Sequence record: OP292222.1
Source of the DNA: Escherichia phage Esco_phi_B-01
DNA: 64,000 nucleotides
Reading direction: 5' to 3' (one strand)
Shown here: in pieces, positions 1 to 64,000 of the stretch
Numbering within the stretch: position 1 is the first letter of the stretch
Layout: each line of letters begins with the position of its first letter
Made by a program: the position numbers and the translations under genes
The notes under the pieces: generated by a model
What the model was told of the DNA's origin: nothing
The model's input: only the letters and a program-made list of their open reading frames with translations
Databases searched by the model: none

Positions 1-50
1 TGGCTTGTTTTAATGCCTTTGTTCAGCGTATCAAGAAAGAACGTAAAGAA

Positions 51-257
51 ATGGCAAAGAAATACAGCTACTTCGTCCATAACGTTTATGACGCTAATGA
101 CGACGACATGGTAGGTATCGCAGATGAAACTTTTATCCAGGATATTTACGACAAAATGACTCAGTACGAAACCTCTTTAGTTAAAGCGCCAGGGTCTGAT
201 AAGAGCGCCGAATCTAAAGTTGGTGAGCTGGATTTTTTATATGGAACTCAAGATTAA
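51..257 (+). CDS. hypothetical protein; frame is open upstream to the window edge, so this may be the 3' part of a longer gene
   Basis: ORF track; no in-frame stop between position 3 and the first ATG at 51. Confidence 0.4.
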
Positions 258-468
258 CCTGGTAGGCCTTTTAGAAGAAGTAGATGGAGAGTATTCGGCA
301 ATTCCTTATGTTCTTAAAATGTATCTTAAGGATATTGCCAAGCTTCCTATTGTAATAGACCCAAAACACCCTGATTCGGTAGAAATTAAAGCTGAAAAAG
401 GAACATTAACTTATAACTATCACGTTACCGACGAAGATTTTTATATAAAACTGAATTACAAGGATTAA
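241..468 (+). CDS. hypothetical protein (75 aa)
   Basis: ORF track frame; track start at 220 is a TTG, first ATG is at 241. Confidence 0.4.
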
Positions 469-469
469 T

Positions 470-781
470 ATGCAAAGCACCGACATTTCTCAATTGACTG
501 AAGAGCAAATTGAAGAAGCCCAGAAGCGTTTAGAAGAGAATAATGCTAAAGAAGCCGCTTCTCAAGCTGCCAAAATTCTTAAAAAGAATGCCCGTGAAAT
601 TAAGCGTCTTAATACCCATGCTCAGGGCGCTGTTCTTGAAAACAATTTCGAAGCTTACAAATATGCTATAATTAAATTACGTGGTATTTACCGTCAACCA
701 ACTACTGACGAAATCGTTAGAGTTATGTGGGAAACTACGCGTAAACAGATTTGGGAAATTATCAATGGCGCTAGTAAATAA
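470..781 (+). CDS. hypothetical protein (103 aa), acidic/basic helical
   Basis: ORF track; RBS aaggatta 4 nt upstream of ATG. Confidence 0.55.
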   Translation: MQSTDISQLTEEQIEEAQKRLEENNAKEAASQAAKILKKNAREIKRLNTHAQGAVLENNFEAYKYAIIKLRGIYRQPTTDEIVRVMWETTRKQIWEIINGASK

Positions 782-1120
782 ACCCTTTAAACGGCTTCTT
801 ATTGGAGCCGCCTTCAGACTTCGCTCATACGGTAATATTTGTATTAAGCAGACTGAAACCGAATATAAAATGGTTGGGCAGTATTCCGATGAAATTTTTC
901 GGATTGAGCCTGTAGCCAAGGTTTGGGTGGATTCACATCAACTTAAGAAGTGGTGGCAACGATGATAACATGGACTGCCGGTTAATGAATGACGAATACG
1001 AAAAAGTTTAAGAGGTGTATTATGACTATTGATGATGTAGATATTCTTACTTCCGACGAATTAAAACGATTGGGTAATATATTTCAAGACGAACATCCTG
1101 ATTTTTAAGAGGTCATATGA

Positions 1121-1294
1121 ATGACGAATTCGACGGATTTTGATAAGATTAAATCTGACAAAAATGAGATGATACTTAAATTTGAAGCTGCTCGTATTAA
1201 AGCGGAAAATGAAGGTACTATTACCTATAAGCCTATCAAGTTCAGGTCTTCTCATGAACCTCTGTACGGGGTATTAATTGGTAAAGGAGCTTAG
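1121..1294 (+). CDS. small hypothetical protein (57 aa)
   Basis: ATG preceded by aagaggtc; stop codon lies inside the terminator hairpin at 1285-1306. Confidence 0.35.
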   Translation: MTNSTDFDKIKSDKNEMILKFEAARIKAENEGTITYKPIKFRSSHEPLYGVLIGKGA

Positions 1295-1306
1295 GCTCCT
1301 TTTTTG
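1285..1306 (+). terminator. intrinsic terminator (aggagc-ttag-gctcct + TTTTT)
   Basis: perfect 6-bp GC-rich stem followed by T run. Confidence 0.6.
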
Positions 1307-1334
1307 CTTTATATTCGGATGATAAAATGAATTT

Positions 1335-1952
1335 ATGAAATACATCACATACCTGACAATATATTCCGGGACTAAGCTTCCACCGTTTTATATAGGGTCC
1401 ACCACTTTAGAGAAGCATTTGAATGGATACCACGGAAGTGTCCTTTCTAAAGCGTATAAAGAAATCTATAAAAACGAGCTTTTAGAGCATCCTGAACTAT
1501 TTGACTCATGTATTGTAAGTGAACATCCCACAAGAGAAGAGGCTTTAGAAGCTGAAAGAATGTACCAGTTAAGAACTGATGCAGCTCAAAATCCTTTATT
1601 CTTTAATAGGGCTATTGCCGCCCCTAAAGGGTTCTTCGGGCTTTCGCTACCTAAAGAGCATCACCCTCTTTACGGCTCTCATAATGCCAAAGGGTATATT
1701 CATTCCTATAATCCTGTTACATTAGAACAGACCTTTGCACCTACGGTCCCTGAAGGATATGTAGAAGGTCGTTCTCCTAATTATAAAGCATCTAGTCACA
1801 ATAAGGGCAGGAAGTGGTATAATAACGGAATAGAACATAAACTGATTAATCCGTCTAATATTCCTGATGGATGGGTCAAAGGCAAACTTCCGGGCTCGGC
1901 TTCTAAAGCCGCCTCTAAAATGTGGGAACGAATACGTAATGAAAATTCTTAA
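1335..1952 (+). CDS. GIY-YIG family endonuclease-like protein (seg-like homing endonuclease candidate)
   Basis: N-terminal YLTIYSG...FYIGST motif followed by conserved R, E (EEALEAERMY) and N; basic C-terminal region; overlaps gene 47 start by 14 nt. Confidence 0.55.
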   Translation: MKYITYLTIYSGTKLPPFYIGSTTLEKHLNGYHGSVLSKAYKEIYKNELLEHPELFDSCIVSEHPTREEALEAERMYQLRTDAAQNPLFFNRAIAAPKGFFGLSLPKEHHPLYGSHNAKGYIHSYNPVTLEQTFAPTVPEGYVEGRSPNYKASSHNKGRKWYNNGIEHKLINPSNIPDGWVKGKLPGSASKAASKMWERIRNENS

Positions 1953-2961
1953 TACAGGCGACTGGCACCTTGGAGTTAAGAACGACGACCCTTGGGTCCA
2001 AAACATTCAATTGACCGGCATTAAAGATGCTATCAATTATTCTAAAGCAAATGGTATTACTGTATGGATTCAATACGGTGATATTTTTGATGTCCGTAAA
2101 GCCATTACTCATAAGTGTATGGAATTTGCTCGGCATATTTCAGATTTGCTTAAAACCAATGGCATCACCATGTATACCATTGTTGGTAACCATGATGCCC
2201 ACTACAAAAACACCCTAACTCCGAATGCTGCTTCTGAAGTTCTGGGTAAATATGACCATATCAAGGTTATTGAGAAACCTACTACGGTTAACTTTGATGG
2301 CACCGAAATTGATTTGATTCCATGGATGTGTGAAGAAAACACGACTGATATCATGGACCATATCAAAAATACCACAGCAGATTTCTGTATTGGTCATTGG
2401 GAATTAAATGGTTTCTATTTCTATAAAGGAATGAAATCTCACGGTTTAGAACCTGATTTCCTTAAAAAGTATAAGCAAGTTTGGTCAGGCCACTTCCATA
2501 CTATTTCTGATGCAGCAAACGTCAAGTACATTGGTACTCCATGGACCCTTACTGCAGGCGATGAGAACGACCCTCGTGGTTTCTGGATTTTCGATACCGA
2601 AACTCATAAAATGGATTTCATCATTAACGAAACCTGTTGGCATCGTAAGATTCATTATCCTAATGCGACTATCGATTACAAAGATTTTACAAATATCGCA
2701 GTTCGTGTTATAGTCGATAAAATCGATGACGGCCTTACTAAGTTTGAATCAGAACTTGAAAAGGTTGTTCACTCTTTACGTATTGTGTCTAAGGTAGATA
2801 ATAGTGTTGATATCGATGATTCTGAAGAGGAAGATGAAGTTAAATCCCTCTTGGATATGATGTATGATTATATCGACGCCCTTCCTGATGGCCACACTGA
2901 AGAAGACGTTAAAGCCCTTAAGACTATGGCCGCACAACTTTATAATGAGGTTACACGATGA
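1939..2961 (+). CDS. 47: gp47 recombination nuclease subunit (Mre11-like phosphoesterase)
   Basis: starts MKILNTGDWHLG, calcineurin-like motifs (GDWH, GNHD, GHxH); matches T4 gp47 in length and position. Confidence 0.9.
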   Translation: MKILNTGDWHLGVKNDDPWVQNIQLTGIKDAINYSKANGITVWIQYGDIFDVRKAITHKCMEFARHISDLLKTNGITMYTIVGNHDAHYKNTLTPNAASEVLGKYDHIKVIEKPTTVNFDGTEIDLIPWMCEENTTDIMDHIKNTTADFCIGHWELNGFYFYKGMKSHGLEPDFLKKYKQVWSGHFHTISDAANVKYIGTPWTLTAGDENDPRGFWIFDTETHKMDFIINETCWHRKIHYPNATIDYKDFTNIAVRVIVDKIDDGLTKFESELEKVVHSLRIVSKVDNSVDIDDSEEEDEVKSLLDMMYDYIDALPDGHTEEDVKALKTMAAQLYNEVTR

Positions 2962-3221
2962 CTTTAGATGAATTCAAAAAATCGGGACTTGAACTGGAAC
3001 ACGACTGTATAGTTATTGACGATGATGGCCAACCTAGTACAATTAAGTTCTGGTTTGAAGCCGTGAGCACTCGTGATACCGGCGAGCTTATTAAAGTTTA
3101 TGTTGCTACCGATTGGGCTGTAGAATTTAGCTTTAATGTAATGGTAGATGATACTCCAGAAACATTAATTCATATGGCTGAATCATGCATCAAGGATGCG
3201 TATAACGATGAAGACTTTTAA
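2958..3221 (+). CDS. hypothetical protein (87 aa)
   Basis: ORF track; ATGA start/stop overlap with gene 47. Confidence 0.5.
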   Translation: MTLDEFKKSGLELEHDCIVIDDDGQPSTIKFWFEAVSTRDTGELIKVYVATDWAVEFSFNVMVDDTPETLIHMAESCIKDAYNDEDF

Positions 3222-4890
3222 GTTAAAAAAAGTAACGTATAAAAATATTATGTCGGTAGGGCAGCAGCCCATTACAATCCAACTTGACAAGGTCCAAAAG
3301 ACCTTAGTCACTGGTAAAAATGGTGCAGGGAAATCAACATTCCTTGAAGCTGTAACATTTGCTCTGTTCGGTAAGCCTTTTCGTGATGTTAAGAAAGGGC
3401 AGTTGATTAACTCAAGTAACAAGAAAGACCTTTTGGTCGAACTGTGGATGGAATATGATGGCAAAGAATACTATATCAAACGCGGGCAAAAACCCAACGT
3501 TTTTGAAATCTCTTGTGACGGTGAACGTCTTGATGAATCTGCCAGCAGTAAAGACTTCCAAGCGGAATTTGAACAGCTTATCGGAATGTCCTATGCAAGC
3601 TTCAAACAAATTGTCGTACTCGGCACAGCTGGATATACCCCTTTTATGGGCCTATCCACTCCTGCAAGAAGAAAACTCGTCGAAGACCTCTTAGAGGTTT
3701 CTGTATTAGCGGATATGGATAAGTTAAACAAATCTTTGATTCGTGAGACTAATAGCCAAATCCAAGTAATAGACGTTAAGCAAGATTCTATTACCCAACA
3801 AATTAAAATTTATAATGACAACGAAGAACGTCAACGTAAATTATCTGGCGAAAACGCTGCCCGTCTACAATTAATGTATGATGAGCTCGTTAAAGAAGCC
3901 AGGACTGCGAAGGCGAGCATAGAATCCCTGACTGATGAATTACTCAATGTTATCGTAGATGATGACCCTAGCGACTCCATGAGTGACCTGAGTAATAAAG
4001 GATTTGCAATCAAAAATGATATGGCGACCTTTACAAAGGTGGTTAAGTTATACGAAACTGGTGGTCACTGCCCTACGTGTATGCAAGGGTTAGAAGAGCA
4101 TGGTAATATCCTTACTAAAATTAAGGATAAAAACTTTGAGCTTCAAAAATCTTTGGATAAGATTAATGAGCAATACCAAGAGCTCAAGCTCATTAAAGAC
4201 CAAGTAACCGAACAACGCAATAAAGCGTTGGCTATTAAATCTCAGATAGCTACTCATAAGCAGCAAGCCATTACTGCTGTAGAGAAAGCCAAAAAGGTTA
4301 AGGTATTAATTGACCAAGCAGCAGCTGAGTTCGTAAGTAATGCCGAAGAGATTGCTACGCTTCAAGCAGAGCTTGATAAAATCGTCTCTACCAAATCGTC
4401 CTTGGTAATGGAAAAATATCATCGTGGAATTCTGACAGAAATGTTGAAGGATACTGGTATTAAAGGTTCCATTATTAAGAAATACATTCCTATCTTTAAT
4501 AAGCAGATTAATTCTTATTTGAAGATTATGGAAGCGGACTACGTCTTTACCCTAGACGAAGAATTCAATGAGACGATTAAATCACGTGGACGTGAAGACT
4601 TTAGTTATGCTTCATTTTCACAGGGTGAGAAAGCACGTATTGATATAGCACTTCTTTTTACATGGCGCGATATTGCTTCTAAGGTATCAGGTGTTAATAT
4701 CAGCACGTTAATTCTTGATGAAGTTTTTGATAGTGCAACTGACGCTGAAGGCGTTAAGAGCATTGCAACCATCTTGAATAGCCTTGAGGATACGAACGTG
4801 TTCATTATCTCTCACCGAGACCATGACCCACAAGCTTATGGCCAACATCTTCAAATGAAGAAAGTTGGGCGATTCACGGTGTTAGAATGA
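3208..4890 (+). CDS. 46: gp46 recombination ATPase subunit (Rad50/SbcC-like)
   Basis: Walker A GKNGAGKST, coiled-coil middle with CPTC zinc hook, C-terminal LILDEVFD Walker B; start chosen at MKTFKL by alignment to T4. Confidence 0.9.
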   Translation: MKTFKLKKVTYKNIMSVGQQPITIQLDKVQKTLVTGKNGAGKSTFLEAVTFALFGKPFRDVKKGQLINSSNKKDLLVELWMEYDGKEYYIKRGQKPNVFEISCDGERLDESASSKDFQAEFEQLIGMSYASFKQIVVLGTAGYTPFMGLSTPARRKLVEDLLEVSVLADMDKLNKSLIRETNSQIQVIDVKQDSITQQIKIYNDNEERQRKLSGENAARLQLMYDELVKEARTAKASIESLTDELLNVIVDDDPSDSMSDLSNKGFAIKNDMATFTKVVKLYETGGHCPTCMQGLEEHGNILTKIKDKNFELQKSLDKINEQYQELKLIKDQVTEQRNKALAIKSQIATHKQQAITAVEKAKKVKVLIDQAAAEFVSNAEEIATLQAELDKIVSTKSSLVMEKYHRGILTEMLKDTGIKGSIIKKYIPIFNKQINSYLKIMEADYVFTLDEEFNETIKSRGREDFSYASFSQGEKARIDIALLFTWRDIASKVSGVNISTLILDEVFDSATDAEGVKSIATILNSLEDTNVFIISHRDHDPQAYGQHLQMKKVGRFTVLE

Positions 4891-5078
4891 GTGATTTTAT
4901 AACAGGCCAGCATTTGTTGGCCGTTCCAGAAATAAAGAGATATGTTTTAGTTAACAACTTCTCTGGAGACGAACATCTTGTTACTGAAGATTATCTCCAA
5001 AATGCTTTTAAGTCAGAATATGTTACAATAATGTCAAATAGAAATCCAGCATGGTTTGTCTATGAGTACTTTGATTAA
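4887..5078 (+). CDS. hypothetical protein (63 aa)
   Basis: ORF track; ATGA overlap with gene 46 stop. Confidence 0.5.
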   Translation: MSDFITGQHLLAVPEIKRYVLVNNFSGDEHLVTEDYLQNAFKSEYVTIMSNRNPAWFVYEYFD

Positions 5079-5080
5079 AT

Positions 5081-5104
5081 TGCTTTAAAATATTGATTTA
5101 TAAT
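5081..5104 (+). promoter_or_regulatory. MotA-dependent middle promoter (TGCTTTA - 11 nt - TATAAT)
   Basis: MotA-box consensus at 5081-5087 with a -10 hexamer at 5099-5104. Confidence 0.5.
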
Positions 5105-5134
5105 ACATTTACCAACTAAATGAGAGAAAATATT

Positions 5135-5554
5135 ATGTTTGCTACTTCTAATGGCGTTACCGTTAAAGATATCCAAGTTAAAACCATCCGTACTGATTCC
5201 AACCCACATAATCAGAACCGTATCCGTAAATCATGGGTACTGAATATTGATACCAACTCTGCACGCCGATTGCAGTCTCTTCCACAAGAAACCAAGTTTA
5301 TGCTGTACAGTATCATCGATAATGATGTATCTGATAAGTGGATTGAAATCATGCGTAAACACTTTAAAGATTCTTTGGCTGCAGGTGCTAAACTTGTTAT
5401 CGACCGCGACGGTTCTGAACGTTTAGAAGATGATTATTGCGTCGACCCTGATGAGCAGTTGCTTGAAGCCGGTTCTATTATTGCTTCCAAGATTCCAGAG
5501 TATATTGAATCTCTGCCTGAATCAATCCGTAAACAAATGATCGTAATTGCTTAA
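5135..5554 (+). CDS. rpbA: RpbA-like protein (name by position between genes 46 and 45)
   Basis: ORF track; RBS gagagaaaa; name is positional only, start could be 5120. Confidence 0.5.
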   Translation: MFATSNGVTVKDIQVKTIRTDSNPHNQNRIRKSWVLNIDTNSARRLQSLPQETKFMLYSIIDNDVSDKWIEIMRKHFKDSLAAGAKLVIDRDGSERLEDDYCVDPDEQLLEAGSIIASKIPEYIESLPESIRKQMIVIA

Positions 5555-5579
5555 TAATTTGACTTGATAAGGAAACATT

Positions 5580-6278
5580 ATGAAATTCTCTAAAGAAACC
5601 CTGAACATTCTTAAAAACTTCTCTGGTATTAACCCAGGCATTATGCTTAAACCAGGTAACACCATTCTGACCCGATCTGTTACCGGTGCAAGTTACGGTG
5701 AAGCTACTGTAAGTGATACCTTCGATATCGAAGCGGCAATCTATGATTTGAATGGCTTCTTAAGTATTCTGTCTTTGGTATCGGAAAGTGCTGAAGTTTC
5801 GGTAAGTGAAGACCAAACCACATTAATTATTAAAGACCAACGTTCAACAATTAAGTGGCCTATTGCTGACCCAAGCACAATCGCATTCCCAAGTAAAGCT
5901 ATTCCGTTCCCTGTGGCTGAAGTTATTTTCGACCTGAAAGCCGAAGATTATCAACAGTTGATGCGTGTGTCCTCCGGTCTGAGTATTGATACATTTGCAA
6001 TCACTGTAGACGATGGTAAAATTGTTATCAACGGTTATAAACAAGTCGACGATAAAGAATTAACTCGTCCATTGTATTCTCTGGTCGTGGCTGACCATGA
6101 TGGTCCTGACTTTAAGTTCATCATTAACAAAACCAATATGAAAATGATGCCTGCCGATTATCATGTGTTGTTATGGGCGCGCGGTGAAGGTCAGGATGCT
6201 CGATTTGCAGCTAAGTTTGAAGGTACACAAGCTTCTTACGTATTAGCTATGGAAGCAGGCTCAAGCCACTCGTTCTAA
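5580..6278 (+). CDS. 45: gp45 sliding clamp
   Basis: near full-length similarity to T4 gp45 ([25 protein letters not shown]... LLWARGEG). Confidence 0.93.
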   Translation: MKFSKETLNILKNFSGINPGIMLKPGNTILTRSVTGASYGEATVSDTFDIEAAIYDLNGFLSILSLVSESAEVSVSEDQTTLIIKDQRSTIKWPIADPSTIAFPSKAIPFPVAEVIFDLKAEDYQQLMRVSSGLSIDTFAITVDDGKIVINGYKQVDDKELTRPLYSLVVADHDGPDFKFIINKTNMKMMPADYHVLLWARGEGQDARFAAKFEGTQASYVLAMEAGSSHSF

Positions 6279-6284
6279 AGCATA

Positions 6285-6301
6285 GGGAGGAATTTCCTCC
6301 C
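6285..6301 (+). other. perfect 8-bp inverted repeat (gggaggaa t ttcctccc) without T run, upstream of gene 44
   Basis: seen directly; followed by ttggagtataat. Confidence 0.4.
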
Positions 6302-6339
6302 TTGGAGTATAATGTAAAAACAAACCTGAGGAAATTAAT

Positions 6340-7299
6340 ATGCTTACAGTAAATAATAATGAATTCATGTTCGAACAGAAATATCGTCCAGGTACTTTAT
6401 CTGAATGTATTCTGCCTGCTCATGATAAAGAAACTCTCCAAGCCATTGTTAATAAGGGCCTAATCCCTAACATTATCCTAGTCTCTGCTTCACCAGGCAC
6501 AGGTAAAACTACCGTGGCTAAAGCATTGTGTGCTGATACAAATTCAGACATGTTGTTTGTTAACGGTTCCGACTGTCGTATTGATTTCGTTCGTAACGAA
6601 CTTACTCGTTTTGCATCTTCTAAATCTATCGAAGGTAAACGTAAGGTAATTGTTATTGACGAATTCGACCGTGCTGGTGTTGCTGAAGCTCAACGCCACC
6701 TTCGTTCATTCTTAGAGGCCTATTCCTCAAACTGTTCTGTAATTATTACAGCAAACAATATTGATGGTATCATCGGTCCACTTCAATCCCGTTGTCGTGT
6801 AATTAAATTTGGTGAAGCCACTCCAGCTGACCAAACAGCCATGATGAAAGAAATGATTCATCGTGCCGTAGCAATTTGTAAAAACGAAAATATCGAAGTC
6901 GAAGACCTTAAAGTTATTGCTGCTTTAGTTAAACAAAACTTCCCTGACTTCCGTAAAACAGTTAACCAACTGGACCGTTATTCCTCAAGTGGTAAAATCG
7001 ATGCAGGCATTTTGAGTATTGTAATGAATACCAATTCGCCTATTGATGAAGTAGTGGCTGCACTGAAAGATAAAAACTTTAAAGAACTCCGTGCATTAGC
7101 TCCACGTCATGTCAATGATTATGCCAACTTTATTATGGCATTGGCTAACGAACTCTATGGTAAATTGCCTGGACCAAGCATTGTTAGAATGTATGAAATC
7201 GTCGGTGAAAATAACCAATACCACGGTATTGCTGCTAACCCAGAAATTCACCTGACTTATCTGTTTATCCAACTTGCTCTGGAGCTCCAATGGCTATAA
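6340..7299 (+). CDS. 44: gp44 clamp loader large subunit (AAA+)
   Basis: SPGTGKTT Walker A, VIDEFDR, SRC motif; 319 aa as in T4. Confidence 0.93.
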   Translation: MLTVNNNEFMFEQKYRPGTLSECILPAHDKETLQAIVNKGLIPNIILVSASPGTGKTTVAKALCADTNSDMLFVNGSDCRIDFVRNELTRFASSKSIEGKRKVIVIDEFDRAGVAEAQRHLRSFLEAYSSNCSVIITANNIDGIIGPLQSRCRVIKFGEATPADQTAMMKEMIHRAVAICKNENIEVEDLKVIAALVKQNFPDFRKTVNQLDRYSSSGKIDAGILSIVMNTNSPIDEVVAALKDKNFKELRALAPRHVNDYANFIMALANELYGKLPGPSIVRMYEIVGENNQYHGIAANPEIHLTYLFIQLALELQWL

Positions 7300-7862
7300 G
7301 TCTTTTTGATGATGACGTTGAACTGAATGAACATGAAGTTGCTTGGAAACAACGTAACGACGCTGCTATTCAAGCCTTGGCCGATTCATTTAAAGAAAAG
7401 GCTGAAAACGAATTGTTTGCCATTATGAACGATATCACATACGGTAAAAAACAACGTAACTTGGCTCAATCAGAAAACTATAATCAATTTTGGCTAGATA
7501 ATAGTTTGAGCCAGCACGTAGATTGCATTATGCAAGCCGCGATGGTTAACTGTCTTAAACTTGACGACCAAAGTCACTTCAATTATCTTTTACATGCTGT
7601 TCCTAAGGGTAAGAGATTTGGTAAATGGGCTAAGGCCCATGATGATGAAGTTAGTGTAGTTTTTATTACTCGTTTATTGATGAAATACCATTCAATTAAT
7701 AATGATGACGCTTATCGTTATCTCGAGACTTATAAAATTAAAGGCCATCTTCCGGCAATGCTTAAGAAGATGAAAGGGTTGGTTACGGACGAGTTCCTGA
7801 AATCCGTAACTAAAAATGTGAAAGAACAAAAAGATTTGAAAAAGAAAGCATTGGAATGGTAA
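7290..7862 (+). CDS. 62: gp62 clamp loader small subunit
   Basis: similarity to T4 gp62 (LNEHEVAW, C-terminal VKEQKDLKKKALEW); overlaps gene 44 end. Confidence 0.85.
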   Translation: MAISLFDDDVELNEHEVAWKQRNDAAIQALADSFKEKAENELFAIMNDITYGKKQRNLAQSENYNQFWLDNSLSQHVDCIMQAAMVNCLKLDDQSHFNYLLHAVPKGKRFGKWAKAHDDEVSVVFITRLLMKYHSINNDDAYRYLETYKIKGHLPAMLKKMKGLVTDEFLKSVTKNVKEQKDLKKKALEW

Positions 7863-7868
7863 ATTAAA

Positions 7869-8231
7869 ATGATTGAAATTACTCTGAAACAACCTGAAGA
7901 CTTCTTGAAAGTGAAAGAGACCCTAACTCGTATGGGTATCGCTAATAATAAAGAAAAGAAACTATATCAATCCTGTCACATTTTGCAAAAGCAAGGACGG
8001 TATTATATTGTCCACTTTAAAGAGATGTTGCGTATGGATGGCCGCCAGGTAGATATCGATGGTGAAGACTACCAACGCCGTGATTCCATAGCCCAGCTTC
8101 TTAAGGATTGGGGACTTATTGATATTGTAGACGATTCTGAATTGTTCGAAATTACTAATAATTTCCGTGTCATTTCATTTAAACAGAAAAATGACTGGGA
8201 ACTGCTGTCTAAGTATACGATTGGTAATTAA
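7869..8231 (+). CDS. regA: RegA translational repressor
   Basis: near-identical to T4 RegA N-terminus (MIEITLKQPEDFLKVKETLTRMGIANNKEK). Confidence 0.9.
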   Translation: MIEITLKQPEDFLKVKETLTRMGIANNKEKKLYQSCHILQKQGRYYIVHFKEMLRMDGRQVDIDGEDYQRRDSIAQLLKDWGLIDIVDDSELFEITNNFRVISFKQKNDWELLSKYTIGN

Positions 8232-8241
8232 GTTTAAGCAA

Positions 8242-8261
8242 AGGGACTTTGGTCCCTTTTT
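8242..8261 (+). terminator. intrinsic terminator after regA (agggac-tttg-gtccct + TTTTT)
   Basis: GC stem plus T run; followed by ttggagtataat. Confidence 0.55.
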
Positions 8262-8319
8262 GGAGTATAATTATTCATCAACAAACAAAAGACAATCACT
8301 CGTCTATAAAGGAAATGAA

Positions 8320-11031
8320 ATGCAAGAATTCTATTTGACAGTCGAACAAATCGGTGATAATATTCTCGAACGTTACATCGATAAAAATGGTAACGAACGT
8401 AGTCGTGAAGTTCCTTACAAGCCTACAATGTTTATGCATGCCAACCCAGAGCAAGCCGTAAAATATATTGACATCTACGGTAAGGGCTGTGTTAAGAAAG
8501 AATTCGATTCAATGCGCGATGCTTCTCAGTGGATGAAGCGAATGGACGATATGGGTCTCGAAGCCCTTGGTATGGACGACTACAAATTAGCCTATTTGTC
8601 TGATACCTATCGTAAAGAAATCAAGTATGATTCTTCCAAGATTCGTATTGCTAACTTCGACATCGAGGTAACATCTCCTGATGGATTCCCTGAACCTGCC
8701 CAGGCTAAACATCCTATCGATGCCATTACTCACTACGACTCGATTGACGATAAATTCTATGTATTCGACCTTTTAGTTTCACCTTATGGTACGGTCGAAG
8801 AGTGGTCGATTAAAATCGCTGAGAAACTCCAAGACGAAGGTGGTGACGAAGTTCCACAAGAAATCATTGACAAAATCGTTTATCTTCCGTTTAATTCTGA
8901 AGAAGAAATGATGCTTGAGTATCTGAATTTCTGGCAACAGAAAACTCCTGTGATTTTGACTGGATGGAACGTTGAATCATTTGACGTGCCATACGTTTAT
9001 AACCGTCTGAAAAATCTGTTTGGTGAGAACACTGCTAAGCGATTAAGCCCGCATCGTAAGACTCGTGTTAAAGTTATCGAGAATATGTACGGTGTTCGTG
9101 AAATTATTACACTGTTCGGTATTTCTGTTCTGGATTATATCGACCTTTATAAAAAATTCAGCTTTACTAACCAGCCTTCTTATTCTCTGGATTATGTTTC
9201 TGAATATGAATTGAAAGTAGGTAAGTTGAAATATGATGGTCCTATCTCCAAGTTACGTGAGACAAACCACCAACGATATATTTCCTATAACATTATCGAC
9301 GTATATCGTGTTGTGCAGATTGATATGAAACGCCAGTTCATTCTTCTTAGTCTGGACATGGGTTATTATGCTAAGATGCAGATTCAGTCAGTGTTCAGTC
9401 CAATTAAGACTTGGGACGCTATTATCTTTAATAGCCTTAAAGAACAGGGTAAAGTTATTCCTCAGGCCAAATCGCATGCGGTTCAACCTTATCCAGGTGC
9501 TTTCGTTAAGGAACCTATTCCTAACGCGTACAAATATGTAATGAGTTTCGACCTTACATCTCTGTACCCAAGTATCATTCGACAAGTGAATATAAGCCCA
9601 GAGACCATCGCAGGCACATTCGCCAACGCACCGATACATGAATATATTGCCGGAACTGCTCCGCGTCCTAGCGACACCTACAGTTGCTCTCCTAACGGCA
9701 TGATGTACTATAAAGACCGTGATGGTGTGATTCCTACAGAAATCACGAAGGTGTTCTTACAACGTAAAGAACATAAAGGTTATATGCTCGCAGCTCAACG
9801 TAATGGTGAGTTAATTAAAGAAGCATTAGAAAATCCTAATCCATCTGTTGATAGTCCACTGGATATCGATTATCGTTTCGACTTCTCTGACGAAATCAAA
9901 GCCCAGATTAAAAAATTGTCAGCATCTTCTTTAAAAGAAATGTTGTTCAAAGCCGAACGTACTGAAGTCGCAGGTATGACTGCTCAGATTAACCGTAAGT
10001 TGCTTATCAACTCCCTTTATGGTGCACTTGGTAACGTATGGTTCCGTTACTATGACCTCAGGAACGCAACTGCAATCACATTGTTTGGTCAAATGGCCCT
10101 CCAATGGATTGAACGTAAGGTTAACGAATATCTGAATAGCGTATGTAAGACCGAAAACCAGAAGTTCGTGCTCTATGGTGATACCGACTCCATTTATGTT
10201 AAGGCCGATGCAATCATCAATAAAGTAGGCGAAGATAAATTCCGTGATACTAACCACTGGGTTGACTTCTTAGATAAATTTGCACGTGAACGTATGGAAC
10301 CAGCTATTGATGCAGGCTTCCGTGAGATGTGTGAATACATGAACAATAAACAGCACTTGATGTTCATGGACCGAGAAGCTATCGCAGGTCCTCCACTTGG
10401 TTCTAAAGGTCTTGGTGGATTCTGGACAGGCAAGAAACGTTATGCACTGAACGTTTGGGACATGGAAGGTACTCGTTATGCCGAACCACACTTGAAAATC
10501 ATGGGTCTCGAAACTCAGAAATCAAGTACACCTAAAGCGGTTCAGAAAGCACTGAAAGAATGTATCCGTCGTATGCTTCAAGAAGGCGAGGCCTCTTTGC
10601 AAGAGTATTTCAAACAGTTTAATAAGGAATTTAACGAATTAGACTATGTAAGCATTGCTGCAGTATCCAGTGCTAACAACATCGAGAAATATAATGAAGG
10701 TGGTTTCCCTGGTTCTAAATGCCCGTATCACATCAAAGGTTGCTTAGCTTACATGCGTGCTTCTGCTGGTGATTTGACTATGCCTCGTATCGTTGATGGT
10801 GAAAAGGTATATGTACTGCCACTTAAAGAAGGCAACCCGTTCGGTGAAGCTTGTATGGCATGGCCGTCAGGTATTGAACTTCCGATTCAGATTCGTGACC
10901 AAGTCCTCCGTTGGATGGACTACAACGTACTGTTCCAAAAGACCTTTATCAAACCCCTGACCGGTTTTACTGAGTCTGCTAAAATCGACTACGAGAAAAA
11001 AGCAACATTATTTGACATGTTTGACTTTTAA
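8320..11031 (+). CDS. 43: gp43 DNA polymerase (family B)
   Basis: start MQEFYL aligned to T4 MKEFYI; exo motifs (FDIE), pol motifs (SLYPS, YGDTDS); RBS aaaggaaa. Confidence 0.95.
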   Translation: MQEFYLTVEQIGDNILERYIDKNGNERSREVPYKPTMFMHANPEQAVKYIDIYGKGCVKKEFDSMRDASQWMKRMDDMGLEALGMDDYKLAYLSDTYRKEIKYDSSKIRIANFDIEVTSPDGFPEPAQAKHPIDAITHYDSIDDKFYVFDLLVSPYGTVEEWSIKIAEKLQDEGGDEVPQEIIDKIVYLPFNSEEEMMLEYLNFWQQKTPVILTGWNVESFDVPYVYNRLKNLFGENTAKRLSPHRKTRVKVIENMYGVREIITLFGISVLDYIDLYKKFSFTNQPSYSLDYVSEYELKVGKLKYDGPISKLRETNHQRYISYNIIDVYRVVQIDMKRQFILLSLDMGYYAKMQIQSVFSPIKTWDAIIFNSLKEQGKVIPQAKSHAVQPYPGAFVKEPIPNAYKYVMSFDLTSLYPSIIRQVNISPETIAGTFANAPIHEYIAGTAPRPSDTYSCSPNGMMYYKDRDGVIPTEITKVFLQRKEHKGYMLAAQRNGELIKEALENPNPSVDSPLDIDYRFDFSDEIKAQIKKLSASSLKEMLFKAERTEVAGMTAQINRKLLINSLYGALGNVWFRYYDLRNATAITLFGQMALQWIERKVNEYLNSVCKTENQKFVLYGDTDSIYVKADAIINKVGEDKFRDTNHWVDFLDKFARERMEPAIDAGFREMCEYMNNKQHLMFMDREAIAGPPLGSKGLGGFWTGKKRYALNVWDMEGTRYAEPHLKIMGLETQKSSTPKAVQKALKECIRRMLQEGEASLQEYFKQFNKEFNELDYVSIAAVSSANNIEKYNEGGFPGSKCPYHIKGCLAYMRASAGDLTMPRIVDGEKVYVLPLKEGNPFGEACMAWPSGIELPIQIRDQVLRWMDYNVLFQKTFIKPLTGFTESAKIDYEKKATLFDMFDF

Positions 11032-11033
11032 GT

Positions 11034-11063
11034 GTTTACATACCACATGGAACGTGGTATTAT
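11034..11063 (+). promoter_or_regulatory. T4-type early promoter (GTTTAC - 18 - TGgTATTAT)
   Basis: -35 GTTTAC at 11034-11039, extended -10, conserved leader cctatcaactacatgagga. Confidence 0.6.
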
Positions 11064-11093
11064 CCTTCCTATCAACTACATGAGGAAATTATA

Positions 11094-11330
11094 ATGGAAG
11101 CTTTAATCGTTAGTGCTGGTGTTTTAGGATTCGGTTCTCTGGCTATTATGTTCATTGGTTACTTTTTACCATGGATTCTAGCTCTTTTGCGAGGCACCCG
11201 TAGCAATGTCGGAATCTTCTTCCTTAATCTCTTGTTAGGATGGACGATGATTGGTTGGGTAGTGGCTTTAATCTGGGCCATCGTCGCTGAACGTAAATCA
11301 AACGCACAAATCATTATCGTTAAACAATGA
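11094..11330 (+). CDS. imm: Imm-like superinfection immunity membrane protein (two TM helices)
   Basis: 78 aa with two hydrophobic helices and conserved GW motifs; sits where T4 has imm, next to gene 43. Confidence 0.5.
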   Translation: MEALIVSAGVLGFGSLAIMFIGYFLPWILALLRGTRSNVGIFFLNLLLGWTMIGWVVALIWAIVAERKSNAQIIIVKQ

Positions 11331-11464
11331 AGATAATTATTTTATTTCTTATAATGACTGCCTTTACCGTTTATTGGGCAGTGGCAATTCCTCCAATGAT
11401 TCCAACATTAATCATAGGATGGATTATTCTTATAGCACAAATTAAGTATAACTGTTTTAATTGA
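11327..11464 (+). CDS. small hydrophobic membrane peptide (45 aa)
   Basis: ATGA overlap with the imm-like stop; hydrophobic throughout. Confidence 0.35.
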   Translation: MKIIILFLIMTAFTVYWAVAIPPMIPTLIIGWIILIAQIKYNCFN

Positions 11465-11471
11465 GGATATT

Positions 11472-11972
11472 ATGAAAAAGTTAATTATCGCAATGAGTAT
11501 GCTCCTATCAGGTTGCGCGGTCCAATACGGTGATGCAGTTTCGGCTGATGAAGTTGGTAAAGCTCGTATTGCAGCTGAACAGAAACAATTCGACGGCGAA
11601 ATGAAATTCCGTGCCGGTTCTGGACTTGTGTATACCCGAGCTAATAATCAATGTGGTAATAACTGTGCAAAATATGCTCAAAGGGAAATCGAATTCCAAC
11701 GTGAACAAGAGTCTAAGCGTGAAGAGGTACTAGCCAAACACCAGGCAGAAATGAAGCGCCAAGATGATTTGTACAAAAAGCAGAAACTGTATTCTATGTG
11801 TGTAAACCATATCAATCTACAGATTTCTGTCCATGAGGCTCGTTATTACGAAATGCTCGAAACCGAGAGCTTCGATAAAGCTCGTGATTATAAGAAACAA
11901 ATCAACAAGCTTAAGACCAAAGTGCCTGCTGCAGTAGAACAGTGCATGGAATACGGTAAAGATAAGATTTAA
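11472..11972 (+). CDS. putative lipoprotein (166 aa)
   Basis: signal peptide with lipobox LLSGC; RBS gagga. Confidence 0.6.
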   Translation: MKKLIIAMSMLLSGCAVQYGDAVSADEVGKARIAAEQKQFDGEMKFRAGSGLVYTRANNQCGNNCAKYAQREIEFQREQESKREEVLAKHQAEMKRQDDLYKKQKLYSMCVNHINLQISVHEARYYEMLETESFDKARDYKKQINKLKTKVPAAVEQCMEYGKDKI

Positions 11973-12032
11973 GCAATAGAAATTTATTAAAAATAGTGTA
12001 TAATGTACCTACATTCACTTGAGGAACAGATA

Positions 12033-13706
12033 ATGAAAAAGGTTGTTATTTTAGGCGCAGGTCTTGGCTCACGGTTGTATCCAATTACTAACGAAATCCC
12101 GAAGGTATTGGTTAACTATAAACAACATACGGTATTAAAGCATTTGTATGATTTGTATAGTAACCAATCAGATGAAATTATTCTGGTTATTCACAGCAAA
12201 TTTAACGACCTCGTTAAAGGCTATATTAAATCCATTAACATGATTACTGGTGATAAGCCTAAATTCACTATTCGTAACGTTGATGTTGCTAATGGTTCAG
12301 CTCATGCAATCGATTGCATTGCCGAAGATATCATTGGCCATAATGTCCTGTTTAACTGGTGTGACATCATTCCTATCGGTCATAAAGTTGAATGGGGTAA
12401 CGACTACTGTTATACCTATGGAACTGACTGTCGTTTTACATTTGAAGAACCGTACTTACGTGAAATTGGTACTGGTGGCGGTGTAGTTGGTTTGTATCAG
12501 GTAGCCAATTGGACAGGTTTCGACCGTTCTAATTATGGTGAAGACCTTGCTGATAACCTGGATTCAATGGTCTATTTGACCGAACGTAAACTGGATTTTG
12601 TAGTTGATGTCGGTGACAAATTGAAACTGGCTAAGGCCCATGAAGAATCTGAAATTAACCGTGAATTTAATAAATTAGAATTCACCGAGAATCTGGCTAT
12701 TAAAGTACCAACTAACGAATTAGGTAAAGAAATTCAATCTAAAGAAATCAATTGGTATAATTCTATTGATTCTGAATTCGTTCCTAGCATTGTAGACTTT
12801 TCTCCAGGCGAATTCATTAAAATGGAACGTATCTTTGGTCGAACCATGGCAGATGCCTACCGGTTTATGTCCAAAGAAACTAAAGTCCTCATGGTTTATA
12901 AGGTCATTAGTGCATTACGTTCATTTGGTGGAACTATTGATAACCCGTCCGATGAGCAATGGTATTCCGATGTTAAGAAAGAAGTATTGGACAAGGTCCT
13001 TATTCGTAATGCTTCTATTGCTGGATTGATTGAAGGCTTTGCTCCACAGGGCATTACCCATGTTAACGATTTCAAAGTAGGCGACCCTGAAAAACTTCTT
13101 CGCCATGCACTAGAAATTCTGTCTGAACATAAAGAACCGTACCAACTTATTCATGGCGACCCGCACTACAGTAATATTATGCTGTCGGACGAAGGTGATA
13201 TTAAAATCATCGACCCACGTGGTTATTTCGGTAATAGTTCTAAAGGCCCTGCGATTTATGATGAAGCTAAGGTGCTTTATTCTATCGATGGCTATGACAA
13301 ATTTAACTCAGACCCTCTATGGGGCGGATTAACTCGTAACGGAACTCGTGTATTCGTTGATATCGAAAAGATTATGCCTTTAGACGATATCCCTATGTGC
13401 ACATTTAAGCACAAGCTCTGGATTGCTGTTATTTGGATGGCTCTGGCAGGTTACTTTAAGAATAACCCTCTGAAAGCTCTAGGTGCTTATTATAACGGTT
13501 TGTACCAACTGAGTGTGCTGCTGAAGCGGCATCCTCGTAAGCGTAAGCTTATTACGGGTGAATTTGTCGATGAAGTTCGTGACCCTATTACGGCTCAAAT
13601 TATTACTCGTTGTCCTGATAAGTGGGTTTTGCTTGACCAGGAAACTGGTGTAAAATATAAACCTACAGGTTCTACTGAACTCCACAAACAATGGAAGAAA
13701 ATTTAA
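12033..13706 (+). CDS. bifunctional sugar-1-phosphate nucleotidyltransferase / APH-like sugar kinase fusion
   Basis: N-terminal ILGAGLGSRLYPIT...PKVL (RmlA/GlmU-type NTP-transferase signature); C-terminal HGDPHYSNIML...IIDPRGYFG (aminoglycoside/choline kinase fold Brenner and DxxG motifs); RBS gagga. Confidence 0.75.
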   Translation: MKKVVILGAGLGSRLYPITNEIPKVLVNYKQHTVLKHLYDLYSNQSDEIILVIHSKFNDLVKGYIKSINMITGDKPKFTIRNVDVANGSAHAIDCIAEDIIGHNVLFNWCDIIPIGHKVEWGNDYCYTYGTDCRFTFEEPYLREIGTGGGVVGLYQVANWTGFDRSNYGEDLADNLDSMVYLTERKLDFVVDVGDKLKLAKAHEESEINREFNKLEFTENLAIKVPTNELGKEIQSKEINWYNSIDSEFVPSIVDFSPGEFIKMERIFGRTMADAYRFMSKETKVLMVYKVISALRSFGGTIDNPSDEQWYSDVKKEVLDKVLIRNASIAGLIEGFAPQGITHVNDFKVGDPEKLLRHALEILSEHKEPYQLIHGDPHYSNIMLSDEGDIKIIDPRGYFGNSSKGPAIYDEAKVLYSIDGYDKFNSDPLWGGLTRNGTRVFVDIEKIMPLDDIPMCTFKHKLWIAVIWMALAGYFKNNPLKALGAYYNGLYQLSVLLKRHPRKRKLITGEFVDEVRDPITAQIITRCPDKWVLLDQETGVKYKPTGSTELHKQWKKI

Positions 13707-14089
13707 TGTCGTATCGAGTAGAAAATAAGCCACATTTATGTTTTGATATCGATAACACAATCACGATTTGGAACCATGACCGTGATTATGAGAACTTTAA
13801 ACCGGACACCGAAATGGTGTCCATGATTAATAAGCTTTATGATGAAGGGTACGAGATTACATTGTTCACCGCGCGTGGCATGACTTCATGTGGCCCAGGT
13901 CGAATCTTGGTTGAAGTAGTTCCTGCCTTGGTTAAGAACCTTGAAAAAATTGGATTGAAATATCACAATTTGCTTACACATAAGCCGAGTTATACTTTTA
14001 TCATCGATGACCGAGCAATCCGTCCTGACCACTTTAAAGAAATGGTTCGTGAAGGAACTCTTGATGGTTATAAGGCCTATCATCCATGA
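13706..14089 (+). CDS. small HAD-superfamily phosphatase
   Basis: motif I FDIDNTIT near the N-terminus, TAR motif II; TAATG coupling to the upstream gene. Confidence 0.6.
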   Translation: MSYRVENKPHLCFDIDNTITIWNHDRDYENFKPDTEMVSMINKLYDEGYEITLFTARGMTSCGPGRILVEVVPALVKNLEKIGLKYHNLLTHKPSYTFIIDDRAIRPDHFKEMVREGTLDGYKAYHP

Positions 14090-14622
14090 ATCCAAAAATC
14101 ATTGTTATAGACGGCCCGGATAATTCCGGGAAGTCCACTTTAATTAAAAATCTGTTATCCAATAAGAAATACCGCCTTATTGATTTTCCTAAAAAGATTA
14201 ATGGCAAGTGTATTTCATTAGGAACTGATAACGATAAGGCTTTAGTTGAAACTCTGTATAAGTTTTTAGACCCTAATTTCGTTTATATCCTTGACCGTGG
14301 TTATCCAAGTAATATTGTTTACTCAGGATTCCTTCGTGGTGAAATGGACCCTTATGTAGAACTGGAAGATTGGAAAGGGTTTAAATCTGAATTTAACGTT
14401 ATCGAGGTTATTTTAACTCGCAACCCATTAGACGAAGACTTCGAAGACGACCTTATTAAATTAACCGAAGATGAGTTCAACCTAACTATCCGGCAATACG
14501 AAACATGTTTTGAAAACGTGTTTAAAATCTTAAATCATGACGGCCATAATAATTTGCTTAATGTTGATATGGTAGAATTAAAACGTCTGAACGAATATAT
14601 TGAAAATAAGGTGAATAAATGA
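14086..14622 (+). CDS. thymidylate-kinase-like P-loop nucleotide kinase
   Basis: IVIDGPDNSGKST P-loop and DRGYPSNIVYSG (TMK DR(Y/F)..S..AYQ-like motif); ATGA coupling. Confidence 0.6.
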   Translation: MNPKIIVIDGPDNSGKSTLIKNLLSNKKYRLIDFPKKINGKCISLGTDNDKALVETLYKFLDPNFVYILDRGYPSNIVYSGFLRGEMDPYVELEDWKGFKSEFNVIEVILTRNPLDEDFEDDLIKLTEDEFNLTIRQYETCFENVFKILNHDGHNNLLNVDMVELKRLNEYIENKVNK

Positions 14623-15317
14623 AACACATTACCGCTGTTAGTTTTGAAAATGCATTTAAACAAATGAACGAAGAAATCCTGGAAGCTCCACAGTTTGCAG
14701 TTGATTCTCGTATCGGACGTTGTTATGAAATTGGTTCTGCTTCGGTAGAAGTACTGGATGCAAGCACCTATAAATTCACCGACCCACGTATTAATCGTAT
14801 TAGTTATGAATATGCCGAATCCTTTTGGAAATTTATGATTTCTGGTGGTACTGACGCTGCCGAAGCATTTAAGGAATACCCTAATGTTGCTAAGTTCATT
14901 GATAAGCCGAAAAGTGACGTATTGCCTGCAAACTTCAACACTTTCTATGGACCTCGAATTGTGGCCCAACTCCCAGCCCTACTTAAAGAGCTTAAAGAAA
15001 AGGCTAACTCGCGAAGAGTTGTGTTCCAGATTCTCCAAGAACAAGACCAAGCCCTCCTTGATTCTGACGAATCCTTAGAATATCCGTGTACCGATTCGGT
15101 AACGTATTATATTCGTGACGGACGTTTGTATGCACACACCCATATGCGTTCACAGAACTGCGCTGTTGTTATGCAGCTGGATTTCTATCTGCAGGGTAAA
15201 CTGATGGCATTTATTGCTGAACAGTGTGGTGTCGGTTTAGGTACATATTCCCACACCATGGTAAGTGCACACGTGTTTGAACGCGATTTTGACTACGTCC
15301 GAGGTTTCCTGAAATGA
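14619..15317 (+). CDS. 42: dCMP hydroxymethylase (thymidylate-synthase fold)
   Basis: catalytic-Cys region YPCTDSV and MRSQN... align with T4 gp42 FMCTNTV / MRSND; position as in T4. Confidence 0.8.
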   Translation: MKHITAVSFENAFKQMNEEILEAPQFAVDSRIGRCYEIGSASVEVLDASTYKFTDPRINRISYEYAESFWKFMISGGTDAAEAFKEYPNVAKFIDKPKSDVLPANFNTFYGPRIVAQLPALLKELKEKANSRRVVFQILQEQDQALLDSDESLEYPCTDSVTYYIRDGRLYAHTHMRSQNCAVVMQLDFYLQGKLMAFIAEQCGVGLGTYSHTMVSAHVFERDFDYVRGFLK

Positions 15318-16207
15318 GTTTGTTTATCGTTCCTATTTTCAGTATGCGTAGTTACGAAACAGGTGAATATGCCGTCCTTAAGGACGGCAATTTTCAACTC
15401 CATTTAAATCGTGCTCGTCCAGGTGATTATCTGGCTTATCCTAGAAATTCGAGCGATATCAAAGAATGCATTGAATTATTCCCGGAACTGAATTTCGTAC
15501 CACTTTGGTATAAAGAAAATGCTTATGAAACCCGTAAACATTTCTGGTCTGAAAATGAGTTTGTAGTCGATTCACTAATCGAATACTACGATTGCTCAGG
15601 ACTGGTAACTGATATCACCGGTTATGATGGTGCTCACACTGTACAATTCAACTTTAATATCACAATGGACCCTGAAGTTCCTCGTTATTATATCGACGAG
15701 TTCATTGATATTGATGTGGCTTCAGTTGAACGTTCACTTTATACTACAGTCCTGAATCAATGCCAGAAAGACGTCCTGGTGTCACGAGGTGCATCCTCTG
15801 ATAAGATTTTTGTAGACCAAAAGGTAATTAATCCTGCAGTAATTGAGCGTTACTCTGAAGGTCTAGCGCCTATTAAAATTGATGGTATTTTCCATCCATT
15901 CCGTATTTCGGATAAGTGCTATCAATTCGAAAGAGTTGTAGACCAAGCTGCCGCTGAAGGTGCTCGTCTTTATATCACTGACCCGAATGATTCATTTAAG
16001 CGTGAAGACTATCGTCCTGATGTAGAGATTATTAAATTCAAACCGAGTAAGGTTGAATATTATCAAATTCTGAAATCAAGACCACATATCATTTATCATG
16101 AGAACCCAGGTTTAGTATTCCATCCTGGTCTGGCTGAATTCATTTATTTCGGTGCCAATATTCATTCTGAATACGAAATGCCACGTTATGAGGACGTAGT
16201 ATGCTAG
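15314..16207 (+). CDS. hypothetical protein in the beta-glucosyltransferase position; candidate hmC glycosyltransferase
   Basis: 297 aa, coupled to gene 42 (ATGA), no recognisable similarity to T4 beta-gt; function inferred from position and operon context only. Confidence 0.45.
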   Translation: MSLFIVPIFSMRSYETGEYAVLKDGNFQLHLNRARPGDYLAYPRNSSDIKECIELFPELNFVPLWYKENAYETRKHFWSENEFVVDSLIEYYDCSGLVTDITGYDGAHTVQFNFNITMDPEVPRYYIDEFIDIDVASVERSLYTTVLNQCQKDVLVSRGASSDKIFVDQKVINPAVIERYSEGLAPIKIDGIFHPFRISDKCYQFERVVDQAAAEGARLYITDPNDSFKREDYRPDVEIIKFKPSKVEYYQILKSRPHIIYHENPGLVFHPGLAEFIYFGANIHSEYEMPRYEDVVC

Positions 16208-16332
16208 GTCCTCTATTGCTTTTTATAGGTTTGTTATTATTCTCTTTCGGAGCCTTGCTATTACTAGTGTGGCTCGAGAAACGAGAAGTTCGGAAGATAG
16301 TCGATAAGGCTATCAACCGAGGAATTAAGTAA
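16201..16332 (+). CDS. small membrane peptide (43 aa, one TM plus basic tail)
   Basis: ATG overlapping the upstream stop; hydrophobic core LLLFIGLLLFSFGALLLLVWL. Confidence 0.35.
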   Translation: MLGPLLLFIGLLLFSFGALLLLVWLEKREVRKIVDKAINRGIK

Positions 16333-16357
16333 TGCTGTAGCTGTGAAGTGATATAAT
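16333..16357 (+). promoter_or_regulatory. MotA-dependent middle promoter for uvsX (TGCTGTA - 12 - TATAAT)
   Basis: MotA-box-like element with one mismatch, correct spacing to -10. Confidence 0.5.
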
Positions 16358-16409
16358 TACCCTATCTTAAAACGTGAGAAAAATATAATGATGCCTATGG
16401 AAAAATATA

Positions 16410-17582
16410 ATGTCTGATTTAAAATCCCGTTTGATTAAAGCTTCTACTTCTAAAATGACTGCCGACCTGACCAAATCTAAATTGTTTAATGGTCGTGACG
16501 AAGTTCCTACTCGTATTCCTATGCTTAATATTGCATTGGGTGGTGCGTTGAATGCAGGCTTACAATCAGGTTTGACAATCTTTGCTGCACCGTCTAAACA
16601 CTTTAAAACGTTGTTTGGATTAACTATGGTTGCGGCATATATGAAGAAATATCCAGACGCAATTTGCTTGTTCTATGACTCTGAATTCGGTGCTTCAGAA
16701 TCTTATTTCCGTTCAATGGGTGTTGACCTGGAACGTGTGGTTCATACGCCAATCCAGTCAGTCGAACAACTGAAGGTTGACATGACCAACCAATTAGAAG
16801 AAATTACTCGTGGCGAAAAGGTTATTATCTTTATCGACTCCATCGGTAACACTGCTTCTAAGAAAGAAACCGAAGATGCTTTGAACGAGAAAGTTGTAGG
16901 TGATATGACTCGTGCTAAGTCTCTGAAATCTCTGTTCCGTATCGTAACACCTTATCTGACTATCAAGGATATTCCTTGCGTAGCAATTAACCATACGGCT
17001 ATGGAAATTGGTGGAATGTATCCTAAAGAGATTATGGGTGGCGGTACTGGTATTCTGTACTCTGCTTCTACCGTATTCTTTATCTCTAAACGTCAGGTTA
17101 AAGATGGTACCGAGCTCACTGGTTATGACTTCACCCTGAAGGCCGAAAAATCTCGTACTGTTAAAGAGAAATCAACGTTCCCAATTACTGTGAACTTTGA
17201 AGGTGGTATCGACCCATTTAGTGGTCTGCTCGAAATGGCTACTGATATTGGCTTTGTTGTGAAACCTAAAGCTGGTTGGTATAATCGTGCATTCCTTGAC
17301 GAAACCACGGGTGAAATGGTTCAAGAAGAAAAATCATGGCGTGCTAAAGCTACCGATTGTGTCGAGTTCTGGGGACCGCTGTTTAAACATGCTCCATTCC
17401 GTGAAGCAATCGAGAATAAGTATAAGCTCGGTGCAATTAATTCTATTAAAGAAGTCGATGATGCGGTGAACGACCTTATTAACTCTCGTGTCTCTAAGAA
17501 CGTTGCAGTTAAATTGAGTGGCGACACTCAAAGCGCAGCTGATATCGAAAACGATTTAGAAGAGATGGATTTAGATGACTGA
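16410..17582 (+). CDS. uvsX: UvsX recombinase (RecA-like)
   Basis: N-terminus MSDLKSRLIKASTSK identical to T4 UvsX; conserved throughout. Confidence 0.95.
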   Translation: MSDLKSRLIKASTSKMTADLTKSKLFNGRDEVPTRIPMLNIALGGALNAGLQSGLTIFAAPSKHFKTLFGLTMVAAYMKKYPDAICLFYDSEFGASESYFRSMGVDLERVVHTPIQSVEQLKVDMTNQLEEITRGEKVIIFIDSIGNTASKKETEDALNEKVVGDMTRAKSLKSLFRIVTPYLTIKDIPCVAINHTAMEIGGMYPKEIMGGGTGILYSASTVFFISKRQVKDGTELTGYDFTLKAEKSRTVKEKSTFPITVNFEGGIDPFSGLLEMATDIGFVVKPKAGWYNRAFLDETTGEMVQEEKSWRAKATDCVEFWGPLFKHAPFREAIENKYKLGAINSIKEVDDAVNDLINSRVSKNVAVKLSGDTQSAADIENDLEEMDLDD

Positions 17583-17904
17583 TTTATCTGATTTAGATAA
17601 TTTTGTTAAAGATACTGAAGAGGGTCCTAGTGACCCTCGTTATTATGAGAAATCGTTAGATATAATCCGTAAGTCAATGGGTTCTGTTAAGCAGGAAATT
17701 ATGCTTACATTACCTGATGGCACTGCTCACATCGTTTATGTGATGAATATTGTTATTGAGAAAGATGGAAAAGTGTCGGTTGATTTCGGAACGCCTTCCG
17801 AAGACCGAAAAGAAGAGCTAGCGCTTCATGTAGAAAAATGTGTTACAATGCAAATACAAGAAGAACTGGATAAAATTAAATCTAAGAGGTGGTGGAAGTG
17901 GTAG
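17575..17904 (+). CDS. 40: gp40-like protein (name by position between uvsX and 41)
   Basis: 109 aa ORF overlapping both neighbours; positional assignment only. Confidence 0.5.
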   Translation: MTDLSDLDNFVKDTEEGPSDPRYYEKSLDIIRKSMGSVKQEIMLTLPDGTAHIVYVMNIVIEKDGKVSVDFGTPSEDRKEELALHVEKCVTMQIQEELDKIKSKRWWKW

Positions 17905-19328
17905 AAACTATTTTGGCTCAACTGCTAGGCAATAGTGATTATTTCACTAAGGTCTGGCCTTATATGAATGATTCTTATTTTGACCAGGGTCCGGCAAAGA
18001 CCCTTTTCAAAGAAATCAAAAAACATGTCAATGAATATAATGCGGTGCCTTCTAAAAATGCTTTGAGTATTGCATTAGATAACAGCACCCTTTCAGAAGT
18101 TGAACATCAAGGAGCTAAAGAGCTTTTAAATTCTCTGAATGCAGGCCCTGAAGACCAAGAATGGTTGGTTAAAGAGACAGAGAAATATGTTCAGAAGGCA
18201 GCGATGTATAATGCCACTTCAAAAATTATTGAAATTCAAACTAATGCCGACCTTCCGGTTGAGCAACAAAATAGAAAACTCCCAGGTATTGGTGCTATTC
18301 CAGATATCATGCGTGATGCATTATCGATTTGTTTCGATTCTGAATTAGGCCATGACTGGATGGATGACTATGAAGAACGTTTTAAAAGTTATTCTGATAA
18401 AGCACGTAAGGTTCCATTCCGTCTTAATATTCTGAATAAGATTACTAAGGGTGGCGCTGAGTTTGGTACTGAAAACGTATTGTTAGCAGGAACAAACGTA
18501 GGTAAGTCTCTGGGTCTGTGTTCATTGGCTGCTGATTACCTTCAATCCGGTTACGATGTTCTTTATATCTCCATGGAGATGGCAGAGGAAGTATGTGCTA
18601 AGCGTATCGATGCTAACCTTCTAGATGTATCACTGGATGATATTGATGATGGTCACGTCTCATGGCCTGAATATAAAGCCAAGATGGATAAGTGGCGTTC
18701 AACTGCTACTTTAGGTCGTTTAAAGATTAAACAGTATCCTACTGGTGGTGCTAATGCCGATACATTCCGTGCATTATTAAACGAATACAAGCTCAAACAA
18801 AACTTTGTCCCACAGGTCGTTATCGTCGACTACTTGGCCATCTGTGCTTCATCCCGTACGAAAGTTTTCTCTGAAAACAGTTATGGATTGATTAAGATGG
18901 TTGCCGAAGAACTACGTGGACTTGCAGTAGAGAAGAAATTATTGTTGTGGACTGCAGCCCAGACTACTCGTGGCGCGAACGTTGCAGCCGAAATCGATAT
19001 GGCTGATATCGCTGAATCCTTTGGTATTGCACATACTGCAGACTTCATGTTAGGTGTGGTCGAGACAGAAGAGTTTGCTCAGATGGGTATGCAGATGGTT
19101 AAGCAGCTTAAATCCCGTTATGGTGATAAGAGCTACTACAACAAATTTAAGATTGGTGTTAAGAAAGGAAACCAGCGTTGGTATGAAGTTGAAGACGATT
19201 CTAACCCAGGCCCAGTGAACACCGTTCGTGAGGCTACAGGTGAAATGAATCGCCAAGCAGAGGTCAATCGTCAGTCGCGTGTTAATAGAAGCGATTTAGA
19301 CGATTTAGCAGCATCTATCAAATTTTAA
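17889..19328 (+). CDS. 41: gp41 replicative DNA helicase (DnaB-like)
   Basis: GTG start aligning MVEVV.. to T4 MVEII..; Walker A GTNVGKS; C-terminus like T4 gp41. Confidence 0.93.
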   Translation: MVEVVETILAQLLGNSDYFTKVWPYMNDSYFDQGPAKTLFKEIKKHVNEYNAVPSKNALSIALDNSTLSEVEHQGAKELLNSLNAGPEDQEWLVKETEKYVQKAAMYNATSKIIEIQTNADLPVEQQNRKLPGIGAIPDIMRDALSICFDSELGHDWMDDYEERFKSYSDKARKVPFRLNILNKITKGGAEFGTENVLLAGTNVGKSLGLCSLAADYLQSGYDVLYISMEMAEEVCAKRIDANLLDVSLDDIDDGHVSWPEYKAKMDKWRSTATLGRLKIKQYPTGGANADTFRALLNEYKLKQNFVPQVVIVDYLAICASSRTKVFSENSYGLIKMVAEELRGLAVEKKLLLWTAAQTTRGANVAAEIDMADIAESFGIAHTADFMLGVVETEEFAQMGMQMVKQLKSRYGDKSYYNKFKIGVKKGNQRWYEVEDDSNPGPVNTVREATGEMNRQAEVNRQSRVNRSDLDDLAASIKF

Positions 19329-19349
19329 GGAGCTTCGGCTCCTTTTTTG
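19328..19349 (+). terminator. intrinsic terminator (aggagc-ttcg-gctcct + T6)
   Basis: UUCG-loop hairpin plus T run immediately after gene 41. Confidence 0.65.
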
Positions 19350-19357
19350 TTTTAAGG

Positions 19358-19386
19358 GTTTACTTCTCCTGTAGGCATGATACTAT
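19358..19386 (+). promoter_or_regulatory. T4-type early promoter (GTTTAC - 17 - TGaTACTAT)
   Basis: consensus -35/-10 and conserved leader atagacctgtcaactaatggag. Confidence 0.65.
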
Positions 19387-19412
19387 AGACCTGTCAACTA
19401 ATGGAGAACAAA

Positions 19413-19730
19413 ATGAAAACCATCGACTGTAAAGCGGAATATAAAGTGTATTACCATGGAAGTTGTAGTGTTGCTAATATTGGTAATATGCTTTGTCCTC
19501 CTGAGGAAACAGGAGTTCTGTCTGAAACTGGTCGTAAGAAAAACCTGAACCGTGTGTTCTTTACTGAAGATATTGGTTTGGCTAAGATTTATGCTGGCCG
19601 AGCTGCTCGTTCGGTGGGAGGAGAACCTCGTCTTTATCGTGTAATTGCTCCGGTAGATGTGGTTTGTTTAAATGATACCAAAGGCGCTACGGTTTATCAC
19701 GCTGAATGGGCCTTCTGTGAGGAAATCTAA
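19413..19730 (+). CDS. hypothetical protein (105 aa) with HGS...Y...E spacing
   Basis: ORF track; start moved to the ATG that follows RBS ggaga. Confidence 0.5.
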   Translation: MKTIDCKAEYKVYYHGSCSVANIGNMLCPPEETGVLSETGRKKNLNRVFFTEDIGLAKIYAGRAARSVGGEPRLYRVIAPVDVVCLNDTKGATVYHAEWAFCEEI

Positions 19731-19934
19731 ATGTTTAAATTAGAAATCGTAGTGTTTATTGGTTGGTTTGAAAATGGTAATATGTTTACCAAAGAAACTG
19801 CGCTGGATGTTAGTGACCAAAAAATGATTGAATGGGTTACAGTGCAGTATGCAGAAGTGAATAATGCACTGGTGAAAGCCTTTGTTAATGACAATAAAGT
19901 TTTTGAATATGATGCCCGCATTGAGGAAATCTAA
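19731..19934 (+). CDS. dmd: Dmd-like antitoxin (inhibitor of RnlA/LsoA toxins)
   Basis: VVFIGWFENGNMFTKE...QYAEVNNALVKAF matches remembered T4 Dmd (VVFMGWFKNESMFTKE...QYAEVNKALVKAF). Confidence 0.6.
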   Translation: MFKLEIVVFIGWFENGNMFTKETALDVSDQKMIEWVTVQYAEVNNALVKAFVNDNKVFEYDARIEEI

Positions 19935-20075
19935 ATGGAAGAGGTTGAATGTGTAGTATGTGGTTGTTCGGTATGTGAAGACCAGGCGGTATTTGATGCT
20001 TGGGACAACGCAACTTGTTTAGACTGCGATAGCGAATACGAAGAAATTGCTCATAAACATGAAGACGAGGAATAA
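19935..20075 (+). CDS. small Cys-rich zinc-ribbon protein (46 aa)
   Basis: CVVCGCSVC...CLDC four-Cys pattern; RBS gaggaaa; acidic tail. Confidence 0.4.
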   Translation: MEEVECVVCGCSVCEDQAVFDAWDNATCLDCDSEYEEIAHKHEDEE

Positions 20076-20315
20076 ATGAATATTGTATTAATGAAGCCGA
20101 CCTCTAGCTCTTTTTGGAATAAATCTTTTGGTAAGCATAATATGTTTATCCAACGCACCGTAAGCAGCTGGGAACTAGTTCTTTCAGTCGGTCACAACGA
20201 TTATGAACAAGAATACGTAGAGTTCTTCGAATTTCCTGTGAAGCCTACTAAGCGTCAGATTCGTCAGACCAAACATAAATTCCGTAAAATTTATTTGGAA
20301 GATTCATTAAAATAA
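20076..20315 (+). CDS. hypothetical protein (79 aa)
   Basis: ORF track; directly follows the upstream stop. Confidence 0.5.
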   Translation: MNIVLMKPTSSSFWNKSFGKHNMFIQRTVSSWELVLSVGHNDYEQEYVEFFEFPVKPTKRQIRQTKHKFRKIYLEDSLK

Positions 20316-20316
20316 A

Positions 20317-20346
20317 GTTTACAACGGTCTATGGTAGTGATACTAT
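20317..20346 (+). promoter_or_regulatory. T4-type early promoter (GTTTAC - 18 - TGaTACTAT)
   Basis: consensus plus conserved leader atagacctatcaactaatgaggag. Confidence 0.65.
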
Positions 20347-20374
20347 AGACCTATCAACTAATGAGGAGTTAAAA

Positions 20375-20668
20375 ATGAAAAAGTTATTAATCGCAGCAAT
20401 CCTTACAGTAGCATCATGTGGTACAGCTCCAGTTACGGCTGGATTGGATAAAGACCTTTGTGAATGGTCTATGACCGCAGACCAAGAATCAGTTGAACAT
20501 CAGATTTACGCTGATATCATGAATATCACTAAACGTGACCGTCCTGATATGGTTAAAGAAGTATCTGACCAATTGGCTTCTAGCGGTGTTATGCAGTATA
20601 ACTATGTTCTGTACTGTGATGCTAATTTCGATAACAAAAATATTGTTAAAGAGGTGATAGGTGAATAA
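20375..20668 (+). CDS. sp: Spackle-like periplasmic protein (Sp)
   Basis: 97 aa with signal peptide; DKDLCEWSMTADQ...VMQYNYVLYCD resembles remembered T4 Sp. Confidence 0.5.
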   Translation: MKKLLIAAILTVASCGTAPVTAGLDKDLCEWSMTADQESVEHQIYADIMNITKRDRPDMVKEVSDQLASSGVMQYNYVLYCDANFDNKNIVKEVIGE

Positions 20669-21101
20669 GATTAACAGAAATTTGGTTATCAAAAAGCTCC
20701 GTTGCAAAAATCCAAATGCACAAGCATACAGGATGTTTTGGAGCGACGACCACCAGTACCTGGGTTATTTTCTTGTTGATAGTGATGATAGAATTACAAT
20801 GGCCCATAAACTTCTTAACAGAGAATTAAACCATTGGCAAGAACTTATTGCGGTAAGGTCTAAATTATTTTCATGTAATGCAATGCATCAATTGGTTTAT
20901 TTTTTCGCTGAAGGTATTCCTGACAAGGTTGAGTTTGATGGATTCGAATTTAAAGATATCCACCCGGACAACGAATTGAACGACCGCGTTAATATGGATA
21001 TCCCTAGCAAGTATATCAAAAACAGTCTGTTGAAAATTCTGGAAGCTCCGGTTTATTCAATTGACGACCAGATTTTTAATGCCTTTATGAACCGAGGTTA
21101 A
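20661..21101 (+). CDS. hypothetical protein (146 aa)
   Basis: ORF track; GTG start preceded by aaagagg. Confidence 0.5.
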   Translation: MNKINRNLVIKKLRCKNPNAQAYRMFWSDDHQYLGYFLVDSDDRITMAHKLLNRELNHWQELIAVRSKLFSCNAMHQLVYFFAEGIPDKVEFDGFEFKDIHPDNELNDRVNMDIPSKYIKNSLLKILEAPVYSIDDQIFNAFMNRG

Positions 21102-21102
21102 T

Positions 21103-21294
21103 ATGACTGCAATGTGTACGGGCTCTAAGATTTCTGTATTCGAACTGTTCGAAGAATATGAAATCGTATCAAAAGACCAAGAAGCTATCCATATTATTGC
21201 CGGTGATGGCGTAACTTGGATTATCCCACTTTACCACGAAGATACATATGAAGTCACTGATGCAAATGGTGATAAAGCTATTTTCGTAATATAA
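21103..21294 (+). CDS. hypothetical protein (63 aa)
   Basis: ORF track; start 2 nt after upstream stop. Confidence 0.45.
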   Translation: MTAMCTGSKISVFELFEEYEIVSKDQEAIHIIAGDGVTWIIPLYHEDTYEVTDANGDKAIFVI

Positions 21295-21297
21295 ATA
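21290..21297 (+). promoter_or_regulatory. T4 late promoter box TATAAATA
   Basis: exact TATAAATA 14 nt upstream of the ATG at 21311. Confidence 0.45.
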
Positions 21298-21310
21298 AGG
21301 CCAGGAGCCT

Positions 21311-21472
21311 ATGAAATCTTTTAAAGAAGTTATGAACGAAGATATGGTCGCAGGCGATGCTGGTGGAAATCCATCTAATATTGCCTCCGGAACTACCTCA
21401 GGCGCAGTCGTCAACAAAGGGCCTGAACAAATCCCATCTAAAAAGCGTAAAGAAAAATCCGAAAACGAATGA
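21311..21472 (+). CDS. small Gly/Ser-rich protein (53 aa) with basic tail
   Basis: RBS aggag; preceded by a late-promoter box. Confidence 0.4.
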   Translation: MKSFKEVMNEDMVAGDAGGNPSNIASGTTSGAVVNKGPEQIPSKKRKEKSENE

Positions 21473-21510
21473 TATAATGGCTCTATTAATTTAGAGCCCA
21501 AGGAAAAATA

Positions 21511-22539
21511 ATGTCATATGTCGATAGAGAATTTGCTGTACGTGCCTTGAATTACCAACCTAAATTCAGACAAGTAACTGGTAGTGATTTTAAATTAAAC
21601 TGTCGTTGTCGTGTATGCGGCGACTCCCAAAAGGATGAGAACAAAGCTCGATTCTGGGCCTATCCAGCCAATGACGGCTCTGTAATGCTACACTGTTTTA
21701 ACTGTGATTATTCGGCAGGAATTAAGAAGTACCTATACGAATATGAGCCTGATTTATATCGCGAATATATTCTTGAGAAACATAAAGAGCAATCGTTCGG
21801 GAGACAAGCTGCGCCTAAGGTGGAGATATCTGAAAAAATTAAAGCTAAGATGCCTGTCATTGAAAAGCTTAATTTCTGTGAACGATTAGATAGAATGCCG
21901 AAAGACCATCCTATTATTAAGTATGTAACTCTGCGGTGCATTCCTGAAAATAAATGGAATCGGTTATGGTTTACTAAAGAATGGCCTGCATTGGTGAATT
22001 CTGTTAATCCAGGGACATATTCCAAAGAAATGCCTGAACCACGTTTGGTTATTCCAATTTTCAATAAGAATAAACAAATTGAAAGTTTTCAGGGCCGAGC
22101 CTTACGTAAAGATGCTCCACAAAAATATATTACAATAAAAGCTCATGACCAAGCTACAAAAATATATGGAATGGATACAGTTGACGAACGTCAATTGGTG
22201 TGGGTAATGGAAGGTCCTATTGATTCATTATTCGTACCTAATGCAATAGCAATTACTGGTGGGTCGTTGGACTTGGCTATGGTTCCATGTAAAGAAACTC
22301 GTGCCTGGGTAATGGACAATGAACCCCGTCATCCTGACACAATTAAGCGTATGCAACGATTAGTTGATGCCGGCGAAAGGGTCCTATTCTGGGACAAGGC
22401 CCCATGGCCTTCTAAAGATATAAATGATATGGTTATGAAAGATAAAGCTGATATAAATGATGTATTGGCATATATGAAAGCTAATATAGCCCAAGGGTTA
22501 ATGGCAAAAATGAGGCTTTCAAAATATTCTAAAATTTAG
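21511..22539 (+). CDS. 61: gp61 DNA primase
   Basis: 342 aa; zinc-ribbon CRCRVCGD...CFNC; C-terminus NIAQGLMAKMRLSKYSKI matches T4 gp61. Confidence 0.92.
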   Translation: MSYVDREFAVRALNYQPKFRQVTGSDFKLNCRCRVCGDSQKDENKARFWAYPANDGSVMLHCFNCDYSAGIKKYLYEYEPDLYREYILEKHKEQSFGRQAAPKVEISEKIKAKMPVIEKLNFCERLDRMPKDHPIIKYVTLRCIPENKWNRLWFTKEWPALVNSVNPGTYSKEMPEPRLVIPIFNKNKQIESFQGRALRKDAPQKYITIKAHDQATKIYGMDTVDERQLVWVMEGPIDSLFVPNAIAITGGSLDLAMVPCKETRAWVMDNEPRHPDTIKRMQRLVDAGERVLFWDKAPWPSKDINDMVMKDKADINDVLAYMKANIAQGLMAKMRLSKYSKI

Positions 22540-22736
22540 ACAGGAACTCCGCTAAAGAATCCAATTATGCTTAATACGTGTTCCATTGTAACCGCTGGTA
22601 AAATTACCCCTTGGCTAGCGGCTACAGGAACTACTAAAAGATTCCAAAGGAATACGTCTAGCGCAAGAAAACCTAACATCATTTTCTTGTCTTTCTTTTC
22701 AGCCAATTTCCAGATTTGGTAAAAAATACTACCCAT
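22536..22736 (-). CDS. small membrane protein (66 aa) on the opposite strand
   Basis: strong minus-strand RBS AGGAGGA 5 nt before ATG; amphipathic N-terminus then TM segment. Confidence 0.5.
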   Translation of the reverse strand: MGSIFYQIWKLAEKKDKKMMLGFLALDVFLWNLLVVPVAASQGVILPAVTMEHVLSIIGFFSGVPV

Positions 22737-22765
22737 GTTATCCTCCTGTTAAATTAATATTTATT

Positions 22766-22789
22766 CGCTTTAATCTAGCAGTTTATAAT
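22766..22789 (+). promoter_or_regulatory. MotA-type middle promoter for gene 56 (cGCTTTA - 11 - TATAAT)
   Basis: MotA-box-like element with one mismatch, -10 TATAAT. Confidence 0.4.
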
Positions 22790-22830
22790 TATCTAACTTA
22801 CTAACAAATGAATTGATAAGGAAAAATATA

Positions 22831-23352
22831 ATGGCTCATTTTAATGAATGTTCTCAACTGATTGCCGGTGCCGATAAAGCTGAAGAAGCTTATTTTAATG
22901 CTCTGATTCACGAAGATAAAGACCCTCTGCAGGTTATGCTTGATATGCAGAAATCTTTGCAGGTTCGTTTAGCTAAAGATAAGCCTGAATATAATCGTCA
23001 TCCTGATGATTTGGCCACTGCGGGTGAAGTTGTCGATTGGCTTCGCAACCAGAAAGATTATATTGATGACGAATTCCGTGAACTTCTGACTTCTCTTGGT
23101 GGTATGAGCAATGGTGAAAAAGATGCATCTGCAGTATGGAAGCCTTGGAAAGCTCAACATGCTGAACGTCGTGAAACCCTGATTAACGATTTGTCTCCTG
23201 AAGACCAGCTCGAAATTAAATTCGAAATGATTGATATTCTGCACTTTGTTCTGAATATGTTCCAGGGTCTTGGACTGACTGCTGAAGAAATCTTTAAACT
23301 GTATTATCTTAAAAATGCCGAGAACTTTGCTCGTCAAGACCGAGGTTATTAA
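22831..23352 (+). CDS. 56: gp56 dCTPase/dUTPase (MazG-like)
   Basis: MAHFNEC...DPLQVMLDMQ...IDDEFRELLTSLG...EIFKLYYLKNAENFARQDRGY closely matches T4 gp56. Confidence 0.85.
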   Translation: MAHFNECSQLIAGADKAEEAYFNALIHEDKDPLQVMLDMQKSLQVRLAKDKPEYNRHPDDLATAGEVVDWLRNQKDYIDDEFRELLTSLGGMSNGEKDASAVWKPWKAQHAERRETLINDLSPEDQLEIKFEMIDILHFVLNMFQGLGLTAEEIFKLYYLKNAENFARQDRGY

Positions 23353-23354
23353 GT

Positions 23355-23362
23355 TATAAATA
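23355..23362 (+). promoter_or_regulatory. T4 late promoter box TATAAATA upstream of soc
   Basis: exact TATAAATA about 30 nt before the soc ATG. Confidence 0.6.
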
Positions 23363-23393
23363 CACCTGTAATTAAACAACAAAGGAGTTAATT

Positions 23394-23627
23394 ATGGGTG
23401 GTTTCGTTAATATCAAAACCTTTACGCATCCAGCTGGTGAAGGTAAAGAAGTTAAAGGTACTGAGGTTTCAGTTCCGTTTGAAATCTATTCAAATGAGCA
23501 TCGTATTGCCAATGCTCATTATCAGACTTTCCCTTCGGCCGTTGCAGCCTATACTACTGTAGTGACTGATGCAGCCGATTGGCGAACTAAGAACGCGGCG
23601 ATGTTTACGCCTACCGATATTGTTTAA
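23394..23627 (+). CDS. soc: Soc small outer capsid protein
   Basis: GFVNIKTF...AHYQTFPS matches T4 Soc; late promoter upstream; RBS aaaggag. Confidence 0.8.
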   Translation: MGGFVNIKTFTHPAGEGKEVKGTEVSVPFEIYSNEHRIANAHYQTFPSAVAAYTTVVTDAADWRTKNAAMFTPTDIV

Positions 23628-23632
23628 TTATA

Positions 23633-23656
23633 AGGAACCTTCGGGTTCCTTTTTTC
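23633..23656 (+). terminator. intrinsic terminator (aggaacc-ttcg-ggttcct + T6)
   Basis: GC stem, UUCG loop, T run. Confidence 0.7.
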
Positions 23657-23665
23657 GTTTTAGTA

Positions 23666-23695
23666 GTTTACTTTACGAGTAGGCCATGTTAAGAT
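23666..23695 (+). promoter_or_regulatory. T4-type early promoter (GTTTAC - 18 - TGtTAAGAT)
   Basis: -35 consensus with weaker -10. Confidence 0.5.
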
Positions 23696-23721
23696 AGATG
23701 TATCTTATAGAGGAGAACACT

Positions 23722-23931
23722 ATGTTAAATCGTTGGATTAAACCAAATAAAACTTTGGATGAAATTATCGCTAATCACGTATTGAAAAAGTACTTCTATA
23801 CTCCTTGGTATACCGAAGTTATTGTCCATTCATTTATGATGCATGAAGACGGTTCTATCGAATTTAACGCCGAAATCCGTCACGAGACTGATGATATTGA
23901 TAAAGTTGAATTTAAACGAGGTTTCCTATGA
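23722..23931 (+). CDS. hypothetical protein (69 aa)
   Basis: start after RBS aggag; the track ATG at 23698 lies inside the promoter. Confidence 0.5.
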   Translation: MLNRWIKPNKTLDEIIANHVLKKYFYTPWYTEVIVHSFMMHEDGSIEFNAEIRHETDDIDKVEFKRGFL

Positions 23932-24275
23932 TTCAGTGGCTTAAGAATTTTTTCAAAATTAGACCGGGCGAAGGCGCGGTCCCTATTAGGCCTTCAGATG
24001 TCAAGCTAAGAGAATATGTTTATATGGGCGACGGTATGATGGAAGAAGTTATCCGTCAGCCTGAAAAAGCAGGCAATGTTGGGTCTCACGCTTCGAGCTT
24101 AAATGCCGACGAATTAAAAGCCCGTTTAGAAAAATTAAAAGACGAGCGAGCGCAAAGGCAAAATTATATTGATACCACTCCTATTATGGTTGCGGCTGCC
24201 GTTAGTTCTTGGACCGGCGATTCGTCTTATTCTGACTCAGGAAGCTGTGACTCATCGTCCGGCTCGTGTGATTAA
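23928..24275 (+). CDS. hypothetical protein (115 aa) with Ser/Cys-rich C-terminus
   Basis: ORF track; ATGA coupling. Confidence 0.5.
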   Translation: MIQWLKNFFKIRPGEGAVPIRPSDVKLREYVYMGDGMMEEVIRQPEKAGNVGSHASSLNADELKARLEKLKDERAQRQNYIDTTPIMVAAAVSSWTGDSSYSDSGSCDSSSGSCD

Positions 24276-24475
24276 TGAAACCTTTATCATGGCTTAAAGA
24301 TTGGCTAGACCGTCCTGGTGATTATCTTGATGACGGTTGGTTAGACCAAGCTAATGCAGAAATGAAACGTGAATCCGAGGAATGGATTCTTAAAGGCATC
24401 CGTGACGAACGCGAAAAGAAATTAGAACGCGAGGCCCTTAGGATTATGCGTGATATCTATGGGGACAAATCATGA
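24275..24475 (+). CDS. hypothetical protein (66 aa)
   Basis: ORF track; TAATG coupling. Confidence 0.45.
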
Positions 24476-24625
24476 CTATTGGAGAAGCTGAAGCACGTAC
24501 TAAAGAGGCAATGGATTTGCTTCTTAAAATTGGTAGTAAAATGATGGAAGAAAACGAGAAATACATCCAGGAAAATAAAATTCCGGATGGTCCTTTAGTA
24601 GGTAAACTAAAAAGAGGAAAACATA

Positions 24626-25117
24626 ATGAAAGTCTATGAACTCGAATTCCATGTACGTGATTCATCAGGCCAAACGCGTCCTTATGATGCTACGGCGTGT
24701 CTTATCTTTGTCGACAATGGTATGAATTCTATAACCCAGTTAGAAACACGATTAAAAGATATTAAGCTGCCAGAAAATATTCTGATGAAGGCTTACCATA
24801 ACAAAAATGTTGATGTCGCTGAGGGATGCCCTTTTAGTGTGGCTCAAGCCTTGCATATCAAAGGCTATCGTTACCCGGCAGACCCTTATGCCGAAGGAAC
24901 AATGGATATTTTCTATAAAGATAGAGATAGAATGGCTACTGAACGTCTTAAAGGTCGTACTTATCTGATTTCTACCGTCGAAGACCTGACGGAGGTAGAA
25001 TGTCAGATTTGGAAACACTTTGATATTGGTTTGCGTTTTACCCCGACCGAAGAAGCTATTCGTGATGCTAAGTTACGAGCTCGTATGTATGGTTATGGTC
25101 CTATCGGTGGTTACTAA
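24626..25117 (+). CDS. hypothetical protein (163 aa)
   Basis: ORF track; RBS aaaagaggaaa. Confidence 0.55.
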
Positions 25118-25305
25118 TGGACTTATTTGATATGTTTGTCATTCCGGACCCTGAGCCTGAAACAACTCAGGAGCCGCCTATTGACCTTGTCAATGAACTT
25201 GATATGATTATACAGAAGCACGGCTTTAAGTTGCCTAAAGATGCCCTGGCTGACCTAGCTTCTTACTATCAAGACCCTCCACCCTGGGCTCCTTGGGTAA
25301 AATAA
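25117..25305 (+). CDS. hypothetical protein (62 aa), acidic/Pro-rich
   Basis: ORF track; TAATG coupling. Confidence 0.45.
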   Translation: MDLFDMFVIPDPEPETTQEPPIDLVNELDMIIQKHGFKLPKDALADLASYYQDPPPWAPWVK

Positions 25306-25538
25306 TGAATTGGCTAACTAATATACCTACATCGGCGTTGGATATCGACCGTAAACAAGCTCGTAAGGAAACCGAGCAAAAAAATATTCAGGCAAAAGCT
25401 CCTAAGATTGAAGTTGAGAAGCCAGAAACAAAAAGCTCTTATGAATCAAAAAGCTCCTATACTTCATATACCCAATCCTCATTAGGCATGGCTGCCGACA
25501 TTGCGGTGTTTGGCGTCCCACTTGGTGTGTTTAAGTAG
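25305..25538 (+). CDS. hypothetical protein (77 aa) with C-terminal hydrophobic segment
   Basis: first ATG overlapping the upstream stop (track start is a TTG). Confidence 0.45.
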   Translation: MNWLTNIPTSALDIDRKQARKETEQKNIQAKAPKIEVEKPETKSSYESKSSYTSYTQSSLGMAADIAVFGVPLGVFK

Positions 25539-25566
25539 TTTACATCTCCTCCCTTCATGTTATAAT
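25538..25566 (+). promoter_or_regulatory. T4-type early promoter (GTTTAC - 17 - TGtTATAAT)
   Basis: consensus; inverted repeat atgacctc/gaggtcat downstream covers the RBS and ATG. Confidence 0.6.
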
Positions 25567-25590
25567 GACCTCTAAATCACTGGAGGTCAT

Positions 25591-26160
25591 ATGAACATCG
25601 AACAAAAATGTCTTTATCAAGACCGAATCAATTCCAAATTTTCAAAATCTGAACAAGCGTTGTTAGAGAAATGTCTGGATGCCAAAAAAGACCCTAACTT
25701 ACATTATGACCTAGACAAACTAGTTCGTAAACATGTTACTTCGGCCGTTCCGGTAGAGCTTTATCGTGGGATTACCACCAGAGAACTTGAGCAATTAGAG
25801 CTCCTTTCAGTAGGGTGCCACTGGTCTCCTGGTCGGGTTACTTCTTTTAGTACACAATACTCTCAGGCTTGCCAGTTCGCAGGGTCATGGGAATATGGAA
25901 CCAAAACCATTTTAAGTCTCAGGAATGCACCCTTCATTTTTGACTACTACAATCATGCTATCGACCTTGTTCTTGCAGGGAATGCGGACGAACTTGAAAT
26001 AGATGAAACCCGTATTGACCTCTATGATATGGTCGAAACCGAATGTGAGTTCATGGTCTCTAGTCTATCACGGTTCGAGATTGTGGAAATCGAAACTATC
26101 AAAAGGGACCCATACGACATCGAGTACAAAATAATTCATTTAAAAATGTTGGATTTTTAG
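25591..26160 (+). CDS. modB: ADP-ribosyltransferase, ModB-like (R-S-E type)
   Basis: LYRGI (Arg), FSTQ (S-x-S), ECEFMV (E-x-E); position relative to srd and dda as in T4. Confidence 0.55.
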   Translation: MNIEQKCLYQDRINSKFSKSEQALLEKCLDAKKDPNLHYDLDKLVRKHVTSAVPVELYRGITTRELEQLELLSVGCHWSPGRVTSFSTQYSQACQFAGSWEYGTKTILSLRNAPFIFDYYNHAIDLVLAGNADELEIDETRIDLYDMVETECEFMVSSLSRFEIVEIETIKRDPYDIEYKIIHLKMLDF

Positions 26161-26189
26161 TTTACAGGCAAGGATGCTTATGTTACTAT
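26160..26189 (+). promoter_or_regulatory. T4-type early promoter (GTTTAC - 18 - TGtTACTAT)
   Basis: consensus elements. Confidence 0.55.
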
Positions 26190-26214
26190 CTTTCTATCAA
26201 CTGAGGAGAATAAT

Positions 26215-26829
26215 ATGTTATATCCAAGCCATAAATTAGCAGAATTTATCAACAATGCCAAATGCGATGATTTCCGTGAGAATACTCAGATAGAAATTGA
26301 TGAGGTGTATTCTGATTTAGAACAGAGCACGCTCTGGCAGTGTATGGAAAATAAACCTGATTCTATCCAGGAAACTCTGAACAAAATTATTCGTAAGAAC
26401 CTGACTTCTGTAGTGCCTGATAAGCTCTATCGCGGTATATCTAAAAAGACCCTGAAGTATCTAGAGTCCACAATGTGTGTGGGTGCGGTAATTGAATTCG
26501 ACCGCGTGATGAGCTTCTCTAAAGACTTCAACGTAGCAAGGAATTTCGCATCTTATAACTTCTACGGCACATTTAATATCTTTTGTATTAATGATGCGCC
26601 ATTTGTGTACAATTATCAGGAAGAAATCTTTAAAATGTTATGTGCTGCGCCCCCTGAAGAGTTCCCAGGCGCATTTCCTGAATCTACCCGTGTAGCAAAC
26701 TTACAATTAATTAATGATGAAGATGAGATGATGTTCCCTGCGGGAACTACGCTGCGCGTAGACTCTATTGAGAGAAATCCTAAATGGAATAATTACACCA
26801 TTTGGAATCTTTCCGTTCTTTCTTACTGA
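26215..26829 (+). CDS. modA: ADP-ribosyltransferase, ModA-like (R-S-E type)
   Basis: LYRGIS, MSFSKDF, EDEMMF motifs; paralog of the upstream gene. Confidence 0.55.
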   Translation: MLYPSHKLAEFINNAKCDDFRENTQIEIDEVYSDLEQSTLWQCMENKPDSIQETLNKIIRKNLTSVVPDKLYRGISKKTLKYLESTMCVGAVIEFDRVMSFSKDFNVARNFASYNFYGTFNIFCINDAPFVYNYQEEIFKMLCAAPPEEFPGAFPESTRVANLQLINDEDEMMFPAGTTLRVDSIERNPKWNNYTIWNLSVLSY

Positions 26830-26898
26830 ACCACCCGGTTTAATTGAAAGGCAAAGTCCTTGATTCATTATACCGTTGAAAATTTAAAGCAAAAAAGT

Positions 26899-26927
26899 GT
26901 TTACTTTATTAAGCAACATGATACTAT
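26899..26927 (+). promoter_or_regulatory. T4-type early promoter (GTTTAC - 17 - TGaTACTAT)
   Basis: consensus plus conserved leader atagacctatcaactaat. Confidence 0.65.
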
Positions 26928-26967
26928 AGACCTATCAACTAATCGTCCGTAAGATGAGAAAAATATC

Positions 26968-27717
26968 ATGCCTACTATTAAAACTAGCGATGAATTTGAG
27001 TTAAAGGTTTACAACCGCCGCAAACACACCAAAGCTTCTGCTTATAAACGTGGTAAGGACTTCAATCTGTCTAGTAAGTATGTTCGTAGACTTCTCGAAC
27101 AAAAAGTGTGCGCTTATTCAGGCGAGTACTTTGATGAAAATTCAGTTAATGATAAGATTTCATTTGAACGTTTTAACAACGATATCGGCTATATTGAGGG
27201 TAATGTAATCCCAGTTAAAGTTAAGTATAACAGCTTACGTGCCGATTTGTCCCTTGATGAACTGAAACGTGCCCAGACTCGTTTAGCAGTTCGTATTTCA
27301 GGTAGTTCTAAAATGCCTAATAGTTTTAAAGTTACCCCTGATAATTATTATAAAATCCGTAAAATCGTTAAAAATATAAAAGATACCCAAAGAGGTCTTA
27401 AAAAACGTGAAAAACGTCTTAAAGACCTTATTAAATCGGGAGCTACTGATAAGACTCCTTCTGTTATCGCGGTTAAGGCCCGTATCCACGGTTCTAACGC
27501 TTCAATCGGTACTATGGAAAAAGGTCTTAAATCTTTAATTGGTGGGCCTGACTGGCGCGTCAAGTTTAAATTGTCTGAAGCAGAAACGCGTTACGATATG
27601 TATGATAAAATTATTCAAGGTCTGGAGCGTTTAGAACACCTTTCTTTTATTGACAAATTGAAGTTGAAAAAAGGTCTTCCGCTGAATGCTTCAATTTTTT
27701 CACTGATTAGAGGTTAA
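26968..27717 (+). CDS. srd: Srd-like protein (name by position and size)
   Basis: 249 aa ORF located modA - srd - dda.1 - dda as in T4; contains a CxxxGE...N...N HNH-like core lacking the His residues. Confidence 0.55.
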   Translation: MPTIKTSDEFELKVYNRRKHTKASAYKRGKDFNLSSKYVRRLLEQKVCAYSGEYFDENSVNDKISFERFNNDIGYIEGNVIPVKVKYNSLRADLSLDELKRAQTRLAVRISGSSKMPNSFKVTPDNYYKIRKIVKNIKDTQRGLKKREKRLKDLIKSGATDKTPSVIAVKARIHGSNASIGTMEKGLKSLIGGPDWRVKFKLSEAETRYDMYDKIIQGLERLEHLSFIDKLKLKKGLPLNASIFSLIRG

Positions 27718-27721
27718 CGTG

Positions 27722-28018
27722 ATGTACTATGCATACGTATTAGTTCACAAGGACAAAGACGGGTATGAAATTCCATTAGAAGATGCCGGTGAAGTGACTT
27801 TGTATTCGACAAAGATTGGAGCCGACACTGCTTTAGAGGCTTATGAAATCTCAACAAAAAGATATCTTCGGCTTGGACGCCTTGAAACAGTGTGCACGCC
27901 AAGAAAATGGTGGTTTGATAAGTGGGAAACTAAAACAGTTTTTCCTACCAAAGAACGGGCCCGAGAATTAAAATTGATTTTAGACACTTTATATGTTAAG
28001 CGAGTAAAATTGGCATGA
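27722..28018 (+). CDS. hypothetical protein (98 aa), dda.1 position
   Basis: ORF track; ATG just after GTG. Confidence 0.45.
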   Translation: MYYAYVLVHKDKDGYEIPLEDAGEVTLYSTKIGADTALEAYEISTKRYLRLGRLETVCTPRKWWFDKWETKTVFPTKERARELKLILDTLYVKRVKLA

Positions 28019-29346
28019 TTACATTTGAAGACTTGAATATTGGGCAACGGACGGCCTTTAAAGAAATCATTGAAGCTGTTAAACGACGTAAGGGCGAATG
28101 GATTACATTGAATGGTCCTGCGGGTACAGGTAAAACGACCCTTACTAAATTTATCCTTGACCACTTAGTCAAGAATGGCGAACTCGGAGTTATTTTGACC
28201 GCACCTACGCACGCGGCCAAGAAGGTATTGTCGAAACTCGCAGGCCAAGAAGCATCGACAATCCACCGAATCTTAAAGATTAACCCGACTACATACGAAG
28301 ACCAGGATATTTTTGAACAACGTGAAGCTCCTGATTTGAGCAAATGTAATGTTCTTGTGGTCGACGAAGGCTCAATGATTGACGGTAAGTTGTTTAAGAT
28401 TATCGAAGCATCGGTTCCACCATGGTGCACTGTACTGGGGATTGGCGACCGAGCTCAGTTACAGCCAGTAGAACCTGGAAGTGATGGAAGTCCTCAGTTG
28501 TCTCCATTCTTTACCCATCCTAAAATTAAACAGCTACACCTTACTGAAGTAATGCGTAGTAATGCTCCTATCATTGAGGTTGCTACTGAAATCCGTAATG
28601 GTGGATGGTTCCGAGATTGTATATTCGAAGGTCACGGTGTCCATGGTTTTAAATCTCAAACGGCTTTAAAAGATTTTATGATGAATTATTTTTCCATCGT
28701 AAAAGATGCTGATGCCTTGTTTGAGAATAGGATGTTTGCTTATACAAATAAATCAGTTGAAAAACTGAATAGTATTATTCGTAAAAAGCTTTATGAAACC
28801 GATGCACCTTATATCAAGGGCGAAATCCTCGTGATGCAAGAGCCTTTTATTAAGGAACTTGAATATGACGGTAAGAAATTCTCTGAAACCATTTTTAATA
28901 ACGGCCAGATGGTTCGTATTTTAGATGTGAACCACACCTCATTGTTCTTGTCTGCCAAGGATGTAGGCACTCGCCAGATGATTAATTACTGGGACCTCCA
29001 GGTTGAATCTGTTGATGAGGATGACGAGTACTACGTAGAACACTTGAAAGTTATTGATGAGGCTTCAGTTGAGAAGTTCCATTATTTCTTGGCTAAGGTG
29101 GCTACTGAGTACAAGGCCATGCGTGGGACTGGTAATAAACCTAAGTGGGCTGATTTCTGGAAAGCCAAGCGAATGTTCACTAAGGTCCGAGCTCTTCCGG
29201 TGAGCACTGTTCATAAATCACAGGGCCTTACTGTCCAAAACAGTTTCATCTATACTCCGTGCATGCACATGGCTGATGCGAATTTAGCTTCACAGCTGGC
29301 TTATGTTAGTATTACCCGTGCTCGTACTGATGCCTATTATGTTTGA
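28015..29346 (+). CDS. dda: Dda DNA helicase (SF1B)
   Basis: LNGPAGTGKTT Walker A, VVDEGSM Walker B, C-terminal SITRAR motif; 443 aa. Confidence 0.9.
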   Translation: MITFEDLNIGQRTAFKEIIEAVKRRKGEWITLNGPAGTGKTTLTKFILDHLVKNGELGVILTAPTHAAKKVLSKLAGQEASTIHRILKINPTTYEDQDIFEQREAPDLSKCNVLVVDEGSMIDGKLFKIIEASVPPWCTVLGIGDRAQLQPVEPGSDGSPQLSPFFTHPKIKQLHLTEVMRSNAPIIEVATEIRNGGWFRDCIFEGHGVHGFKSQTALKDFMMNYFSIVKDADALFENRMFAYTNKSVEKLNSIIRKKLYETDAPYIKGEILVMQEPFIKELEYDGKKFSETIFNNGQMVRILDVNHTSLFLSAKDVGTRQMINYWDLQVESVDEDDEYYVEHLKVIDEASVEKFHYFLAKVATEYKAMRGTGNKPKWADFWKAKRMFTKVRALPVSTVHKSQGLTVQNSFIYTPCMHMADANLASQLAYVSITRARTDAYYV

Positions 29347-29353
29347 GGAAAAT

Positions 29354-29593
29354 ATGATTAAAGTAACTAAAGACCAATTTTATAAGTTGAAATTCGAAAC
29401 CGAATATATTATTAAGGTCAACCCAGACGATACAAATATCCGTGGCAAGGCTCATAAGGTCTTGCATTCACTTAAAGAGATTGAAAGTGATTTTATTGCA
29501 GTGCAAAAACTGATGGACGACAACATCTCTTCGGTTTATATTGAAGACTATACTGTTGGCCAAATCCGAGACCTTATGAGGTACGTTAAATGA
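29354..29593 (+). CDS. hypothetical protein (79 aa)
   Basis: start after RBS gaggaaaat. Confidence 0.5.
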   Translation: MIKVTKDQFYKLKFETEYIIKVNPDDTNIRGKAHKVLHSLKEIESDFIAVQKLMDDNISSVYIEDYTVGQIRDLMRYVK

Positions 29594-30264
29594 AAGATAT
29601 AATTATTGACTTCGAAACCTTTGCCACTACCCAAAATGCAGCAGTTATCGACCTCGCCGTAATTGCTTATGACCCTAATCCAGAGGTAGTAGAATCTTTT
29701 GAAGAGCTTACTCAACGTGGCCTTCGTATTAAATTCGATTTGGCTTCTCAACGCGATAAACGTCTGTTCTCTAAAAGCACATTGCAGTGGTGGAAAGAAC
29801 AAGGACCTGAAGCACGTAAAAACCTGGCTCCGTCCGAAATTGATGTGAGTACTTCTATCGGCATTGGTAATTTCTTGGAATACTGCCGTAAAAACGAAGT
29901 GGACCAATGGAAATCCCAGATGTGGTGCCGCGGAATGTCCTTTGACTTTCCAATCTTAGTGGACCTTATTCGTGATGCTTATCGTTCTGAAGGTGTTCCT
30001 GAGAACGAAATCGATACCACTAAGTTGGAACCGGTTAAATTCTGGAACCAACGCGATATCCGTACGGCCATTGAAGCCTATTCACTGACGCGTGGATTAA
30101 GCATGTGCCCTCTGCCTAACGGGACATTGAATGGCTTTGTGGCTCACGACTCTATCCATGACTGCGCCAAGGATATCTTGATGCTGAAATATGCCCAACG
30201 ATATGCTTTAAACCTGGAAGATGTTCCTGAGAATCCAGACCCATTAAGTGTAAAAAATCGATAA
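29590..30264 (+). CDS. dexA: DexA exonuclease A (DnaQ-like 3'-5' exonuclease)
   Basis: IIDFETFAT exo I motif, HDSIHDCAKD exo III; 224 aa; position after dda. Confidence 0.8.
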   Translation: MKDIIIDFETFATTQNAAVIDLAVIAYDPNPEVVESFEELTQRGLRIKFDLASQRDKRLFSKSTLQWWKEQGPEARKNLAPSEIDVSTSIGIGNFLEYCRKNEVDQWKSQMWCRGMSFDFPILVDLIRDAYRSEGVPENEIDTTKLEPVKFWNQRDIRTAIEAYSLTRGLSMCPLPNGTLNGFVAHDSIHDCAKDILMLKYAQRYALNLEDVPENPDPLSVKNR

Positions 30265-30268
30265 AAGT

Positions 30269-30297
30269 GTTTACTTCTCCTCATGACATGATATTAT
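30269..30297 (+). promoter_or_regulatory. T4-type early promoter (GTTTAC - 17 - TGaTATTAT)
   Basis: consensus elements. Confidence 0.6.
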
Positions 30298-30324
30298 CTA
30301 CCCTATCAACATGAGGAGAACAAA

Positions 30325-30834
30325 ATGAAACTTTATCGAGTTGAGTCATCGTTCAGTATCTTAGATGATGGAAACGCTATCACAATACGACGAGACCTCT
30401 GTACTCAAATGACCCCGTATAGAAGTACAACAGACTCATGGAGTGAAGGCTGGTTATTAGAAGTAGGTTTAGACAGGCCTATTTTTAGACACCATCATAG
30501 CATTAATAAAAATATCCCACTACCAAGTCAAGATAAGCTGTTGGTAGAAAATTCTAATAAAGCCATTAGAACTAAGTGGAAAAGGCCTGATTATGAAGGC
30601 TCTGATGATTATATTCCAGGTTGGTTTGTTAACCTCTACCATTTTGCTTTTGCCAGTGAGTATGATATGATGCGCTGGTTCACTCGTGAAGAGCGTGAAG
30701 AATTATCTTCTAAAGGATTCTATCTTGCTGTTTACGAAATACCAGAAGATGAGGTTGTCATCGGTGGCCGCCAAGTAATGTTCCGCAAATCCCATGCCGA
30801 ACTTGTAGATTTTATTGAATTGAGAACAATATGA
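30325..30834 (+). CDS. hypothetical protein (169 aa)
   Basis: ORF track; RBS gaggaga. Confidence 0.55.
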   Translation: MKLYRVESSFSILDDGNAITIRRDLCTQMTPYRSTTDSWSEGWLLEVGLDRPIFRHHHSINKNIPLPSQDKLLVENSNKAIRTKWKRPDYEGSDDYIPGWFVNLYHFAFASEYDMMRWFTREEREELSSKGFYLAVYEIPEDEVVIGGRQVMFRKSHAELVDFIELRTI

Positions 30835-31379
30835 AATTTAATTACAACCCTAAATACACCCCGAATCCGGCAGCTAAACTGATTGATTTTGATGTTTTAA
30901 GCACTTATGTATGCCCTGTTAAACCACTGGAAATTAAGGAAACCACTATGACTACTCAGACTATCGAAATCGGCAAAACCTACAAACTGGTTGAACCTGA
31001 AATTAAAACTAAGGCCTTGATTTCTGGTTATAAAACTCTGACTTATGTTTTTGGCGAAGGCGAATTTATTGTTGAAGAATTCGCCAAAAGTGAGTGGTTT
31101 GACAAATCTTACGTCCTCCACGGCCGCCGGTTAGATAATAACAAAATAGAGAAAAACCTGGTTTATGAAGATGAGTTCATCCTGTTCCAAGAAGTTGAAG
31201 AACAAGGCCCTACCGACCTGTTGTGTGCTGCTGTGGCTATCCGTCGTCCTTTTGATAATCCTATCTGTGGTTGGGTAACAGACCAGTGGATTGAAGATGG
31301 TGTTGAACTCCTGAACGTTGTACATGCTGGTGATTTTAGCGTAGTACCTCGTAGTGCAGTGGTTAATGTATTGAATTAA
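30831..31379 (+). CDS. hypothetical protein (182 aa), paralog of 31453-32019
   Basis: shared C-terminal domain (GWVTDQWIEDGVELLNVVHAGDFSVVPRS vs GYITDQWVEEGVKLYNIVFLGTFKVVPES). Confidence 0.5.
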   Translation: MKFNYNPKYTPNPAAKLIDFDVLSTYVCPVKPLEIKETTMTTQTIEIGKTYKLVEPEIKTKALISGYKTLTYVFGEGEFIVEEFAKSEWFDKSYVLHGRRLDNNKIEKNLVYEDEFILFQEVEEQGPTDLLCAAVAIRRPFDNPICGWVTDQWIEDGVELLNVVHAGDFSVVPRSAVVNVLN

Positions 31380-31381
31380 TA

Positions 31382-31410
31382 GTTTACTTTATCGAGGGCC
31401 ATGTTATAAT
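31382..31410 (+). promoter_or_regulatory. T4-type early promoter (GTTTAC - 17 - TGtTATAAT)
   Basis: consensus elements. Confidence 0.6.
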
Positions 31411-31452
31411 GGCTCTCATGGATTATAAACCTTTAACCAAGAGAGAAAAATT

Positions 31453-32019
31453 ATGATTACTATTTCCGATATCGGCAGTATCGTTCGTGTATCCAAAAAG
31501 TCTCGTTCAAAAGCTGCGGGCAGTTTAGTTGAAGTTGTTAGCATCCAACTTAAAGAAGGTGTCAGTGAAGAAAATTATGAAGTAAAAGTTCGTATCATTC
31601 CTAAAAATCGCCAGACTGAAACCCAATTCGGTTATGTGCGCGCTAAATTCTTGGAATCGACTGAATTTACCGGATACATCGCTCCCGTAGTTGAAGAAGT
31701 TGAATCCCATGATGGGTATGTATGTGAAAGCAATGATATCCGTGGCGTAGTAGCTCAAGACGTTGAAACTATTGACCAATCTCATGTCGGCGTTGATTTC
31801 AAATGGAAATTAGGTCGAGGAGTGTGTTTTAATACTCCTAAACCGTTCAAATATGTTGACGAACCTTTTGGTACTTATGAAACTACTAGCATGTCCGGTT
31901 ACATCACAGACCAGTGGGTTGAAGAAGGCGTTAAGCTTTATAACATCGTGTTCCTTGGAACCTTTAAAGTGGTTCCTGAAAGCTTTATTGTCGAGTATGC
32001 TAATATTCATCGTGCATAA
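31453..32019 (+). CDS. hypothetical protein (188 aa), paralog of 30831-31379
   Basis: see paralog; RBS gagagaaaaa. Confidence 0.55.
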   Translation: MITISDIGSIVRVSKKSRSKAAGSLVEVVSIQLKEGVSEENYEVKVRIIPKNRQTETQFGYVRAKFLESTEFTGYIAPVVEEVESHDGYVCESNDIRGVVAQDVETIDQSHVGVDFKWKLGRGVCFNTPKPFKYVDEPFGTYETTSMSGYITDQWVEEGVKLYNIVFLGTFKVVPESFIVEYANIHRA

Positions 32020-32033
32020 AGTTTAAAAAAGTA

Positions 32034-32063
32034 GTGTACAACAAGATAGGGTAGTGATAAGAT
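32034..32063 (+). promoter_or_regulatory. early-type promoter variant (GTGTAC - 18 - TGaTAAGAT) inside an inverted repeat agggta/taccct
   Basis: near-consensus -35 and extended -10. Confidence 0.4.
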
Positions 32064-32179
32064 TACCCTATCAAAACAAATGAGTGATGGAGAATAAAAA
32101 TGTTTGCACCTTATATTATGATTGCAGTTATCGTTATCTGTCTGTATCTTTTAATTAAAGCTTGTTAAGGAGATTCAAA

Positions 32180-32398
32180 ATGGCTAAAGTTGCTGTGAAC
32201 TCAACTCGCGAAGAATTTGAAGATGTTCTGTTCAACCCTGATTTAATCGTAGTTCAAAAGGAACATTCTGATACGTTTTCTCATTTATCGTCGGTTTATG
32301 TATACGAAAATCAAGGTGATAAAAACCCTATCTATGCAGTGTTCCGTGAAATTACTGCTGAAGGTACTGACTTCTGGAAGGAAACTTATAATGCGTAA
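32180..32398 (+). CDS. hypothetical protein (72 aa)
   Basis: start after RBS aaggaga. Confidence 0.45.
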   Translation: MAKVAVNSTREEFEDVLFNPDLIVVQKEHSDTFSHLSSVYVYENQGDKNPIYAVFREITAEGTDFWKETYNA

Positions 32399-32807
32399 TC
32401 AATCTAAATTTGAAGTTGGTAAGTGGTATTATTTTAAAGACGAAGCATCTGAAGCTGAATTCCGTCGTAGAGTTATCAATAACACCGGTATAGCGGATGC
32501 TATTGTTGAAGCCGAAGGTTTTTGTCCAAGGACTATCAAAGCGGGTAATGTAATTAATGTAGACCTAGCTTATGGTGATAATAAAGATATGATTTTATAT
32601 CCTACTGAGCGGAAATTCTTTACTGAAATGTGTGTAGTTGAAAATGAAGATGAATGGGCAGAAGACGGTGTCTCCGAAGACGAAGACCAGTCTGAAGATG
32701 CTGCGCCGTTCGAACCGAGTGATTTCCCTTTGACTAAAATCACTATTTCTAATAATTCTGAAGCCTGGACAGTTTACCAGATGCTGAAAGCCCACTTTAA
32801 GGAATAA
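32391..32807 (+). CDS. hypothetical protein (138 aa), acidic C-terminus
   Basis: ATG overlapping the upstream stop. Confidence 0.5.
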   Translation: MRNQSKFEVGKWYYFKDEASEAEFRRRVINNTGIADAIVEAEGFCPRTIKAGNVINVDLAYGDNKDMILYPTERKFFTEMCVVENEDEWAEDGVSEDEDQSEDAAPFEPSDFPLTKITISNNSEAWTVYQMLKAHFKE

Positions 32808-32810
32808 TAG

Positions 32811-32987
32811 ATGCCACTTTATGATTACAAATGCCAATCTGAAGACTGTGCAAAAGAATACGAAAAAATCAAGAAAATCTCTGAAAGAGATAACGATGTT
32901 TGTCCTGATTGCCATCGGCTGGCTGTTCGGTTAGTTTCAGCTCCTAAACATGTTAACGGCGGGTTCTATGACCTGCTAACTAAGTGA
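32811..32987 (+). CDS. FmdB-family-like zinc ribbon protein (58 aa)
   Basis: MPLYDYKCQSEDC...CPDC pattern typical of the small CxxC...CxxC regulatory zinc ribbon; RBS aaggaa. Confidence 0.45.
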   Translation: MPLYDYKCQSEDCAKEYEKIKKISERDNDVCPDCHRLAVRLVSAPKHVNGGFYDLLTK

Positions 32988-32993
32988 GAAATT

Positions 32994-33254
32994 ATGAAAT
33001 ATGTTAATCGTTCTATCGCGGCTCTTGTACTAGCAGTTTCGTTGGTTGGTTGTACTGATGCCGATAATGCTACCCGTGTATTAGATGCAAATGGCTACGA
33101 ACAAATCCAAATCACGGGATACAACCTATTTGGCTGTTCTGAAGATGATTTCCAACGTACAGGCTTTATTGCTGTAGGGCCGACAGGTAAAAGGGTTGAA
33201 GGAACAGTTTGTTCCGGGTTATTCTTTAAAAAGTCGACCATTCGATTTGATTAA
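32994..33254 (+). CDS. putative lipoprotein (86 aa)
   Basis: signal peptide with lipobox LVGC. Confidence 0.55.
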   Translation: MKYVNRSIAALVLAVSLVGCTDADNATRVLDANGYEQIQITGYNLFGCSEDDFQRTGFIAVGPTGKRVEGTVCSGLFFKKSTIRFD

Positions 33255-33270
33255 GGGCTTCGGCCCTTTT
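33253..33270 (+). terminator. intrinsic terminator (aagggc-ttcg-gccctt + TT)
   Basis: UUCG hairpin plus T run. Confidence 0.55.
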
Positions 33271-33271
33271 A

Positions 33272-33296
33272 TGCTTTAAGTGAAATGGGATAATAT
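33272..33296 (+). promoter_or_regulatory. MotA-dependent middle promoter for gene 39 (TGCTTTA - 12 - TAATAT)
   Basis: exact MotA-box core with correct spacing. Confidence 0.5.
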
Positions 33297-33320
33297 TCTC
33301 CTACTACATGAGGAAATAAC

Positions 33321-35138
33321 ATGATTAAGAATGAAATTAAAGTACTGTCCGACATTGAACATATCAAAAAACGTAGTGGGATGTATATTGGCTCAAGTGC
33401 TAATGAAGCTCACGGTCGATTCCTGTTTGGTAATTTTACCCAGGTGAACTATGTTCCTGGACTGGTTAAATTAATTGACGAAATCATTGATAACTCTGTC
33501 GATGAAGCTATTCGTACCAATTTTAAATTCGCAAATAAAATCGATGTTCAAATTAAGAATAATCAGGTTTCAGTTTCTGATAATGGCCGTGGTATTCCTC
33601 AAGCAATGGTTACTGACCAAAACGGTGAACAAATTCCGGGCCCTGTAGCTGCATGGACTATTCCAAAGGCAGGTGGTAACTTTGGAGATGACGCCGAGCG
33701 TAAGACAGGCGGCATGAACGGTGTTGGTAGTAGTTTAACTAATATCTTCTCTGTTTTGTTCACAGGCATCACCTCTGATGGTGAGAATGAGATTACTGTT
33801 AACTGTTCCAACGGAATGGAAAACAAAGGTTGGTCTACTAAGAAATCTAAAGGTAAGGGTACTTCGGTTATATTCACCCCAGACTTTAACCATTTCGAAG
33901 AAAATAGCCTGTCCCAAATTTATCTGGATATTACATTAGACCGTCTTCAAACACTGGCCGTAATTTATCCAGATATCCAATTTACTTTTAATGGTAAAAA
34001 AGTGGATGGCAACTTTAAAAAGTATGCTAAGCAATTTGGTGAAGACTTTGTAATCCAAGAAACCGATAATGTTTCGATGGCATTTACTCCTTCTCCGGAC
34101 GGGTTCCGTCAACTGACGTATGTAAACAATATCCATACTAAGAACGGTGGTCACCATGTTGAATGTGTGTTCGATGATATCTGTGAGCACCTTCTGCCAG
34201 GTATTAAAAAGAAATATAAAGGAATCGAAGTAACTAAGGCCCGTGTTAAAGAATGTCTGACCATGGTCATGTTCATTCGTGATATGAGCAATATGCGTTT
34301 TGATTCACAGACTAAAGAGCGATTAACCTCTCCATTTGGTGAGATTCGTAACCATATCCAAATTGATGCTAAGAAAATTGCAACGGCTATTCTTAAGGTC
34401 GATGGGTTGATTATGCCTATTGTCGAAGCCGCTTTAGCACGTAAACTTGCTGCTGAAAAAGCCGCCGAAACAAAAGCTGCTAAGAAAGCTTTGAAAGCCA
34501 AGGTCCATAAGCATATTAAAGCCAATATGTATGGCAAAGATGCTGATACGACTTTATTCCTTACGGAAGGTGATTCTGCAATGGGTCCTTTCATTGAAGT
34601 TCGTAATAAAGACCTCCAAGGTGGTTATCCGTTACGCGGAAAGGTTATGAATACCTGGGGTATGACTGCTGCCGATATCATGAAGAACAAAGAATTGTTT
34701 GATATCTGTGCAATCACTGGACTGGTTATTGGTGAACCTGCAGATAAAACCAACTATCGTAATATCGCTATCATGACTGACGCCGATGTGGATGGTACTG
34801 GTTCGATTTATCCTTCGTTATTAGCTTTCTTTAGTCAGTGGCCGGAATTGTTTGAACAGGGACGAATTCGTTTCTGTAAGACTCCTGTAATCATTGCTCA
34901 GGTTGGTAAAGAACAGGAATGGTTCTATGATGTACCTAGTTATACCAAAGCTAAGGACTCACTACCAAAACATTCTATTCGTTATATTAAAGGTCTCGGT
35001 TCTCTTGAGAAGGCTGAATACCGTCGAATGATTCAAGACCCTAAATTCGATGTAGTTCAATTACCTGAAGATTGGAAAGACCAGTTCGAAATGCTCCTTG
35101 GAAACGACCCACAGCTGCGTAAGGCTTGGATGTCATAA
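33321..35138 (+). CDS. 39: DNA topoisomerase II large subunit, fused gp39+gp60 equivalent (GyrB-like ATPase plus TOPRIM)
   Basis: 605-aa continuous ORF; GHKL ATPase motifs (IDNSVDE, GRGIP, GGxxGxG) and C-terminal part matching T4 gp60. Confidence 0.92.
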   Translation: MIKNEIKVLSDIEHIKKRSGMYIGSSANEAHGRFLFGNFTQVNYVPGLVKLIDEIIDNSVDEAIRTNFKFANKIDVQIKNNQVSVSDNGRGIPQAMVTDQNGEQIPGPVAAWTIPKAGGNFGDDAERKTGGMNGVGSSLTNIFSVLFTGITSDGENEITVNCSNGMENKGWSTKKSKGKGTSVIFTPDFNHFEENSLSQIYLDITLDRLQTLAVIYPDIQFTFNGKKVDGNFKKYAKQFGEDFVIQETDNVSMAFTPSPDGFRQLTYVNNIHTKNGGHHVECVFDDICEHLLPGIKKKYKGIEVTKARVKECLTMVMFIRDMSNMRFDSQTKERLTSPFGEIRNHIQIDAKKIATAILKVDGLIMPIVEAALARKLAAEKAAETKAAKKALKAKVHKHIKANMYGKDADTTLFLTEGDSAMGPFIEVRNKDLQGGYPLRGKVMNTWGMTAADIMKNKELFDICAITGLVIGEPADKTNYRNIAIMTDADVDGTGSIYPSLLAFFSQWPELFEQGRIRFCKTPVIIAQVGKEQEWFYDVPSYTKAKDSLPKHSIRYIKGLGSLEKAEYRRMIQDPKFDVVQLPEDWKDQFEMLLGNDPQLRKAWMS

Positions 35139-35146
35139 TAAATACG

Positions 35147-35164
35147 TACGGTACATGAGTACCG
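35147..35164 (+). other. hairpin acggtac-atga-gtaccgt without T run
   Basis: 7-bp inverted repeat just after gene 39. Confidence 0.35.
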
Positions 35165-35180
35165 TATAAAAGGAGACTTT

Positions 35181-35342
35181 ATGAGAAAGTACTGGGTTAC
35201 GCTCGTCACAGGTGAATATGGTTATCTCTGGACAGATACACGTCCTCTTTTTGCAGAGTACGTTACTATCACAGTTGAAACATGGGACGGCGAAGTTTAC
35301 CAAACCCGTGGTCAAGTTTATAGAGTCGATTCAAGCAACTAA
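35181..35342 (+). CDS. small hypothetical protein (53 aa)
   Basis: RBS aaaggag; ends before the terminator at 35347. Confidence 0.35.
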   Translation: MRKYWVTLVTGEYGYLWTDTRPLFAEYVTITVETWDGEVYQTRGQVYRVDSSN

Positions 35343-35346
35343 TTAA

Positions 35347-35364
35347 GGGCCGCAAGGCCCTTTT
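35347..35364 (+). terminator. intrinsic terminator (gggcc-gcaa-ggccc + TTTT)
   Basis: GC stem with GNRA loop and T run. Confidence 0.6.
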
Positions 35365-35368
35365 CGGG

Positions 35369-35396
35369 GTTTACAACAGATTAAAAGTGTGATACG
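35369..35396 (+). promoter_or_regulatory. early-type promoter (GTTTAC - 16 - TGtGATACG), weak -10
   Basis: consensus -35 only. Confidence 0.35.
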
Positions 35397-35416
35397 ATTC
35401 TCTAAGAGGTGAGAAT

Positions 35417-35740
35417 ATGATTATGCAAGATAATAGTATAGTGAACACTGATAACTTGGCTTTGTCTTTTATGGAGACCGCAATTCGCAATTGTAAAGAC
35501 GAAGGAGTCGTGATTACAAGTGGCAAGGGACTAGAATATCTTAAGGCTGTAAAATCTATTGCCTTAAAGATTAAAGATAACCAGGCGCTCTCTCCTGTTG
35601 TCCAGGAAAAGGTTCTGGAGATATTGTATCGCCACAGAGAGCACAAAAGTACAATGGGTTCTATGAGAAGAATTCTGGCTGAACTGGGTTCTACCAGAGA
35701 ATATGTTCAACATGAGGTAGTTAAAAATGACAAACTTTAA
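35417..35740 (+). CDS. hypothetical protein (107 aa)
   Basis: ORF track; RBS aagaggtgag. Confidence 0.5.
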   Translation: MIMQDNSIVNTDNLALSFMETAIRNCKDEGVVITSGKGLEYLKAVKSIALKIKDNQALSPVVQEKVLEILYRHREHKSTMGSMRRILAELGSTREYVQHEVVKNDKL

Positions 35741-35930
35741 AGTCAACATTGATTTGTTTGATAAAGCTGTCCACAAAGAATTCCGGCTAATCCAGAGATT
35801 TTTTGATATCAATGCAGCTGAAGATTTTAAAGAACGCTTTAAAGAAATCAGATATAAAATACTCAACGACATCGCTACTAAGGAAGAGCTCCTTGAAGTA
35901 GCAGATATTTTTAAACGTAACCTGAATTGA
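35727..35930 (+). CDS. hypothetical protein (67 aa)
   Basis: ORF track; overlaps upstream end. Confidence 0.45.
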   Translation: MTNFKVNIDLFDKAVHKEFRLIQRFFDINAAEDFKERFKEIRYKILNDIATKEELLEVADIFKRNLN

Positions 35931-35937
35931 GAAAAAT

Positions 35938-38148
35938 ATGATTATTGAAACCGAAAAAGAACAAATCATTGGCAACGGCTCTAAGTCCACAGGATTTACT
36001 ATCCAGGCCTCGCCTAAGGTCTTTAAAATTCTTTCATCAGACCTTTATAGTAATAAGGTACGTGCTGTAGTTCGTGAACTAATTACCAACATGATTGATG
36101 CTCATATTCTGAATGGTAATAAAGAACGTTGGAAAGTACAGGTTCCTGGTAAGCTCGACCCTCGCTTTGTGTGCCGTGATTTCGGACCAGGCATGAGTGA
36201 TTTCCAGATTCGTGGTGATGAAAACGAAACCGGTTTGTATAACTCTTATTTCGCATCATCCAAAACCGCTTCTAACGATTTCATTGGTGGCTTTGGCCTT
36301 GGTTCTAAATCTCCGTTCAGTTATACAGAAACGTTTAATATTACCTCATGGCACAATGGTGAAGTTCGCGGATATGTAGCTTATATGGATGGCGATGGTC
36401 CACAGATTAAACCTACTTTCGTAGAACCTATGCAGCCAGGTGATAAAACAGGTATCGAAATCACGGTTCCTGTCGATGAAGAAGATTTCCGTAAGTTTGA
36501 AACTGAAGTTCGATATATCATGCGTCCGTTCATTGGACTCGGCGATGTTGACGGTGTTGAAGTTGATTATTTCCCTGAATTTGATGACTACTATGCTGTA
36601 ACAGATACAGGTTACAGAGATTTCGAACGTTCAGGACTTTATGCTGTTTATGGCGGTATTGTTTATCCATTGGATTCTGCTTATAATAAAGGCACATGGA
36701 TGCGTACTCGCCATGATGTAGTTTATATTAAGTTCCCTATGGGCTCGCTGGATATTGCTCCGTCTCGTGAAGTGTTGTCTCTTGATAAACGTACGATGGA
36801 AAATATTGCAACCCGTATCGAAGCACTGGATGCAGTGGTCTTTAAAAACGATACACAAGAATGGGTTGAATCTGATAATCCACGCCATGTTTATCGCGAC
36901 CTTTCTAACCTTGGTTACAGTGCTCGTGACTATCTTACCAAAAAAGGTGGGACTAGCCTGTTTACTACAGAAAAATTGACATACGAGAAATTGTACCAAC
37001 GTTATACACTTCAAAACGACCTTATTAATTTGGGTGTTGTTTACGAAATCGTTTCAGACCCACGTTTGAAACGAATTAAGCCGAGTGGTAATACTTCTTC
37101 GGTGGCAGGACTTAGTAGCCTATTAGGCATTAATAATAAAGAAATCCATATTGTTTATGATGATGAAAAGGGTCGTGTGCCACTAGTTCGAGGACTTTGG
37201 GCTCTAGCAATGGACAACAGTGCTTCGGCTAAGAAAATTGTTAAAGAGAACAATATTCCTAAATACGGAACTGACCTTATTTTCGTCGACCCAAATTCAA
37301 TGCTGCAAATGCAACAACTTGAAAAGGTTAAAGAACTTTTTAAAGGTGATACTATTCATTTTTATAAAGTCTCTGAACTGAATAAAATTGTTAAGCCATG
37401 GATTCCGGTTACTGTTCGTTCATCCGAACCTCGTCCTAAAACACCAAGTGCTTATCGTTGGTTCATTAAAGACGGGCGTTGGCAACAAGAGACCTTATAC
37501 TTAACTGCTGCAGAAGCAGAAGAAATTACAGGGTACGTATTGTTTGGTAGTCGTTCTGATATCATGGGAATGGATGAAGCTTATGGTATCTTTGACATCA
37601 ACACCACTACCATGTGTCGTATGGCTAATTTGATTGGTGCTACCGAATTCCATATCATTCGCCCTCAGATTGCCAAAAAGATTAAAAAGTTAGGCCAATG
37701 TGAATGCTTGATGGAAACCACGTTGGAAGCTTATGCCGAAGCACTAGATGCTGTAGATATTGATGAATATATTGGTAGTAATACCCGTGCAAGGTATTAT
37801 CTTGAAATCATTGCTAAGTTCCCTGAGCTTGGTTTTATGACCAAATATTTCAGTGATAAGCCGGTGTCTGAAGCATATACTCGTCTGAGTAATTTCTATG
37901 ATATATTCCGTTATATGAATTTCCATGGGTATATCACTGATGACAAACTTTCTGTTATCAAGAAAATCTGTAACACGACGTTCAATACGTTAACCAATAA
38001 TGCTTCAAGTAACAATGATAAAATGACTGTACAGTTTGAATCCGATTACCATTTAGTTTCGGACTACATGTATCGTCGTGGAACATCCATTACCGAGGCT
38101 TCTGTAGCTCAAATCGTTAAATTCATGAAAGCCGTGGAAGCGGCTTAA
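35938..38148 (+). CDS. rIIA: rIIA protein (GHKL-ATPase-like N-terminal domain)
   Basis: 736 aa; N-terminal region VRELITNMIDA, GFGLGSKS typical of rIIA; followed by rIIB. Confidence 0.85.
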   Translation: MIIETEKEQIIGNGSKSTGFTIQASPKVFKILSSDLYSNKVRAVVRELITNMIDAHILNGNKERWKVQVPGKLDPRFVCRDFGPGMSDFQIRGDENETGLYNSYFASSKTASNDFIGGFGLGSKSPFSYTETFNITSWHNGEVRGYVAYMDGDGPQIKPTFVEPMQPGDKTGIEITVPVDEEDFRKFETEVRYIMRPFIGLGDVDGVEVDYFPEFDDYYAVTDTGYRDFERSGLYAVYGGIVYPLDSAYNKGTWMRTRHDVVYIKFPMGSLDIAPSREVLSLDKRTMENIATRIEALDAVVFKNDTQEWVESDNPRHVYRDLSNLGYSARDYLTKKGGTSLFTTEKLTYEKLYQRYTLQNDLINLGVVYEIVSDPRLKRIKPSGNTSSVAGLSSLLGINNKEIHIVYDDEKGRVPLVRGLWALAMDNSASAKKIVKENNIPKYGTDLIFVDPNSMLQMQQLEKVKELFKGDTIHFYKVSELNKIVKPWIPVTVRSSEPRPKTPSAYRWFIKDGRWQQETLYLTAAEAEEITGYVLFGSRSDIMGMDEAYGIFDINTTTMCRMANLIGATEFHIIRPQIAKKIKKLGQCECLMETTLEAYAEALDAVDIDEYIGSNTRARYYLEIIAKFPELGFMTKYFSDKPVSEAYTRLSNFYDIFRYMNFHGYITDDKLSVIKKICNTTFNTLTNNASSNNDKMTVQFESDYHLVSDYMYRRGTSITEASVAQIVKFMKAVEAA

Positions 38149-38162
38149 TCTAAGGAAATATT

Positions 38163-39128
38163 ATGTACAATATTAAATGTGTCTCTGAATACGAACAAAC
38201 CTTAATTACTTCTATGTATGCTTCAGGTAATTATACCCAATCTGAACTGGCCGAAGATTTTGGTATCTCGGTTGATACGGTCCGTAAAGTTCTAAAAAAT
38301 GCTGAAGAAGCTAAACGTTCACAAGTGGTTATTACTGGAAATATCAAAGTAACGGTTCCTAACGAGCCTCGTGTAGTTCCGGTTGAAGTTACTATTGGTG
38401 GCTCTCGTCCAGAAATTATCTGGAACGCGAGTTCTAAATTCGTATCCATCACTGAAGGTCGTACAGTATGGAATACTACTAATAAGAACAAACACTTTGA
38501 TGCCATCGTACAGGCCCTTAAAGAATCCCGTTTTGATGATGCGATTAAACTGATTTCCATTAAAGAAGCTGTTAAGGCTTTCGTTAAAGGTAACGTTCGT
38601 ATTGAAGGTGGACGTCTGGTTTATCAAGGTATCGAATTGCGTTCAGGCTTGATTGACCGTATTATCACCTCAATGGAAAATGGCGAAGATTTTGAATTCT
38701 ACCTGCCGTTCCTTGAGAATCTGTTAGAAAACCCAAGCGAAAAAGCTGTACAGCGTCTGTTCGACTTCCTGGTCGCGAACGATATCAAAATCACTGAAGA
38801 CGGCCACTTTATCGCATGGAAAGTTGTTAACTCAGATTACACCGACTGCCGTACCGGTACGTTTGATAACTCGCCAGGTAAGCCAGTTAAAATGCCTCGT
38901 TCGCGTGTAAATGACGATGATGAAGTAACTTGTTCAAGTGGTCTGCACGTTTGCTCTCGTAGCTATATCGGTCATTTTGGTAACTCAAGCTGTAAAGTAG
39001 TTTCATGTAAAGTTAACCCACGTGATGTTGTTAGTATCCCAGTTGATTATGGTGATGCTAAAATGCGTGTGTGTTATTATGAAGTTCTGGAAGACGTCAC
39101 TGAACAGTTCGCAAACGAATACAAATAA
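38163..39128 (+). CDS. rIIB: rIIB protein
   Basis: 321 aa ORF immediately after rIIA, size and order as in T4. Confidence 0.8.
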   Translation: MYNIKCVSEYEQTLITSMYASGNYTQSELAEDFGISVDTVRKVLKNAEEAKRSQVVITGNIKVTVPNEPRVVPVEVTIGGSRPEIIWNASSKFVSITEGRTVWNTTNKNKHFDAIVQALKESRFDDAIKLISIKEAVKAFVKGNVRIEGGRLVYQGIELRSGLIDRIITSMENGEDFEFYLPFLENLLENPSEKAVQRLFDFLVANDIKITEDGHFIAWKVVNSDYTDCRTGTFDNSPGKPVKMPRSRVNDDDEVTCSSGLHVCSRSYIGHFGNSSCKVVSCKVNPRDVVSIPVDYGDAKMRVCYYEVLEDVTEQFANEYK

Positions 39129-39163
39129 ACTAAATGGAGGCTTCGGCCTCCTAAGAGGAAATT

Positions 39164-39361
39164 ATGTTAGATTACCAAGCACGTGTAATTGATGAATATG
39201 CCCAACTGGTCCTGAAAATTAATGCACTAGAAACCTTTATTAAAGGCGGTGTTTTTGAAACTCTTGATATCCGTCAACAAGGGTTACTTATTGCACAACT
39301 GGACGCGATGGGTGCATACGCTCATTGTTTAGAGGTTCGTATTTCTTATTTCGGTGAGTAA
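39164..39361 (+). CDS. hypothetical protein (65 aa)
   Basis: ORF track; RBS aagaggaaa. Confidence 0.45.
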   Translation: MLDYQARVIDEYAQLVLKINALETFIKGGVFETLDIRQQGLLIAQLDAMGAYAHCLEVRISYFGE

Positions 39362-39362
39362 A

Positions 39363-39680
39363 ATGATTAATTTCATGAACGTCGGCGACGAAGATATCAA
39401 AGATAGTTATCTCCAAGGTAATCATGTGGCCGATAAGGTTTATTGTGTAGATGTAATCAAATCTGATAAAGCTACAGGCCATCTTTTTGCAACAGATGTG
39501 ATTTTCGATTCAGTTGAAAACCTTAAAAAATTAGACCACAGTAAATTGAGTGAAAACTCTCGTATCTATTTTGGTAATGTTCACGTCGAAGAATTGTATA
39601 TTGGTGGCGATTATGAATCCGTCAAATCCGGGACTAGTTCGACTGTCGAAGATGCCGACATTTACCCTGAAGACATCTGA
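39363..39680 (+). CDS. hypothetical protein (105 aa)
   Basis: ORF track; first ATG after a GTG. Confidence 0.45.
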   Translation: MINFMNVGDEDIKDSYLQGNHVADKVYCVDVIKSDKATGHLFATDVIFDSVENLKKLDHSKLSENSRIYFGNVHVEELYIGGDYESVKSGTSSTVEDADIYPEDI

Positions 39681-39693
39681 TTTAACGGGTGAA

Positions 39694-40170
39694 ATGAAGG
39701 TCAAGATTAAGGATACCGTATTGTATTCCTTAAGCCAAGACCCGTCCCAAGATAAGAAAGAAGTATTGACTCGGTGTGTTATTGCAACGTATGCAGAGTA
39801 CATGGTTGCTGATTGGTTGAAAGGATACGTCAACAGTGGTCTGGAAGACCATGACGACCCTTATACCTACGCCTGGGATGTTTTAGCCCATCCTATGTAC
39901 TGTGGACTACGTGTAGAGGTCAAGACCCACCAATCTGATTCTAAGTGGATTTCCTGCACTACAGGATACTCGGGTGACTTCCCTTATGGAACAGGGATAA
40001 ACCTAGGACCGCTCTTGAATCATAAAGTTGCAGACTGTATAATTATATTCGACACTTCAGTAAATGAGGCAGGCGACGTCCTGTTCACTCCTAAGTTCTC
40101 TGGTGACAGAGAATCCATCAAAAAGCTAGTCCGTAAGAGTAATTACAACGGCTGGTATCTCGCCTTATAA
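39694..40170 (+). CDS. hypothetical protein (158 aa); occupies the denB position but is unverified
   Basis: ORF frame; internal ATG chosen because earlier starts overlap the upstream gene. Confidence 0.45.
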   Translation: MKVKIKDTVLYSLSQDPSQDKKEVLTRCVIATYAEYMVADWLKGYVNSGLEDHDDPYTYAWDVLAHPMYCGLRVEVKTHQSDSKWISCTTGYSGDFPYGTGINLGPLLNHKVADCIIIFDTSVNEAGDVLFTPKFSGDRESIKKLVRKSNYNGWYLAL

Positions 40171-40183
40171 TTTTAAAATAAGT

Positions 40184-40213
40184 GTTTACATACGCCATGG
40201 ATGGTGTTACTAT
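40184..40213 (+). promoter_or_regulatory. T4-type early promoter (GTTTAC - 18 - TGtTACTAT)
   Basis: consensus plus leader cctatcaactacatgagagg. Confidence 0.6.
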
Positions 40214-40244
40214 CTTCCTATCAACTACATGAGAGGAAAACAAA

Positions 40245-40505
40245 ATGGATATCAAATTATATTACGCTAAACACAAAGTTACGGGTAAAGTTGTTGCCGC
40301 AATGTATGATGCATCAGGTGAAGATGTTATTACGGAATTATCCCTTTCTAATTGTAGATTTCTTCGTCCTTTGATAGCGTCAAAAAAAGATTTACAAAAA
40401 CTTATCGACGGTAAATTAGATAATGTCGATGGTATAGATATCCATTATGAACTCCGCCATGCACTGAATGATGGGTTTATGGAAATAAAAGAGATAGTAT
40501 TATGA
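40245..40505 (+). CDS. hypothetical protein (86 aa)
   Basis: ORF track; RBS gagagg. Confidence 0.5.
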   Translation: MDIKLYYAKHKVTGKVVAAMYDASGEDVITELSLSNCRFLRPLIASKKDLQKLIDGKLDNVDGIDIHYELRHALNDGFMEIKEIVL

Positions 40506-40730
40506 GTAGCAAAACCTGGTGCTTTATTTGGATGACTTGTATTCCAATTATTTGTATATGTTTTAGTTTAATTATAATTTTATAATGAGGATTTATGTAT
40601 ATACATAAATTTGGTAAAGATAAGTTCGGCAACTGGTTAGTTATGCGCGATTACATTTTTGAGTGCCAGGCCTTAAACGCCCAAAGAATTTACGGTGGTA
40701 TAATAGAATATTACGAAAAACGATAAATCA

Positions 40731-40759
40731 GTATACATCTCCATTAGACATGATACTAT
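40731..40759 (+). promoter_or_regulatory. early promoter variant (GTATAC - 17 - TGaTACTAT)
   Basis: consensus -10 and leader atagacctatcaactaatggag. Confidence 0.5.
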
Positions 40760-40785
40760 AGACCTATCAACTAATGGAGATGATT

Positions 40786-40896
40786 ATGAAAAACTTACTT
40801 AAAGCAATTTGGAACATGTTTGTGTTATTGGTTGTATTGAGCATTTTCCCAATAGTTTTTATGATTGACCACGTACGTGTATTCTTTAACTTCTGA
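40786..40896 (+). CDS. small membrane peptide (36 aa)
   Basis: RBS ggaga 5 nt before ATG; hydrophobic core. Confidence 0.35.
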   Translation: MKNLLKAIWNMFVLLVVLSIFPIVFMIDHVRVFFNF

Positions 40897-40906
40897 GGAA
40901 AATATT

Positions 40907-41053
40907 ATGGGTAATCGAATTTATAAAGTAAAGCTGCACGGTAAAGTGATTACTACCGTTAGCTTTAATTTTTATATCAGCGCTGACTGCGCCCGCGATA
41001 TCCTCATCGAGGAAGGATATAGCGAATACATCCAAATTGAAGAAGTTCTTTAA
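40907..41053 (+). CDS. small hypothetical protein (48 aa)
   Basis: RBS tgaggaaaatatt before ATG. Confidence 0.4.
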   Translation: MGNRIYKVKLHGKVITTVSFNFYISADCARDILIEEGYSEYIQIEEVL

Positions 41054-41069
41054 TTCTGAGGAAAATATT

Positions 41070-41294
41070 ATGAAACTTTTTAAAGATATCGCAGTTGGTG
41101 AAAAATTTGTCTTAGGTAATGGTCAACAATTGATTCGTATTTCTCCTTTAATGGATAATAGCGAGCGGCCTATTCGTACTGAAAACTGTTTGGATTATCC
41201 TTTTTATCAAAAGCGTTTTGCTATTGAAAATAATACCGAGTGTTTCACGGTTGATGAACTGATGGAATTATCAGAAGAAGTCGACTCTGAATAA
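41070..41294 (+). CDS. hypothetical protein (74 aa)
   Basis: RBS tgaggaaaatatt before ATG. Confidence 0.45.
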   Translation: MKLFKDIAVGEKFVLGNGQQLIRISPLMDNSERPIRTENCLDYPFYQKRFAIENNTECFTVDELMELSEEVDSE

Positions 41295-41308
41295 TTGAGG
41301 AAATTATC

Positions 41309-41653
41309 ATGTCTAAAGTATTTTTTGGTAATGCTAAGATTATGTTCTTTGAGCAACTCAGTCTTAAAGAGGCATTGGCAGCCTTCAATCAAGAACTGGT
41401 TACTGGGTTAGATTCAAAAACTATGGCAAGCGCGGATTTCGTTTTCGTTCAAGACCCGGATACAGGGTTTTATCGATTCATCAAATTCCGTATGAGCATG
41501 GACCCTGACTATCGTAGTGCTTACTATGTGAGTTACGAAAATGTTATCAAAGAATTACGTGATACCTATGGACGTGCTTTGAACCCACTGAATAAGGTAT
41601 ATAATGCGTCCTTTTATACGAGCGGATTTATTTTAGAACAGCTACAAAAATAG
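41309..41653 (+). CDS. hypothetical protein (114 aa)
   Basis: ORF track; RBS gaggaaa. Confidence 0.5.
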   Translation: MSKVFFGNAKIMFFEQLSLKEALAAFNQELVTGLDSKTMASADFVFVQDPDTGFYRFIKFRMSMDPDYRSAYYVSYENVIKELRDTYGRALNPLNKVYNASFYTSGFILEQLQK

Positions 41654-41681
41654 TTTACAACCTCGAGAATCATGTTATAAT
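41653..41681 (+). promoter_or_regulatory. T4-type early promoter (GTTTAC - 17 - TGtTATAAT)
   Basis: consensus elements. Confidence 0.6.
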
Positions 41682-41730
41682 GGTTCTCGTTGACTGGATA
41701 ACAAAACATTAATCTACTGAGGAAATTGAT

Positions 41731-42180
41731 ATGAATACTTATATGACTCGCGGTAACGTTCTGTCTGCTGGTGCTACTACTGTTGCTTATGTTAAGAATG
41801 GCGAATACCAAAATGGTAAGCCTTCTAAAGAAATCTCAGCTCAGCCAGGCTTCTACTTCTTTGTTAAAGGTGAAGCAGATTCTCGTGTCGTAGCCGCTCG
41901 CTTTTATGTCGGTAACCAACGTTCAGCTCAAGGTCTTGATGGTATTGTGGCTAACATCCGTAAGAAACGTTCTCAATCAGCTCGCACTATGGCAGTGAAT
42001 GGTGTGGTGTATGAAGTTCTTTATGTGCCAGCTTCTAAAATGAAACCTCTGACTACAGGCTTTGGTAAAGGTCAAATTGCAATGGTTTTCACTCGCAATC
42101 ATAGTTCAGACCTTCAGACACTGGAAGAAATGAACCGTATGTTGGCCGATAACTTCAAATTCGTTCTGCAGGCTTACTAA
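41731..42180 (+). CDS. ndd: Ndd nucleoid disruption protein
   Basis: C-terminal half [16 protein letters not shown]...FTRNH...[21 protein letters not shown] essentially identical to T4 Ndd. Confidence 0.8.
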
Positions 42181-42260
42181 TGAGTAATTTCCATAACGAA
42201 CATGTGATGCAATGGCACCGTCATAATCTGAAATTAACCGGTGTCTTCGGACGCCCTTGA
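42180..42260 (+). CDS. stp: Stp-like 26-aa peptide (T4 Stp modulates the host EcoprrI restriction / PrrC anticodon nuclease system)
   Basis: [26 protein letters not shown] versus remembered T4 Stp [26 protein letters not shown]; ATG shares the A of the ndd stop. Confidence 0.6.
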
Positions 42261-42267
42261 GGAAAAT

Positions 42268-42417
42268 ATGAATATTTTACAAGGTTTTGCTGCGGGTATT
42301 TGGACTTATCTAGGTATTTGGACTATTACGACGGGTGAAACTTCGGTCATTTCTCAGGCCATTCCACAATTCATATTGGCATTTGTTCTGATTCTACAGG
42401 CCTTTACCAAAAAATGA
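42268..42417 (+). CDS. small membrane protein (49 aa), cassette copy A
   Basis: RBS tgaggaaaat; hydrophobic. Confidence 0.4.
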   Translation: MNILQGFAAGIWTYLGIWTITTGETSVISQAIPQFILAFVLILQAFTKK

Positions 42418-42477
42418 TTAAGAAATCTTGGGTTACTCGGTAGCCCTTTCTTCTTTATTGGTAACACTGTATTACGG

Positions 42478-42552
42478 AGTAATTCCCATAACGAACATGT
42501 GATGCAGTTCTATCGTAACAATCTTAAAACTAAAGGCGTCTTCGGACGCTAA
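42478..42552 (+). pseudogene. stp paralog remnant lacking the initiator ATG (encodes ...[24 protein letters not shown])
   Basis: second repeat copy; start codon replaced, internal GTG/ATG at 42499/42502 would give only a 16-17 aa product. Confidence 0.4.
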
Positions 42553-42562
42553 TGAGGAAAAT

Positions 42563-42724
42563 ATGATTATCATAGTTTTTATTGAACTTATTACGGCTAT
42601 AGTCTGTTCGGTTTGCTTCTTTTTAGGTGTGTGGACCCCTGGTCCGGTATTCTTAAGTTTTCTGTTTATTGGCTGGGTTCTTTCTACTTTTGTCGGTTTA
42701 CTTAAGATGATTAAAAATGATTAA
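42563..42724 (+). CDS. small membrane protein (53 aa), cassette copy B, unrelated to the copy A ORF
   Basis: RBS tgaggaaaat; two hydrophobic segments. Confidence 0.4.
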   Translation: MIIIVFIELITAIVCSVCFFLGVWTPGPVFLSFLFIGWVLSTFVGLLKMIKND

Positions 42725-42857
42725 GAAAATCTTGGGCTACTCGGTAGCCCTTGCTGCTTTATTGGTAGCACTGTATTATGGAGTAATATTCGGTCTTATC
42801 CAAGTTGTGCTTTTTATTTCCGATGTTATTATGGTTATTCATTCACTAGTATGGTAA
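42717..42857 (+). CDS. small membrane peptide (46 aa); its copy-A counterpart at 42414-42443 is frameshifted
   Basis: intact only in copy B (aagaaaatc vs aagaaatc). Confidence 0.35.
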   Translation: MIKKILGYSVALAALLVALYYGVIFGLIQVVLFISDVIMVIHSLVW

Positions 42858-42861
42858 AATT

Positions 42862-44241
42862 ATGGCTGATGTAATTGATACCCTTTTTAAACAATCCTTA
42901 GATGTTTACGATGATGCTTTTACTCGTCGTGACTTAAAAAGCATTATCGACAATGAAGCGCTGGCTTACGCAATGTATACTGTCGAAAACCGCGCCATTC
43001 CAAATATGATTGATGGCTTTAAACCCGTACAACGTTTTGTAGTTGCTCGTTGTCTTGATATGGCTCGTGGTAATAAAGAAAAATTCCACAAATTAGCTTC
43101 TATTGCAGGTGGTGTAGCCGACCTTGGATATCACCATGGTGAAGGCTCTGCTCAAGAAGCAGGTGCTCTGATGGCTAACACTTGGAACAACAACTTCCCA
43201 CTGTTGGATGGCCAGGGTAACTTTGGTTCTCGATTGGTTCAAAAAGCAGCGGCATCTCGTTATATTTTTGCACGTATTGGAACTAATTTCGCAAAGGTTT
43301 ATAAGGATACAGAATATGCTCCGGTTCATGCGGATGTCGAACATAAGCCACCAGCTTTTTATCTGCCTATTATTCCTACTGTTCTTCTTAATGGTATTTC
43401 CGGTATTGCAACTGGTTATGCAACTAATATTCTTCCTCATAGTTTTGATTCTGTTAAGAAAGCTGTATTGCAGGTTCTTCAAGAAAAACGCGTAACCAAG
43501 CCTAAGGTGGCTTATCCGGAATTCCGTGGTGATGTGGTTGAGATTGAACCAGGTAGTTATGAACTACGAGGCACGTATAAGTTCACATCTCGAACCCAAA
43601 TGCATATCACAGAAATCCCGTACAAATACGACCGTGAAACGTATGTGGCCAAGGTATTAGACCCTCTAGAAGACAAAGGGTATATCACATATGATGACGA
43701 TTGTGACGAGAATGGTTTCGGCTTCAAGGTTAAGATTCGTAAAGAATATGAATTGCCTACTGAAGAAAATAAGAAGCACGAAAAAATCATGAAGGACTTT
43801 GGGTTAATCGAACGCCGTTCACAAAACCTGACTGTCATTAATGAGAAAGGTAAACTTAAGGTTTACGAAGATGCAGTTGAACTGATTCGTGATTTCGTTG
43901 AGGTCCGTAAGACCTTTGTACAAAAACGTATTGATGGTAAAATCATCGAAACCGAAGAAGCTTTCAAACTGGCATTGGCTAAAGCCACCTTTATCAAAGA
44001 TGTTATTGATGGAATTGTGGTTATCCAAGGTAAGACTCGTAAGGTTTTAACCGAAGAATTGGCTGGTAATAAAGTCTACGGCGAATATGCCGATAAACTC
44101 GTAGCAATGAATATTTTCCATATCACTTCCGATGAAGCTAAGAAACTGGCTTTGGAAGCCAAGGCTAAGAAAGAAGAGCACCAATACTGGAAAACCACTG
44201 ATGTTGTAACTGAGTATGTTAAAGATTTGGAGGCTCTATGA
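42862..44241 (+). CDS. 52: gp52 DNA topoisomerase II medium subunit (GyrA-like)
   Basis: 459 aa; RAIPNMIDGFKPVQR motif typical of the GyrA/ParC N-terminus. Confidence 0.92.
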   Translation: MADVIDTLFKQSLDVYDDAFTRRDLKSIIDNEALAYAMYTVENRAIPNMIDGFKPVQRFVVARCLDMARGNKEKFHKLASIAGGVADLGYHHGEGSAQEAGALMANTWNNNFPLLDGQGNFGSRLVQKAAASRYIFARIGTNFAKVYKDTEYAPVHADVEHKPPAFYLPIIPTVLLNGISGIATGYATNILPHSFDSVKKAVLQVLQEKRVTKPKVAYPEFRGDVVEIEPGSYELRGTYKFTSRTQMHITEIPYKYDRETYVAKVLDPLEDKGYITYDDDCDENGFGFKVKIRKEYELPTEENKKHEKIMKDFGLIERRSQNLTVINEKGKLKVYEDAVELIRDFVEVRKTFVQKRIDGKIIETEEAFKLALAKATFIKDVIDGIVVIQGKTRKVLTEELAGNKVYGEYADKLVAMNIFHITSDEAKKLALEAKAKKEEHQYWKTTDVVTEYVKDLEAL

Positions 44242-44342
44242 GCCTTGGAGTCGAGTTCTTGTTACTCTGTATCTTTGCTGTTATCCTAGGCCTGGCAACA
44301 GGCTTAGCTATAGGTTTAATAGCGGCTCACTTTAAAAAGTAA
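44238..44342 (+). CDS. small membrane peptide (34 aa)
   Basis: ATGA overlap with gene 52 stop; ends at the terminator. Confidence 0.3.
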   Translation: MSLGVEFLLLCIFAVILGLATGLAIGLIAAHFKK

Positions 44343-44365
44343 GGAACCTTCGGGTTCCTTTTTTG
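44342..44365 (+). terminator. intrinsic terminator (aggaacc-ttcg-ggttcct + T5)
   Basis: same hairpin as at 23633. Confidence 0.7.
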
Positions 44366-44383
44366 GGTTTAGTGCAAAAAAGT

Positions 44384-44412
44384 GTTTACATCTGCTTTAA
44401 ACATGATACTAT
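44384..44412 (+). promoter_or_regulatory. T4-type early promoter (GTTTAC - 17 - TGaTACTAT)
   Basis: consensus; the spacer also contains TGCTTTA. Confidence 0.6.
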
Positions 44413-44460
44413 AGACCTATCAAATAAATGAACTGAAACAAACAACCCGGAGATACAAAA

Positions 44461-44688
44461 ATGAAATTTAAAATCGAAAACGAAATCGTTAAAGCTAAAA
44501 ATGCTCTGACTGCTAACAAACTGGTTGTAGATGGTATTGAATATGATATCTGTGGAGTTCGTGAAGAAAAACCCGGTGTTCTGACTTTCTTCACAATGAT
44601 TTTTAAATTTAAAGGTGTCACAGAATTCAAACAGTTTGATTTTGCCCCTGAAGACGAAATCGAAGTTCGTAATCTGAACATTAAGTAA
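44461..44688 (+). CDS. hypothetical protein (75 aa)
   Basis: ORF track; RBS ggaga. Confidence 0.5.
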   Translation: MKFKIENEIVKAKNALTANKLVVDGIEYDICGVREEKPGVLTFFTMIFKFKGVTEFKQFDFAPEDEIEVRNLNIK

Positions 44689-44699
44689 GTACTTTATTA

Positions 44700-44719
44700 G
44701 AGCTCTTGAAAAAGAGCTC
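44700..44719 (+). other. stable hairpin gagctctt-gaaa-aagagctc (GNRA loop) without T run
   Basis: 8-bp perfect stem directly after the upstream stop. Confidence 0.4.
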
Positions 44720-44727
44720 AAAATAAA

Positions 44728-44756
44728 GTTTACTTCTGCTTTAAACATGATACTAT
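44728..44756 (+). promoter_or_regulatory. T4-type early promoter (GTTTAC - 17 - TGaTACTAT) upstream of motA
   Basis: consensus plus conserved leader. Confidence 0.65.
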
Positions 44757-44790
44757 AGACCTATCAAATAAATGGTTATCGGAGATTAAA

Positions 44791-45423
44791 ATGTCTAAAA
44801 TTACTTACATCATCAAAGCTTCTGAAGACGTCCTGAATGAAAAAACGGCTTCTATCTTAGTACATATCATCAAGAACAACTTCATCACTTCAGGCGAAGT
44901 CCGTGAAGCCCTGAGTGAACAATTTAGTGCAGCGGTAGTTAACTCTAACATCGGTGTATTGATTAAGAAAGGATTCATCGAAAAATCTGGTGATGGACTG
45001 GTGGCTACAGGTGAAGCAATGGACCTAGTTCAAAAAGCTGCCGACCTGTTCGCTTCTGAAAATGCTCCAGAGATGTTGGAAAAACGTAAAACTCGCAGTT
45101 CACGTGGTGTTACTCCTGAAATGGTAGTATTGGCTGATGAAGTTAAATCTTTGTTAGAAGACCGTATCGAGATTCGTGAAATCGCTGAAAACCGTAGCAA
45201 TCTTGAAGTTCGATTCGCTAAACGTACCAATGGTATTCGTCAAATCGAAGTCCGTCGTGACGGAATGATGCGTATCTTCGGTTATAATATGACCGATAAA
45301 GAAAAACAAGTGTTTACTTCTTTGAATCTTGATGTTAAGATTAAGACCGGTGGTAAGAATACTTATATCGACTTCCAAAACGTATCATCTGAAGTTATCA
45401 AAACCGTAACCAACGCAATTTAA
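44791..45423 (+). CDS. motA: MotA middle-transcription activator
   Basis: MSKITYIIKASEDVLNEKTASIL...NSNIGVLIKKGFIEKSGDGL matches T4 MotA; 210 aa. Confidence 0.88.
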   Translation: MSKITYIIKASEDVLNEKTASILVHIIKNNFITSGEVREALSEQFSAAVVNSNIGVLIKKGFIEKSGDGLVATGEAMDLVQKAADLFASENAPEMLEKRKTRSSRGVTPEMVVLADEVKSLLEDRIEIREIAENRSNLEVRFAKRTNGIRQIEVRRDGMMRIFGYNMTDKEKQVFTSLNLDVKIKTGGKNTYIDFQNVSSEVIKTVTNAI

Positions 45424-45441
45424 CTGACTGAGGAAATTATT

Positions 45442-45771
45442 ATGAACAAGCTGAATATTGTTAATGAACTTCGTCGTTGTGCAGAACCTACTCAAGAAGG
45501 TTGGGATATTTGGTACCATGGCGCTTATCTTGGAACTATTGTTAAGATTAAAGCGGGTAAATACTTAATCATCCGTGGTGGTTCTGAAGCTTCTATGGGA
45601 ATTCGTAAGAACTTTATGGCAGCCATCAGCACCTTTGTTCCAGCTGCTTATGAAGTCTATAAAGCCGACTACAAAGAATACCAGGAATCACAACCAGTTA
45701 TTCGTTCAATTGGTGTTAATAAAGCTCAACAGAAAACTTTATGGCAACGTATTAAAGGATGGTTCAAATGA
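45442..45771 (+). CDS. hypothetical protein (109 aa)
   Basis: ORF track; RBS tgaggaaatt. Confidence 0.5.
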   Translation: MNKLNIVNELRRCAEPTQEGWDIWYHGAYLGTIVKIKAGKYLIIRGGSEASMGIRKNFMAAISTFVPAAYEVYKADYKEYQESQPVIRSIGVNKAQQKTLWQRIKGWFK

Positions 45772-45923
45772 AAACATTTAAAATTGTCGTAGAATTTTAT
45801 AACGGCGAAGGTGTGGTCCATCTTAAAGCAGCCAACCAATTTGATGCTGTAAGAGTATATTGTCAATGCTTTGAAAGTTCCAAAAAGGCCATAAAAATCA
45901 AAAGCGTTGAGGAAACCAAATGA
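45768..45923 (+). CDS. small hypothetical protein (51 aa)
   Basis: ATGA overlaps at both ends (translational coupling). Confidence 0.4.
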
Positions 45924-46384
45924 AACCCTTCAAAGAGCGTCTTGAATTATTAGACCTGGCTTTATCACGTGAGACCCCTGAAAGTCTTGCTGCTAAATTC
46001 CAGTCATATGGATACGCCAACTATACAGAAGAAGATGTTCTAAAAGAAGTTCCTGAAATCTGTTGGCAGATTGCTCATTGGAACAACAATGAAAAATATC
46101 AGCGACGAATTGTGTGTGCAGCCAACCGCTTTAAGTTAAAAGACGGCGGGACTTTGGTTATTCCTGGCGCTCGTCATTATTCAAAAGATATGGCGGAAGT
46201 GCTTGACCAAGTAAGTGATAAACTTGTGTCAGAGCATGTTTGTGGTGATGACCAAGGATTTATCGACCAATATTCAAACTATTGGACTCGCGAAGAAGCA
46301 ATGATTATTGCAACATATGCTAATCAAGTTCGTATTGAACGTGGTGGTAGTGAAAAAGAACTTTACTCTGAGGACCTTTACTAA
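45920..46384 (+). CDS. hypothetical protein (154 aa)
   Basis: ORF track. Confidence 0.5.
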
Positions 46385-46665
46385 TGAATCTTAAACAACT
46401 CCAGATTGATGCAATCGAAGCCCATATCAACCATATTAAACGTCTGAATGTTATGGTGGAAGACAACTGGGGAACTTATGTCAACCAACCGGCTTGGGAT
46501 GCATTAGACCATGAATATATAAAGAATATTAGCTCCAAGACAATCCATGGGAATATGGAAGGGTTGAAGCCGTTCCTACGTGATATGTATATTGCAACTA
46601 ATAAAGAAATTATCAGTTCTCTTGAATATCAATTAAGGAAATTACGTGAACAATCTGGTAGCTAA
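46384..46665 (+). CDS. hypothetical protein (93 aa)
   Basis: ORF track; TAATG coupling. Confidence 0.5.
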   Translation: MNLKQLQIDAIEAHINHIKRLNVMVEDNWGTYVNQPAWDALDHEYIKNISSKTIHGNMEGLKPFLRDMYIATNKEIISSLEYQLRKLREQSGS

Positions 46666-46754
46666 GCACGATTTCAATAAGGCTTCGGTCCATAAGGACA
46701 AGAAGAAAAATTTTAAAGAGTCCAAGCGTAAGCAGAAACATAAGGGTAAAGGGT

Positions 46755-46919
46755 ATGAGTCATAACTTAGAGAATACCGTAACAGGTATGCGTACGCGTG
46801 AGCAGGAGTGCTTTGAGGAATTCCTAGGAGCTGATTTTAAGTTCCAGGAACCTATTGAAGAAATGTATCAGGAATATGTTGTACGGATGAAAAATCATGT
46901 GTACAACCTAGAAGAATAG
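46755..46919 (+). CDS. small acidic hypothetical protein (54 aa)
   Basis: RBS aagggtaaaggg. Confidence 0.35.
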   Translation: MSHNLENTVTGMRTREQECFEEFLGADFKFQEPIEEMYQEYVVRMKNHVYNLEE

Positions 46920-46977
46920 TGTTACAATATTCTTACTGAATAAATGAATGTCCTATTGAATACTTGAGTAAATTAAA

Positions 46978-47253
46978 ATGACTAAAATTGAAATCGTTTC
47001 CGAAATTGCTACTATTGTTTCCATTTTGATTAAAACGGATTGTGAAGACATCATGCAACGCCGTGATGAGTTTATTGCCTTTTTGAATGAGTTAGGTATT
47101 CGTAATGAACATGGAAAGGAACTTAACGGTCTATCTTTTAATAAACTCTTTAAGTCTTTAACTGAAGATGAACGTGATACTCTTATTGAGCAATTTAACG
47201 AAGGGTATGAAGATATACACCGTTATCTAATGATGTATACCTCCAATTTTTAA
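46978..47253 (+). CDS. asiA: AsiA anti-sigma70 factor
   Basis: IVSILIK...FIAFLNE...LTEDE...LIEQFNEGYE...YLMMYT matches T4 AsiA; 91 aa. Confidence 0.88.
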   Translation: MTKIEIVSEIATIVSILIKTDCEDIMQRRDEFIAFLNELGIRNEHGKELNGLSFNKLFKSLTEDERDTLIEQFNEGYEDIHRYLMMYTSNF

Positions 47254-47903
47254 CGAGTTCGACCTAATGTCCTCCCGGCCTGACCACACATAGACGAAAG
47301 TCTAGGAAATCCTAAATCCGGTTTGGTATCGTACCAATATAATGATATCGAGCCGGCATAGATGTTATCCAAATTAAAAAACGGGCATGAAAACATATAC
47401 GTGAATTGGGTTTTCTTCTTTGTAGGAAGGAACACAGTTTCTGTACTTGATTCAAAATAGTTTCCGTTAACTCCCGCCATATATTCTACTGACGTTTTGT
47501 CAATTGGAAACCCTCCCGTATTTTTTGCGTCTACCGTTTCCGGTAATTTACCCTCATAAGCAACCATATCCACAAAATAATTCATGTTGGTTGGTCTAAA
47601 AGAATATATTGCTGTGAAGTCTGCGCCTGAAGAAGAATGCACTATTCGGAGCTGCTCGATAGCCGCAATTTTAAATCTATTGTCCTGGTCTTGTCTAATC
47701 ATTTCAGTATAAGAGGCATAAGTTGTCTCTTTATAAAAGTTTAGAATATACTCGCCTTTATACCAAACTAATGCCATAAAGAACAATAATATTACGACTA
47801 GGACCCGGGAAAAAACTACTTTCCCGGAAGAAGTATCTTTAAAAATTCTATCAAGAAGTCCAAAAAGTAGGTCTGATAATGAAAATCCTACTTTTGGTTC
47901 CAT
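47250..47903 (-). CDS. t: holin T
   Basis: LSDLLFGLLDRIFKD, single TM, YMFSCPFFNLDNIYAG as in T4 gpt; 217 aa. Confidence 0.9.
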   Translation of the reverse strand: MEPKVGFSLSDLLFGLLDRIFKDTSSGKVVFSRVLVVILLFFMALVWYKGEYILNFYKETTYASYTEMIRQDQDNRFKIAAIEQLRIVHSSSGADFTAIYSFRPTNMNYFVDMVAYEGKLPETVDAKNTGGFPIDKTSVEYMAGVNGNYFESSTETVFLPTKKKTQFTYMFSCPFFNLDNIYAGSISLYWYDTKPDLGFPRLSSMCGQAGRTLGRTR

Positions 47904-47921
47904 ACTTTTCTCCTTTAAAGA

Positions 47922-47929
47922 TATTTATA
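47922..47929 (-). promoter_or_regulatory. T4 late promoter TATAAATA (minus strand) for t
   Basis: plus-strand tatttata; RBS AAGGAG between box and ATG. Confidence 0.55.
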
Positions 47930-47945
47930 ATTTAATACTTTCGTA

Positions 47946-48722
47946 TTATACCCAAGACCCGTAAATAGTACCTGTGGCACCCCATGAAGGACTATTACCA
48001 CTTACAGCAGGCCCTGCAGCTCCAGGTGGAGACATGGATACACTGCGTCCATAACCCCAGCCGCCTGCAGCGCCTGCGTCACCGCCCCAACCGCCACCAA
48101 ACTGTCCGCCGGCATCCCCGGGACCACCGGCCCCAGCATAACTAGCGTTACCGCCAGGTCTATAACTAGTTGCACCACCTAACCCGAATGGTCTGCCACC
48201 GCCACCGCCGCAGGTTGAGCCAGAAGGATAGCTATTTTGCAATGATGTAGCACCGCCACCACCGCCACCACCACAGATAACACCATAGTTCCATATGCGT
48301 AAACGCCCACCAATTTCATTATAAATTGCTGTACCGCCTTGTTGGCCTCCACCGCCATTGGTTGCGCCATTACCACCGCGTCCCCACATATGAACCCCAC
48401 CATGAATATTCAAAGTAACGTATTCGTTAGGGATGTCACTATTCATAAAGAACAATGGAAGGTCTCTAGTATAAGATACTAAATCGCCGGTGATATTAAA
48501 CACAATAGGTGCAGCGCCGGCTTCAAAACAACGGTCTCTAAACCAATACCCGTTGAAGTTGTGGTCCGCCCCAAGTGTGTGAATTATTTCAACAGACCGA
48601 CCTATCATATTACTCATCCAAAATGGAACACCCATTCTCAATCGTTGGGCTGCTCCTGCCATCCAAGGGTCCCCAGTTTGTACCCTTGCAGACCATCCTA
48701 CCCACGGTCCTTCAACTGCCAT
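47946..48722 (-). CDS. 38: gp38 tail fiber adhesin (T2-type, glycine-rich motifs)
   Basis: polyglycine tracts ([20 protein letters not shown]); [11 protein letters not shown] region like T2 gp38; start at the ATG that follows SD GGAGG. Confidence 0.85.
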
Positions 48723-48734
48723 ATAAACCTCCAA

Positions 48735-48748
48735 GGGGCCTAGGCCCC
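48735..48748 (-). other. perfect palindrome ggggcctaggcccc between the gene 37 stop and the gene 38 RBS
   Basis: seen directly. Confidence 0.4.
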
Positions 48749-48753
48749 TCTTA

Positions 48754-51700
48754 TTATTTTAACAATGATTTAACTAAAGCTTTAAGTTCTTCAATCTCTG
48801 ATTTCAATTCTGCTATTTCGGCAGTGTGCTCATTGATTGCAGCTGTATTTAAACCAATTACACCGTTATAGTTCAAACGAAGTAAAGCTTCACCATCAGG
48901 GTCACCTTCAACCAATTCAGGTAAAATAGCTTGAACTTCTTGGGCAATTAAACCAGCATTAGGTTCCCATTTCTGATTACCTTCCTCATCTAGGCCTCGC
49001 TTCTGCATATAAGTGTAACCGTTAATTTTAGAAAGCTTCTGAGAAGCATTTTCAAATTTAACAAGGTCCTTTTTAACACGAATATCAGAGCGGACATAAA
49101 CATCGCGGACAAACGTAGAATAGGCATCACTTTGTTGGACTAAATGCCCATAAGAAATAATAGCTCTTCCTGTTTCGGTCCACAAAGCACCGGTGGTATC
49201 CCAAAGACCTTGATGAATCTGATAACCGGCTGACCATGAAGCAATATGAACACCATTGGCAACCATATTGATTCGGCCATCGCCACCATGAACTAATCCG
49301 GTATCATTATCACCAATAACAAGACATGGTCCGGCCCACACAGGGTCACCGCCGCCAGCTGATAATCTTGCTCCAGTTTTAACCATGTTAGGAACAAACA
49401 GAGTTCCATTGTGGTGGAATTCATATATAGCTTGTGGGTCAGAACCGTTTTCTTGGTTACCTACACGAATAATACCTTGCGCCCATGTATTAGTGATGCG
49501 TCGCATGCCAAAATCAACACCTGATATGTATCCTTCGTTAGTAATACCAGATTTTCCTTTGATAATTGGATAATAACTATCATTACCAACATTACCAAAA
49601 TCAACAAATACCGGTGCTTCTTGCTTCCATTGGTTTCCCCAATCGCCAGCCTGGTGGGATGCCCAGACAGAGCCATTAATAAAAAGACGGTCCCTATTAA
49701 AATTAAAAGTGGCTGAACCTTGTGGGTTTAAAGCAATATCGCCGTCTGCATTAATATTTACGCCTGAATTAGTTTGAAAACTATAAATTGATACAGCATT
49801 ATCGGCACCGCCGTTACCTACATACCAGTTATCAATACCAGCTTTTTGTCCTTTCATATAACCAGATTCGGTTGCAGCACTGTTAATAACAATAGCATCC
49901 GAGTTTGCATTCAGCGTTAAACGCCCGGTCATTGTGTCGCCGCCTTTACCTACACGAGTATTCACCGCTGCGTCAAGGTTAGTAGCACCGCTATACTTGT
50001 TCCAAATAGAACCTGCAATATTACCATCAGTATTCATGAAAGCTGTACCGGCATATAAGCGGTTCTGAGCCATGAAGTTACCTTCTTTGGTAAAGCGCCA
50101 GTATTTTAATCCGGTTGTAACGCCATCGCCCTGCAAATCACCTTGAGCAACAATTCGGTATTCGCTCGTGGTGCGGTCCATACCTTGAGTAATAGTTACA
50201 TTAGAAACTGTATTTTTCTGCTTGGTAATTGGATAGAATGCTTGGGTTGCTGCACCAAGTGTTTGATACAACGGAGCTTTAGTCGTATTCTGGTTGGCAT
50301 AAGATGCACCATTACCAGCAGGGAATTCTAATACGCTGTTAGCAATAAAAGAAACTTGGTCAGCCGCTAAATTAGGGATTTTAACTTGACCGGTGTCTAA
50401 CGTAATACTTAATGGGCGTAATGGGCCTAATCCGCCACTTTCGCCGGCATTAACATTGGTTGGGATAATATGCAGCTGGTCTTCTGAATTTCGGAAAATA
50501 ACACCATATTTATCATTCCAAATACGAAGACCACTAGCAGCGCGGACTTTAATTTCATTGGAAACATACAGATTGCGTTTTAAGGATGTATCTTGACTGA
50601 CAGACAATCCTTCGACGATGTTCATCGTACCGTTTAAATAAGATTCGACTTTACCTGCTGTAGTTCGTTGAATATAGTGCATCCAGCCGGTAGCATCAGA
50701 TGTTTCCAATACGTTTTTACGAGAACCACCTACCGTATTAAAAGTGTCACCCCAACCTTTGAGCTCTATATTATCAACTGAACTATATCCTGTGGTACTT
50801 CCTTTAAAAATCACAGTGGAAGCGTTACCACGACCGTCAATATTAACCGAACCACCACGGACTTCAACGTTACCAGGAGTAACCAACAACCCACCATCAG
50901 TGTTAACGTTTGTTACACCTTTACCACGGAAATAATGGTGGTATTTACCACTCTGATGATAACCTAAAAGAGTCTGTCCATCACCAAAGCCGTTTTTATC
51001 ATTAGTAGTATTAACAATAACTAATGGATAGTTTTGAGCTGTAGGAAGAATTAAATCAGAACCGTTGGTTGAATAACCAGCAACTAACTGTTTAAGGCTT
51101 GTAACTTCAGTCGGAGTTGTAAGTAAAGTATAAGCTCCATTATTAACTGTATGGAACTGGCCGTCTTGTTTCCATTTCAAACCTGTGTTATTGTCACCAA
51201 GAGCAATTGAAGCCGTCCCTAATTCAGAATATCCTTTAGGGCCACCTGGAAGACCTACAGAAATAGAATGACCGGCTTTCAATCCACCGGACCAGGTAAA
51301 CGACCAAAGATAAGTGTCTAAGCCATCTCCGGAATACCAGGCTATTCCGTCATTAACATTAACTTCGTGGAAAATACCTGCTCCTACAGCATTTCGCATA
51401 ACACGGAGGTGGTTAATAGCCGTTTCGCTTTCTGCCAATGGAGTGTTATTTGATAATGAAGATATATCGTAATCGCCGGCGGCTTTACCGTCGGTAATAA
51501 CTTTATTAGTATAAATTATTGGAGATTTTACCGATGTTCCACCAGAAATAGATGGAGCATAAAATAAACCGTCACCGTTGAATGCAAAAATATTAGATGT
51601 TGAATTAGTGTAATCCTGAACACGAACATTTAAGATTTGCTTGGTATCCCCAGCACGGTTTTGAGAATAAATTATGCCTCTTTCACGCGCATCAGCCAAA

Positions 51701-52074
51701 TCCTGGAATCGAACGTGGGTAGTTCCTGCACCCCGTACAAGAACTTCACCGTTATCTGTCATTAGGCGAGATTTTGCTGTGATATCACCATTTGCTGTTA
51801 TACTTCCGGATGTCGTATAACTACCTGTTTGGGTAAAAGCACCCTTCAGGGCATAATCGCCGGTCTGGTTGTAGTTACCGTTATGAATAACGTTTCCGTC
51901 GATATTACCACCTTTAGCAAAGCCAAGGTCGATAATCGCTCCAGTGTCATCTTTGGTAAATAACAAACGGTCTTTTAAGTTAATAGCCAGCTCGCCTTCA
52001 GCCAACTGCGCTGGCGTAGGACGTACACCAGCTACTTTACTTCTTTTAAATTGTATCTGTTTTAAAGTAGCCAT
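48754..52074 (-). CDS. 37: gp37 long tail fiber distal subunit with C-terminal intramolecular-chaperone (peptidase S74-like) domain
   Basis: N-terminus [13 protein letters not shown] as T4 gp37; C-terminus SDIRVKKD...[15 protein letters not shown]...coiled coil. Confidence 0.9.
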
Positions 52075-52082
52075 AATGCCTC

Positions 52083-52730
52083 TTAATAATAACCAAAATC
52101 TTGAATAGAATCTTTTTGAACAATCTGGTCAAAGCGAGGAACGTGTCCTGCACCAGAGGCCGGATTCCGTGAAATAAAGTTAGGAGCCGCTAGCACTCCA
52201 TCCATTATTTGCATGTCAGTATTATTTATTTGGACCTGTTTTGCGTTATCTACTAATGACAATCCAACTTGGGCTTTAGTAGGGGTGTTGCCTGGGCTGA
52301 ATACGCGGCCTGATTCATCATAAACTTGACGGAATAACGAATCACCCATTACAGTAAGACGTTTAGCACCAACTGTTGTATTTGGGTCAAATATCATAAA
52401 CGGAGTACCATCTTCCGTTTCATATCCAAAAGCACCTTTAATACGGAAAGAAGCTGTGAACGGGGCTCCGCCGGTTCTTGCTCCTAATTTAATACCATAT
52501 CCATTAGTATCATTAAAGGTCAAACCTTTTTCAAAATACACGTTGTTCTGATAATTACCACCGTTAGCTTTTGAAACGAAATCGTTATCAACTGCTTGAG
52601 GTTTATTATACTCGGTGTAAACTTTATATGTTTTGTAAAGAAGGTCGTTTGATACAGGCGTTAAAGGAAAATTACCTTGGTGCCATAATACCGAACCTCC
52701 TGCTGTAGAACCTAATTTTAAATCTGCCAT
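52083..52730 (-). CDS. 36: gp36 long tail fiber connector
   Basis: MADLKLGSTAGGSVLWHQGNFPL matches T4 gp36 N-terminus. Confidence 0.88.
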   Translation of the reverse strand: MADLKLGSTAGGSVLWHQGNFPLTPVSNDLLYKTYKVYTEYNKPQAVDNDFVSKANGGNYQNNVYFEKGLTFNDTNGYGIKLGARTGGAPFTASFRIKGAFGYETEDGTPFMIFDPNTTVGAKRLTVMGDSLFRQVYDESGRVFSPGNTPTKAQVGLSLVDNAKQVQINNTDMQIMDGVLAAPNFISRNPASGAGHVPRFDQIVQKDSIQDFGYY

Positions 52731-52784
52731 TTGAGTTTCCTTTGGGAGTTATAGCCTTTTATATATTTATGGCTGTAGAAAATG

Positions 52785-52806
52785 AAAAAGGAACCCGAAG
52801 GTTCCT
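52785..52806 (-). terminator. intrinsic terminator on the minus strand between genes 35 and 36
   Basis: minus strand reads aggaacc-ttcg-ggttcct + TTTTT. Confidence 0.6.
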
Positions 52807-53927
52807 TAATATTTTTCTCTAAATTCAGCGACCCAAACCTGACCAGGCTTAGTACCTGTTTTATCGTATAACTGAGCTATGGTAGTACCCATATTCTTAG
52901 TTTCGGTACCGAAATTCATACGAATACCATTTACACCAAATTCGGCTGATTTAGGTTGAGATTCTGGCTCTGATACTTCACCAAACATCACATTACGTAC
53001 ACCGCCAACTCCATCGGCCACTGTTTTTCTTGCATACAATGTAAATGTTTCAGTATTAGCAGGAACTTCAATTACCCGCTCAAAAGTCATCCAAGACCCA
53101 GCAGGGACATTAGGTGGAACTTCCATATTAACCGACCCTGTTAAAGCACCTGAGGCATTAAAAAATCTAACAGACATCTGAGAGGTCCCTAAATCTTTTA
53201 ATTCCTGGTCACACATCATTTGGAATTTAAGATAAAAGAATTCTCCAGGCTTCATATTATAATCGGCGCAAGGAGTAGTAGGAGATTCAGTAGGGAAACG
53301 TTTTATTTCCTCTCCATCATTACTTAGATAAGTGTTTTCATCTTCCACTATTCTTATAGGATACCCGGTGCCGCCAACATCACTGATATCGTCAAAAACG
53401 ACTTCTAATGGTGTAGAAACATCTTCAACAAACACCCCATCATTATAAAGGACGTGTTCCATCACTATAGTATTTCTACCGGACACGTAAAAGGCCGAAT
53501 AAGACGGCTCGAAGCGGTCTATTAGCCATTTAGATGGAAATGCGGTACTTCCAGCTGCACGGAACCAATCAATAAGATTTTGTGAAGCATTTAATCTACC
53601 GGAAGATACTAAACAAACTATTCTATTGGCTGGTATTGAACTTATGTAAGTAATAAAAGCTTCAGAGATAACATCAAAATCTTTTGTAAAGCTATAAGTT
53701 TTGTTAGCCACCACTTTAGGTTCGGCACTAACATCAATTTCTATAAGGTTTAGTCCATTTTGAAAATTCTGGGGACCAAAGTCCCCATCTTGAAATTTAA
53801 CATATGCTTTTGTGGTAGACTTAGTACAGCTACCTGCTATACTAAGTTTATACCTTACAGCATTGTTTTCAGATAATGTAGGAACCTGGACATATCCTTG
53901 TCCAAATTCTGCCATAAATCTTTCCAT
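52806..53927 (-). CDS. 35: gp35 long tail fiber hinge protein
   Basis: MERFMAEFGQGYVQ and C-terminus like T4 gp35. Confidence 0.88.
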   Translation of the reverse strand: MERFMAEFGQGYVQVPTLSENNAVRYKLSIAGSCTKSTTKAYVKFQDGDFGPQNFQNGLNLIEIDVSAEPKVVANKTYSFTKDFDVISEAFITYISSIPANRIVCLVSSGRLNASQNLIDWFRAAGSTAFPSKWLIDRFEPSYSAFYVSGRNTIVMEHVLYNDGVFVEDVSTPLEVVFDDISDVGGTGYPIRIVEDENTYLSNDGEEIKRFPTESPTTPCADYNMKPGEFFYLKFQMMCDQELKDLGTSQMSVRFFNASGALTGSVNMEVPPNVPAGSWMTFERVIEVPANTETFTLYARKTVADGVGGVRNVMFGEVSEPESQPKSAEFGVNGIRMNFGTETKNMGTTIAQLYDKTGTKPGQVWVAEFREKY

Positions 53928-53935
53928 AATACCTC

Positions 53936-56900
53936 TTATTCAATCCACTCAAACTTAACGGATTTAGTGACTGGGTCAGGGATAATACGAACATTACCAA
54001 TACGTAACCAATCAAGGATTGTAATGTTTTTCATGGTGGCATTATCTGCAGGTAAAGCACCCACGTCATTGGCTGTAGGCGGGTTAGCTGCTGTATAAAC
54101 CATAGCAAAATCCGTCCACTCATTTTTATTTTTCTGCCAAGTACGGGTATAACGAATGGTACCACCATTCAAACCTACAGGATAACAAATCCAATCTTGA
54201 TAACACGAATCCAATGTATTACCAAACTGGGTTAACGTACCAGGGTATTTAATTTCGTTTTTATCTCTATCAAAGAAATCAAACCATTGGCCTCTAAGCT
54301 TTTCATCATTAGAGCCTAAAACCGGGGCTCCTTCAGTACCATCCTCATTCAGATAATGTATTTCAGGCGAATCAAAAGTTCCATCTAACGTCAACCAGCC
54401 TGAGGCTTTCCAAACTTCATCCGTCACCGAAGGTGGCTTGGTCTGAATTGTATCAATAGTTATATGACGACGTAATATCATTCTATGATACCCAGGGAAC
54501 TTACTATAAGTAGCCTCGTCATTGATATCAACAGACCAGAAGCCAACTGTCTCTGCCGTAGGAACCTGAGAATCTAATGTAGGCTTAGTACCAAATACGC
54601 GAACCGGAGCATTCACACGGAGTACACCGGACATTGTATCACCGGCTTGGTTAACAAAGTTTCTGTCTACAATTTCTACTGCGTTTTTCTCGGTAAGAAC
54701 TTTATAAGCACCACCACCATTAGCTACGATATTTCCTGCATCTAATGTTTTAAGTACCAAGTTCTGTGAGTTATCGCCTAAAGTCAATGTAGCACCAGAA
54801 GCTTCACCAGTGGTGGTTGCGATAGTTCTTCCATTTAACACAAAGTTATTTTTGGCTTGAACATCATTACCAGCGCTAAGGTTGTTAAGTGCAGCAACAT
54901 TACCTGTAGCAGTGTTTAATGTCAATACGTTAGTAGTATCGCCAATCGTTAATGTAGTTCCAGTAGATGGAGATGTTATTTTCCATTTATTAGTTCCGTT
55001 AACAACATTCACTGTACCAAAGGTAGAATTAGTAGCTGTAACATCCGTAAATGTAGCAGTACTAGAAGACACCAGAGGGGCTGCCAGGTTCAATTGTTTG
55101 GTCAGGGTTAAAGAACCATTAACCGTTTGGTCGACGTCTCTACGAATGAACTGAAGTGAATCCAGGCCATCCAATTTCTCGGAGTTCACAGCCGTAGCAT
55201 TTATAGGTAAAAAGTTCTGTAAAGTTTTATTCATCTCGTAAGATGAAACCGCATAACCTGTTTTAGGATAGTTGGCTGCATTCAGAACAGTATCGTCATT
55301 CTCATAAAGGCCTGTAGCTGAGTTAAATTTAACACCAGAACCGGTAACTTTATTTCCTGAGTAAGTCAAAGCACCTTCGGTCAATTTAACAAATCCACGA
55401 CGAAGTGCAGTAGATTCCCAAGTGGTTTCGGTCTGTACTACATATTTTAAACCAGAAGGGCTTACAGCCAGAACTTTAGAAGTTCCTGCAGTGGTTTCGG
55501 TATTCGTTGCAACACGAATAATACCTTCAGAACTTTCAGTAGATTTTTTAGAGTGTAATTTCAAAGGAGTGATGATGGTTTTGTCATCAGTGCCAACATT
55601 GACTTCGGTCTGGGTAGCCAGACGAGCGGTACCACGTTGGGTCTCATTTGCTTCTCTAATATCTAGTGTATAATGGTTCCATAAGGTTCCTGATTCAATC
55701 AAACCACTGGCTGCTGAGACAGAAGTTCTAGCAGTATCATTAAGTCTTGTTTTAATTTTCAACGGAGTTGAAATAACATTATCTAACGTGCCTTCATCAA
55801 ATTCTGCCTGGGTTGCAATTCTAGCAATACCAGTCAATCCTTCCGTAGCTTTCCTATCATTTAACGTTTTAGGCGTTACCGCACGAGTATAATCTGTTCC
55901 AGTATCTGTCTCTACTTGCGTAGCAATTTCAATTAACCCTGTACGAGTATCAAGAGCCACACGAGCATGCAACGTTTCAGGAGAAACCGCGCTGTTAGCA
56001 AATCCACTAGCAGATTGTCCGGTATTAACTTCTGATTGGGTAGAAAGATATACCGTACCTTGTTGGACTTGAGTAGCTTTATATTGGTCTAAAGCTTTAG
56101 GAGAAATAACCAAATTGCCTACGTTCTTATTATAAACGTTAGTACCTACAGTGTCCCTAGCAGTCGCAGGAGTTGTGTCTACCGTAGAGGTATATTTTAC
56201 AATACCTGAAAGACTTTCAGTGCCCTGGCGCGTCTGTAGCTTCTTAGGAGTAATAATGGTGGTATCGTCAACACCGGCATCAGTTTCCTGTTGCGTAGCA
56301 ATTTCGGCTACACCACGACGAGTTTCGGTTGCAGTACGTTCGTTTAATTTCTTAGGAGAAATAATCAAATCATCCTGGAAAGCGAAAGTTGTATCTTGGT
56401 TCACCTGAGCAGTCGTAGCAATACGAGCAATACCACGACGAGTTTCAGTGGCAACACGATTGGCTAAAGTCTGAGGAGTAATTGCAAGTTCTTTTTCAGG
56501 ATTATTTTCATGGTCAACGTTAGCCTGGGTCTGAGACGCAAGGGCAATAACACCAAGACGAGCACGAGTTAAATCATCCTTAGAATCTACACGTTCTACT
56601 GTAGGAACGTTCTGAGCAACAACCCAATATTTACCGCCTGTAGTGGTGTCTTCGATATAACTCAGTTCAATAACCGGGGTATAACTTATATTGCCATTAA
56701 AGGTCAATACGTCATTCAACACCCATTCAGTATCTGGTGGATATTCAGAACGTTTAGGGAACTGGAGCAATTGAACAGAAGAAGCAATTTTATCACCTAC
56801 AGCAGCCTTAATATTTACTGTCTGTGCTTTACGAAGATAGTTCAATGCGATTTTAATAGTATCGCCTTGTGCTACGCTAGTAGGTAAAGTGATATTAATA

Positions 56901-57907
56901 GTTTGTGGAGTTGTGTTATTAGGACCAAAAACAATAATACTTTCGTTAGCCAAAAGTTCTACGTCATCACGAATAACACGCAGTCGAGTTTGGCGGTCAC
57001 CGTCCCAAACATACCATATTTTTTCAACAGAGTTATAAACAAAGAACCCATCACCAGAGGTACGGAATTCCATGCTATGCTGGCCAGGCTTACCTAATGA
57101 AGACGATGCATCAAAGGTTTCAACGATTAAGTGGAACTTACTTCCAAGACCATCGATATCTACGGTTTTAACCATATCACCTTGGTTCGCATACTTAGGA
57201 AGAGTAAATTTAATTACTGCACCTGAAGTATAACGACGTAAAACGTTATCACCCGCTTGAGCTTGGAACTGTGCAGTATTAGGCTCTACGCGAATACCAC
57301 GTTCTTCGTTACCTGCTTCCCAGAAATGCCAAAGACGGTTAGCAAAGATAAGCATGTTATAAGAAAAAGGTTTGGTTATCAGAGTTTCAGAGAACTGGTT
57401 ACCAAATCGAACAATTTTCTGATTACCGCCGCCTGGAGCAGAACTAGATTGAACCTTGATTTCATTATAACCTACACGACCGCCGATATCCTTGATTACA
57501 ATGGTATCACCATCAGTAGGGTTAGGAGGCAGAGTAAATGTAGTAAAGCTAGCAGCTGAGTCCACCGCAATATATTCACCGGAAGCCAACTGGCGCGTAG
57601 GAGATGCTACTGTAATCCATTTAGGGTCAGTACGGGTAGCAGTCCAATAACCAGGTACAAAAGTTCCAGATGGTGCAGCGATATCACGTTGAGCAACCCA
57701 AATACGTTGGTCATGGATTACGGCAAACCCTTTCTTATATCCGCGCGTCTCGTCGTACGCCTGGATGGTGTTCTCATCTATAAAGAATTCAACGTTGACG
57801 CCATCATCTAGTACATTGTAATCGGCTTTGGCAACATTGATAACTTTCTCGCCCGCAGCATCGAGTCCGGATGTAGCACGGAATGCAGGTTTTAAAATAT
57901 CAGCCAT
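53936..57907 (-). CDS. 34: gp34 long tail fiber proximal subunit
   Basis: 1323 aa; gene order 34-35-36-37-38 as in T4. Confidence 0.9.
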   Translation of the reverse strand: MADILKPAFRATSGLDAAGEKVINVAKADYNVLDDGVNVEFFIDENTIQAYDETRGYKKGFAVIHDQRIWVAQRDIAAPSGTFVPGYWTATRTDPKWITVASPTRQLASGEYIAVDSAASFTTFTLPPNPTDGDTIVIKDIGGRVGYNEIKVQSSSAPGGGNQKIVRFGNQFSETLITKPFSYNMLIFANRLWHFWEAGNEERGIRVEPNTAQFQAQAGDNVLRRYTSGAVIKFTLPKYANQGDMVKTVDIDGLGSKFHLIVETFDASSSLGKPGQHSMEFRTSGDGFFVYNSVEKIWYVWDGDRQTRLRVIRDDVELLANESIIVFGPNNTTPQTINITLPTSVAQGDTIKIALNYLRKAQTVNIKAAVGDKIASSVQLLQFPKRSEYPPDTEWVLNDVLTFNGNISYTPVIELSYIEDTTTGGKYWVVAQNVPTVERVDSKDDLTRARLGVIALASQTQANVDHENNPEKELAITPQTLANRVATETRRGIARIATTAQVNQDTTFAFQDDLIISPKKLNERTATETRRGVAEIATQQETDAGVDDTTIITPKKLQTRQGTESLSGIVKYTSTVDTTPATARDTVGTNVYNKNVGNLVISPKALDQYKATQVQQGTVYLSTQSEVNTGQSASGFANSAVSPETLHARVALDTRTGLIEIATQVETDTGTDYTRAVTPKTLNDRKATEGLTGIARIATQAEFDEGTLDNVISTPLKIKTRLNDTARTSVSAASGLIESGTLWNHYTLDIREANETQRGTARLATQTEVNVGTDDKTIITPLKLHSKKSTESSEGIIRVATNTETTAGTSKVLAVSPSGLKYVVQTETTWESTALRRGFVKLTEGALTYSGNKVTGSGVKFNSATGLYENDDTVLNAANYPKTGYAVSSYEMNKTLQNFLPINATAVNSEKLDGLDSLQFIRRDVDQTVNGSLTLTKQLNLAAPLVSSSTATFTDVTATNSTFGTVNVVNGTNKWKITSPSTGTTLTIGDTTNVLTLNTATGNVAALNNLSAGNDVQAKNNFVLNGRTIATTTGEASGATLTLGDNSQNLVLKTLDAGNIVANGGGAYKVLTEKNAVEIVDRNFVNQAGDTMSGVLRVNAPVRVFGTKPTLDSQVPTAETVGFWSVDINDEATYSKFPGYHRMILRRHITIDTIQTKPPSVTDEVWKASGWLTLDGTFDSPEIHYLNEDGTEGAPVLGSNDEKLRGQWFDFFDRDKNEIKYPGTLTQFGNTLDSCYQDWICYPVGLNGGTIRYTRTWQKNKNEWTDFAMVYTAANPPTANDVGALPADNATMKNITILDWLRIGNVRIIPDPVTKSVKFEWIE

Positions 57908-57939
57908 TTTATTTCCTTTTCGTTTTCAGGGTATAGAAC

Positions 57940-57947
57940 TATTTATA
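57940..57947 (-). promoter_or_regulatory. T4 late promoter TATAAATA (minus strand) for gene 34
   Basis: plus-strand tatttata 32 nt upstream of the gene 34 start. Confidence 0.55.
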
Positions 57948-57954
57948 GCAAAGT

Positions 57955-57983
57955 GTTTACTTCTTCCAGGGTCATGATATAAT
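57955..57983 (+). promoter_or_regulatory. T4-type early promoter (GTTTAC - 17 - TGaTATAAT) for rnh
   Basis: consensus; diverges from the gene 34 late promoter. Confidence 0.6.
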
Positions 57984-58014
57984 AACCTTCTACACTAATT
58001 GGACAGAGGTTCAT

Positions 58015-58962
58015 ATGAACGATTTAGATTTCTTACTTCCTGAAGAAGACCAACAAAAAGACGGATTTTTACTCCTGGATTTCAGCCAAATCATTATGGC
58101 TGCAGCCTTCCAAGAATTTGGTGAAAGCGCTGGATTTCCTAAAGTAACCACAGCAATGCTTCGACACCTTGTGTTGAATTCAATTAAGAAAAACATTAAA
58201 GACTTTAAAAAACAAGGTTACAACCAACTAATCATTTGTGTTGATAACTCTAAATCAGGTTATTGGCGTCGTCGTTATTCTTCTTATTATAAGAAAAACC
58301 GTGCCAAGGCACGTGACGAATCACCATTTGATTGGGAAGGCTTATTCACTGCAATGCATATTATTGTGGATGAACTGGAACAAAACATGCCTTATATTGT
58401 TATGAATATCGATACAATCGAGGCTGATGACCATATTGCTGTATTGACTCGTATCCTTACGGCTAAAGGCCATCCGGTTATGATTGGTTCTTCTGATGGT
58501 GACTTTACCCAACTTCATAAATTTCCTGGTGTAAAACAATGGTCTCCAATGCAGAAAAAATTCGTCAAAACAAAATCCGGTGATGCTCTGCTTGATTGTG
58601 TGACTAAGGTTGTTAAAGGTGACCGCAAGGACAACGTTGCAAGTATTAAAGTTCGTGGTGATTATTGGTTGACAATGGTTGAAGGCGAACGTACTCCTAG
58701 CACTCGTGCCAAGGAACTTGAAGCAATTGCTCTGAATTATTATGACCATGATATAATTAAAACACTTCTTACTGAGGAACAATATGAACGTTTCTGTGAA
58801 AACCAAATCTTAATTGATATGGACTTTATTCCAGACGATATTGTTGCTTTAATTACTGAAAGATATAATACGTATAACAAACCTTCGAAATCTAAAGTTT
58901 ATCCTTATTTCGTTAAATCAGGTTTGTCTAAACTAACTGCTACAGTAGCTGATTTTTATTAA
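58015..58962 (+). CDS. rnh: RNase H (FEN-1-like 5'-3' exonuclease)
   Basis: LLDFSQI, CVDNSKSGYWRR, SSDGDFTQLH match T4 RNase H. Confidence 0.9.
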   Translation: MNDLDFLLPEEDQQKDGFLLLDFSQIIMAAAFQEFGESAGFPKVTTAMLRHLVLNSIKKNIKDFKKQGYNQLIICVDNSKSGYWRRRYSSYYKKNRAKARDESPFDWEGLFTAMHIIVDELEQNMPYIVMNIDTIEADDHIAVLTRILTAKGHPVMIGSSDGDFTQLHKFPGVKQWSPMQKKFVKTKSGDALLDCVTKVVKGDRKDNVASIKVRGDYWLTMVEGERTPSTRAKELEAIALNYYDHDIIKTLLTEEQYERFCENQILIDMDFIPDDIVALITERYNTYNKPSKSKVYPYFVKSGLSKLTATVADFY

Positions 58963-58972
58963 GGTGAATATA

Positions 58973-59242
58973 ATGGCTAAAGAAAAAGTGAAAGTTGAAT
59001 TCAATCAAGAAGAACATGGTAATACCCTGGCCCAGTTGATTAAAACTGCTTCCGATACTAAATTAAAAATGGAAGCATATGGTGACGAAATTAAAGATAT
59101 CAAAGACCGTGCTAAGACTGAACTTGGTGTAGACGGTAAAATGTTTAACCAGCTGTTCTCCCTGTATCATAAAGGCACTCGTGAACGTTTCGAAGACGAA
59201 AAAACTGAAGTGGTAGAACTGTATGACACAATCTTTGAATGA
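58973..59242 (+). CDS. dsbA: DsbA double-stranded DNA binding protein
   Basis: 89 aa; ELGVDGKMFNQLFSLYHK and C-terminal VVELYDT match T4 DsbA; RBS aaggtg. Confidence 0.75.
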   Translation: MAKEKVKVEFNQEEHGNTLAQLIKTASDTKLKMEAYGDEIKDIKDRAKTELGVDGKMFNQLFSLYHKGTRERFEDEKTEVVELYDTIFE

Positions 59243-59525
59243 TTTTGATGGAGCGGTTAATACCGCTTCTGAACCCGTCCATGTATTGGTAAATAAACAA
59301 CAGAATGGCCTTGATATTGAGGCCTTTGTTGAGGCTGAAGGTTGTAGTTACCTCGAAGCGGCTACCGCATGGTTGGAAGAGAACAGCATCCCTGAAGGTA
59401 ACTTTGCTCGTTATTTGCCTGCAGGAATTATTGATAAAATTATGAACGAGGCCATTGATGATAACTTGCTTCGTCCTTCAATGGCACGAACGCAAAAAAC
59501 TAATACCCTGGATTTCTTGTTATGA
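59223..59525 (+). CDS. 33: gp33 late transcription co-activator
   Basis: SYLEAATAWLEENSIPE...NLLRPS...KTNTLDFLL matches T4 gp33. Confidence 0.8.
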   Translation: MTQSLNDFDGAVNTASEPVHVLVNKQQNGLDIEAFVEAEGCSYLEAATAWLEENSIPEGNFARYLPAGIIDKIMNEAIDDNLLRPSMARTQKTNTLDFLL

Positions 59526-60175
59526 TTAAGATTCGCATGCCACCAAACAATAACCGTATGGTGAATGGTAAGAGCGTATATTCACTATACTTAATGCTCA
59601 AACATCACTTCAATGCCAAATACGACGTTATAAAATATAACTGGGTCATGCGAATCTCTGATACGGCTTACCAAAAACGTCGTGACAAATATTTCTTCGA
59701 GAAATTGAGTGATAAATACACTTTGAAAGAGCTTGCTCTTATCTTCATGAGTAACTTGGTGGCTAACCAAGATGCATGGATTGGCGACATCAGTGATGCT
59801 GACGCCTTAGTCTTTTACCGAGAATATATCGGTAGACTTAAAAGAATAAAACAAGTTTTTGAGGATGATATCAAAAACATCTATTATTTCAGTAAGAAAG
59901 TGGAAGTTCAAGCGCTTTCTGAAATTTTTGAATATAATAAAAAAGTTAACTCGAGCTATATTTTTAAGCTCCTTCAATCGAATGTTATTTCATTCGAAAC
60001 GTTTATTTTGCTTGATTCATTTATGGATATAATAAATAAACATGATGAACAGACCAACGATTTAGTGTGGTCTAAGTATTCGACTAAATTAAATGCTTAT
60101 AAGAAAATTCTTATAATCGATAATTTAGAAGCTCGTAAATTGTTCATTGAAACTATCAAATCTTGTAAGTTTTAA
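59522..60175 (+). CDS. 59: gp59 helicase loader
   Basis: MIKIRMP...YDVIKYNWVMRISD...SNLVANQDAWIGDISDADALVFYREYIGRLK nearly identical to T4 gp59. Confidence 0.88.
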   Translation: MIKIRMPPNNNRMVNGKSVYSLYLMLKHHFNAKYDVIKYNWVMRISDTAYQKRRDKYFFEKLSDKYTLKELALIFMSNLVANQDAWIGDISDADALVFYREYIGRLKRIKQVFEDDIKNIYYFSKKVEVQALSEIFEYNKKVNSSYIFKLLQSNVISFETFILLDSFMDIINKHDEQTNDLVWSKYSTKLNAYKKILIIDNLEARKLFIETIKSCKF

Positions 60176-60184
60176 TGCTTCATA

Positions 60185-60265
60185 TTAAATGTGTTAATAT
60201 ACTAACTCAATCTGTTAAAAACTGTTAATAAAATACAACTGCTAAAATCTGCTAAGGTAAATAAT
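60185..60265 (+). promoter_or_regulatory. gene 32 5' leader with reiterated CTG(T/C)TAA elements (candidate gp32 translational operator)
   Basis: five repeats at 60192, 60213, 60223, 60240, 60250 in an A/T-rich leader. Confidence 0.45.
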
Positions 60266-61171
60266 ATGTTCAAACGTAAAGACCCTTCCCAACTGGCTGC
60301 TCAACTGTCTGCAATGAAAGGTGGTTCTTCTTTCTCTTCCGATGATAAAGCTGAATGGAAATTGAAAGATGACAATGGTGTTGGTACTGCGGTAATTCGT
60401 TTCCTACCTTCGAAAAACGAAGAAAATCCATCTCCATTCGTTAAGCTCGTTAACCACGGCTTTAAGAAAAATGGTCAATGGTACATTGAAAACTGTACGT
60501 CTACTCACGGTGATTTCGATTCTTGTCCTGTATGTAAATACATGAACCAGAACGATACGTATAATACTAATAACGCCGAATACAAACTGATGAAACGTAA
60601 AACTTCCTTCTGGGCTAACATCCTTGTTATTAAGGATAGTGCAGTGCCTGCTAACGAAGGTAAAGTGTTTAAATTCCGTTTCGGTCAGAAAATTATGGAT
60701 AAAATCAACCAGATGGTTGAAGTTGATACTGATATTGGTGAAGTGCCGGTTGACGTAACATGTCCGTTTGATGGTGCTAACTTCGTACTGAAATCTAAGA
60801 AAGTTGGTGACTTCAAAAACTACGACGATTCCAAATTCATGGGTCAGTCTGAAATTCCTAACATCAATGATGAAGCTTACCAAGCTAAATTGATGGAAGA
60901 AATGCACGACCTTTCTAAACTGCTCGAGTTCAAATCGTTTGAAACTAACGAAGCCAAGTTTAAGAAAGTTGTTGGTACTGCTGCTCTTGGTGGTGCTGCC
61001 GCTAAAGCTTCTGCAGCTGCTGATAAGATTGGTGATGACCTGGACGCATTCAGTGCAGACCTTGATGCATATGATTCCAAACCGTCTACACCGACCCGTT
61101 CCACTACTCCTGAACCATCAGTAAGTCCTTCTGATGACGATGGTCTGGACGACCTGTTAGCTGGTCTATAA
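60266..61171 (+). CDS. 32: gp32 single-stranded DNA binding protein
   Basis: 301 aa; MFKRK...AVIRFLPSK...VNHGFKKNG...zinc site and acidic C-terminus as in T4. Confidence 0.95.
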
Positions 61172-61187
61172 GTTATTGATTTATAAT

Positions 61188-61213
61188 GGGAAGACTTCGG
61201 TCTTCCCTTTTTG
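61188..61213 (+). terminator. intrinsic terminator (gggaagac-ttcg-gtcttccc + T5)
   Basis: 8-bp stem, UUCG loop, T run. Confidence 0.7.
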
Positions 61214-61223
61214 GCATTTAATG

Positions 61224-61252
61224 GTTTACAATGCCTTTAAACATGATACTAT
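61224..61252 (+). promoter_or_regulatory. T4-type early promoter (GTTTAC - 17 - TGaTACTAT)
   Basis: consensus plus conserved leader. Confidence 0.65.
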
Positions 61253-61281
61253 AGACCTATCAACTACATGAGGAAATAAAA

Positions 61282-61650
61282 ATGGAAATTGGTAAATTTT
61301 ACGTATTAGACCCTGCTGCCAAAAAACAATTCATCGCTGGTAGTCCTGATGATAATTATAATTCGTGCATGGTCAAGTTGATGGAACAACATGGCAATTC
61401 CTTCAAAGTCCTGGATATGAGTTATATTGAAGGTGATTATTTTGTTGAAAAAGTTGAAATGAAAGATGGCACTATCCTGAATAGTATGGGTGGGCCTGAT
61501 GAGTACTTTGAACTCGGTGAATGGGAATTCCAACATTTCATGGAAGTTGATGGTGATGCACCTGTTGATACCCAAACCATTCATGTGCAGGTAAACCACA
61601 AAAATGCGGCAGAAGTTGTTGCCTTGATTAAAGCAACCTTTGGAATTTAA
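61282..61650 (+). CDS. hypothetical protein (122 aa), tandem paralog of the next gene
   Basis: shares M.IGK.Y.L.P...EEYFEL.E.EF architecture with 61654-62034. Confidence 0.5.
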   Translation: MEIGKFYVLDPAAKKQFIAGSPDDNYNSCMVKLMEQHGNSFKVLDMSYIEGDYFVEKVEMKDGTILNSMGGPDEYFELGEWEFQHFMEVDGDAPVDTQTIHVQVNHKNAAEVVALIKATFGI

Positions 61651-61653
61651 AAA

Positions 61654-62034
61654 ATGAAAATTGGTAAAAAATACGAACTTCGCCCTGAGTGTATCAAAGC
61701 TTTTATTAATATCACCCCTATCAATAATAATGATATGGTCGATATTATCCAAGAAAACGGCGGGTGGTTTGAAGTAAAGGATACAATGACCACAGATGGG
61801 GATAAATTTGTAACTAAAATCAAATGTGCTAATGGCAAGATTTTTAGTTCGGACGGAACACTAGAGGAATATTTTGAATTGCATGAAGATGAGTTCTATT
61901 GCTTCCGTGAATATGACGAAGATGAAGTTGACAAACCTGTTACTAAGGCAGGCGTGACTCAAATCCATTGCATTGTTACCGAACAGAACGTTGACCAAAT
62001 TATTGAACTTTTGCAAAAAACTTTTAAGGCCTAA
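61654..62034 (+). CDS. hypothetical protein (126 aa), tandem paralog
   Basis: see previous. Confidence 0.5.
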   Translation: MKIGKKYELRPECIKAFINITPINNNDMVDIIQENGGWFEVKDTMTTDGDKFVTKIKCANGKIFSSDGTLEEYFELHEDEFYCFREYDEDEVDKPVTKAGVTQIHCIVTEQNVDQIIELLQKTFKA

Positions 62035-62035
62035 C

Positions 62036-62296
62036 ATGACTAAAGATGATTTCCTGGATGCAGTAGAAAAAGCCAGTGAGAAATTTGAAGTGATGGCTGT
62101 TCGAGTTCACAAAGACCGAAATTACGGCCTCGATATCCAAACGTATTCGTTATGGCTTGTAGGTGAACATAGCCTTGTAACCACTTTAGTTATGGGTGTT
62201 GATGCTCAACCTTTACTGGTTAAATTTAGAAGTATGGAAAAAGCCACCAAGGAAATGATTAAACTTGGTAAATGGCTTGATAAAATTCAAAAATAA
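62036..62296 (+). CDS. hypothetical protein (86 aa)
   Basis: first ATG 2 nt after upstream stop. Confidence 0.45.
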   Translation: MTKDDFLDAVEKASEKFEVMAVRVHKDRNYGLDIQTYSLWLVGEHSLVTTLVMGVDAQPLLVKFRSMEKATKEMIKLGKWLDKIQK

Positions 62297-62298
62297 AT

Positions 62299-62327
62299 GT
62301 TTACAAGGTCTATAGGCATGATACTAT
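62299..62327 (+). promoter_or_regulatory. T4-type early promoter (GTTTAC - 17 - TGaTACTAT)
   Basis: consensus; flanking inverted repeat ggtctatag / ctatagacc. Confidence 0.65.
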
Positions 62328-62359
62328 AGACCTATCAACTAACGAGTGAGGAAAATAAA

Positions 62360-62587
62360 ATGGCTAAGGTTAATATTGATATCGTTGATTTTGAATACAC
62401 CTACGAAGTTATCCGTAATCGTTATCCTTCTTTGACTATGACTTATATCAAAGACACACAATTCTGTAGTATGCAAATTGAAGTCCAAGGTCCTCTTGAA
62501 GACCTTACCCGCTTTATGGCTGATGAATATTGCGATGGTATGCATGCTGAAGACGCTGAATTTTATATGGGCTTAATTCAAAAATAA
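62360..62587 (+). CDS. hypothetical protein (75 aa)
   Basis: ORF track; RBS gaggaaaat. Confidence 0.5.
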
Positions 62588-62589
62588 GT

Positions 62590-62619
62590 GTTTACCTAAG
62601 GCTATGGTAGTGATACTAT
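62590..62619 (+). promoter_or_regulatory. T4-type early promoter (GTTTAC - 18 - TGaTACTAT)
   Basis: consensus; inverted repeat aaggctat / atagcctt around the -10. Confidence 0.6.
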
Positions 62620-62645
62620 AGCCTTATCAACTTGAGGAGAATAAA

Positions 62646-62885
62646 ATGAAATTACAACGCGAATCAATTAAAGATTCTGAAGTTAAAGGCAAATGGTACT
62701 TCACAATCCAAGGTAGCAATCCGGAAGCTCTGGAAAAAGCCGAACAAGCTTTGTGTGAAATGGGTTGGAAAGATGAGTGTGATGGATGTCCTCTTTATGA
62801 AGATGGTAGCTCATCTGGTTTCTGGATTCACCATTCTGATGTTGACCAATTTAAAGCTGACTGGAAAATCGCTAAGAAAGCGTGA
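62646..62885 (+). CDS. hypothetical protein (79 aa)
   Basis: ORF track; RBS gaggaga. Confidence 0.5.
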   Translation: MKLQRESIKDSEVKGKWYFTIQGSNPEALEKAEQALCEMGWKDECDGCPLYEDGSSSGFWIHHSDVDQFKADWKIAKKA

Positions 62886-62895
62886 GGAAAATATA

Positions 62896-64000
<1,105 letters not shown>

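Follow-up and report, generated by a model that had tools for sequence, protein, structure and literature searches.

An Arr-like minimal ADP-ribosyltransferase-fold protein predicted between gene 41 and dmd of a T4-like Escherichia phage

What does the 105-residue protein encoded immediately upstream of dmd in Escherichia phage Esco_phi_B-01 (OP292222.1) do, and does it act on NAD? A sequence-only reading of the window, the 64,000-nucleotide stretch of this record that was analysed, had pointed to the motifs YYHGS, KIYAG and YHAEW in this product. It had likened their His, Tyr and Glu to the H-Y-E class of ADP-ribosyltransferase (ART) folds, and had suggested a minimal NAD-utilizing effector or an inhibitor in an anti-defence neighbourhood. 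All three motifs are present, at residues 13-17, 58-62 and 95-99, respectively.

The gene and its surroundings

The gene lies on the + strand within a T4-like replication and early region, where the following elements were located.

16410-17582, + strand: uvsX, the first gene in the local order
17575-17904, + strand: gene 40, after uvsX
17889-19328, + strand: helicase gene 41, directly before the ART gene
19327-19344, + strand: terminator-like hairpin AAGGAGC-TTCG-GCTCCTT followed by a T-run
19358-19386, + strand: T4-early-type promoter-like element, GTTTAC, 17 nt, TACTAT
19403-19406, + strand: Shine-Dalgarno sequence GGAG, read from the sequence
19413-19730, + strand: Arr-like minimal ART-fold gene, 105 aa plus stop (ORF, phrog_2110, AlphaFold2, Foldseek, hhalign)
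19731-19934, + strand: dmd, 67 aa (Pfam Dmd, E = 5e-20; phrog_2102, E = 5e-32)
21511-22539, + strand: primase gene 61, the last gene in the local order

The open reading frame was confirmed, with in-frame ATG codons at 19401 and 19413 and its end at 19730. The likely start is ATG 19413, since GGAG is placed 6 nt upstream of it, the homologues are 105 aa long, and the alignment to phrog_2110 (105 positions, E = 1.7e-60) begins at residue 5 of the 109-aa version. The phrog_2110 group is a phage family of function unknown. Hypothetical proteins of the Dhakavirus-type phages VR5, IME341, EcWhh-1 and Salmonella phage SHP1 share 99-100 % identity with the protein. The GC fraction of the gene is 0.42 against 0.35-0.44 in its surroundings, so that composition does not indicate a recent foreign origin, and an Rfam scan of positions 16000-23000 gave no match.

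The ART stop codon (TAA, 19728-19730) abuts the dmd ATG at 19731 with no gap, and the GAGG of dmd itself sits within the 3' end of the ART gene. Downstream of dmd come a 46-aa Cys-rich ORF, a 61.4-like DUF7279 gene, spackle, a 146-aa ORF, two small ORFs and primase gene 61. On the upstream side, the terminator-like hairpin was found by a scan (7-bp stem, four G-C pairs) and straddles the gene 41 stop; the promoter-like element was read by eye and falls under the threshold of a sigma-70 scan. The equivalent T4 region has gene 41, then 58 nt that include GTTTAC-18-TATAGT, then dmd, and the ART gene is absent. The order terminator, promoter-like element, ART and dmd thus places ART between an early-type promoter and dmd, and suggests that ART is expressed early and co-transcribed with dmd.

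Fold, conserved residues and relationship to Arr

An AlphaFold2 model built from 41 homologues (pLDDT 85.8, pTM 0.78) has the element order beta1 (residues 13-18), loop, beta2 (48-51), helix (54-68) and four more strands, with the chain ending at the last strand. The sequence-only reading had proposed structure prediction and fold comparison as a check, and the predicted fold is ART-type. When the model was compared with the PDB by Foldseek, the best match was the rifamycin ADP-ribosyltransferase Arr (9IAF; probability 1.0, TMq 0.62, E = 7e-3) and 16 of the first 17 matches were ART folds (Arr, pertussis toxin S1, tankyrase, typhoid toxin, ParT, Arr-2 and RES toxin); no PDB match reached E <= 0.001. 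Against viral models (BFVD), the best match outside the family was a 94-aa 'Ms rifampin ADP-ribosyl transferase' (E = 3e-8). Of the superfamily features, the split beta-sheet core of ARTs and the beta-1 His in an HG[ST] motif are thus present.

At the level of sequence, the window protein scores 15 bits against Pfam Arr-ms (PF12120), below the cutoff of 25, and a profile search of the PDB with the close-family alignment (A1) returned only L24 noise. When 1.84 billion representative proteins were searched exhaustively with a profile, 243 relatives emerged. The profile of a wider alignment (A2), which includes the distant domains among these relatives, matched the solved Arr structures 2HW2 and 9IAF in the PDB by sequence alone (E = 0.0011). 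Pfam Arr-ms was matched by 16 of 37 relatives, and many relatives in long proteins exceed its gathering cutoff, but over profile positions 1-70 of 99 only. An hhalign comparison with an Arr-family alignment gave 94.5 % probability (E = 8e-8) over residues 2-84. We are therefore highly confident that the ART fold and the Arr homology are both right. The earlier guess of an ART fold thus stands, as a minimal fold of the His-aromatic type, whereas only one-third of its residue assignment was right.

Conservation was counted separately over a set of 115 close homologues and a set of 115 distant representative domains. Four segments of the protein carry most of it.

19452-19463, + strand: Y14-H15-G16-S17, the beta-1 '[YF]HG[ST]' NAD-binding motif, identified by conservation and by its alignment with Arr
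19524-19544, + strand: E38-T-G-R41-K-K43-N44, an invariant loop equivalent to Arr-ms E40-A-G-R43, just past the Phe39 gating (D-loop-like) loop
19557-19565, + strand: F49-F50-T51 in beta-2, with F49 at the place of Arr Tyr49, the 'Y' of H-Y-D
19581-19601, + strand: A57-K-I-Y60-A-G-R63 in the helix after beta-2, with A57 equivalent to Arr A57, Y60 a second aromatic and R63 an invariant base

The Arr catalytic triad is H19-Y49-D84 (PMC8120803; bioRxiv 10.1101/2025.02.20.639278; bioRxiv 10.64898/2026.05.04.722716). H15, which had been proposed as the His of an H-Y-E triad, is the beta-1 His, and aligns with Arr-ms His19 and Arr-2 H22. It is retained in 113 close homologues and in all 115 distant domains, and the next residue, G16, in 114 and 115, respectively. 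The Tyr that had been picked, Y60, is likewise near-invariant (115 close, 111 distant) but is a second aromatic, carried on the helix; where Arr has its canonical beta-2 Tyr (Y49), the phage protein has F49, present in every close homologue and replaced only by Tyr in the distant set (109 Phe, 6 Tyr), a conservative aromatic replacement. The Glu pick did not survive the counts. Position 98, within YHAEW, varies in both sets of 115 (close: Glu 44, Ala 27, Asp 21, Ser 10, Lys 6, Asn 3; distant: Pro 44, Asp 38, Ser 11, Glu 8). Also retained in all close homologues are T51 (112 distant), A57 (114 distant), R63 (Arg or Lys in 113 distant), G69 (113 distant) and G70 (111 distant). In Arr, Ala57 is the floor of the nicotinamide pocket (bioRxiv 10.1101/2025.02.20.639278).

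Within the invariant loop, E38 and R41 are each kept in 115 of 115 close homologues and in 111 of 115 distant domains; N44 is kept in all, and K43 in 114, of the close homologues. The corresponding Arr loop, Val32-His46 including Phe39, acts as a D-loop-like gate between two substrate sites (bioRxiv 10.1101/2025.02.20.639278; bioRxiv 10.64898/2026.05.04.722716). The E38 loop is the least confident part of our model (pLDDT 65-75), and its placement over the pocket is therefore conjectural.

The confident alignment with Arr ends just short of the invariant EDDPN motif of Arr. Forcing the alignment past residue 84, where confidence is low, puts C85 and L86 on the two Asp of EDDPN, with Leu or Met at the Arr Asp84 position (residue 86), and gives a 5-residue deletion in place of the Arr 'PNLTN' lid segment. 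In the same low-confidence alignment the phage chain ends where Arr beta-6 ends, so that the alpha-2 helix would be missing; in the AlphaFold2 model, too, the C-terminal helix is absent, residue 105 directly following beta-6. In Arr, alpha-1, the C-terminal alpha-2 helix and a Lys91 lid together make up the rifamycin cleft (PMC8120803; bioRxiv 10.64898/2026.05.04.722716). The phage protein thus retains the NAD-pocket half of Arr in full, but neither its EDDPN catalytic-Asp motif nor any of its rifamycin-binding elements.

Across the 115 distant domains, no conserved acidic residue was found after residue 53. D88 is acidic in 97 of the 115 close homologues but is Asp in just 25 distant domains, and E103, present in 113 close homologues, is Ile or Val in the distant ones; by these counts, conservation of the two residues is restricted to T4-like phages. 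E38 is the sole acidic residue conserved family-wide, which makes it a candidate for the role of Arr Asp84. As a catalytic acid was not located near the Arr Asp84 position, catalysis is unproven, and pure ligand binding would fit the same conservation.

Distribution and relatives

Using tblastn, the ART gene was found in 609 phage records covering about 10 host genera: Escherichia (215), Klebsiella (116), Acinetobacter (68), Aeromonas (62), Enterobacter (29), Shigella (17), Cronobacter (14), Vibrio (14) and others. The name 'putative ADP-ribosyl transferase' has already been given to it by a few depositors of such records. Among 185,579 bacterial and archaeal species (one genome each) there were 5 ART loci, three of them on T4-sized contigs of 167-178 kb and two solo genes in Patescibacteria, and none of the five had a toxin-immunity context. 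Thus, the family is essentially phage-only.

The protein is better conserved than its replicative neighbours. It is 69-83 % identical to that of the window in loci where gp41 and gp61 are 51-68 % identical; in an Acinetobacter phage locus the values are 75 % for ART and 55 % for gp41, and in Yersinia-phage-like loci 81-83 % for ART, 68 % for gp41 and 66 % for gp61. These identities indicate that ART is under strong purifying selection. The position of the gene is less constant. Acinetobacter phage 133 has it between genes 41 and 61.1, with an unrelated 157-aa protein encoded next, and Aeromonas phage Aes508 and Klebsiella phage Matisse have it at another site, upstream of srd by a few genes. 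The anti-defence neighbourhood of the sequence-only reading is real here, where dmd, sp and an AdfA-like tail are present, but in other phages the gene is also found in very different surroundings.

The protein of the window consists of this domain alone, whereas many of the distant ART relatives are domains in proteins of 250-3,924 aa. Partner domains in these large relatives include ART-PolyVal, NUDIX, GNAT, Toprim, CHAP, LPD23 and DUF7178. One relative, P0185, is a fusion of a lambda-type portal domain, the ART domain and a 2H/Acb1-like phosphoesterase, and another, P0149, is encoded amid phage replication and nucleotide-metabolism genes. Polyvalent injected effector proteins, including those with ART-PolyVal, were described by Iyer et al. 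2017, with no mention of an Arr-like module (PMC5512222). The large-protein relatives are polyvalent injected effectors of this type, and the occurrence of the ART domain in such proteins points to an effector used at the onset of infection.

Possible functions and comparison with known systems

We consider the ART probably able to bind NAD+ or a close derivative, whilst its being catalytically active is an evenly balanced matter. The reading that we prefer, to which we give about an even chance, is that the protein would be a stand-alone, immediate-early, NAD-dependent effector reduced to the minimal Arr-like ART core: beta1, the conserved loop, beta2, the helix and beta3-beta6, and nothing more. 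It would be transcribed together with dmd from the T4-type early promoter right upon infection. By homology, NAD+ would be bound in a classical His-aromatic pocket, in which H15 and the G16 backbone would hold the ribose and the nicotinamide amide, F49 and Y60 would sandwich the nicotinamide, and A57 would form the floor. The E38-x-G-R41-K-K43-N44 loop would close over the dinucleotide, and E38 may supply the acid. ADP-ribose would then be moved to an acceptor, either a host macromolecule or a metabolite; the unusually high conservation of the ART suggests that this acceptor is itself conserved across Gammaproteobacteria. The purpose would be host takeover or counter-defence, as for T4 Alt, ModA and ModB.

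The main rival to this stand-alone effector is a non-catalytic binder of NAD+ or an ADP-ribose ligand, which would soak up an NAD-derived immune signal as a sponge, or would act as a decoy or inhibitor against a host NAD-dependent defence protein. Such a protein would explain why the ligand-pocket residues are invariant while the canonical catalytic acid is absent. The gene also sits among anti-defence genes in the window, and about 100 aa is a typical size for phage sponge proteins. However, conservation like that of core genes across the phages of many hosts suits an enzyme better than a binder that co-evolves with patchy defence, as does the reuse of the domain beside other enzymes in polyvalent proteins. 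Moreover, several eukaryotic H-Y-[I/L/Y] PARPs that lack the Glu are still active mono-ARTs (bioRxiv 10.1101/2025.02.20.639278). On balance we consider a pure binder somewhat unlikely.

A more specific version of an active enzyme would be a new catalytic ART variety, in which the beta-5 acid is replaced by E38 of the gating loop, the acceptor is a small molecule, a nucleotide second messenger or RNA, and a host response is disarmed. We rate this full combination as unlikely. If it were true, the protein would be the first Arr-type counter-defence enzyme of T-even-like phages, and its conservation above that of the replicative helicase would be explained.

The preferred effector could also, as a sub-case, be a nucleic-acid-directed ART or a 2'-phosphotransferase-like enzyme (DarT, CmdT or Tpt1-like) that would modify RNA or DNA in the infected cell. 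RNA substrates were speculated on by Iyer et al. (PMC9503650), and in the relative P0185 the domain is joined to a 2H phosphoesterase. Beside the pocket, the invariant basic residues R41, K43 and R63 would suit such a target, but may merely bind the NAD diphosphate. A weak fold match in BFVD to a putative RNA 2'-phosphotransferase (E = 0.033) also points this way. Against it, Tpt1 or DarT structures are absent from the top 50 PDB fold matches, PADLOC linked the protein neither to DarT or CmdT nor to any other defence ART, and the protein is a single lobe with a net charge of about 0 (13 Lys/Arg against 13 Asp/Glu). We consider a nucleic-acid target distinctly unlikely. Tpt1/KptA enzymes are two-lobed, with an N-terminal RNA-binding lobe and an ART lobe; this architecture was rejected for the window protein, whose model is a single lobe of 105 aa and whose BFVD match is weak.

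A relationship with dmd has been proposed in print. Iyer, Burroughs, Anantharaman and Aravind (2022, Viruses 14:1977; PMC9503650) described, from sequence analysis only, a 'p0068-family ART + Dmd' toxin-antitoxin pair, which they placed in Escherichia, Shigella and Salmonella phages, the family being put in the H-Y-[EDQ] clade. Their text gives no accession, but this is very probably the same gene pair as in the window. The ART would then be the toxin, possibly acting on RNA, of a type II toxin-antitoxin-like pair, and the adjacent Dmd its cognate antitoxin. Consistent with this, the two genes have zero gap and a putative promoter in common, the pairing is repeated in several Escherichia, Shigella and Salmonella phages, and Dmd has been proven to inhibit the toxins RnlA and LsoA directly (PMC9503650).

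The pairing was examined in 68 IMG/VR loci found with the close-family alignment A1. Dmd is immediately downstream of ART in only 10 of the 68, whereas the others have at least 20 unrelated genes, or none, directly after ART; 46-aa Cys-rich proteins, signal-peptide proteins, a 55-60-aa membrane protein and a GIY-YIG endonuclease are among the products encoded there. Two loci equal in identity to the window's ART, gp41, gp40 and Sp carry different genes after the same ART, dmd in L016 and a gene for a 188-aa signal-peptide protein in L017, and in four others (L013, L018, L021 and L022) dmd is absent between ART and the 46-aa gene. The hosts differ as well. Dmd was found by tblastn (E <= 1e-3) in 797 records, from phages of Escherichia, Shigella, Yersinia, Salmonella and Citrobacter, with at most two in any other genus. 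The ART-bearing phages of Klebsiella (116), Acinetobacter (68), Aeromonas (62) and Vibrio (14) thus belong to host groups with at most two Dmd records each, and, conversely, dmd occurs without ART in at least 380 Escherichia phage records, including T4. An addiction module would also seem to have no obvious use for a strictly lytic phage. Since the pairing is found in 10 of 68 loci and the hosts differ, ART and dmd are best seen as independently distributed neighbours in a plastic early region. The pairing is facultative, dmd being a neighbour and not an obligate partner. The toxin-antitoxin reading is poorly supported by these data, and we regard it as highly improbable, if still conceivable in those phages that carry both genes.

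Finally, although Arr is both the closest solved structure and the closest sequence family, it is next to impossible that the protein is a true Arr orthologue, protecting the infected host by ADP-ribosylation of rifamycin-type antibiotics. The lid loop, alpha-2 helix and C-terminus that contribute to the rifamycin cleft (PMC8120803; bioRxiv 10.64898/2026.05.04.722716) are missing, and an active site left open in this way rules out rifamycin specificity; the invariant EDDPN motif is missing too, the Pfam matches stop at profile position 70, and NCBIfam rifampin_ARR (NF033144) does not match the window protein and gives its relatives 24-26 bits against a cutoff of 130.

The ART nature of the family was already known from some GenBank records and from the computational description of 2022. 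Our literature search found no experimental study of the family, and no other paper in which 'p0068' appears together with ART; the HIDEN-SEQ preprint, the Silas accessory-gene screen and the DarTG/AdfN paper do not mention the gene. New here are the specific homology to Arr, mapped residue by residue; the finding that the catalytic Asp and the substrate-binding elements of Arr are absent; a loop Glu conserved throughout the family; a degree of conservation above that of core genes; the repeated appearance of the domain in polyvalent and portal-fused proteins; and the evidence against an obligate partnership with Dmd, which corrects the published toxin-antitoxin inference. Hundreds of therapeutic-candidate phages that infect Escherichia, Klebsiella, Acinetobacter, Aeromonas and Vibrio carry the gene, although its practical value is limited until a target is found. 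With 105 aa, the protein is among the smallest ART cores known, a size that makes it a convenient object for asking what minimal scaffold suffices for NAD+ activation.

Of the known systems, Arr (PF12120; 2HW2, 9IAF, 9IBA), the smallest known ART type, is the nearest. The two share the order beta1-loop-beta2-helix-beta3, the motifs [FY]HG[ST], E-x-G-R and [VI]-aromatic-[FI]-[ST], and the Ala of the pocket floor. They differ in that the phage family has Phe for Tyr49, lacks EDDPN, the lid loop and the C-terminal rifamycin-binding helix, has a longer gating loop with invariant basic residues, and is phage-borne. The p0068 family, as described in 2022, differs in its assignment to the H-Y-[EDQ] clade, as a conserved Glu, Asp or Gln was not located here. 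ART-PolyVal (PF18760, Tox-ART-HYD2 clade) is similar in being an effector domain of giant phage or conjugative-element proteins, and it shares polypeptides with relatives of the window domain (P0134, P0139, P0144 and P0180), but as an ART family it is separate and has a clear H-Y-D triad. T4 Alt, ModA and ModB are likewise phage ARTs that act at the very start of infection, on conserved host proteins; they belong, however, to the R-S-E clade, are 2-6 times larger, and have no sequence relationship with the window ART. The Arr-like gene of Klebsiella and Aeromonas phages is found close to srd, a few genes upstream, and in T4 srd has modA and modB as its neighbours. If active, the protein would be a fourth, unrelated ART type of T4-like phages beside Alt, ModA and ModB.

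Conservation of the ART gene and its neighbours

Between distant T4-like phages, the accessory ART is better conserved than the replicative helicase (gp41) and the primase (gp61). When four related phage loci (L034, L037, L014 and L015) were compared with the window, one example gave 75% identity for ART and 55% for gp41, and another gave 73% for ART and 51–52% for gp41 and gp61. The Dmd encoded directly 3′ of ART (19731-19934) is 67 aa, compared with 60 aa in T4 (2486-2668 of the T4 locus, L080), and the two are only ∼58% identical, the aligned part being residues 7-63. Thus, dmd has diverged much faster than the adjacent ART gene.

In two GenBank phage records, an identical or near-identical ART gene carries the label 'clamp loader subunit DNA polymerase', evidently a mis-annotation:

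KY979109.1 58369-58683, ART gene match H1, so labelled
MW233709.1 42061-42375, ART gene match H11, so labelled

A gene-swap site downstream of ART

The slot directly 3′ of ART is a gene-swap site. Two related loci, L016 and L017, have the same identities to the ART, gp41, gp40 and Sp of the window, yet from position 3289 L016 has dmd, whereas L017 instead has a 188-aa signal-peptide protein. In a third locus, L048, the slot holds a GIY-YIG homing-endonuclease-like ORF (3329-4105). Four phages (L013, L018, L021 and L022) lack dmd, and a homologue of the following ORF, whose CVVCGCSVC...CLDC motif is zinc-ribbon-like, lies directly 3′ of their ART gene:

19935-20075, + strand, Cys-rich 46-aa ORF (phrog_13952)

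Relatives in large proteins and in cells

Relatives of the Arr-like ART domain occur as fusions. In P0185 (954 aa) the domain is joined to a lambda-type portal and a 2H/Acb1-like phosphoesterase; P0144 (1955 aa) combines ART-PolyVal, Arr-like ART and NUDIX, and in P0180 (479 aa) ART-PolyVal is followed directly by Arr-like ART. The presence of two different ART families in one polypeptide is recurrent (P0144, P0180).

Clearly cellular copies turned up in just two of 185,579 species genomes, both from Patescibacteria (CPR). These are solo homologues of 143–148 aa with 45–47% identity (L078 4902-5348; L079 4923-5354), one of them adjoining an IS-type rve integrase.

An ORF with an AdfA-like tail

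Between sp and gene 61, inside the 61.x gene cluster, lies a further ORF:

20661-21101, + strand, 146-aa ORF (phrog_8539)

Its similarity to AdfA (anti-DarT factor A) is limited to the final 15 residues, which correspond to the C-terminus of that protein and match Pfam PF23813 (E = 0.0067, below cutoff) as well as phrog_3781 and phrog_4122. Possibly the ORF represents an AdfA-like counter-defence gene that has diverged or undergone recombination.

What the first reader, a model, noticed from the sequence alone, without database searches (positions are those of the whole stretch)
21290..21472. Late-promoter box in front of a small Gly/Ser-rich ORF embedded in the early primase region
An exact TATAAATA lies 14 nt upstream of a 53-aa ORF (RBS aggag) immediately before gene 61. 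Late promoters inside early clusters are uncommon, so the product may be needed late (structural or internal protein?), or the box may give late read-through expression of the primase.
Basis: partly seen in the sequence, partly recalled or inferred. Interest (0 to 1): 0.4.

Follow-up and report, generated by a model that had tools for sequence, protein, structure and literature searches.

The report
Late promoter before capsid-mimic gene 61.1
A T4-type late promoter sits directly in front of the small conserved phage gene 61.1, whose 53-residue product copies the cleavage-site and N-terminal-arm segment of the major capsid protein and begins like the phage's packaged internal proteins, so it is probably a head-associated peptide rather than a replication protein.

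Summary
An exact TATAAATA lies at 21290-21297, AGGAG at 21303-21307, and the ATG of a 53-aa ORF at 21311, 38 nt before primase gene 61. The window is a Dhakavirus (a JS98/JS10-like T4-type phage).

One 8-mer is not significant by count (4 found, about 7 expected). But all four boxes in the window lie 13-32 nt upstream of same-strand start codons. The other three serve the late genes soc, t and 34. The box, or an ATAAATA/TAAATA remnant, is kept at the same distance in 17 of 25 distinct upstream contexts of this gene family, against 13% of control gene starts. T4 itself lacks it.

The ORF is the known but uncharacterised gene 61.1. New here:
- Its residues 2-46 are homologous to gp23 residues 57-101, which span the gp21 maturation cleavage site and the N-arm.
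- The invariant Glu10 aligns with the gp23 cleavage residue.

The best reading is a real gp55-type late promoter driving a prohead-targeted, gp21-processed peptide. Read-through into primase is not excluded. Late timing and virion presence are untested.

The parts
21290..21297 (+). Exact T4-type late promoter box TATAAATA (-13 to -6). It contains the TAA stop codon (21292-21294) of the upstream ORF.
   Evidence: Conserved at -21/-24 from the ATG in three lineages with different flanks. The TAAATA core is present in 17 of 25 upstream contexts against 18 of 136 control starts, Fisher p = 4.6e-8.
21303..21303 (+). Predicted late transcription start (+1, A). It would give an 8-nt leader, 5'-AGGAGCCU-AUG.
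   Evidence: Inferred from the rule that the box occupies -13 to -6 (paper text). The proximal late box of T4 gene e has the same 13-nt box-to-ATG gap.
21303..21307 (+). Shine-Dalgarno AGGAG, 3 nt before the ATG. It contains GGAG.
   Evidence: In the read-through RNA only a weak 4-bp stem (21298-21301 with 21307-21310) flanks it, leaving most of the SD in the loop; the fold is no more stable than shuffles (z = -0.11).
21311..21472 (+). Gene 61.1 orthologue, 53 aa (phrog_1823).
   Evidence: Annotated 61.1 in JS10. PHROG E = 5e-32. tblastn matches in 1476 phage records.
21311..21340 (+). Residues 1-10, MKSFKEVMNE: a diverged capsid-targeting-sequence-like decapeptide ending in invariant Glu10, the predicted gp21 P1 residue.
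   Evidence: T4 IPII and IPIII start MKTYQEFIAE. The four JS10 internal proteins start MKTY(Q/N/K)EFI(T/A/K)E. The window N-terminus ranks 8th of 1796 ORF N-termini; orthologues such as MKTYKEFIKE score in the internal-protein range. E10 is invariant. The L/I-x-E rule and the roles of CTS residues come from the review read.
21341..21448 (+). Residues 11-46: the segment homologous to gp23 residues 66-101 (N-arm/'N-fist' of the mature capsid protein), motif GDxGxNxxNIAxGxTSGAVxxxGP.
   Evidence: BLASTP E = 3e-9 and 6e-9. The family profile hits only gp23 in the whole PDB, E = 7e-7 and 5e-10. hmmsearch against T4 head proteins.
21440..21457 (+). Conserved basic tail KKRKEK (K44 invariant).
21103..21294 (+). 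Upstream 63-aa ORF (phrog_3249), absent from T4. Its last sense codon and stop codon form part of the box.
21473..21498 (+). Conserved TATAAT (21473-21478) followed by hairpin GGCTCTA/TAGAGCC (21479-21498) between 61.1 and gene 61. There is no T-run in this phage.
   Evidence: Fold z = -3.4. The same position carries different complementary stems in at least 12 lineages, five of them with a T-run. Not called a terminator here.
21511..22539 (+). Gene 61 (DNA primase), the next gene in the same transcription unit.
   Evidence: Strong terminators are found only after gene 41 (19327-19344) and after soc (23632-23651).

Best explanation
The box is a functional gp55/gp33/gp45-dependent late promoter. 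Transcription should start at about A21303, so the late mRNA begins at the Shine-Dalgarno sequence of gene 61.1. This adds late expression to whatever early or middle read-through supplies from upstream promoters.

gp61.1 is a truncated member of a T4-superfamily protein family. In most genera the family member is about 155 aa and always lies next to primase gene 61. Its conserved C-terminal part is a paralogue of gp23 residues ~34-101, meaning the end of the propeptide, the gp21 cleavage site and the N-arm.

In the short form, the ten residues before the invariant Glu look like the capsid targeting sequence of internal proteins. I infer three steps:
1. The peptide is made when heads are assembled.
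2. It is taken into the prohead core.
3. It is cut by gp21 after Glu10, leaving a ~43-residue peptide with an N-arm-like motif and a KKRK tail.

Shown here: the sequence features, the homology, and the conservation of the box. Inferred: promoter activity (about 0.8) and prohead targeting with cleavage (about 0.4). What the peptide then does is unknown. It might occupy N-arm binding sites, compete with gp23 for gp21 or the scaffold, or be injected with the DNA.
For: Promoter:
- The box is exact.
- All 4 boxes in the window precede same-strand starts, three of them canonical late genes.
- In the whole JS10 genome, 28 boxes occur and 21 lie 13-48 nt before an SD plus ATG.
- The box is exact in Dhakavirus, in the L033 group and in the L037 group. 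Their last sense codons differ (ATA, GTA, CTA), the box-to-ATG spacers are unrelated, and in L037 the upstream gene is different.
- TAAATA is kept in 17 of 25 contexts regardless of the upstream reading frame, against 13% of controls, p = 4.6e-8.
- T4 gene e has the same 13-nt gap.
- gp33, gp45 and part of gp55 are encoded in the window.
- L037 has box, 61.1, then hairpin plus T-run, which looks like a self-contained late unit.

Protein:
- gp23 homology.
- Invariant E10 preceded by I/L/V/M at P3 in both short and long forms.
- CTS likeness, read against the published rules.
- The gp23 segment it copies is inside the prohead, contacts the scaffold, and is later externalised.
Against: - There is no transcript or proteome evidence for this phage.
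- T4 61.1 has no box and abuts 61.2. Its RNA is classed early and its protein was not detected in a time-resolved proteome. The ip genes are also 'early RNA, late protein' there.
- The window's CTS-like decapeptide is diverged: V at position 7, and M rather than L/I at P3. It scores 19.5 against 40-42 for true internal proteins.
- The long forms have no N-terminal CTS.
- The 8-nt leader with a 3-nt SD spacer is the shortest box-to-ATG arrangement in JS10 and may translate poorly.
- Six contexts carry nTTAAATA, which may be inactive.
- Conserved synteny with primase, and neighbours that are anti-defence genes, suggest other roles.
- AlphaFold gives no confident fold (pLDDT 66.6).
Confidence: 0.55

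Rival explanations
1. The box mainly supplies late transcripts for the downstream replication genes 61 (primase) and 56 (dCTPase). Gene 61.1 is simply the first cistron of that unit.
For: No intrinsic terminator lies between 61.1 and 61 in this phage. The next strong terminator is after soc, at 23632-23651. The 61.1-to-61 synteny holds from T4 to KVP40-type phages.
Against: In five lineages a hairpin with a T-run follows 61.1, including L037, which has an exact box. The box is tied tightly to the 61.1 start, at 13-16 nt, so the transcript begins at its SD. In the window a stable hairpin whose extension pairs with the gene 61 AUG lies in between. T4 manages without any late promoter here.
Confidence: 0.2
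2. The box is a by-product of an AT-rich gene junction (xTA + TAA + ATA) and is not used as a promoter.
For: The count of boxes in the window is below random expectation. The box overlaps a stop codon. T4 lacks it. The leader would be unusually short.
Against: No stray box exists anywhere in the window, and all 4 precede gene starts. The non-coding ATA after the stop is invariant while the next 13-16 nt diverge. TAAATA is kept in contexts where the stop codon is in another frame or is TAG. It is enriched against control starts, p = 4.6e-8.
Confidence: 0.1
3. gp61.1 is a cytoplasmic mimic of the gp23 N-terminal segment. It would be made alongside gp23 and titrate something that binds that segment, such as a host sensor of the capsid protein, a chaperone, or gp21 itself. 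It would not be a packaged protein.
For: Its neighbours are counter-defence genes: dmd, sp, and a relative of the 61.2/AdfA tail. 61.4 is TifA, from my memory of the literature. A known abortive-infection trigger (Gol/Lit) maps to the first quarter of gp23. The peptide is predicted to be disordered.
Against: The family is conserved and syntenic across the whole T4 superfamily, unlike typical variable counter-defence genes. The cleavage-site Glu and the P3 hydrophobic residue are conserved, and the CTS-like N-terminus points to the prohead. I could not establish that the Gol peptide overlaps residues 57-101.
Confidence: 0.15
4. gp61.1 works with the primase or helicase in replication, and the similarity to gp23 is a relic of an old partial duplication with no head role.
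For: Strict adjacency to gene 61 in every lineage examined. T4 61.1 RNA is early.
Against: A late promoter element is the commonest upstream feature of the family. The conserved residues are exactly those shared with gp23, including the protease site. No similarity to any replication protein was found.
Confidence: 0.1

Closest known systems
T4 late genes embedded in early regions: soc and e (lysozyme), with TATAAATA late promoters
   Same: An exact TATAAATA lies just upstream of a small late-needed gene sitting among early genes on the early strand. soc lies 2 kb downstream in this same cluster with its own box at 23355. The proximal box of T4 gene e has the identical 13-nt gap to the ATG.
   Different: For e and soc, the published model (from my memory of the literature) is that early read-through RNA hides the ribosome-binding site in a hairpin. 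Here only a weak 4-bp stem flanks the SD and the region folds no better than shuffles (z = -0.11). So 61.1 should also be translatable from early read-through RNA.
T4 internal proteins IPI, IPII, IPIII and the polymorphic CTS-bearing internal proteins of T-even phages
   Same: A small protein whose first ten residues match MKTYxEFIxE, ending in the Glu after which gp21 cuts. Orthologues MKTYKEFIKE, MKTYKEFVNE and MKTYKEFVTE score like true internal proteins. The gene sits among counter-defence genes.
   Different: It lies at the primase locus, not at the ipI or ipII-ipIII loci. It is conserved across genera, whereas internal proteins are highly variable. The mature part is a gp23-like disordered segment, not a folded inhibitor. 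The window's decapeptide is diverged. Packaging is unproven.
N-terminal propeptide junction and N-arm ('N-fist') of major capsid protein gp23
   Same: 40-46% identity over 37-45 residues, with the cleavage Glu aligned. gp23 is the only PDB match of the family profile.
   Different: Only this ~45-65-residue segment is shared. There is no HK97-fold body, so it cannot be a shell subunit.
T4 gene 61.1 (54 aa, function unknown)
   Same: Orthologue: same family, same place just before gene 61.
   Different: T4 has no late box. 61.2 (adfA) abuts 61.1 and there is no 63-aa ORF or spacer hairpin. T4 RNA is classed early.
Long-form 61.1 family (phrog_2086, ~155 aa; RB69, RB49, RB43, KVP40 and Acinetobacter-phage types)
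   Same: The C-terminal ~55 residues are the same module: (L/I/V/M)xE | xMVAGDxGG..NIAsGxTsG..GP..KKRK. The locus is the same and a late box is often present.
   Different: The long form has an extra confidently predicted helical N-domain (pLDDT 91-97) with no PDB fold match. That domain is absent from the JS10 genome. The short form replaces it with a CTS-like decapeptide.

Membership tests
T4-type (gp55-dependent) late promoter | TATAAATA at -13 to -6, with no -35 element required | tested here: met
   Exact 8-mer at 21290-21297. Rule as stated in the paper read.
T4-type (gp55-dependent) late promoter | Phage encodes gp55, gp33 and the gp45 clamp | tested here: met
   gp33 and gp45 are complete, and the C-terminal part of gp55 is present, at 100% identity to JS10 in the window.
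T4-type (gp55-dependent) late promoter | Lies on the coding strand a short distance upstream of a gene start, in a genome where stray boxes are avoided | tested here: met
   13 nt before the ATG. 4 of 4 window boxes, and 21 of 28 JS10 boxes, precede an SD plus ATG at 13-48 nt.
T4-type (gp55-dependent) late promoter | Box conserved in relatives while the flanks diverge | tested here: met
   T4 and its genus are the exception.
T4-type (gp55-dependent) late promoter | A replication- and gp55-dependent 5' end about 6 nt downstream, appearing late | not testable with these tools
   No transcript data for a Dhakavirus were found.
gp61.1 family (phrog_1823 / phrog_2086) | Sequence match to the family, and position immediately upstream of gene 61 | tested here: met
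   E = 5e-32 and 6e-17. Synteny.
CTS-bearing head internal proteins (IP/PIN) | N-terminal decapeptide MKTYxEFIxE, with residues 4 and 7 important for targeting | tested here: inconclusive
   The window has MKSFKEVMNE (F4, V7) and ranks 8th of 1796 N-termini. Orthologues 91% identical overall have MKTYKEFVNE, which scores in the internal-protein range. Residue roles.
CTS-bearing head internal proteins (IP/PIN) | gp21 site L/I-x-E at residues 8-10 | tested here: inconclusive
   E10 is invariant. P3 is M in the window and I, L or V in most relatives. Whether M is accepted is unknown.
CTS-bearing head internal proteins (IP/PIN) | Found, processed, in proheads and virions, and injected | not testable with these tools
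   The T4 whole-cell proteome did not detect gp61.1. No virion data were found.
Major capsid protein gp23 (HK97 fold) | HK97-fold P and A domains forming capsomers | tested here: not met
   Only 53 aa. Homology is limited to gp23 residues 57-101. No Pfam match. The database label 'major capsid domain-containing protein' overstates it.

The most novel reading that the evidence does not exclude
gp61.1 is an unrecognised, superfamily-wide head component of T4-like phages. It would be a free-standing copy of the gp23 propeptide junction and N-arm that enters the prohead through a CTS-like signal in short forms, or through an unknown N-domain in long forms. gp21 would cut it at the conserved Glu. 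The processed peptide would then either fill N-arm/'N-fist' binding sites that lack a gp23 arm (next to gp24 vertices or the portal), tune gp21 or scaffold interactions of gp23, or be injected with the DNA. It would also link the internal-protein capsid targeting sequence in evolution to the capsid protein's own cleavage junction.
Probability: 0.35. Interest if true: 0.65.

Novelty: new member of a known kind. Interest (0 to 1): 0.45.

Why it matters
The late promoter itself is an ordinary kind of element. Its value is as a pointer.

Gene 61.1 is one of the few ORFs conserved across T4-like phages that still has no function. It was listed as such in 2006, and I found nothing on its function in the searchable literature. 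A late promoter, a capsid-protein-derived segment with the protease site preserved, and an internal-protein-like N-terminus together turn 'hypothetical protein next to primase' into a specific prediction. Two simple experiments would test it: late 5'-end mapping, and peptide-level mass spectrometry of proheads and virions.

If confirmed, it would add a conserved small component to the best-studied phage head. It would also extend the set of natural capsid-targeting signals used to load cargo into T4 capsids.

Tried and rejected
- **Pfam, NCBIfam and Rfam** gave nothing for the ORF or the region.
- **Gene-e-like translational switch.** I tested whether early RNA hides the SD in a hairpin. Only a weak 4-bp stem flanks the SD and the region folds no better than shuffles (z = -0.11), so I rejected it.
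- **AlphaFold of the 53-aa family** has low confidence (pLDDT 66.6, pTM 0.19). It was not used for fold search.
- **Long-form structure.** AlphaFold gave a confident helical N-domain, but Foldseek found no PDB relative (best E = 5.9) and only uncharacterised viral proteins. Its function stays unknown.
- **N-domain elsewhere in the genome.** I looked for it in JS10 and found none.
- **Word-indexed protein search** returned only 23 close relatives. The exhaustive profile search found 60 representatives at E <= 0.001, almost all 50-250 aa. Capsid proteins did not pass at that database size. The gp23 link therefore rests on targeted comparisons.
- **Published late-promoter predictions** for RB43 and 44RR list sites near this locus. 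At the coordinates I mapped I saw no box, so I did not use them.
- **Gol peptide.** The primary paper was not available, so overlap with the 61.1-like segment is unresolved.
- **The TATAAT at 21473-21478.** I considered it as a promoter for gene 61. By eye on the sequence read, I saw no -35 or MotA-box-like sequence upstream.

Full report
**Identity of the window.** The region 20600-22600 is 98% identical to Escherichia phage JS10 and 97% to JS98 (genus Dhakavirus, Straboviridae). A blastn of the whole window shows it is collinear with JS10, running from gene 55 through rIIA and rIIB to about gene 32. The local gene order is 41 helicase (17889-19328), a 109-aa ORF, dmd, 61.4, sp, a 146-aa ORF, a 63-aa ORF, 61.1, 61 primase, 56 and soc.

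**The observation.**
- TATAAATA lies at 21290-21297, AGGAG at 21303-21307, and the ATG at 21311.
- The ORF runs to 21472 (53 aa), and gene 61 starts at 21511.
- The box contains the TAA stop of the upstream 63-aa ORF.
- An exact 8-mer is not remarkable by count: 4 in the window against 6.97 +/- 2.76 expected.

**Is the box a promoter?** Three lines of evidence say probably yes.

First, position.
- All four boxes in the window lie upstream of same-strand starts: 61.1 (13 nt), soc (31 nt), holin t (18 nt) and tail-fibre gene 34 (32 nt). There is no box anywhere else.
- In the complete JS10 genome, 28 boxes occur and 21 lie 13-48 nt before an SD plus ATG of known late genes.

Second, conservation.
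- In IMG/VR relatives the box is exact at -21/-24 from the ATG in three groups. These groups differ in the last sense codon of the upstream ORF (ATA, GTA, CTA), have unrelated box-to-ATG spacers, and in one case have a different upstream gene.
- Over 25 distinct upstream contexts of the family, 17 carry TAAATA within 40 nt: 6 TATAAATA, 5 [ACG]ATAAATA and 6 nTTAAATA. In some of these the upstream stop is TAG or lies in another frame.
- Only 18 of 136 control JS10 gene starts carry it (Fisher p = 4.6e-8).

Third, machinery and precedent.
- gp33, gp45 and part of gp55 are encoded in the window.
- With the box at -13 to -6, +1 falls on A21303, giving the leader AGGAGCCU-AUG. This is the shortest spacing in JS10, but it equals that of the proximal late box of T4 lysozyme gene e.
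- The read-through RNA shows no stable SD-hiding structure: only a weak 4-bp stem flanks the SD and the fold is no better than shuffles (z = -0.11). The box therefore adds late expression rather than unlocking translation.

T4 itself has no box here. Gene 61.2 abuts 61.1, and the only box in the T4 41-soc region is the one for soc.

**What the ORF is.** It is the orthologue of T4 gene 61.1 (phrog_1823, E = 5e-32). Gene 61.1 was named in 2006 among the conserved T4-like ORFs without function. I found no functional study. tblastn finds it in 1476 phage records, and in many of them a second hit falls in the major capsid gene.

Direct comparison confirms the capsid link.
- Window gp61.1 residues 2-46 align with T4 gp23 residues 57-101 (40% identity, E = 3e-9).
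- T4 gp61.1 residues 2-38 align with gp23 residues 57-93 (46% identity, E = 6e-9).
- A family profile searched against all PDB sequences hits only gp23 (E = 7e-7). A profile of diverse long forms hits it at E = 5e-10, over gp23 residues 34-97.

gp23 is cut by the prohead protease gp21 after Glu65. Residues 66-105 are disordered inside the unexpanded head, probably contact the scaffold, and after expansion form the external N-arm/'N-fist', which makes inter-capsomer contacts and part of the Soc site. Glu65 aligns with Glu10 of gp61.1. Glu10 is invariant in the family and is preceded at P3 by I, L, V or M. This matches the published gp21 motif L/I-x-E.

**The N-terminus.**
- T4 IPII and IPIII begin MKTYQEFIAE.
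- JS10 has four proteins that begin MKTYQEFITE, MKTYNEFIAE, MKTYKEFITE and MKTYQEFIKE.
- 61.1 orthologues begin MKTYKEFIKE (Tequatrovirus relatives of T4), MKTFKEFIKE (T4 itself), MKTYKEFVNE (VR5, 91% identical to the window protein) and MKSFKEVMNE (window).

I scored all 1796 Met-initiated ORF N-termini of JS10 against the internal-protein decapeptides alone. The four internal proteins score 40-42. The best unrelated ORF scores 23. The window 61.1 scores 19.5 (8th), and the orthologues score 30-39. The first ten residues of IPIII are the experimentally defined capsid targeting sequence: residues 4 and 7 matter for targeting, residues 8 and 10 for cleavage. The short-form 61.1 proteins therefore look like CTS-bearing proteins, and the window copy is a diverged example.

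**Family architecture.** Most genera (RB69, RB49, RB43, KVP40 and Acinetobacter-phage types) have a ~155-aa form (phrog_2086) at the same place before gene 61. It combines a confidently predicted helical N-domain with the same C-terminal module. The N-domain has no PDB fold match and is absent from JS10. The exhaustive search of 1.84 billion representatives finds only 60 members, so the family is small and phage-restricted. The 53-aa peptide alone is predicted to be largely unstructured.

**Downstream.** No terminator separates 61.1 from 61 in this phage. Strong terminators lie after gene 41 and after soc. Late transcripts could therefore continue into primase, dCTPase and soc. Directly after the 61.1 stop there is a conserved TATAAT followed by a stable hairpin (z = -3.4). 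The hairpin recurs with different complementary stems in at least 12 lineages, and in five of them it is followed by a T-run. In L037 the arrangement is box, 61.1, then terminator-like hairpin, which argues that 61.1 is what the box serves.

**Caveats.**
- T4 61.1 RNA is classed early and the protein was not detected. The ip genes are also 'early RNA, late protein' in that data set.
- The window CTS is diverged.
- The SD spacer is short.
- Neighbours such as dmd, sp and the AdfA-tail ORF leave a counter-defence mimic role open.
- The strict synteny with primase is unexplained.

**Verdict.** The element is of a known kind. The new content is the reading of gp61.1 as a capsid-protein-derived, CTS-like, gp21-site-bearing peptide.

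Noticed in passing
window 21470-21510: Right after the 61.1 stop there is a conserved 'TGA TATAAT GG' followed by a hairpin (21479-21498, fold z = -3.4). At least 12 lineages keep a hairpin here with different complementary stems (GGCTCT/AGAGCC, GGCCTT/AAGGCC, GGAACC/GGTTCC, GGGTCTC/GAGGCCC, GGAGCC/GGCTCC). Five add a T-run. In the window an outer stem pairs with the gene 61 AUG. T4 has only a 2-nt gap. It could be a terminator or attenuator, a processing or stabilising element, or a translational control of primase.
   Followed up: partly
window 20661-21101: A 146-aa ORF (phrog_8539) occupies the place of T4 61.2 (AdfA, anti-DarT factor) but shares only its last ~15 residues (..DDQIFNAFMNRG). 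The Pfam AdfA hit is weak (E = 0.0067) and covers that tail only. This suggests cassette exchange that keeps the 3' junction.
   Followed up: partly
window 19401-19730: A 109-aa ORF between gene 41 and dmd gives a sub-threshold NCBIfam hit to rifampin ADP-ribosyltransferase Arr (E = 0.079, residues 15-79). It may be a small ADP-ribosyltransferase-like protein.
   Followed up: no
JS10 genome 115214-115441 (L088), not in the window: uvsW.1 begins MKSFKEVIYEA, and 21 of its first 24 nt are identical to the start of 61.1. It ranks 6th of 1796 N-termini for CTS likeness. uvsW has a late box. Either a second CTS-like small protein or a chance or recombinational similarity.
   Followed up: partly
JS10 genome ORF starting at 70786 on the minus strand (97 aa; L087): A 97-aa ORF beginning MKTYQEFIKES lies in the gap between trna.4 and 57B and is not in the RefSeq feature table shown. 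It is probably an unannotated ipI-locus-type internal protein.
   Followed up: no
window 23355-23651: A self-contained late unit inside the early cluster: the soc late box (23355-23362), a single soc gene (23394-23627) and a strong terminator (23632-23651). JS10 has two soc copies here; the window has one.
   Followed up: partly
window 21303-21307: The 61.1 Shine-Dalgarno sequence contains GGAG, the RegB endoribonuclease target motif, and JS10 encodes regB. Early read-through copies might be inactivated while late transcripts starting at the SD are spared. Speculative.
   Followed up: no
window 22536-22736 (- strand): A 66-aa antisense ORF between genes 61 and 56 is annotated 'dCTP pyrophosphatase' in phage dhabil. 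The name is probably misapplied to a small hydrophobic ORF or a non-gene.
   Followed up: no

Follow-up and report, generated by a model that had tools for sequence, protein, structure and literature searches.

Dam.1 of the T4-type phage Esco_phi_B-01: a conserved small membrane protein with a predicted late promoter and a probable distant relationship to holins

For lysis timing and lysis inhibition, phage T4 serves as the reference. Its holin, T, is experimentally established, and it is equally well established in T4 genetics that t mutants fail to lyse. T-even phages also encode the small exclusion proteins Imm and Sp; in T4, proteins of this class are produced early. A further group of holins is collected in the family PF11351 (GTA_holin_3TM) and in PHROG 3427. 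PF11351 is described as a "holin of 3 TMs" and is named after the Rhodobacter capsulatus gene transfer agent holin, whose locus, rcc00555-rcc00556, is needed for gene transfer agent lysis/release (PMC5026251). Two reference holins of this group are encoded at lysis positions: RHWG_00029 of the Rhodobacter phage RC1 lies directly 3′ of the endolysin, and gp44 of the Roseobacter phage CRP-125 is flanked by the tail-fibre gene and the maturase A gene. The T7 holin gene 17.5 occupies the same place, in the tail-fibre to maturase interval.

Over 800 sequenced relatives of T4 share the conserved gene considered here, dam.1, which is unannotated in the RefSeq records of T4 and JS98 and without a published function. 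The names dam.1 (T4T, HM137666, locus T4Tp032), RB69 ORF029w and VR7 gp033 are already in use, and many related genomes, including that of IME281, annotate the gene as hypothetical. PHROG 2024, to which the protein belongs, is labelled "function unknown". The literature searched for dam.1, RB69ORF029w, T4 small proteins and ribosome profiling yielded no expression, proteomic or mutant data. One homologue (OE5505) is named "Holin" in the database, which was treated as a lead only, and the names "DNA packaging ATPase" and "dCTP pyrophosphatase" carried by other homologues were rejected as annotation spill-over.

The window, that is the whole analysed stretch of 64,000 nucleotides (OP292222.1), comes from Escherichia phage Esco_phi_B-01, a JS98-like (Dhakavirus) phage of the T4 type. 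The first-pass annotation had pointed to a 66-aa minus-strand ORF between primase gene 61 and gene 56, running against its plus-strand neighbours, preceded by a strong Shine-Dalgarno sequence and overlapping the gene 61 stop, and a re-reading of the sequence bears out each of these points (Table 1). The product is MGSIFYQIWKLAEKKDKKMMLGFLALDVFLWNLLVVPVAASQGVILPAVTMEHVLSIIGFFSGVPV. Between AGGAGGA and the ATG there is a spacer of 4 nt (TAAC), or of 5 nt, as originally noted, if measured from AGGAGG; GGAGG is kept 5′ of the ATG in most orthologues inspected. The dam.1 TAA and the gene 61 TAG have the four bases TTAG in common, and T4, Merlin, Marfa, PhAPEC2 and Kosakonia 305 show an identical 4-nt overlap. 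A terminator scan found none between gene 61 and the dam.1 ORF, which, together with the stop/stop overlap, means that the transcripts of the two genes must overlap as well. Sigma-70-like matches in the dam.1 region stay at chance level (9 found, 7.1 expected).

Table 1. Coordinates of dam.1, its signals, its predicted protein segments and the genes with which it is compared, in window positions.
Feature	Position	Strand	Basis
Gene 61 (primase)	21511..22539	+	
Stop/stop overlap of dam.1 and gene 61, TTAG	22536..22539	convergent	sequence
dam.1 CDS, Dam.1 family, type B subfamily	22536..22736	-	ORF list, PHROG 2024, pN/pS, T4 orthologue
Predicted C-terminal helix, residues 51-66	22539..22586	-	AlphaFold2 helix 51-62, hydropathy 1.7, hhalign
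Loop, residues 42-50, invariant G43 and P47, predicted periplasmic	22587..22613	-	AlphaFold2 coil 42-50, alignment
Predicted transmembrane helix, residues 19-41, invariant W31-N32 and P37	22614..22682	-	hydropathy, AlphaFold2, PF11351 TM2 alignment
Predicted N-terminal amphipathic helix, residues 3-11, followed by basic cluster K14-K18	22704..22730	-	AlphaFold2, hydrophobic moment
Shine-Dalgarno sequence AGGAGGA of dam.1	22741..22747	-	direct reading of sequence
Predicted T4-type late-promoter box AATAAATA, A(-13) variant of TATAAATA	22758..22765	-	motif, conservation
Gene 56 (dCTPase)	22831..23352	+	
Gene t (holin T)	47250..47903	-	

The ORF is almost certainly a real gene, as judged from comparative data. 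Differences between the Esco_phi_B-01 copy and those of three other genera are distributed over the three codon positions as [8,4,35], [10,5,39] and [17,11,40], which corresponds to pN/pS of 0.12-0.24 with saturated synonymous sites (pS 0.79-0.93), and no stop interrupts the frame in any genus examined. The remaining five frames at the locus are broken by stops and/or show pN/pS of about 1 or higher. A 51-aa ORF on the + strand (22567..22722) was also considered and rejected, for in other genera stops interrupt the equivalent frames, and the pattern is non-coding. The protein matches PHROG 2024 with E=6.5e-28, residues 1-64 falling on profile positions 1-64 of 65, and homologues were found in 139 + 698 phage records. 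It may be argued that the ORF is short and missing from the reference annotations, as would be expected of an ORF that had arisen by chance in AT-rich intergenic DNA; however, the conserved family, the codon-position bias and the frame kept open between genera already refute such a reading, the probability of which is negligible.

On sequence comparison, the gene is the Dhakavirus orthologue of T4 dam.1, RB69 ORF029w and IME281 KNT84_gp251. Orthologues occur in eight genera (Tequatro-, Mosig-, Dhaka-, Gapriver-, Moon-, Kanagawa-, Gelderland- and Marfavirus), and dam.1 adjoins and converges on gene 61 in every Tevenvirinae genus checked, with the exception of Bp7, where a homing endonuclease is inserted between the two. 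Family members are 62-74 aa long, and the alignment has five invariant columns, W31, N32, P37, G43 and P47, with G63 near-invariant. T4 Dam.1, RB69 ORF029w and VR7 gp033 resemble the Esco_phi_B-01 protein in the position of their genes beside gene 61, in the stop/stop overlap and in the W-N...P...G...P...G pattern; genes of the T4 dam.1 type also have, as in Esco_phi_B-01, an ATAAATA box and GGAGG upstream. Two subfamilies can nevertheless be distinguished: the Esco_phi_B-01 protein belongs to subfamily B (MGSIFYQIWKL..KKDKK) and is only ~22% identical to T4 Dam.1, of subfamily A, and Gaprivervirus VR26 carries A and B in tandem. The neighbourhood differs too, as in T4 the dam gene sits between dam.1 and gene 56, whereas in Esco_phi_B-01 dam is absent.

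The upstream sequence points to late expression. The box AATAAATA is located 21 nt before the ATG, a TATAAATA-type element just upstream of the gene as in T4-type late genes, which depend on gp55, gp33 and gp45 and have this element at -13 to -6, and the predicted transcription start near 22752 would give a 16-nt leader. A(-13) is the commonest variant among T4 late promoters (9 of 50 sites; PMC2988020), and A or T is common at position -13 in T4-like phages (PMC1524935); the box of T4 dam.1 itself, GATAAATA, is a rarer deviation. The ATAAATA core recurs 15-22 nt 5′ of the dam.1 ATG in 10 of 12 independent lineages, with diverged flanks. When (T/A)ATAAATA, i.e., WATAAATA, was searched across the 64 kb, there were 8 occurrences against 16 expected, and six of the eight lie 13-36 nt 5′ of an ATG, including those of soc, t and gene 34; dam.1 has the orientation of t and 34, both of them late genes. 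It is therefore very likely that dam.1 is expressed late, from a predicted gp55-type promoter, and among the options offered by the first-pass annotation that of a late-expressed accessory gene is the one that gains most from the conservation of the box across genera and from this orientation.

Dam.1 is most likely a helical membrane protein. The AlphaFold2 model (mean pLDDT 72) has helices at residues 3-11, 14-41 and 51-62, of which helix 14-41 is modelled at a pLDDT of about 80-85. An amphipathic N-terminus followed by a transmembrane segment had been proposed earlier, and both parts of this description agree with the calculations: residues 2-14 have a hydrophobic moment of 1.83 (Kyte-Doolittle scale), and residues 19-41 are the most hydrophobic stretch of 19-23 residues, with a mean of 1.9-2.05. 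The loop that follows, predicted to be periplasmic because of the positive-inside rule, aligns with the G...LP..P(D/E) loop of PF11351 holins, and the C-terminal helix, which has a conserved acidic residue at position 52 and the near-invariant glycine, aligns with their TM3.

This alignment leads to the question of the origin of the protein. A Pfam search with the Esco_phi_B-01 protein and all 36 family members gave no meaningful match and none to PF11351, and the Dam.1 family HMM recovered only 22 clusters among 1.84 billion proteins. Several distant members do match PF11351 (E 0.03-0.07) and PHROG 3427 "holin" (E 5e-4 to 2e-3) in an identical register, the PF11351 scores of 14-15 bits being under the gathering score of 24.8 bits. 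Profile-profile comparison points to a common core of TM2, loop and TM3, over which the two groups follow the pattern (F/L)W(N/A)..xP...G..LP..P(D/E)......G. With hhalign, a profile built from T4-like sequences only was aligned to bona fide PF11351 holins with a probability of 91-92%, P of about 1e-6 and a score of 38-39, and the whole-family profile with a probability of 96%, P=4e-9 and a score of 50; the reversed profile scored 8-10, and in 150 column shuffles the score was 10 +/- 2 and at most 18-25. All invariant residues of Dam.1 except N32 fall on conserved holin positions. Spurious profile similarity is a risk with short hydrophobic proteins, and the shuffles argue against this explanation without proving descent. 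Foldseek against viral models returned family members as the only convincing matches, with "3TM holin" entries at E of about 6.

The relationship would concern a part of the holin. Dam.1 aligns only to about positions 64-126 of 133 and stops where the holins have the conserved GL(G/S)G; their hydrophobic/amphipathic N-terminal domain, which holds the first of the "three TMs", and their basic C-terminal tail have no counterpart. The genomic setting differs as well, for dam.1 adjoins primase and dCTPase genes rather than an endolysin or a lysis cassette. For the closer relatives of 70-96 aa, found in siphophage-like elements, a Phage_lysozyme gene lies within 0.5-1.4 kb in three of five contexts, in one of them sharing an operon; genes of ~180 aa and ~105 aa that accompany distant relatives carry no lysis annotation, and tblastn with a 96-aa prophage relative against the phage collection gave no match. 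The link between Dam.1 and the PF11351/PHROG 3427 holin core suggested by profile-profile comparison is new, and Dam.1 is probably a shortened distant relative of these holins, with ancestry in the holin family.

On this basis the following course of events may be proposed. The gp55-type promoter would drive transcription of dam.1 in the direction opposite to that of the early genes around it, and the strong ribosome-binding site would ensure translation. The 66-aa product would insert into the inner membrane with its basic amphipathic N-terminus in the cytoplasm, cross the membrane by helix 19-41, and continue into a 9-residue periplasmic loop and the short helix 51-66. This helix-loop-helix would derive from the TM2-loop-TM3 core of PF11351/PHROG 3427 holins, the ancestor having lost the ~60-residue N-terminal part and the basic C-terminal tail. 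Dam.1 would probably self-associate via the conserved hairpin and probably modulate inner-membrane permeabilisation or the timing of lysis, not as the main holin. As lysis fails in t mutants, Dam.1 cannot suffice as a holin, and since T-even phages already use the unrelated holin T, it is most likely an accessory late membrane protein. Gene t is located ~24.5 kb from dam.1, and no lysis gene adjoins dam.1 in Esco_phi_B-01. Taken as a whole, with the mechanism included, the reading of Dam.1 as a late holin-derived accessory inner-membrane protein is in our judgement about evenly balanced, and a function related to lysis can be suggested only tentatively from the sequence. The earlier suggestion of an antiholin-like peptide has gained indirect support from an order-specific remote match to the PF11351/PHROG 3427 core, while its lysis role stays conjectural.

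A stronger version of the lysis hypothesis, in which Dam.1 is an overlooked T-even lysis component that co-accumulates with holin T and tunes the timing of permeabilisation, is rather doubtful; Dam.1 could then either trigger T by pinholin-like depolarisation or, in the manner of an antiholin, provide a brake relevant to lysis inhibition. Somewhat unlikely, though less so, is a late inner-membrane protein with a job outside lysis (e.g., membrane-associated assembly, transport or ion leak, late phage defence or exclusion), for which the resemblance to holins would reflect shared ancestry only or a convergent hairpin. That T4-like genomes lack a lysis gene beside dam.1 and that T-even phages already possess a complete lysis gene set, t included, speaks for such a job, as do the missing N- and C-terminal parts typical of PF11351 holins and the companion genes of distant relatives, which are not annotated for lysis. 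It is harder to reconcile with the fact that the residues conserved in Dam.1 are exactly those of the holin core, with the endolysin genes that tend to be near distant relatives, and with the promoter and ribosome-binding-site layout common to dam.1 and t.

The first-pass annotation had also named a superinfection-exclusion factor and a toxin-like peptide, and neither suggestion has fared well. A superinfection-exclusion or immunity protein of the Imm/Sp kind, targeting incoming phage DNA or lysozyme, would fit the small size and membrane location of Dam.1 and the presence of sp (spackle) in the same genome region (20375..20668, +, ~2 kb upstream). Yet Sp is thereby encoded separately, the sole PHROG match of Dam.1 is PHROG 2024, with no similarity to the Imm or Sp families, and the upstream signal is a late box and not an early sigma-70-type promoter, so that this role is improbable. 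The type I toxin-like peptide finds no support: the lone match to Ldr_toxin, in one of 36 members, has E=0.1 and is noise, and there is no match to an Rfam family. Finally, the RNA could be the key product and the peptide secondary: early messages would be down-regulated by a late transcript antisense to both the 61-56 read-through mRNA and the 3′ end of gene 61. [quoted passage not shown] Strong purifying selection on the amino acids, with synonymous sites saturated, and the strong conserved ribosome-binding site are difficult to explain in this way, and an Rfam scan of 22300..23000 gave a noise match only and no family. An antisense effect could be additional but cannot account for the conservation of dam.1, and as the main function it is very improbable.

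The holin-family link provides a simple hypothesis, testable in the fully tractable T4 system. If Dam.1 takes part in lysis, the classic T4 paradigm (T, RI, RIII, E, spanins) would be incomplete; if the link to lysis fails, Dam.1 stays an ordinary conserved late membrane protein. As a more modest consequence of the analysis, dam.1 deserves a place in the reference annotations, and PHROG 2024 the label "holin-related small membrane protein".

How does Dam.1 compare with the described systems? With T4 Imm and Sp it shares the character of a small envelope protein of T-even phages, but these proteins are encoded by early genes on the opposite strand and belong to unrelated families. Class II holins or pinholins, e.g., S68 of phage 21, are near to Dam.1 in size (about 65-75 aa) and form a hairpin of two membrane helices; unlike Dam.1, they have charged C-terminal tails and are located in lysis cassettes, and library searches detected no sequence similarity of Dam.1 to small two-helix holins/pinholins. 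The PF11351/PHROG 3427 holins are, like Dam.1 by prediction, small phage inner-membrane proteins for the end of the cycle, from which Dam.1 differs by its half size, by a loop 7 residues shorter, and by the missing N-terminal ~60 residues (hydrophobic/amphipathic), WRP motif and basic RTFEKMKG tail. No sequence relationship was detected between Dam.1 and T, which has 217 aa and a large periplasmic domain. The two proteins nevertheless have a cytoplasmic N-terminus, predicted for Dam.1, followed by one strongly hydrophobic helix, and both t and dam.1 are minus-strand late genes (dam.1 by prediction) in which a (T/A)ATAAATA box precedes the ATG by 18-21 nt and the ribosome-binding site is strong.

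The interval between genes 61 and 56 lies within a region (21500..23400) sharing 99% identity with Escherichia phage JS98 and close relatives (Dhakavirus, Tevenvirinae), and the JS98 order of plus-strand genes, i.e., 41, dmd, 61.4, sp, 61.1, 61, 56, soc and mrh, is kept. The first-pass annotation described here a 66-aa minus-strand ORF with a textbook Shine-Dalgarno, a 3' end overlapping the gene 61 stop, and an amphipathic N-terminus followed by a transmembrane segment. The description holds in each respect: ORF, Shine-Dalgarno and stop overlap are present, the minus-strand sequence upstream reads GCGAATAAATATTAATTTAACAGGAGGATAACATG, and in the protein residues 2-14 are amphipathic, 14-18 basic and 19-41 the most hydrophobic.

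Features of the 61-56 interval, the holin locus and the WATAAATA sites of the window
Feature	Position	Strand	Remark
Gene 61 (primase)	21511..22539	+	
ORF, 66 aa	22536..22736	-	
Stop/stop overlap TTAG	22536..22539		ORF TAA + gene 61 TAG
Shine-Dalgarno AGGAGGA of ORF	22741..22747	-	4 nt to ATG
Gene 56 (dCTPase)	22831..23352	+	
Canonical holin gene t, 217 aa	47250..47903	-	
Late box TATAAATA of t	47922..47929	-	perfect, 18 nt before ATG
WATAAATA sites	21290, 22758, 23355, 35137, 47922, 52223, 57940, 60031		

Along its entire length the protein matches PHROG 2024 (E=6.5e-28), a family of unknown function; a Pfam search gave no match, and tblastn returned matches in 139 phage records from several genera. 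In gap-free DNA alignments of the ORF to its Bp7, Marfa and VR26 orthologues, the differences at codon positions 1/2/3 were [8,4,35], [10,5,39] and [17,11,40], respectively, with pN of 0.09-0.20 and pS of 0.79-0.86 (ratio 0.12-0.24). The five alternative frames contain 2-11 stop-containing codons each and give a ratio of about 1 or above, except the antisense frame with the common wobble position. The third-position bias and low pN/pS thus identify, at the codon level, a translated gene under purifying selection. This proof of coding is new, the gene itself being real and already listed in databases, where it is called hypothetical. An overlapping plus-strand ORF of 51 aa was ruled out as the gene by the same comparison of frames.

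In T4 the RefSeq record (NC_000866) leaves a 309-bp unannotated gap from dam to gene 61, and within it, on the opposite strand to gene 61, is an ORF of 66 aa (17738..17938; 3239..3439 (+) of the comparison locus L003), with the same 4-nt stop overlap and an identical upstream ATAAATATTAATTTAAAGGAGGA. That T4 itself has this gene, unannotated in its reference record, is a new observation. The T4T record (HM137666) names it dam.1, hypothetical protein, and the T4 form has homologues in 698 records. Mosigvirus genomes carry it as 'similar to RB69ORF029w', Gaprivervirus genomes as 'similar to VR7 gp033', and the IME281 RefSeq as hypothetical; most newer T4-like genomes annotate the coding sequence, as does T4T, whereas the reference records of T4 and JS98 (NC_010105, 15340..15540) do not. 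Some homologues bear plainly incorrect names, i.e., 'DNA packaging ATPase' (Klebsiella phages MY02 and SAKp28) and 'dCTP pyrophosphatase' (the SEA1/CGG4-1 form), and one UniProt entry (OE5505) is named 'Holin'. Among the papers searched, none mentions dam.1 or RB69ORF029w. Convergence with gene 61 was seen in Tequatro-, Mosig-, Dhaka-, Gapriver-, Moon-, Kanagawa-, Gelderland- and Marfavirus. Two subfamilies were distinguished, type A (T4/RB69 form) and type B (JS98/Marfa form), the window protein belonging to the latter, and W31, N32, P37, G43, P47 and G63 are invariant in 13 diverse members. Gaprivervirus VR26 has both types in tandem (L008 595..792 and 801..1001); since a late box precedes only the first, the paralogues are probably co-transcribed.

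The 100 nt preceding the ATG were compared among 12 independent lineages. In 10 of these the late-promoter core ATAAATA stands 15-22 nt upstream of the start codon, within largely diverged flanks; the other two have TATTAAATA. Bp7, Marfa, Q7622 and Kosakonia 305 have a perfect box (TATAAATA), the window phage and PhAPEC2 have AATAAATA, three lineages CATAAATA and T4 GATAAATA. Among compiled T4 late promoters 32 of 50 sites are perfect, A at -13 is the commonest variant (9 sites), and late transcripts may have either polarity (PMC2988020); in other T4-like phages -13 is commonly A or T (PMC1524935). WATAAATA is about two-fold depleted in the window (8 sites vs. 16.4 expected), and six of the eight sites lie 13-36 nt upstream of an ATG, most of these with a recognisable ribosome-binding site, the genes including soc, the gene 34 homologue and holin gene t. 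The conservation of a late-promoter box upstream of dam.1, which is new, argues strongly for late expression. With the box taken as -13 to -6, the predicted transcription start is close to 22752, for a leader of 16 nt. A terminator scan found none between the ORF and gene 61, therefore late RNA must extend in antisense into gene 61, and early transcripts reading on past gene 61 must cross the ORF in antisense.

Other signals were also noted. On the plus strand GCTTTA (22767..22772) stands 11 bp upstream of TATAAT (22784..22789), a consensus match resembling a MotA-dependent middle promoter of gene 56; as this candidate is back-to-back with the late box, the 94-bp spacer would carry two divergent promoters of different temporal classes. 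One WATAAATA precedes gene 61.1 (21311..21472) on the plus strand and another a 53-aa ORF at ~35181; late transcription may thus reach these 'early-region' genes as well.

The AlphaFold2 model, built on a 36-sequence alignment, contains helices 3-11, 14-41 and 51-62 and a loop at 42-50 (mean pLDDT 72; 80-85 over the long helix). Because a basic cluster precedes the long helix, the positive-inside rule would place the N-terminus in the cytoplasm. The C-terminal helix, moderately hydrophobic in types A and B and less so in the Merlin and Kosakonia forms, may either span the membrane or lie at its periplasmic face.

Run on 1.84 billion representative proteins, an HMM of the family recovered only 22 clusters, hence the Dam.1 family is narrow. 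Its most distant members (59-99 aa) retain W/Y-N..xP...G..LP..P(D/E), and there are matches, below threshold, of three of them to PF11351 'Holin of 3TMs, for gene-transfer release' (E 0.03-0.07) and of three to PHROG 3427 'holin' (E 5e-4 to 2e-3), always in the C-terminal half of the model. The link was therefore tested directly. With two distant members tblastn found Rhodobacter phage RC1, whose RHWG_00029 (PF11351, 24.2 bits) is directly downstream of the endolysin gene, and Roseobacter phage CRP-125, whose gp44 is a clear member of PF11351 and PHROG 3427 (E=1.9e-15 and 3.7e-28) and lies between tail-fibre genes and maturase A, the place at which T7 has its holin gene 17.5. Against a holin alignment for which eleven further gp44 relatives were taken from viral contigs, hhalign with the T4-like-only profile paired Dam.1 residues 21-64 with holin positions 69-119 (probability 91.6%, P=8e-7, score 39.4), and the whole-family profile scored higher (96%, P=4e-9, score 50.4); a second profile comparison agreed (91%, P=1.1e-6). 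Since hydrophobic proteins may match through composition, controls were run: reversed profiles scored 9.6 and 7.7, and column shuffles (n=150) 10 +/- 2, with maxima of 17.9 and 24.5, thus the match depends on residue order. Conserved holin positions align with W31, P37, G43, L46-P47, acidic 52 and G63, and the RC1 holin shares the W-N pair. Foldseek against viral models gave meaningful scores for family members only, '3TM holin' entries appearing only at E ~6, which lends the link no support. This controlled remote homology of Dam.1 to the holin-family core, detected by profile alignment, is new.

On the favoured reading Dam.1 would act as a late, self-associating inner-membrane hairpin with an accessory part in membrane permeabilisation or lysis timing, the functional part of this proposal being judged less likely than not. 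The chief alternative is that it serves, as a late membrane protein, some function outside lysis. Gene neighbourhoods of closer relatives are suggestive of lysis modules. Enterobacterial prophages widely carry a 96-aa family (PHROG 2024, E=4e-11), with one sequence on 884 contigs, and its E. coli representative sits at the end of a tail module ~1.4 kb from a T4-lysozyme-type gene; an 82-aa relative opens a four-gene run that ends with lysozyme, and an 80-aa relative has a lysozyme gene 0.5 kb away. Two other relatives have no lysozyme gene within 3 kb, and the contexts are inconclusive because the same regions contain homing endonucleases and unknown-function genes. In siphophage-like elements and E. 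coli prophages a recurring module (comparison loci L016 1887..4291, L032 3001..4918, L034 2279..4089, L036 1712..3243) comprises proteins of several sizes (Dam.1-like, 70-96 aa; basic, ~180 aa; ~105 aa), a coiled-coil protein of ~90 aa with a TM segment at its N-terminus, T4-type lysozyme and an inserted homing endonuclease, and may be an undescribed lysis cassette.

The promoter, ribosome-binding site and start-codon layout of gene t is nearly identical to that of the dam.1 orthologue. T4 t mutants do not lyse, therefore Dam.1 is not a sufficient holin. The window T is only 80% identical to that of JS98, and this, set against 99% in the 61-56 region, suggests mosaicism at the tail-fibre/lysis end. 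In the reference family, the Rhodobacter gene transfer agent needs the endolysin-holin locus rcc00555-rcc00556 for its release by lysis (PMC5026251); one paper noted that direct lytic activity had yet to be demonstrated when it was written (PMC3423380). The first ~60 residues of PF11351 holins (an N-terminal hydrophobic segment and an amphipathic stretch), their WRP motif and their basic RTFEKMKG tail are all without counterpart in Dam.1, whose loop is 7 residues shorter. Given these missing parts and a Pfam score below threshold, PF11351 membership was rejected, and Dam.1 is a truncated remote relative of these holins.
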